From the IMG/VR virus record IMGVR_UViG_3300014519_000020: 6,911 nucleotides of DNA; one strand, 5' to 3'. Made by a program: the position numbers and the translations under genes. This document shows positions 1 to 6,911 of this stretch, piece by piece. The stretch is from a virus. Lineage: Duplodnaviria > Heunggongvirae > Uroviricota > Caudoviricetes. Each line of letters begins with the position of its first letter. Within the stretch, counting starts at the first letter, position 1. The notes beneath the pieces were generated by a model that worked only from the letters and a program-made list of their open reading frames with translations, had not been told where the DNA came from and did not search any database.

Positions 1-412
1 TTACTGTGACTTTCCCTGCCGCCCCCTTACCAAGCCGGCCCCCCCAGCCACGAAACACATCCACCGTGCCATTCGGAAAACGGATTTTATAGGCCCGGAC
101 ATCGCCGCTTTCAAACCAGCCTATAAGCCCTTTCTGGCCTTCCTCTCCCGGTTTCCAGGCCAGCGTAAAACTGGTATCACCTGCAGATTTCTGTCCCTGC
201 CCGGTCGCGGTCCAGTCCGCGTCTTCATCATCCAGGTAGTTATCATCGTAGGGTTCAGCCGTCATCTCGCCCGGCGTCAGATCCTTCACCTTAGCCAGTC
301 GCTGCCAGCCATCGTCTGACAACGGGTTTGCGTAAGCATCAGCCTTGCCGTTGTAAACCCACAGAGTGGTACCGGCACCTTTTACCGGCTCAAGGGGATT
401 TGGTGTTGCCAT
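1..412 (-). CDS. V: Major tail protein (gpV-like), N-terminal ~137 codons; gene continues past the window's left edge
   Basis: Minus-strand ATG at 412-410 preceded by GAGGA (overlapping the U stop). Translation begins [20 protein letters not shown]...[34 protein letters not shown]...[12 protein letters not shown], which matches my recollection of lambda gpV ([20 protein letters not shown]...). The frame stays open to position 2. Not in the ORF track because it is truncated. Confidence 0.85.
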
Positions 413-419
413 ATCGTCC

Positions 420-815
420 TCACATCTCGTATGTAATGGAATAAGTCAGATCTGCAGAACTCCATAACGCCATATCGTCATCACGACGATACTCATAGCC
501 CTGCGTAACCATCGTGGTAATCAGTCCTGCCAGTGCCGGGATCGCAGTCATCGCCGGGTAAATCCGGCTTTCCATCCACTGATCAAGCTCTGAATCCGGT
601 ACCTGTGCCGGTAAAAACACCTCAATATGCAGCGTGGCCCGCCAGGTATCTGCATCCAGCTCTTCACCGGTATACTCTGCATCCGTCAGATAAACCGCGA
701 TCGCAGGAAAATCCTCTTCGTCAAAAACAACGGGGCGACCATCAAACAGCGTCGCCCCGTGTTCATGCTGCTCGAGTGCATCCAGCACTGCGGCACGAAT
801 GTCAGTGTGTTTCAT
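420..815 (-). CDS. U: Tail terminator protein (gpU-like), 131 aa
   Basis: Track ORF 420..815. Protein [43 protein letters not shown]...[10 protein letters not shown] is near-colinear with lambda gpU (131 aa) as I recall it. Its ATG overlaps the Z stop (ATGA at 812-815). Confidence 0.93.
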
Positions 816-1387
816 CGTTTTATCGCAATCCTCAGTTGTTGTTTCAGCGCGTATGCCAGTTCTTTAGGCAGGCGTTCACGCCGGATACGGTCAACATTCT
901 CATCAAATGCCTGTTTCAGTGGGGCCGCCATCGGGATTTTCACCACCTGAATGGGAAGGCGATTACGCTTTTTCCTTCCCTTGTCGTCATTGCCCTCCTC
1001 ATATCTGGCCTGAGGAAGACGTTGCATAACATGCCAGCGCCCATTATTTAATCGCTGGATAAATGCCCGCTGATAACGATGCTGACCGGCTTTGAGTATG
1101 CTGTCCGGACGACGCCCCAGCATTCTGATCCCCAGCTTAATCACAGGGAGATCACCGCGGTTAACGATAATTTTTGCATTCGGATTTCTGACCGTGGCCC
1201 GTTTCAGTCTGGACCGTTCCTTAACCAGTTTCCGGCGTCCTTTTGTCTCCCGGGCAACCTGTGATGAAGACTGATTAATCGCCGTTGTGGCCACGCGGTT
1301 AATCGTCATTGCTGAAGCCGCCGGAATGGTGTTTTTACGAACCCGGCTCAGATTATCAATCGCCTGATCAAGCCCTTTTATCGCCAT
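812..1387 (-). CDS. Z: Tail completion/assembly protein (gpZ-like), 191 aa
   Basis: Track ORF 812..1387. Begins MAIKGLDQAIDNLSRVRK... and ends ...[25 protein letters not shown], matching lambda gpZ (192 aa) at both ends. Same position in the gene order as in lambda. Confidence 0.93.
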   Translation of the reverse strand: MAIKGLDQAIDNLSRVRKNTIPAASAMTINRVATTAINQSSSQVARETKGRRKLVKERSRLKRATVRNPNAKIIVNRGDLPVIKLGIRMLGRRPDSILKAGQHRYQRAFIQRLNNGRWHVMQRLPQARYEEGNDDKGRKKRNRLPIQVVKIPMAAPLKQAFDENVDRIRRERLPKELAYALKQQLRIAIKR

Positions 1388-1402
1388 AATTTCACCCTGC
1401 GT

Positions 1403-1756
1403 TTATCGTCGCCGGTTAACAGCGGGTGGTTGCCCACGGTTGAGCCAGAGATAACAGCTGCCCCCGTCATCCGGAGAAACACGATCCACCCAGAACATCT
1501 CGCCGTTAATGGTCAGCGTGTCACCACGCCGCACGGCACGCACCGTATCCGTCCGCACAAATAATGACGGGCTGCTTCCTTCAATACGGACCCCGCCACC
1601 GGCAAAACCCAGCGACTCCGGATCGTCAAAAACCCCCTGAACTTCGCCGCCACGCTGTGCTCCCGAGGTGAACTGCGCACAGAGCCCCATCACTTCAACA
1701 ATCGTGCTGTCCACCCCGGCAAGGGCAGCATCAAAGGCATTCTGAAAATCACGCAT
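1403..1756 (-). CDS. FII: Head-tail joining protein (gpFII-like), 117 aa
   Basis: Track ORF 1403..1756. MRDFQNAFDAAL...GVRIEGSSPSLFVRTDTVRAVRRGDTLTI...FWVDRVSPDDGGSCYLWLNRGQPPAVNRRR matches lambda gpFII (117 aa) along its length. Start overlaps the FI stop by 8 nt. Confidence 0.93.
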   Translation of the reverse strand: MRDFQNAFDAALAGVDSTIVEVMGLCAQFTSGAQRGGEVQGVFDDPESLGFAGGGVRIEGSSPSLFVRTDTVRAVRRGDTLTINGEMFWVDRVSPDDGGSCYLWLNRGQPPAVNRRR

Positions 1757-2132
1757 GCTCAGCCGTTCCGTGCTGTATCATGGCTGTCGCCAGTGGTGAT
1801 GGCACCATAACACGCATGCCCCGGTACGTCAGTTCAACGGGACGGCCTGTCTCCGGGCAATACCCCATCACATGCAGGCATTTCCGCACACGGACCGCTT
1901 TAACATCATCCGTAGCATCAGTGTTGTGCAACTGCTCACCATCGTCTGTGTGATTTTGATCAGCCCCGCTCTCATCAGAGTGCATAATGCCCTCCGGGGA
2001 AACAGCAAGCTCCTCTTCCCACTCAGACACACGTTGAGCAATATCCGCAGCACTCCCCGACATATCCGCCTCGCGCCCCAGCAGGCCAGCCAGTTGACGA
2101 AGACGATTCAGATTTTCTTCTTTTGTTGCCAT
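1749..2132 (-). CDS. FI: Head assembly / DNA-packaging accessory protein (gpFI-like), 127 aa, with an acidic central linker
   Basis: The track ORF runs 1749..2180, but I place the start at the internal ATG at 2132-2130 (MATKEENLNRLRQLAG...). It is preceded by AGGAGG 5 nt upstream and aligns with the lambda gpFI N-terminus (MTKDELIARLRSLGEQL...). The 16 extra upstream codons run through the terminator-like hairpin after E. Middle region is acidic and poorly conserved; C-terminus has weak similarity to lambda gpFI. Confidence 0.8.
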   Translation of the reverse strand: MATKEENLNRLRQLAGLLGREADMSGSAADIAQRVSEWEEELAVSPEGIMHSDESGADQNHTDDGEQLHNTDATDDVKAVRVRKCLHVMGYCPETGRPVELTYRGMRVMVPSPLATAMIQHGTAEHA

Positions 2133-2145
2133 CTCAGCCTCCTGT

Positions 2146-2175
2146 GAAAAAAGACACGGGGGCATTTCGCCCCCG
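2146..2175 (-). terminator. Intrinsic-terminator-like hairpin between major capsid gene E and FI
   Basis: On the transcribed (minus) strand, just after the E stop codon (2186-2184): GGGGGC-gaaat-GCCCCC (6-bp all-GC stem, 5-nt loop, about 2158-2174), followed a few nt later by a run of six T (plus-strand A run 2146-2151), then the FI RBS and ATG. Confidence 0.5.
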
Positions 2176-2183
2176 CTCACGGA

Positions 2184-3212
2184 TTATTTCACCTGTACCA
2201 CCACAAACTCATCCGGATCCGGCAGCACCATCAGCGGTGCGGACTGCGTCATGGTGAATTCACGGGCCGGATCGCCCACGGTCAGCCAGTGTTTCGGATA
2301 ACGGGAAGAGGCCACCACACCTTCGGACAACGCCTGCGCATCCTGAATGGCACCATAGCAACGAATGCCCTCTGCTGCCGTATTCCCCAGGACCAGTGTG
2401 CCCTCCGGCAGATAACGTTTTTCGGTACCGTCTTCTGCCACATAAGACGTTTTCGCCACCACAATGGCCAGATCGCCGTAATACCCCTTGAAGGACACCA
2501 CCGCCCCCAGGTCTTTCACTGCCGTTTCGAGTTGTGAATTTGAGCCGCGACGGGTATCCAGTTTTTCGCGGAACAGCTTAAAGCCATTCAGCAGACGCCA
2601 GACCGTACCGTCCATAATGGCGATATTCACAAGGCCGCTGGCCTGATCGCAGTAGAGGTCAATATCATGCGTCGGATCAAACGTATCACGGTCCTGCTCA
2701 GACCATTTTTTACCGTCAGCCTGCTCAATGTTATTTCCTTCAGAGCGCCCGAAATCCACCTCGACAGTATCAAACTGATCCCCTTCCATGGTGTATTTGC
2801 CATACAGCACGGCATTCACCGCCTGCATTTCTTCCACCTGGACAATGGCGTGCTCTTCCTGTTTGAGGTTATCGGTAATGATACGCAGACGACGGTAGGC
2901 CGGGTCGTTCAGCTGAGCCGGATCTTCACCAGGAAGGCGCTCAACCGCCTGCTGGTAATTAAATTCGTGTTTGGGCTTGACGTAGCCCGGACGTAACACG
3001 CGGGTTTCACCACCGCGATGGCGAAGCACTTTTCCTTCAACGATCGGGGAGACATAGGCCGCCACCGGCGTTTTTCCGGTAATTTTGTCCAGCATCACCT
3101 CTTCGGTGTGGAAATTCACCGTACGGCGGAAAAACAGCTCCAGAAACAGCGCACGGAATTTAACTTTTTGTTCGGTATAACCGAGTAACTGGCGGGTCGT
3201 AAACAATCCCAT
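2184..3212 (-). CDS. E: Major capsid protein (gpE-like), 342 aa
   Basis: Track ORF 2184..3212. MGLFTTRQLLGYTEQKVKF...PGYVKPKHE...VKAMYAATIESELD... with long colinear similarity to lambda gpE (341 aa), including the C-terminal ...GDPAREFTM.QSAPLM.L.DPDEFV.VQ. RBS AAGGA lies 9 nt upstream of the ATG at 3212. Confidence 0.95.
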   Translation of the reverse strand: MGLFTTRQLLGYTEQKVKFRALFLELFFRRTVNFHTEEVMLDKITGKTPVAAYVSPIVEGKVLRHRGGETRVLRPGYVKPKHEFNYQQAVERLPGEDPAQLNDPAYRRLRIITDNLKQEEHAIVQVEEMQAVNAVLYGKYTMEGDQFDTVEVDFGRSEGNNIEQADGKKWSEQDRDTFDPTHDIDLYCDQASGLVNIAIMDGTVWRLLNGFKLFREKLDTRRGSNSQLETAVKDLGAVVSFKGYYGDLAIVVAKTSYVAEDGTEKRYLPEGTLVLGNTAAEGIRCYGAIQDAQALSEGVVASSRYPKHWLTVGDPAREFTMTQSAPLMVLPDPDEFVVVQVK

Positions 3213-3240
3213 AAATCAGTTCCTTTCATTAAGAAATCAG

Positions 3241-3262
3241 TCAGGCCAACGCGGTGGCCTGA
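3241..3262 (-). promoter_or_regulatory. Perfect 8-bp inverted repeat (stem-loop) in the D-E intergenic spacer
   Basis: Plus strand tcaggcca-acgcgg-tggcctga (3241-3248 / loop 3249-3254 / 3255-3262). It sits between the D stop (3270-3272) and the E RBS. On the mRNA it is followed by CUGAUUUCUU, which is U-rich but not a clean U-tract. Confidence 0.3.
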
Positions 3263-3269
3263 TAACGTG

Positions 3270-3617
3270 TTACGGCAGCGCCGCGTGACTCAGGGCACTG
3301 CCGGTAAAGGCGTTGGCCTTTTTGTGTTCATCCACACTTTCAGGCCAGCGGATTGCCTCCGTCGCAAAGGTCCCCGACTTGTAATAGGTCAGCACCTCCT
3401 CTGTGCCTTCAAGCGGCAGTACCAGTATGCCAACCGCACTACCGGCTTTCTGTCCGTCCCAGACCACCAGTTTCCCGGTGGCCCCATCCAGCATCAGGGG
3501 TGTCAGTGCCGGTGTTGCCGAGGAAATCCCGCTGCTGCCTGTGGCGGTGTGAGCCGGATCATTACCGGCAAAAATACGTACTTCCGCACGCTGTTCAGTG
3601 ATGGTTTTCGTCACCAT
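3270..3617 (-). CDS. D: Capsid decoration protein (gpD-like), 115 aa
   Basis: Track ORF 3270..3617. MVTKTITEQ...NDPAHTAT...TPLMLD...KLVVWDG...AVGIL...YYKSGTF... matches lambda gpD (110 aa) motif for motif (SDPAHTATA, MTPLMLD, FYKSGTF). Confidence 0.93.
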   Translation of the reverse strand: MVTKTITEQRAEVRIFAGNDPAHTATGSSGISSATPALTPLMLDGATGKLVVWDGQKAGSAVGILVLPLEGTEEVLTYYKSGTFATEAIRWPESVDEHKKANAFTGSALSHAALP

Positions 3618-3653
3618 ATTGTTAAAACCTCGTATTGATGTTCAGCACTGACT

Positions 3654-4256
3654 TCATGGCATGGCCATGAGCATTTTCACGTCCGCATCACCGTCTTCTG
3701 ACGCCTGTGACACGCCCCCCTGGACCGCAGCCGGTGAATGGTTCGCCATGAAATGTTCAAACAGGGCGGTTGTGGATGCAGAGACCGGTTCTGCCTTACC
3801 TGATCCCGCAGCCAGCACAGCCCGGGCGCTCTCCACAGTCATTCCCGGGCAGGCAGCCAGCTGTTCAGCCTGCGCCTCAGCCCCTTTTGCCTCATCCAGT
3901 GCCATGATCTGATCACGGAGTGAGGGTCCGGCATTCGCCTGCGGTGAAGCAGCCAGGATCGGGCGGGCTTTTTCCACCGTCATCTCCGGCATCGCCGCCA
4001 GCGTTGCCGCCAGTTGTTCACGACCGTTCGCTTCTTCACACGCCATAATGCGATCGGCTTCACTCTGTGCGGATGCCACCGGCTGCTGCGGTGCCGCCGC
4101 GGCCAGAATCGCCCGGGCCTGTTCAACGCTCATGCCCTGTTGCCCTGCCAGCATCGTGGCAAGCTGTTCACGTCCTTTCGCTTCCTGGCATGTCAGGATC
4201 CCCATCACTCGCTGGTTCTCCTGCACGGCGGCTTCCGTTGCAGTTAATTGCGGCAT
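3654..4256 (-). CDS. nu3: Scaffolding protein (Nu3-like), nested in frame in the 3' part of C, about 200 aa
   Basis: Internal in-frame ATG at 4256-4254 (codon 302 of C; MPQLTATEAAVQENQRVMGIL...) preceded by a strong GAGGAGG RBS 5 nt upstream. It aligns with the start of lambda Nu3 (..GGRMTKETQSTTVS..), and lambda Nu3 is likewise an in-frame internal start sharing the C stop codon, with a very similar length (about 201 codons). Confidence 0.6.
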   Translation of the reverse strand: MPQLTATEAAVQENQRVMGILTCQEAKGREQLATMLAGQQGMSVEQARAILAAAAPQQPVASAQSEADRIMACEEANGREQLAATLAAMPEMTVEKARPILAASPQANAGPSLRDQIMALDEAKGAEAQAEQLAACPGMTVESARAVLAAGSGKAEPVSASTTALFEHFMANHSPAAVQGGVSQASEDGDADVKMLMAMP

Positions 4257-5159
4257 AGTGCCTCCTCTGACATTACTGTTCAGCGCCGTGGCCATCACAC
4301 TGATGGCATCCGACGCATTGATTAATTCATCCGCCAGCCCGGCCTCAATGCCGGACTGACCTTCAAAAACGGCAGCCTCTGTTCCCGTGACCGCATCAAC
4401 AGACAGACCGGTATACATCGCCACTTTTTCGGCAAACATCCGGCGCGCCGCATCAATCCGCTGCTGCATGTCCTGGCGAACCTCTGCCGGCAACGCTTCA
4501 AACTGATTGCCATCCACCTTGTGCGCTCCTGAGTAAATCAGCGTGATATCCACACCGGCCTGCGCCAGATGACCGGCATAGCTGACATGGCTCATCATCA
4601 CGCCAATGGAGCCGATACGGGATGTCTGGGTAACCAGCCGTCGGGAGCAGGCCGACGCCAGCAGCATGGCTGCAGAACAGGCCGTGTCATTGCACAGTGC
4701 CCAGACCGGCTTCTGCTGACGGAGGCGGTAAATCATGTCAGCACAGTCAAACGCACCGGCGGCCTGCCCGCCCGGACTGTCAATGTCCAGCAGTACACCC
4801 CGCACCTGGCTATCTGCCATTGCCTGCTGAAGACAGGCGACAATGCCGTCATAGCCTGTTATTCCGGAAAATGGCCGCATACCCCCCAGCCGGTGCACCA
4901 GCGTGCCGGTCACCGGCAGTACCGCAATACCGTTCACCACCCGGTAAACACGGGCCGGTCGTTTACCTCCGGCCATGTACTCGTCCGTTTCAGCCAGCAT
5001 TCCGGGTGCATCAAGCTGTACCTGCTGTTGTGGTACCGAAAGACTTGCTGCCCCCATCTCGCGCCCGAGCGCGCAAAAGAAAACCCGCGCACAGGCGGGC
5101 TCCAGAAGCAGCGGTTCATTGAATGCTGCTGCAATAATGTGTGAAAGATTACGTCTCAC
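3654..5159 (-). CDS. C: Prohead protease (gpC-like; S49/SppA-ClpP-type head maturation protease), 501 aa, with C-terminal scaffold (Nu3) domain
   Basis: Track ORF 3654..5159. The start codon is GTG at 5159-5157, overlapping the portal stop. N-terminal ...IAAAFNEPLLLEPACARVFFCAL..., ...GIAVLPVTGTLV..., ...KPVWALCNDTACSAA.LLASACSRRLVTQTSRIGSIGVMM.H..., ...ITLIYSGAHKVDGN... are colinear with lambda gpC (439 aa). It is about 60 aa longer than lambda gpC, which the repeat expansion in the C-terminal part accounts for. Confidence 0.9.
   Translation of the reverse strand: MRRNLSHIIAAAFNEPLLLEPACARVFFCALGREMGAASLSVPQQQVQLDAPGMLAETDEYMAGGKRPARVYRVVNGIAVLPVTGTLVHRLGGMRPFSGITGYDGIVACLQQAMADSQVRGVLLDIDSPGGQAAGAFDCADMIYRLRQQKPVWALCNDTACSAAMLLASACSRRLVTQTSRIGSIGVMMSHVSYAGHLAQAGVDITLIYSGAHKVDGNQFEALPAEVRQDMQQRIDAARRMFAEKVAMYTGLSVDAVTGTEAAVFEGQSGIEAGLADELINASDAISVMATALNSNVRGGTMPQLTATEAAVQENQRVMGILTCQEAKGREQLATMLAGQQGMSVEQARAILAAAAPQQPVASAQSEADRIMACEEANGREQLAATLAAMPEMTVEKARPILAASPQANAGPSLRDQIMALDEAKGAEAQAEQLAACPGMTVESARAVLAAGSGKAEPVSASTTALFEHFMANHSPAAVQGGVSQASEDGDADVKMLMAMP
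3811..4222 (-). repeat. Three tandem imperfect direct repeats (about 140-150 bp each) inside the C/Nu3 coding region
   Basis: DNA units starting near 3811, 3952 and 4103 share the pattern gccagNaNNgcccgggc...tcat.cc...gccagctgttcacg.cc.ttcgcttc.... They encode three copies of a roughly 45-50 aa motif: R.MGILTCQEAKGREQLATMLAGQQGMSVEQARAILAAA / ADRIMACEEANGREQLAATLAAMPEMTVEKARPILAAS / RDQIMALDEAKGAEAQAEQLAACPGMTVESARAVLAAG. Confidence 0.75.
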
Positions 5160-6648
5160 GTGGTGTTGTCTCCTCTTCCGGCCTGCGACTCTCCGCTATC
5201 TGCTGCTGATACGCCTGCGCTATCCACACCGGACGTGAGAGTCCGGCTTTTTCCCGCTCTGCAGATTCCCTGACCTGCTGGCGGAAAATGTCCTGATAAT
5301 CCTCGCCCATCAGCGCCAGCTCTTTCTCATACGTGCTCAGTCCGGCCTCAATGCGCATCACTGATTCCTGAACCTCCTTGAGCCCGTCAATGGCCATTCT
5401 TCCGGCTCCAATCCACTCAGCCCGTGACCAGGCTGATCGCGCCTGATAAAAATCAAAACGCGCCCGTGGCGGACGAATAATCCCCCGAAGAAGTGCCTCT
5501 TCCAGCCAGCAGGAAAACATCTGCGTGGCCAGCCGGGACGCAATAAATTTTCGCCGCCCCATAAAATAGCGCCACGACTCATTGGCGGATGCGCGGGCAC
5601 TTGAATAACTGACCTTCGAGTAATCACGGGACAACTGTTCGTAGGAAACGCCAAGACCGGCGGCGATATACCGCAGCAGCGCCTGTTCAAGCGCCGAAAA
5701 TCCATTGTCTGAATCCTGCGCGGTCTGAAGTTTCAGATCATCACCGGGGAAAAGGTGCGGAATTTTGACACCGCCCAGCGTCACGCTATTCGTGTCATAC
5801 CAGGTGGAGAACTTCTCCAGAATATTAATAAGCGGATTATCCTTCTGCCCCTGCGGCGCACCGGCGATATATTCAAAGGCCTTTTCGGTATCAAGTTCAC
5901 TTTCAATCGTCGCTGCATACATCGCCTTCACTATGGCCGACTGAAGCTGTGTTGCCTGCAGGGAATCGAGCATCTTCAGCCGTTCCATTACGCTGTAAAA
6001 CTGATTGGCCCCACGGGTCTGCCCGTCCTCCACCGGCTCGAAAATATGCAGCATAGCCGGACGCCCGGTGGGAAGTTCACGCGGGATCCGTTCCCATCGT
6101 CCACTCCCGGAGCGAGGAAAATCATCCTCACAGATATGGTACGCAACGGCACGACCATATCGATCAACCTCCACACCGGCCCGCAGAAAACGGTTCCCGA
6201 TACCGTGTCCTGGCGTGTCCACCCGTTTCGGACTCACGGCTTTAAAACGCGTACGAAACAGTTGCGTGCTCTCCGTATCCCAGACCGGCTGCACAAAGAT
6301 TTCGCCGTTAAACGCATGAACGCCCACACCTTCACGGATAAATTCCGTGAACGTGCGTTTCCCTTCCACGTCGATCTCGCCAAACATCCCTTCGGCGTAT
6401 TCCGACCAGGCCGCCTCCACCTCATCGACAAAACTTTTTGCCGCAGTCTCCCGCATCCCCAGCCAGCGCCAGTTCGGACGGTAGCTGATCAGAAACATAT
6501 GCCCGACAATATGATCCTTATGCAGGGCCACCGCATTAGCCGCTATCCCGTTATTGCGCACCAGATCATCTGCCCGGGCATTCCCCAGACGCAACGCAGG
6601 CAGCAGGGCTGCATCGGCACTCTGCGCCGGTGGCAACCACTCCGCCAT
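5149..6648 (-). CDS. B: Portal protein (gpB-like), 499 aa as an intact ORF; the ancestral N-terminus is separated by an in-frame TAG
   Basis: Track ORF 5149..6648. Extensive colinear similarity to lambda gpB: ADAALLP...RGNARADDLVRNNG, ...FEPVEDGQTRGAN.FYSVME..K.LD.LQ.TQLQSAIVKAMYAATIESELD, ...LLRYIAAGLGVSYEQLSR.Y...SYS.ARASANESW.YFMGRRKF.ASR, ...WIG.GRMAIDGLKEVQE.VM.IEAGLSTYEKE. The first ATG (6648) falls about 30 codons inside the region homologous to lambda gpB. Confidence 0.9.
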   Translation of the reverse strand: MAEWLPPAQSADAALLPALRLGNARADDLVRNNGIAANAVALHKDHIVGHMFLISYRPNWRWLGMRETAAKSFVDEVEAAWSEYAEGMFGEIDVEGKRTFTEFIREGVGVHAFNGEIFVQPVWDTESTQLFRTRFKAVSPKRVDTPGHGIGNRFLRAGVEVDRYGRAVAYHICEDDFPRSGSGRWERIPRELPTGRPAMLHIFEPVEDGQTRGANQFYSVMERLKMLDSLQATQLQSAIVKAMYAATIESELDTEKAFEYIAGAPQGQKDNPLINILEKFSTWYDTNSVTLGGVKIPHLFPGDDLKLQTAQDSDNGFSALEQALLRYIAAGLGVSYEQLSRDYSKVSYSSARASANESWRYFMGRRKFIASRLATQMFSCWLEEALLRGIIRPPRARFDFYQARSAWSRAEWIGAGRMAIDGLKEVQESVMRIEAGLSTYEKELALMGEDYQDIFRQQVRESAEREKAGLSRPVWIAQAYQQQIAESRRPEEETTPRET

Positions 6649-6669
6649 TTGCCCGCCAAATCCTGCGCC

Positions 6670-6741
6670 CTACGTCAGGCAGCTGAGACTCTCACGAAGC
6701 GGAACGCCGTTCACATCAATCAGGACAGGCGTTCGTTTCAT
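6670..6741 (-). pseudogene. B: Ancestral 5' end of the portal gene: ATG at 6741 plus 22 codons, ended by an in-frame TAG (6672-6670)
   Basis: Minus-strand translation from the ATG at 6741 gives MKRTPVLIDVNGVPLRESLSCLT*, then GAGFGGQ-MAEW..., all in the same frame as the 5149..6648 ORF. Lambda gpB begins MKTPTIPTLLGPDGMTSLREYAGYHGGGSGFGGQLRSW, so the alignment is gap-free across the stop, which sits where lambda has Gly. The ATG at 6741 overlaps the W stop (ATGA), as the lambda W/B junction does. Confidence 0.6.
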
Positions 6742-6911
6742 AACCTCACTCCCAGCGGACGACGGCGACGTCGGGTTGTCCCCAGTACCGACTCCGCATC
6801 ATTGATCGCCCGGTTAAGCTCATCCAGAGAAGCCGCCGTATATTCAATTCTGCGACCATCTTTCTGGACAGACACCACCCGTTTACCGGTTAATAAATCA
6901 AGGCGCGCCTG
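6738..6911 (-). CDS. W: Head-tail connector/head completion protein (gpW-like), C-terminal 57 codons; start lies beyond the window's right edge
   Basis: Minus-strand frame ending at TGA (6740-6738) translates to ...QARLDLLTGKRVVSVQKDGRRIEYTAASLDELNRAINDAESVLGTTRRRRRPLGVRL*, matching lambda gpW (..[48 protein letters not shown]) as I recall it. Not in the ORF track because it is truncated. Confidence 0.85.
   Translation of the reverse strand, partial: QARLDLLTGKRVVSVQKDGRRIEYTAASLDELNRAINDAESVLGTTRRRRRPLGVRL

What the first reader, a model, noticed from the sequence alone, without database searches (positions are those of the whole stretch)
2146..2175. Terminator-like GC hairpin plus U-tract directly downstream of the major capsid gene
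In the 47-nt gap between the E stop and the FI start there is a 6-bp all-GC stem with a 5-nt loop, followed by a run of six U. That is the canonical shape of an intrinsic terminator, sitting in the middle of what should be one antiterminated late operon. The likely roles are a partial terminator or a 3' stability element that raises the level of capsid-gene mRNA relative to downstream genes. The FI RBS (AGGAGG) follows immediately.
Basis: seen in the sequence. Interest (0 to 1): 0.4.

Follow-up and report, generated by a model that had tools for sequence, protein, structure and literature searches.

The report
Terminator-like hairpin after phage capsid gene
A strong RNA hairpin followed by a run of U sits just after the major capsid gene of a phage-21-like prophage; it is real and evolutionarily maintained, but it is the local version of a stem-loop that phage annotators already mark after the capsid genes of lambda, HK97 and P22, and whose role has never been measured.

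Summary
On the minus strand, 7 nt after the E (major capsid) stop codon, lies an 8-bp stem (7 G-C pairs and one G-U; 2176-2169 pairs with 2163-2156). It has a GAAAU loop, a GUC spacer and U6 (2152-2147), followed by the FI ribosome-binding site and ATG (2132). The gap is 51 nt, not 47. Core stability is -16.8 kcal/mol. A hairpin this strong with such a T-rich tail turns up in only 2% of shuffles of the window.

The hairpin is identical in phage 21. The surrounding region occurs in 1552 of 5426 complete E. coli genomes. Across E-family capsid genes of 29-100% protein identity, 21 of 22 hairpin sequence clusters (19 families once obvious duplicates are merged) carry a hairpin at this spot, with compensatory changes. 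A T-rich tail is enriched (12/19 families) but missing in 6/19.

Public annotation already marks equivalent elements. HK97 has a "putative terminator" after its capsid gene. P22 has a stem-loop "similar in location to stem-loops in HK97 and lambda".

Best reading: a terminator-type hairpin that is mostly read through by Q-modified polymerase and then protects capsid-gene mRNA from 3' decay. Leaky termination and fail-safe termination remain live rivals. No RNA 3'-end data could be reached. New member of a known kind; low interest.

The parts
2184..2186 (-). Stop codon (UAA) of the major capsid gene E (ORF 3212-2184)
   Evidence: Pfam PF03864
2156..2176 (-). Core hairpin GCGGGGGC-GAAAU-GCCCCCGU: 8 pairs, 7 of them G-C, with a 5-nt loop
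   Evidence: -16.8 kcal/mol; identical in phage 21
2153..2155 (-). GUC between the core stem and the U-run. In the extended fold U2154 and C2153 pair with A2177 and G2178, and G2155 bulges.
2147..2152 (-). Run of six U
2138..2143 (-). Shine-Dalgarno AGGAGG of FI. It is partly paired (GGA) with UCC at 2183-2181 in the predicted fold of the isolated gap.
1749..2132 (-). FI gene (DNA-packaging protein FI, 127 aa), ATG at 2132
3241..3262 (-). Sister element: terminator-like hairpin UCAGGCCA-CCGCGU-UGGCCUGA followed by CUGAUUUCUU, in the D-E gap upstream of E

Best explanation
[quoted passage not shown] It is the phage-21-type version of the stem-loop found after capsid genes in lambda, HK97 and P22.

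Proposed mechanism:
1. During lytic growth, late-operon RNA polymerase carries the Q antiterminator and mostly reads through the site. (Inferred from established knowledge of lambdoid Q proteins.)
2. The hairpin then folds in the finished transcript, 7 nt beyond the E stop codon. (Shown: it is thermodynamically strong and positionally conserved.)
3. When the downstream, less heavily translated RNA is cut, or in the minority of transcripts that do terminate, 3'-to-5' exonucleases stall at the hairpin. The E-containing segment therefore outlives the FI-and-tail segment, which raises capsid mRNA relative to downstream genes. (Inferred.)
4. The matching hairpin after D would do the same for the decoration-protein segment. 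(Inferred.)

The same hairpin plus U-run would stop any polymerase that lacks Q.
For: - The hairpin is real and strong.
- Position is conserved while sequence turns over. From 139 loci, 79 distinct downstream sequences fall into 22 hairpin clusters. Of these, 21 have a hairpin of dG <= -8 within about 35 nt of the E stop, against 26% of 70-nt control windows inside E (Mann-Whitney p = 6e-12).
- Compensatory changes occur. G-C becomes A-U in the 21-type stem of L107/L006. U-A becomes C-G and A-U becomes G-C in the lambda-type stem (5 double-change cells, reached by 6 of 500 shuffles).
- The hairpin persists where there is no U-tract (6 of 19 families, e.g. L008, L011, L053, L056, L079). The shared function is therefore hairpin-dependent rather than termination-dependent.
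- Extra-stable loops (UUCG, GAAA) are common.
- The stem starts a median of 10 nt after the stop codon. Little unprotected RNA is therefore left between the last ribosome and the hairpin.
- A second conserved hairpin follows D, the other protein needed at about 400 copies per head.
- Specialists list the role of such intra-late-operon terminators as unknown.
Against: - No transcript 3'-end, half-life or abundance data for this or any lambda-type E-FI junction could be reached.
- The T-rich tail is strongly enriched: 12 of 19 families have >= 5 T in 9 nt, against 3.3% of background 9-mers. A pure stabiliser would not need it.
- From my own knowledge, not retrievable here: lacZ-fusion work on lambda late genes (Sampson, Hendrix, Huang and Casjens, PNAS 1988) attributed most of the differences in late-protein yield to translation initiation. 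That leaves little for mRNA-level effects to explain.
- FI is itself made in fair amounts in lambda (own knowledge), so a strong E-to-FI step is not obviously needed.
Confidence: 0.42

Rival explanations
1. Leaky terminator. Even Q-modified polymerase terminates here at some modest frequency, so the downstream head-completion and tail genes receive fewer transcripts than E.
For: - Canonical geometry: a G+C stem, a 5-nt loop and U6.
- T-rich tails are enriched about 20-fold over background across families.
- There is a precedent for a terminator immediately after the capsid gene in T7-like phages.
- HK97 annotators call the equivalent element a putative terminator.
- Partial termination is one of two roles suggested for phage L and P22.
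Against: - 6 of 19 families keep the hairpin with <= 2 T in the next 9 nt.
- The first three residues after the core stem are GUC rather than U, which should weaken termination.
- A similar hairpin plus T-rich tail sits before E, in the D-E gap. That would cut E transcripts, contrary to need.
- Q-loaded polymerase is known to ignore intrinsic terminators over more than 20 kb (established knowledge).
Confidence: 0.22
2. Fail-safe insulator. The element is fully read through by Q-modified polymerase. Its job is to stop polymerases that entered the late region without Q, from spurious promoters or read-in, so that structural genes stay silent in the lysogen.
For: - This role was suggested explicitly for phage L and P22.
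- It explains why terminator geometry, U-tract included, is kept inside an antiterminated operon.
- It explains why several such elements are spread along the head genes (D-E gap, E-FI gap; several in HK97).
- The module sits as a prophage in 29% of complete E. coli genomes, so silence in lysogens matters.
Against: - No sigma-70-like promoter is predicted anywhere in the window, so there is nothing obvious to insulate against.
- It does not explain the preference for the boundaries of the two most abundant head proteins.
- It does not explain the hairpins that lack a U-tract.
Confidence: 0.2
3. Translational device for FI. The sequence just after the E stop codon pairs with the FI Shine-Dalgarno, so FI is translated mainly when a ribosome terminating on E opens the structure.
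For: - In the isolated gap, the minimum-energy fold pairs 2183-2177 with 2147-2140, covering GGA of the Shine-Dalgarno (-22.9 kcal/mol, ensemble frequency 0.42).
- Lambda's gap is also predicted to mask its GGAGGAG, though with a different partner.
- The median predicted pairing probability of the FI Shine-Dalgarno over 59 sequences is 0.63.
Against: - The partner strand differs from family to family and often lies in the FI coding region.
- Close variants (L088, L095, L107) lose the lower stem without any compensating change.
- No control distribution was computed for the 0.63 figure.
- In the 71-nt context the fold with the lower stem has an ensemble frequency of only 0.06.
Confidence: 0.07
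4. No function: a chance inverted repeat, or a relic of a recombination junction between the conserved E gene and the mosaic FI gene.
For: FI diverges sharply just downstream of the hairpin between this window and phage 21, so a mosaic boundary lies nearby.
Against: - Only a 2% chance expectation in shuffles of the window.
- 21 of 22 hairpin sequence clusters keep a hairpin at this position.
- Compensatory substitutions occur.
Confidence: 0.03

Closest known systems
Lambda E-FI stem-loop (AUGGCCC-UUCG-GGGCCAU, NC_001416 about 7165-7182)
   Same: Same operon, same gene junction, same strand and the same distance from the E stop. It is a G+C stem followed by a pyrimidine-rich tail and then the FI ribosome-binding site.
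   Different: The stem sequence is unrelated. The loop is a UUCG tetraloop rather than GAAAU. The tail is weaker and interrupted (UGUUUCUCU). E and FI are not in the same reading frame in lambda.
HK97 'putative terminator' after major head gene 5, and P22 'stem_loop' after coat gene 5
   Same: A G+C hairpin plus a T-rich tail, 5-7 nt after the capsid-gene stop, inside a single antiterminated late operon. HK97 has GGGGGCGGG-GAAA-CCCGCCC UUUU; P22 has AGGGGC-UGCG-GCCCCU UUCUUU. The P22 record says it is 'similar in location to stem-loops in phage HK97 and phage lambda'.
   Different: The capsid protein families and downstream genes differ. The function is untested there too: 'their roles are not known'.
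T7-group terminator immediately downstream of the major capsid gene (T-phi; LUZ100)
   Same: A terminator placed directly after the capsid gene, which limits transcription of downstream structural genes.
   Different: It acts on the phage's own single-subunit RNA polymerase. There is a dedicated promoter in front of the capsid gene and no Q-type antitermination. 3' ends have been measured experimentally there, but not here.
Intercistronic mRNA-stabilising hairpins in bacterial operons (e.g. REP elements in malE-malF; puf operon hairpins). Cited from my own knowledge.
   Same: A stable hairpin just after the cistron whose product is needed in excess. The proposed action is a barrier to 3' exonucleases.
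   Different: Those elements have measured effects on segment half-life. REP elements are a repeated sequence family, whereas this hairpin is a single-copy, locally evolving element with a terminator-like U-run.

Membership tests
Intrinsic (Rho-independent) terminator | G+C-rich stem of about 5-14 bp with a 3-8 nt loop | tested here: met
   8 pairs (7 G-C), 5-nt loop, -16.8 kcal/mol
Intrinsic (Rho-independent) terminator | U-rich tract directly 3' of the stem | tested here: met
   U6 at 2152-2147. It lies 3 nt (GUC) after the core stem, or directly after the extended 10-pair stem with one bulge. The first residues after the core stem are not U, so only moderate strength is predicted (inference).
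Intrinsic (Rho-independent) terminator | Located downstream of a stop codon on the transcribed strand | tested here: met
   7 nt after the E stop codon, on the coding strand of the late genes
Intrinsic (Rho-independent) terminator | Produces RNA 3' ends, i.e. releases RNA polymerase in vitro or in vivo | not testable with these tools
   No RNA 3'-end data were reachable. The published Term-seq on lambdoid prophages is deposited in GEO only.
Post-capsid-gene stem-loop of lambdoid late operons (lambda, HK97, P22) | Hairpin within a few tens of nt after the major capsid gene stop, inside the late operon, followed by the next head gene | tested here: met
   21 of 22 E-family hairpin clusters have one.
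Post-capsid-gene stem-loop of lambdoid late operons (lambda, HK97, P22) | Structure conserved while sequence is replaced | tested here: met
   19 independent stem sequences at the same position. Compensatory pairs.
Intercistronic mRNA 3' stabiliser | Upstream RNA segment has a longer half-life or higher level than the downstream segment, dependent on the hairpin | not testable with these tools
   Needs a rifampicin chase or RNA-seq on wild-type and stem mutants.
Any curated RNA family (Rfam 15) | Match to a covariance model | tested here: not met
   No hit at E <= 1 anywhere in the window

The most novel reading that the evidence does not exclude
The two conserved hairpins that bracket E (the D-E gap and the E-FI gap) together define a discrete, unusually long-lived capsid-gene RNA cut out of the 25-kb late transcript. 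In the 21-type phages, the strand just after the E stop additionally masks the FI ribosome-binding site, so that FI synthesis is metered by ribosomes finishing E. This would add an RNA-level layer of stoichiometry control to a lambda late operon long held to be governed by translation initiation alone.
Probability: 0.1. Interest if true: 0.5.

Novelty: new member of a known kind. Interest (0 to 1): 0.2.

Why it matters
This is a very common element: the region occurs in about 29% of complete E. coli genomes. It belongs to a class of intra-operon terminator-like hairpins that phage biologists have annotated for 25 years without knowing what they do.

The survey adds one modest point. In the lambda E capsid family the hairpin is maintained through repeated sequence replacement, even where the U-tract is lost, and a twin sits in front of E. 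That sharpens the choice between termination and RNA stabilisation and makes it testable with one Term-seq and half-life experiment on an induced lysogen.

It does not change the understanding of late-gene control unless that experiment shows a sizeable effect.

Tried and rejected
- Rfam scan of the whole window at E <= 1: nothing.
- Literature, all 10 searches used. I found no paper with 3'-end mapping or RNA half-lives at the lambda or phage-21 E-FI junction.
- The lambda ribosome-profiling paper and the 1988 lacZ-fusion paper are not held.
- The EHEC Term-seq study used lysogenic conditions, and its data are only in GEO.
- The lambda CRISPRi study says nothing about this site.
- N-terminally extended FI starting at GTG 2180 (ORF 1749-2180): rejected. 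There is no ribosome-binding site, the homologues' starts align at the ATG at 2132, and annotated FI starts there.
- Bidirectional terminator: rejected. The plus-strand copy is followed by UCACGGAUUA, which is not a U-run.
- RNase III site: rejected, because the stem is too short (inference).
- Conserved masking of the FI Shine-Dalgarno: examined. The partners are not conserved, so it is kept only as a low-probability rival.
- Covariation within the lambda-type family alone is modest. The argument rests on turnover between families.

Full report
**What the window is.** The minus strand carries the head-to-tail late genes of a lambdoid, phage-21-type (Jouyvirus-like) prophage.
- Gene order: portal B (6648-5149), protease/scaffold C-Nu3 (5159-3654), decoration protein D (3617-3270), major capsid protein E (3212-2184), FI (2132-1749), FII (1756-1403), Z and U.
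- Pfam confirms D, E, FI and FII.
- The E/FI region is 98% identical to Escherichia phage PhiR12_2_star and about 90% identical to phage 21.
- A 171-nt piece spanning the finding occurs in 1552 of 5426 complete E. coli genomes, where only the two coding genes are annotated.

**The observation.** The minus strand reads UAA UCCGUGA GCGGGGGC GAAAU GCCCCCGU GUC UUUUUU CAC AGGAGG CUGAG AUG.
- The core stem has 8 pairs (7 G-C plus G-U), at 2176-2169 with 2163-2156, and a 5-nt loop.
- ViennaRNA adds A2177-U2154 and G2178-C2153 with G2155 bulged. That places U6 (2152-2147) directly at the stem base (-17.7 kcal/mol, z = -3.67, 1 of 200 shuffles as good).
- The window's terminator scan ranks it first.
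- In 150 dinucleotide shuffles of the whole window, a contiguous hairpin of dG <= -15 followed by >= 6 T in 10 nt appeared in 2% of shuffles.
The gap is 51 nt rather than 47, and the stem has 7 G-C pairs rather than 6.

**Is it maintained by selection?**
- Phage 21 has the identical hairpin. Lambda has a different one at the same place, AUGGCCC-UUCG-GGGCCAU followed by UGUUUCUCU.
- I collected E-family capsid loci from one genome per species and from IMG/VR, using an alignment of 19 E proteins. I then read the sequence after each E stop codon.
- 139 loci gave 79 distinct downstream sequences, from E proteins 29-100% identical to the window's.
- Clustering the hairpins gave 22 sequence clusters, or 19 after merging obvious duplicates. 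Of the 22, 21 have a hairpin of dG <= -8 (median -14.2) within about 35 nt of the stop. Only 26% of 70-nt control windows inside the E gene do so (Mann-Whitney p = 6e-12).
- The stems are mutually unalignable. Examples: GCGGGGGC/GCCCCCGU, AGGCCUGA/UCAGGCCU, GGCGGG/CCCGCC, GGCGGGG/CCCGCC, GCACCACGGUC/GGCCGUGGUGC, GUCACACC/GGUGUGAC.
- Many stems carry UUCG or GAAA loops.
- Within the 21-type, L107 and L006 show a clean G-C to A-U compensatory change.
- Within the lambda type, two outer pairs show double changes (5 cells, reached by 6 of 500 shuffles; 92% of cells paired against 34-59% when the partner is slid).
- The hairpin is therefore a selected feature, not an accident of this sequence.

**The U-tract.**
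- In 12 of 19 independent families, at least 5 of the 9 nt after the outermost G-C pair are T. Background 9-mers reach this in 3.3% of cases.
- In 6 of 19 families there are two T or fewer, and the next gene's ribosome-binding site follows the stem directly (L008, L011, L053, L056, L079, L080).
- Terminator geometry is therefore favoured but not obligatory, whereas the hairpin nearly is.
- The stem begins a median of 10 nt after the stop codon.

**Neighbouring elements.** I scanned the coding strand of 33 representative loci for strong hairpins. Two more positionally conserved sites appeared.
- One is in the D-E gap, 1049-1094 nt before the E stop. In the window it is 3262-3241, UCAGGCCA-CCGCGU-UGGCCUGA followed by CUGAUUUCUU. 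In lambda it is GCCGC-CUGU-GCGGC followed by U7. E is thus bracketed by terminator-like hairpins.
- The other lies about 55 nt inside the C gene and may only reflect a conserved peptide.
- The D-E and E-FI gaps are the two largest intergenic gaps in this part of the operon. The C-D gap is 36 nt, and the remaining genes overlap or nearly abut.

**What is already known.**
- The HK97 RefSeq record annotates a "putative terminator" at 5192-5213, directly after major head gene 5. It annotates others after the portal, tail-terminator and major-tail genes.
- The P22 record annotates a stem-loop at 6102-6119 after coat gene 5, noted as [quoted passage not shown]. Their sequences have the same architecture.
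- The phage L genome paper states that a putative terminator lies at the end of the procapsid module inside the single late operon. [quoted passage not shown] It offers partial termination, or stopping spurious non-antiterminated transcription, as possibilities (PMC8022706).
- T7-like phages have a terminator immediately after the capsid gene (PMC10134795).
- Neither phage 21's GenBank record nor the PhiR12 records annotate this hairpin.
- The kind is therefore known, and this is an unannotated member of it.

**Mechanism.** No 3'-end or half-life data could be reached, so the mechanism is inferred. I favour a terminator-type hairpin that Q-modified polymerase mostly reads through and that then acts as a 3'-exonuclease barrier for the E segment (0.42). 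Three observations support this:
- the hairpin outlasts the U-tract in evolution;
- it sits close to the stop codon of a very heavily translated gene;
- a twin follows D, the other high-copy head protein.

A terminator in front of E would be counterproductive if termination were the point. Two things count against this reading. The enrichment of T-rich tails suggests termination is selected. The classical conclusion (own knowledge, Sampson et al. 1988) is that translation initiation explains most late-protein ratios.

The rivals are:
- leaky termination (0.22);
- fail-safe termination of polymerases lacking Q (0.20);
- a translational device that masks the FI ribosome-binding site (0.07; searches show predicted masking, but with non-conserved partners);
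- no function (0.03).

The first three readings (stabiliser, leaky terminator, fail-safe terminator) are not mutually exclusive.

**Verdict.** This is a new member of a known kind, of low interest, with a clear experiment that would settle the role.

Noticed in passing
window 3241-3262, minus strand (D-E gap): A second terminator-like hairpin, UCAGGCCA-CCGCGU-UGGCCUGA followed by CUGAUUUCUU, sits between D and E. A hairpin with a T-rich tail occupies the same gap in nearly all E-family loci examined, including lambda (GCCGC-CUGU-GCGGC followed by U7). The capsid gene is therefore bracketed by such elements.
   Followed up: partly
window about 5083-5098, minus strand (inside C, about 55 nt after its start): An intragenic hairpin CCCGC-CUGUGC-GCGGG followed by UUUUCUUUU is found at the equivalent position (-2690 to -2917 from the E stop) in most loci. 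It encodes the conserved peptide EPA(C/Y)ARVFFCAL, so it may be a by-product of protein conservation.
   Followed up: no
window 2130-2186, minus strand: E and FI are in the same reading frame, separated by a single UAA, and the frame stays open through the hairpin (ORF 1749-2180). Read-through of that one stop would give an E-FI fusion. The protein database holds a few single-copy predicted proteins with both PF03864 and PF14000 (P0005, P0102, P0108, P0112), probably from assembly errors. Lambda's E and FI are not in frame.
   Followed up: no
window 2140-2183, minus strand: In the isolated gap, 2183-2177 (UCCGUGA, just after the E stop) is predicted to pair with 2147-2140 (UCACAGGA), covering part of the FI Shine-Dalgarno. 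Lambda's FI Shine-Dalgarno is also predicted to be masked, but by its pyrimidine tract. The partners are not conserved among close variants.
   Followed up: partly
loci L012-L027, L049, L052, L055-L075 (genome-contig hits): Many short, low-coverage contigs in assemblies of unrelated organisms carry the lambda E-FI sequence. Examples are Kitasatospora, Bradyrhizobium, Paenibacillus, Enterococcus, Prevotella and Corynebacterium. Twenty loci share an identical downstream sequence. This is almost certainly contamination from lambda DNA used as a laboratory standard, not prophages.
   Followed up: no
window 1749-2132 compared with phage 21 (L001 1669-2043): E and the hairpin are near-identical to phage 21, but FI diverges within about 20 nt of its start (the megablast match splits into two pieces with 85% coverage). 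A mosaic junction therefore lies just downstream of the hairpin.
   Followed up: no
hit H21, MT713136.1 Aeromonas phage AP1, 250152-250396: A 254-kb Aeromonas phage record holds 245 nt that are 96% identical to the region spanning the end of D, the D-E gap and the start of E, in an unannotated stretch near its end. This is odd for a jumbo phage of another host and may be a chimeric assembly.
   Followed up: no

Follow-up and report, generated by a model that had tools for sequence, protein, structure and literature searches.

Three tandem modules in the scaffold part of a phage 21-type C/Nu3 protein: a repeat already on record whose unit number varies among close relatives

What is the threefold repeat in the scaffold part of this lambda C homolog, where did it come from, and what might the repeated module do? 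The stretch of DNA that was analyzed, here called the window, is 6,911 nt of viral sequence (IMG/VR record IMGVR_UViG_3300014519_000020), and an initial annotation proposed that the Nu3 domain of its C gene holds three tandem copies of a module that occurs once in phage lambda. The list of open reading frames (ORFs) together with Pfam placed the head genes of the window all on the minus strand, and the C homolog was located between the portal gene and the D/E-type genes, as in lambda-type gpC/Nu3 loci (Table 1). Over most of its length, the window was 94 to 97% identical to PhiR12, ev017, 4A7, 1W, 3W, and phage 21, which have phage 21-type head genes. We conclude that the window carries a head operon of the phage 21 type.

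Table 1. Coordinates of the head genes in the window and of the elements within the 501-aa protein gene
Feature	Position in window	Strand	Basis or remark
Portal gene, lambda family (Phage_portal_2)	5149-6648 (listed ORF)	minus	ORF call and Pfam
Protease/scaffold fusion gene, 501 aa	3654-5159	minus	ORF; homolog of phage 21 gene 5 and lambda C
S49 serine-peptidase domain	4281-4724	minus	PF01343, aa 146-293
Shine-Dalgarno-like GAGGAGG	4261-4267	minus	4 nt upstream of internal ATG; AGAGGAGGCACTATG read directly
Nested in-frame scaffold gene (phage 21 gene 6/lambda Nu3 equivalent), 200 aa	3654-4256	minus	ATG at 4256-4254
Unit R1, aa 313-358	4086-4223	minus	HMM domain, 86.8 bits; holds 'Tri1 box' 4086-4189
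Unit R2, aa 364-408	3936-4070	minus	HMM domain, 87.6 bits; holds 'Tri box' 3939-4049
Unit R3, aa 411-455	3795-3929	minus	HMM domain, 86.8 bits; holds 'Tri3 box' 3795-3908
C-terminal tail, aa 456-501	3657-3794	minus	Net charge -5; low AlphaFold2 confidence
D-type decoration gene (D/shp homolog, HDPD)	3270-3617	minus	ORF and Pfam
E-type major capsid gene (Phage_cap_E)	2184-3212	minus	ORF and Pfam

Outside the C homolog, the portal gene would be expected at positions 5149 to 6741, encoding 530 aa as in phage 21. The listed ORF begins instead at the ATG at 6648 and encodes 499 aa because an in-frame TAG lies at 6672 to 6670 on the minus strand, at about codon 24 of the portal gene. The TAG falls in a 15-nt span (6666 to 6680, minus strand) with 9 substitutions, in which SLSCLT*GAG replaces SLSYNGGGAG, and the variant was absent from all 5,426 complete E. 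coli genomes searched, where the best identity was 92.5% over 91 nt. The stop codon could be an error in the sequence, or it could point to a restart or to a prophage that is defective. At the other end of the window, close relatives all matched from position 43 on, positions 1 to 42 were unmatched, and 20 of these 42 positions differed from the nearest genome; this segment, at the start of the major tail protein gene, is either a mosaic breakpoint or a different allele. Another mosaic patch lies at 1655 to 1928, within the FII and FI homologs, where about 30 of the 80 differences from E. coli AR_0013 are clustered. Finally, a terminator-like hairpin with an 8-bp stem and a T-rich run was found at 3241 to 3262 on the minus strand, between the decoration and capsid genes, and HK225 is annotated with a rho-independent terminator at the corresponding site.

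The 501-aa protein combines a protease with a scaffold. Pfam detected a Peptidase_S49 domain (PF01343) at aa 146 to 293 with 121.6 bits, against a cutoff of 24.9 (E = 3.7e-35), and PHROGs assigned the protein to phrog_53, 'head maturation protease' (E = 3e-226). Shorter PHROGs profiles for scaffold and capsid-assembly proteins matched the C-terminal third in three separate stretches, and thus a threefold repeat was already indicated by these profiles. In order, the protein consists of the S49 protease, a 13-aa linker, three units of about 45 aa each, and an acidic tail of about 46 aa, the pattern of which resembled the C terminus of lambda gpC/Nu3 by eye, with MAFFT giving no alignment of the two.

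The scaffold part also appears to be encoded by a nested gene. The position of that gene agrees with the CDS annotated as 'gene 6' in the phage 21 head operon record (M81255) and as 'scaffolding protein' in the complete phage 21 genome (OL657228), and both records annotate a ribosome binding site at the position of the GAGGAGG sequence. Moreover, the Met of the internal start was conserved in Salmonella Gifsy-1, and one further homolog, P0124, was called on its own as a protein of 195 aa beginning at this Met. We conclude that the in-frame ATG at 4256, together with GAGGAGG, would yield a putative 200-aa protein, gp6, made up of the units and the tail.

A Nu3-type unit motif, RIMGIL...GREE...PGMTV..AR.ILAA, was present in the protein as three HMM domains of 87 to 88 bits, here called R1, R2, and R3. 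Local alignment of the units in pairs with BLOSUM62 gave scores of 101, 83, and 97, compared to about 24 ± 5 for shuffled sequences (z = 12 to 16), and the observed unit score was reached by none of 2,000 shuffles. Protein identity to R1 was 44 to 47%, and 16 columns were invariant across the three units, with E-A-x-G-x-E and M-T-V-E-x-A-R residues among them. The internal repeat is therefore significant, as the initial annotation had maintained in proposing three tandem modules in the scaffold part of the C gene; the span that it gave, 3811 to 4222, covers the three units almost exactly, its motif was correct, and the lambda motif quoted beside it was found in lambda gpC.

In the DNA, the 90-nt diagonals with the most matches were at offsets of 150 nt (62 of 90 matches), 141 nt (57 of 90), and 291 nt (54 of 90), compared to a maximum over all offsets of 51 matches in 200 codon shuffles. 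Of the two periods reported beforehand, about 141 and 151 bp, the first was exact and the second is 150. DNA similarity among the units was only about 63 to 70%. Tandem Repeats Finder, run at a minimum score of 30, did not report the array, a seed-based repeat finder returned short matches only, partly out of register, without detecting the array, and no Pfam model covers the unit of about 45 aa. We conclude that the DNA-level repeat is weak and that the array is visible only by protein-level or diagonal-count analysis.

The repeat is not new to the literature of sequence records. The gene encoding the 501-aa protein was 98.14% identical at the nucleotide level to phage 21 gene 5, with differences at 28 of 1,506 nt and 11 of 501 aa. 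The entry M81255, titled 'Bacteriophage 21 head gene operon' and presumably the record of the phage 21 head-gene paper of Smith and Feiss published in Gene in 1993, lists three repeat_region features within nested gene 6, namely 'Tri1 box', 'Tri box', and 'Tri3 box', each with the qualifier 'function unknown; putative'. When the boxes were transferred to the window by way of the ungapped gene alignment, each lay within one unit, with Tri1 in R1, Tri in R2, and Tri3 in R3. Prior knowledge of the Tri boxes is defined here by the GenBank feature table of M81255. We conclude that R1, R2, and R3 can be equated, by alignment, with the Tri1, Tri, and Tri3 boxes of phage 21 and that the triple repeat is already known, being on record in the GenBank entry for the phage 21 head operon.

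The three-unit scaffold is also common. The 603-nt scaffold region was found in 1,870 of 5,426 complete E. coli genomes, at 2,922 places and nearly always with 95 to 100% identity. A 90-nt probe inside R2 had a full match in 1,812 complete E. coli genomes, and the form with R2 intact therefore predominates. Within a phage collection, the full three-unit region was held by 20 records and a single lambda-type unit by about 80. Whether three copies might simply be ordinary for the family had been raised at the outset; they are ordinary for the phage 21-type head family but not for lambda itself. As a discovery, the repeat carries little weight, since it was already public in M81255 and the scaffold type occurs in about one-third of complete E. 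coli genomes.

The label repeat_region describes the Tri boxes as DNA, and the boxes might act in DNA or RNA, as protein-binding sites, promoters, or recombination signals, with the protein repeat as a by-product. OL657228 likewise annotates two CII-site matches here, which correspond to window positions 4004 to 4017 and 4238 to 4251 on the plus strand. The CII pattern TTGYN6TTGY was at chance level, however, as two or more matches occurred in 59 of 200 shuffles, and a promoter scan of window positions 3200 to 5300 found no promoter-like site. The low similarity of the units in DNA, missed by standard repeat finders, also speaks against elements of this kind. Moreover, about 71% of synonymous sites differed between the phage 21 type and Gifsy-1 while the amino acids were conserved, and conservation of the amino acids of the units without conservation of their DNA argues against a 'box' function at the DNA level. 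Relative to Gifsy-1, dN/dS was 0.114 for the repeats, 0.142 for the protease domain, and 0.405 for the tail, values that are approximate with synonymous sites near saturation. We conclude that the units are, as these ratios indicate, kept by purifying selection at the protein level and that action of the boxes as DNA or RNA elements is extremely improbable, the DNA-level element being essentially excluded.

One close relative, PhiR12_2* (L003, gene 3570-5075), had a dS against the window of 0.30 in the repeat region, 0.04 in the protease part, and 0.09 in the tail. The divergent part corresponds to window positions 3795 to 4223 and is thus a mosaic patch restricted to the repeats, which suggests recombination within the array.

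An HMM built from R1 to R3 found one unit in lambda gpC (aa 356 to 400, 58 bits), in line with the single occurrence given for lambda in the initial annotation, and one unit each in 2B8, HK225, and Aeromonas phage phiARM81ld. Three units were found in Salmonella Gifsy-1, and three further homologs (P0121, P0123, and P0124) likewise had three. A 45-position unit profile was searched against 1.84 billion representative proteins and gave 476 matches at E ≤ 0.001. Among the best 150 of these 476 representatives, 133 had one unit, 11 had two, and 6 had three, and one unit was present in 52 of the 54 that were at least 380 aa long. The architecture of the family is protease, linker, unit or units, and tail, and the tail after the units was 39 to 78 aa in all full-length members measured. 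The linker from protease to unit was 13 aa in three-unit proteins versus 32 to 100 aa (median, 53) in single-unit proteins. We conclude that one unit is the family norm. At 501 aa versus 439 aa, the window protein exceeds lambda gpC by 62 aa, close to the 60 aa initially estimated, and the excess is a net figure: two units were gained, and the linker from protease to first unit is about 40 aa shorter.

The first, second, and third units of the window protein were 76, 76, and 58% identical to the matching units of Gifsy-1, compared to 40 to 53% for nonmatching units. Because the units match Gifsy-1 position for position, the triplication predates the split of these phage groups, and the description of the repeat as an old, diverged duplication stands. 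R1 contains a three-residue insertion (RVMGIL/RIMGIL) in common with the lambda-type single unit, and R2 and R3 are without it. We conclude, on the strength of sequence comparison, that R1 is the positional counterpart of the single unit of lambda and that the three modules go back to an old tandem duplication of the one module present in lambda-type gpC/Nu3. Elsewhere in the family, near-identical tandem units were found in P0129 and P0133, and the distant P0176 had two units; these duplications look independent and recent.

Four proteins of the representative library (P0146, P0158, P0159, and P0173) had C/Nu3 segments joined to Nu1, tail U, tail L, or tape-measure proteins. Such fusions may have arisen by deletion or as chimeras of assembly; they make the contexts in which the unit occurs look more diverse than they are and were not used as evidence.

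Alleles were surveyed in 120 close homologs, none of them less than 81% identical. In addition to the 501-aa allele with 3 units seen in the window and phage 21, the survey returned a 451-aa allele with 2 units, 472-aa (P0111) and 482-aa (P0043) alleles with about 2.5 units each, a 551-aa allele with 4 units (P0002/P0003; L009 1274-2929), and a 657-aa allele with about 5.5 units, represented by one sequence (P0001). The 482-aa allele was indexed in 3,592 collection blocks. Two different R1/R2 joints were present among the 451-aa alleles (P0090 and P0086), and thus at least two events took place. The two sequenced deletion joints sit at short microhomologies: the joint of the 451-aa allele lies within the shared octamer GAAGCGAA, and that of the 482-aa allele lies between two CTGGC pentamers. 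The longer alleles contain duplications, one of 50 aa in the 551-aa allele and one of 156 aa in the 657-aa allele, the latter duplication also taking in the end of the protease part. The 451- and 482-aa loci were complete head-tail operons, read from Nu1 onward, and the 551-aa locus is cut off within the portal gene, where its contig ends. In this contig, the joint of the duplication coincides with N bases, and given these, the four-unit allele could be an assembly artifact.

The suggestion that the array would be a substrate for copy-number change was borne out, with close relatives carrying about 2, 2.5, 3, or 4 units. We conclude that, as the sequenced alleles indicate, unit number shifts in close relatives through in-frame deletions or duplications. 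Operons that are otherwise intact contain the alleles with 2 and 2.5 units, and three units are thus not an absolute requirement. Through apparently recurrent in-frame expansions and contractions, unit number might set a naturally tunable scaffold valency, an idea that we regard as very doubtful. If it were true, recruitment of scaffold and protease would be adjusted by unit number, and selection might match capsid or portal variants or evade host factors that recognize the scaffold. The allelic series of unit number in E. coli prophages seems to be an only modestly new item, apparently not described before. Nonetheless, natural alleles with about 2, 2.5, 3, and 4 units, together with the single unit of lambda, form a ready-made series for the role of the module in assembly and protease packaging.

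An AlphaFold2 model of gp6, made from a 14-sequence alignment, had a mean pLDDT of 68 and a pTM of 0.28. Block-mean pLDDT was about 72 to 86 within the units, whereas the tail and one inter-unit linker fell below 50. The same helix pattern was found in every unit, and a single-sequence model was consistent in outline. We conclude that the prediction for each unit is a small helical module that folds separately and that the modules would be joined by flexible linkers. A paper title calls lambda gpNu3 intrinsically disordered, so binding may be needed for the predicted helices to form. Searches of the PDB by sequence gave no match for gp6 at E ≤ 1 and chance matches only for the unit profile. 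Foldseek of the gp6 model gave no match at E ≤ 0.001 in the PDB and none significant in BFVD, a weak search with a beads-on-a-string model of pTM 0.28.

One alternative is that the repeats are an alanine-rich flexible spacer, the copy number of which is neutral and sets the distance from protease to tail. The range of copy numbers, about 2 to 4 in operons that are otherwise intact, is consistent with a spacer, as are the low pTM of the models and the disorder named in the title on lambda gpNu3, and the linker is short with three units and long with one, as if total length were compensated. A spacer fits poorly, however, with a repeat dN/dS of 0.11 that is as low as that of the protease domain (the tail had 0.41), with the 16 positions invariant among the three units, or with block-mean pLDDT values of about 72 to 86 inside them. 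Moreover, 476 representative proteins matched the 45-position profile at E ≤ 0.001, and the motif is kept from E. coli phages to an Aeromonas phage, unlike a neutral spacer. We consider the spacer distinctly unlikely.

We infer instead, with a probability of roughly 0.6, that the units are scaffold protein-interaction modules that also carry the protease into the procapsid. The unit is taken as an interaction module because it is the best conserved element of the C-terminal part common to C and Nu3, and it would be a conserved protein-interaction element of the gpC/Nu3 scaffold family. Since the module is common to gp5 and gp6, a few protease molecules could co-assemble with many scaffold molecules in the procapsid. 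Candidate partners of the module are other scaffold chains, the major capsid protein, or the portal; in lambda, C-Nu3, Nu3-Nu3, Nu3-B, and Nu3-E interactions have been reported or curated (PMC3224144). Three modules per chain would give a multivalent scaffold and replace the long disordered linker of lambda-type proteins, and any effect of three units on scaffold valency is speculation. The proposal is tempered by the negative structure and fold searches, by the disorder named for lambda gpNu3, by the intact operons with 2 or 2.5 units, and by the internal start, the use of which comes from annotation that is itself labeled 'putative' in M81255.

Each unit might alternatively be a helix-turn-helix that specifically binds the capsid protein, much as the P22 scaffolding protein binds coat through its C-terminal domain; for P22, coat binding by a helix-turn-helix has been described (10.1101/2022.12.13.520362). 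If so, one gp6 chain would touch up to three gp7 subunits, and some other role would fall to the acidic tail. Across the family, no part of the shared C-terminal region is better conserved than the unit, which is predicted to be helical with a conserved P-G-M-T loop, and a Nu3-E two-hybrid interaction has been reported for lambda (PMC3224144), all of which is consistent with coat binding. The fold searches nevertheless returned no P22-like match, and no sequence or fold relation to the P22 gp8 C-terminal domain was found by PDB sequence search or Foldseek, within the limits set by the low pTM. Furthermore, the units vary in number and sequence beside near-identical capsid genes, as illustrated by the PhiR12_2* dS of 0.30 compared to 0.04 to 0.09 in the flanking parts. 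In other scaffold systems, the extreme C terminus is usually the coat-protein binder, but the extreme C terminus here is a separate conserved tail after the units. We consider dedicated coat binding unlikely and favor modules that mediate scaffold interactions and bring in the protease.

Among known systems, P22 gp8, P2 gpO, and herpesvirus UL26/UL26.5 represent scaffolding proteins with helical coat-binding domains and protease-scaffold fusions, with a scaffold, or a scaffold and protease that share a C-terminal part by which the protease enters the procapsid. Window gp5 and gp6 are likened to them by functional analogy only, as no sequence or fold relation was detected by PDB sequence search or by Foldseek against the PDB and BFVD, and we know of no tandem module array in any of the three. 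Lambda gpC/gpNu3 is related more directly, with the same place in the operon, an S49 domain, an in-frame nested scaffold gene, and one homologous unit. That unit follows a 53-aa linker in lambda, whereas the three units of the window protein follow a linker of 13 aa, and the start of Nu3 is annotated some 70 codons farther upstream, within the protease part. By the annotated starts, lambda Nu3 (201 aa) and gp6 (200 aa) are therefore equal in length but different in composition. STM2605 of Gifsy-1, a lambda gpC homolog of 498 aa, has three units in the same order and at the same positions, with a gp6 part that is about 56% identical to that of the window and synonymous sites near saturation. 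Phage 21 is like the window in the gene itself (gene 5/6 in M81255 and OL657228), in its 501-aa length, in the positions of the units, and in the placement of the nested gene 6 start and its ribosome binding site. Phage 21 gene 5 differs by point substitutions only, three of them in the repeat region (aa 313 to 455). Compared to phage 21 as a whole, the window is a different mosaic, with its first 42 nt and the patch in its portal gene unlike all relatives compared.

What the first reader, a model, noticed from the sequence alone, without database searches (positions are those of the whole stretch)
6648..6741. In-frame amber codon separates the portal gene from its ancestral, W-coupled start
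The portal homology runs without a frame change from the ATG at 6741 (which overlaps the W stop as ATGA, the same arrangement as in lambda) through to the body of the gene. A TAG at 6672-6670 interrupts it after 22 codons, at a position where lambda has glycine. The next ATG is only 22 nt further on (6648). Three readings are possible: (a) a nonsense mutation in a decaying prophage; (b) a sequencing or assembly error; (c) a still-functional gene expressed by termination-reinitiation or amber suppression. Reading (c) is not far-fetched: lambda gpB is known to lose about 20 N-terminal residues by proteolysis during head maturation (gpB to gpB*), so an N-terminally shortened portal could plausibly still assemble.
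Basis: partly seen in the sequence, partly recalled or inferred. Interest (0 to 1): 0.6.

Follow-up and report, generated by a model that had tools for sequence, protein, structure and literature searches.

The report
Private 11-base lesion truncating a prophage portal gene
A phage-21/lambda-type prophage head gene cluster carries a stop codon near the start of its portal gene, but the stop sits in a one-off 11-base scrambled patch seen in no other genome, so it is an ordinary private lesion or a sequence error, not a regulated feature.

Summary
On the minus strand the gpW-like gene ends in TGA at 6740-6738, overlapping ATG 6741 as ATGA. The lambda-family portal frame is open from 6741 to 5149 except for TAG at 6672-6670, which is codon 24 (23 sense codons precede it, not 22). 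The next ATG is at 6648, codon 32.

The TAG is not a point mutation. It lies in an 11-nt block (6680-6670, GCCTGACGTAG) that replaces ACAACGGGGGC. Nine of 11 bases differ, the length is unchanged, and YNGG becomes CLT*. The flanks are identical to relatives.

No complete E. coli genome, phage, plasmid, viral, metagenome or species-representative contig carries the block or an intermediate form. I found no donor sequence. All eight other genes in the window are intact.

Nothing supports a programmed or adapted mechanism. The stop is not conserved. The 21 nt between TAG and ATG 6648 are unchanged from intact relatives. The Shine-Dalgarno match is at background level. Published E. coli data show that gaps of about 20 nt nearly abolish termination-reinitiation. 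A product starting at Met32 would also lack 12 residues of the mature portal, not just the 22-residue leader.

Most likely this is a private inactivating complex substitution. A sequence artefact is the main rival. Interest is low.

The parts
6738..6911 (-). 3' part of the gpW-like head-tail joining (adaptor) gene; it runs off the window and stops at TGA 6740-6738.
   Evidence: translation; Pfam gpW E 9e-20; identical to WP_000259002-type genes in relatives.
6738..6741 (-). ATGA overlap of the W stop and the ancestral portal start. A strong Shine-Dalgarno sequence (GGGAGTGAGG) lies just upstream.
   Evidence: The same 4-nt overlap is annotated in lambda, phage 21 and E. coli relatives. Anti-SD duplex -9.0 kcal/mol.
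5149..6741 (-). Ancestral lambda-family portal reading frame (531 codons including its stop), interrupted once.
   Evidence: Pfam PF05136 over residues 29-397, E 2.9e-100; lambda portal 8k38 E 1.6e-214; same length as the intact 1593-nt gene of relatives.
6670..6741 (-). Residual 23-codon N-terminal ORF plus TAG (MKRTPVLIDVNGVPLRESLSCLT*).
6670..6680 (-). Private 11-nt replacement block. GCCTGACGTAG stands in place of ACAACGGGGGC: 9 of 11 bases changed, no length change, residues 21-24 YNGG -> CLT*.
   Evidence: alignments. Absent from all collections searched. Positive control with the intact 41-mer gave 951 places.
6670..6672 (-). In-frame amber codon (codon 24), aligned with lambda gpB Gly27 and phage 21 Gly24.
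6649..6669 (-). 21-nt spacer between the TAG and the next ATG, identical to intact relatives. It contains AGGA 12 nt upstream of the ATG.
5149..6648 (-). Longest remaining ORF: 499 aa from Met32 (MAEWLPP...). It keeps the family-conserved portal core but lacks the leader and the first 12 residues of the mature protein.
   Evidence: The Pfam domain starts at residue 29. Distant lambda-family portals align from residue 31 on. Lambda leader/mature annotation. This exact product is not on record anywhere.

Best explanation
The amber codon is a by-product of a single, private, complex mutation. An 11-bp patch at the very start of the mature portal sequence was replaced by unrelated sequence of the same length, in an otherwise intact phage-21-type head gene module. 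As written, ribosomes that start at the W-coupled ATG 6741 terminate after 23 codons. The portal body can then be made only by inefficient internal initiation at ATG 6648. That would give a protein lacking the 20-22-residue leader and the first 12 residues of the mature wing domain. The prophage copy is therefore most likely a portal-null or severe hypomorph: a recent pseudogene that could make particles only with help from, or recombination with, a co-resident lambdoid prophage. Shown here: the block, its privacy, the intact neighbours, the weak reinitiation context. Inferred: that the change is biological and not an artefact, and that the Met32 product is non-functional.
For: The block has 9 of 11 bases changed inside a 301-nt stretch that is otherwise identical to E. 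coli relatives. All 7 closest relatives carry ACAACGGGGGC. The W/portal junction occurs at 2974 places in 1860 complete E. coli genomes. A 41-mer centred on the block finds nothing in E. coli genomes, phages or plasmids, while the intact 41-mer finds 951 places. A word-11 blastn search with 30 nt finds no partial or intermediate allele. The exact 24-mer is absent from genome, viral and metagenome contigs. About 29% of random 11-mers at this spot create an in-frame stop, so the stop needs no special explanation. W, C, D, E, FI, FII, Z and U all have the same length as in intact prophages. Codon differences to the best relative outside the block are 27 synonymous against 10 non-synonymous, so the module was under purifying selection until recently. 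No adaptation to the stop is visible. The sequence downstream of the block, including the 21-nt TAG-to-ATG spacer, is identical to the closest E. coli relatives across the aligned stretch. The SD duplex for ATG 6648 is -5.3 kcal/mol, matched or beaten by 25% of all ATGs on that strand, against -9.0 for the native start. There is no promoter-like site and no tRNA in the window. Intergenic distances of about 20 nt almost abolish termination-reinitiation in E. coli (PMC10666635). The lambda leader peptide is residues 1-22 and the virion portal is modelled from residue 24 (PMC10721106). Met32 equals lambda Leu35.
Against: A same-length replacement of 11 bp by unrelated sequence is not a common spontaneous mutation in E. 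coli, and I found no donor or template for it. Nothing distinguishes a real mutation from an error in the deposited sequence without reads. The conserved core of the portal family begins at residues 29-31, so a Met32 product could in principle fold. Portal is needed at only 12 copies per virion (PMC10721106), so low expression might be enough. Only 6.9 kb of the prophage is visible, so its overall state is unknown.
Confidence: 0.5

Rival explanations
1. Sequence artefact: the real genome has the intact portal, and the 11-nt patch arose during sequencing, assembly, polishing or later handling of the record.
For: The patch is unique in every collection searched. It resembles the replaced sequence no more than random sequence would (2 of 11 matches). 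It has no detectable donor. It replaces a G5/GC-rich run, and another assembly (E. coli 99-3311) has a 1-nt deletion at that run in a prophage annotated with many frameshifts. Everything else in the window is intact.
Against: Typical platform errors are single-base miscalls or homopolymer indels, not a length-neutral replacement of 9 of 11 bases. The rest of the window shows no frameshift or stop in 6.9 kb, which argues for a high-quality consensus. The window's other private differences are scattered single bases.
Confidence: 0.3
2. The gene is still functional: ribosomes initiate at ATG 6648, by termination-reinitiation after the TAG or de novo, and the N-terminally shortened portal assembles.
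For: ATG 6648 is the first start after the stop, only 21 nt away, with AGGA 12 nt upstream. The Pfam portal domain starts at residue 29, and distant family members align only from residue 31. The leader is removed in lambda anyway. Only 12 portal copies are needed per virion. The neighbouring genes are all intact.
Against: The stop is private, so nothing shows it has been maintained. The product would lack 12 residues of the mature protein that are ordered in the lambda virion (model starts at residue 24), including the G-GFGGQ motif invariant in lambda and phage 21. A gap of about 20 nt nearly abolishes reinitiation in E. coli (PMC10666635). The SD match is at background level. No compensatory change is present. 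The uncleaved leader may be needed for early assembly steps (inference).
Confidence: 0.1
3. Read-through of the TAG by a host or phage amber suppressor tRNA gives a full-length portal with residues 21-24 altered (C-L-T-X).
For: The frame is continuous across the TAG.
Against: There is no tRNA in the window. Suppressors are uncommon in natural isolates (general knowledge). Even with read-through, four residues next to the maturation cleavage site are changed, two of them at glycines that lambda, phage 21 and all sampled E. coli relatives share. The stop is not conserved.
Confidence: 0.03
4. Deliberate engineering: a designed knock-out patch that introduces a stop and a diagnostic site.
For: It is a multi-base, length-neutral replacement. 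It creates a PvuII site (CAGCTG), plus TGA and TAG in two of the three frames (read directly).
Against: Only two frames are closed. The PvuII site needs only one of the changed bases (1 in 4 by chance). A designed patch would not usually sit in an otherwise wild-type-like prophage that carries its own private SNPs. Nothing else points to engineering.
Confidence: 0.04

Closest known systems
Phage 21 / lambda head module (W-B-C-D-E-FI-FII-Z-U-V), portal gpB (Pfam PF05136)
   Same: Same gene order and the same ATGA W/B overlap. Over the 301-nt W/portal junction it is 95% identical in DNA to phage 21. The whole window is 99.3% identical to E. coli prophages. The portal N-terminus is about 60% identical to lambda gpB.
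   Different: The portal frame carries a private 11-nt replacement with an amber at codon 24. All sampled relatives are open there.
Nonsense- or frameshift-inactivated genes in defective lambdoid prophages
   Same: A single lesion in an essential morphogenetic gene that is private to one genome. An example in the same gene is the E. coli 99-3311 copy, annotated as frameshifted.
   Different: The lesion is a 9-of-11-base block substitution, not a point change or indel. The neighbouring genes show no decay.
Lambda gpB -> gpB* N-terminal maturation cleavage
   Same: The N-terminal about 22 residues are not part of the mature portal. The lesion lies at residues 2-5 after the aligned cleavage point.
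   Different: Internal initiation at Met32 would remove 31 residues. That is 12 more than the maturation cleavage, taken from a segment that is ordered in the virion.
Termination-reinitiation (translational coupling) in bacteria
   Same: A stop followed by a nearby in-frame AUG on a translated mRNA.
   Different: Coupled pairs overlap or lie within a few nt. Here the gap is 21 nt, where coupling was almost abolished in the E. coli test pairs (PMC10666635).

Membership tests
Lambda-family phage portal protein (PF05136) | Significant match to the family profile over the full domain. | tested here: met
   E 2.9e-100, 336 bits against a cut-off of 32.9, profile positions 2-354 of 354, residues 29-397. 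Lambda portal 8k38 E 1.6e-214.
Lambda-family phage portal protein (PF05136) | Uninterrupted reading frame from the W-coupled start, as in functional members. | tested here: not met
   TAG at codon 24. Relatives are open over 530 codons.
Programmed stop-codon read-through or other recoding | The stop codon is conserved at the same position in related genes. | tested here: not met
   No genome, phage, plasmid or contig collection holds the TAG block. All sampled relatives have GGC or GGG, coding Gly.
Programmed stop-codon read-through or other recoding | A suppressor tRNA or a stimulatory downstream element. | tested here: inconclusive
   No tRNA in the 6.9-kb window. The downstream sequence is identical to non-recoded relatives. 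The host genome is not available.
Termination-reinitiation coupling | Stop and restart codons overlap or lie within a few nucleotides. | tested here: not met
   21 nt lie between TAG 6670 and ATG 6648. Gaps of about 20 nt nearly abolish coupling in E. coli (PMC10666635).
Independent internal translation start | A Shine-Dalgarno match at suitable spacing that is stronger than background. | tested here: not met
   -5.3 kcal/mol, and 25% of all 158 ATGs on the gene strand do as well or better. The native start gives -9.0.
Prophage pseudogene (private inactivating lesion) | The lesion is absent from close relatives that keep an intact gene. | tested here: met
Prophage pseudogene (private inactivating lesion) | Loss of function of the product. 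| not testable with these tools
   Needs induction, complementation or protein analysis.
Decaying (cryptic) prophage | Several inactivating lesions in neighbouring genes. | tested here: not met
   W (partial), C, D, E, FI, FII, Z and U are full length without stops. Codon differences are 27 synonymous against 10 non-synonymous. Only 6.9 kb could be examined.

The most novel reading that the evidence does not exclude
The prophage still makes infectious particles using a portal translated from ATG 6648. That would show that the entire leader and the first 12 residues of the mature lambda-family portal, including the GFGGQ motif, are dispensable for prohead nucleation, and that low-level internal initiation supplies enough portal.
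Probability: 0.07. Interest if true: 0.4.

Novelty: already known. Interest (0 to 1): 0.12.

Why it matters
It matters little beyond annotation. The locus should be annotated as a portal pseudogene (internal stop) or flagged for re-sequencing, not as a 499-aa portal or a recoding candidate. The only mildly unusual aspect is the mutation itself, a length-neutral replacement of 11 bp by unrelated sequence with no detectable template. If reads confirm it, it is one example of a complex multi-nucleotide substitution in E. coli-type DNA. If the truncated portal proved functional, it would define the dispensable N-terminal region of lambda-family portals, but nothing here points that way.

Tried and rejected
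1. Point nonsense mutation: rejected, because 9 of 11 adjacent bases differ.

2. Short-patch recombination from another portal allele: the word-11 blastn of a 30-mer with E<=10 found nothing in 5426 complete E. coli genomes. By my estimate that search would report alleles matching at least about 26 of the 30 bases, so no partial or intermediate allele is present. Lambda and phage 21 have unrelated sequence at this site.

3. Template switching or a quasi-palindrome: no copy of the block on either strand of the window beyond chance (3 matches at <=2 mismatches, against 1.5 expected). The best local alignment score was 10, against a null mean of 9.5.

4. Ectopic donor elsewhere in bacteria: the 19-mer with 4-nt flanks hit only two unrelated MAG contigs, roughly what chance predicts by my own calculation (about 4).

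5. Simple inversion, complement or shuffle of the original 11-mer: excluded by inspection, since the base composition differs.

6. New promoter created by the block: none found.

7. Finding the source genome or a sister carrying the truncated ORF: the exact 499-aa product is not on record. The best whole-window match is 99.3%.

8. Literature on whether N-terminally truncated gpB is functional: nothing found in the searchable library. I did not use structure prediction, because solved lambda portal structures exist and would not settle function.

Full report
**Observation**

All genes in the window lie on the minus strand. The 3' part of a gpW-like adaptor gene (Pfam gpW, E 9e-20) ends ...GAGGTTATGA, with its TGA at 6740-6738. 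The ATG at 6741 overlaps that stop as ATGA. Lambda (W 2633-2839, B 2836-4437), phage 21 and E. coli prophages are annotated with the same overlap.

Translating 6741->5149 gives 531 codons with one internal stop, TAG at 6672-6670. The frame is a lambda-family portal: PF05136 at E 2.9e-100, and the solved lambda portal 8k38 at E 1.6e-214. The TAG is codon 24, so 23 sense codons precede it, not 22. It aligns with Gly27 of lambda gpB and Gly24 of phage 21. The next in-frame ATG is 6648 (codon 32), 21 nt after the stop, and it heads a 499-aa ORF.

**What the stop really is**

I aligned the W/portal junction with the closest E. coli prophages and with phage 21. Over 301 nt the window is identical to its E. 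coli relatives except for one patch. At 6680-6670 the window reads GCCTGACGTAG where all relatives read ACAACGGGGGC. Nine of 11 bases differ, the length is unchanged, and residues 21-24 change from YNGG to CLT*. This is a block replacement, not a single-base nonsense mutation. The two matching bases are no more than chance would give.

About 29% of random 11-mers placed here would create an in-frame stop. The amber codon therefore needs no explanation beyond the block itself.

**Is the block shared?**

The junction region is common, with 2974 places in 1860 of 5426 complete E. coli genomes. The block itself is found nowhere:

- A 41-mer centred on the block found nothing in E. coli genomes, phages or plasmids.
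- The corresponding intact 41-mer, used as a positive control, found 951 places in 746 genomes.
- A 30-mer blastn search with 11-base words and E<=10 also found nothing. I estimate it would have reported alleles sharing more than about half of the changed bases.
- The exact 24-mer is absent from the species-representative genome contigs, the viral contigs and the metagenome contigs.
- The 499-aa product is not on record.

The block is private as far as these collections can show. The source genome itself is evidently not in the collections. The best whole-window identity is 99.3%, and a few scattered single-base differences are also unmatched.

**Origin of the block**

I found no template. There is no more than a chance match to the block on either strand of the window. 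There is no donor in E. coli genomes. A 19-mer with 4-nt flanks hit only two unrelated MAG contigs across the species-representative genome contigs, close to the roughly four hits I calculate for chance. The block is not an inversion, complement or shuffle of the original sequence.

It replaces a G5/GC-rich run. One other assembly, E. coli 99-3311, has a 1-nt deletion at that run, in a prophage annotated with many frameshifts. The mechanism, or the artefact, that produced the block remains unexplained.

**State of the surroundings**

W (partial), the S49 protease C, D, E, FI, FII, Z and U all have exactly the lengths of their intact counterparts and no internal stops. Codon differences from the best relative outside the block are 27 synonymous against 10 non-synonymous. 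The visible 6.9 kb is therefore not a decaying prophage. The lesion is recent, or it is not real.

**Could the gene still work?**

In favour:

- The family-conserved core begins at about residue 29-31. The Pfam domain starts at residue 29, and chi-like, Rhodobacter, Xanthomonas and other lambda-family portals align from residue 31 on.
- The N-terminal leader is removed in lambda in any case (PMC3224144; the lambda record annotates residues 1-22 as a leader peptide).
- Only 12 portal copies are needed per virion (PMC10721106).

Against:

- The lambda virion portal is modelled from residue 24 (PMC10721106). Met32 here corresponds to lambda Leu35. The Met32 product would therefore lack 12 residues of the mature protein, including the G-GFGGQ motif invariant among lambda, phage 21 and this copy.
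- The 21 nt between stop and ATG are identical to intact relatives, so there is no sign of adaptation.
- The anti-Shine-Dalgarno duplex before ATG 6648 is -5.3 kcal/mol. A quarter of all ATGs on this strand equal or beat that value, and the native start gives -9.0.
- No promoter-like site is created.
- No suppressor tRNA lies in the window. Read-through would still leave residues 21-24, next to the maturation site, altered.

**Verdict**

The finding is a real feature of the sequence as given, but it is a one-off 11-bp lesion and not a conserved or adapted translational arrangement.

| Reading | Probability |
|---|---|
| Genuine private complex substitution that makes this copy a portal-null or severe hypomorph | about 0.5 |
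| Sequence artefact | about 0.3 |
| Functional gene via internal initiation | about 0.1 |
| Amber suppression | about 0.03 |
| Deliberate engineering | about 0.04 |

A portal-null copy could be rescued only by a co-resident lambdoid prophage; genomes with this junction region carry a median of two matching places. Compared with what is known, this is an ordinary disrupted prophage gene of the phage 21/lambda head module. Its only unusual aspect is the form of the mutation. Interest is low.

Noticed in passing
window 1-42 (minus strand, inside the V-like major tail gene that starts at ATG 412): Window 43-420 is 100% identical to many E. coli prophages. The last 42 nt switch abruptly to a diverged V allele, about 57% identical (...[17 protein letters not shown] against ...RGWVSSIGKAVTAKEVIT). 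This looks like a mosaic recombination junction at about position 43. A 35-mer from it was not found in the viral contigs.
   Followed up: partly
window 4692-5092 (S49 protease / C gene): A cluster of 13 substitutions relative to the seven closest prophages, almost all synonymous. The best match (99.3%) is to a second, different prophage copy in some genomes, e.g. AR_0013 at 3.66 Mb. This is a short mosaic patch from another allele, and still has 3 unmatched bases.
   Followed up: partly
L001 (E. coli 99-3311, NZ_CP101310.1 1960571-1966870): The nearest hit to the junction carries a 1-nt deletion in the G5 run that the window's block replaces. Its terminase, portal, protease and decoration genes are all annotated as frameshifted or with an internal stop. 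This looks like homopolymer sequencing error in that assembly, and marks the G-run as error-prone.
   Followed up: no
window 5149-5159: The portal stop (5151-5149) and the GTG start of the protease gene C (5159) overlap by 11 nt, as in the annotated relatives. FI is listed by the ORF tool from GTG 2180 (143 aa), but relatives annotate the ATG at 2132 (127 aa), which has a strong Shine-Dalgarno sequence (-10.3 kcal/mol).
   Followed up: partly
window 6199 and 6166 (portal): Two single-base differences not seen in any complete E. coli genome searched. One of them (6199) is non-synonymous, M181I. They show that the source lineage is not represented in the collection, so 'private' applies to more than the 11-nt block.
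   Followed up: partly
window 6676-6685 (minus strand): The block creates a PvuII site (CAGCTG) and puts TGA and TAG in two of the three frames (TGACGTAG). This is probably coincidence, but it is the only hint of a designed knock-out patch.
   Followed up: no
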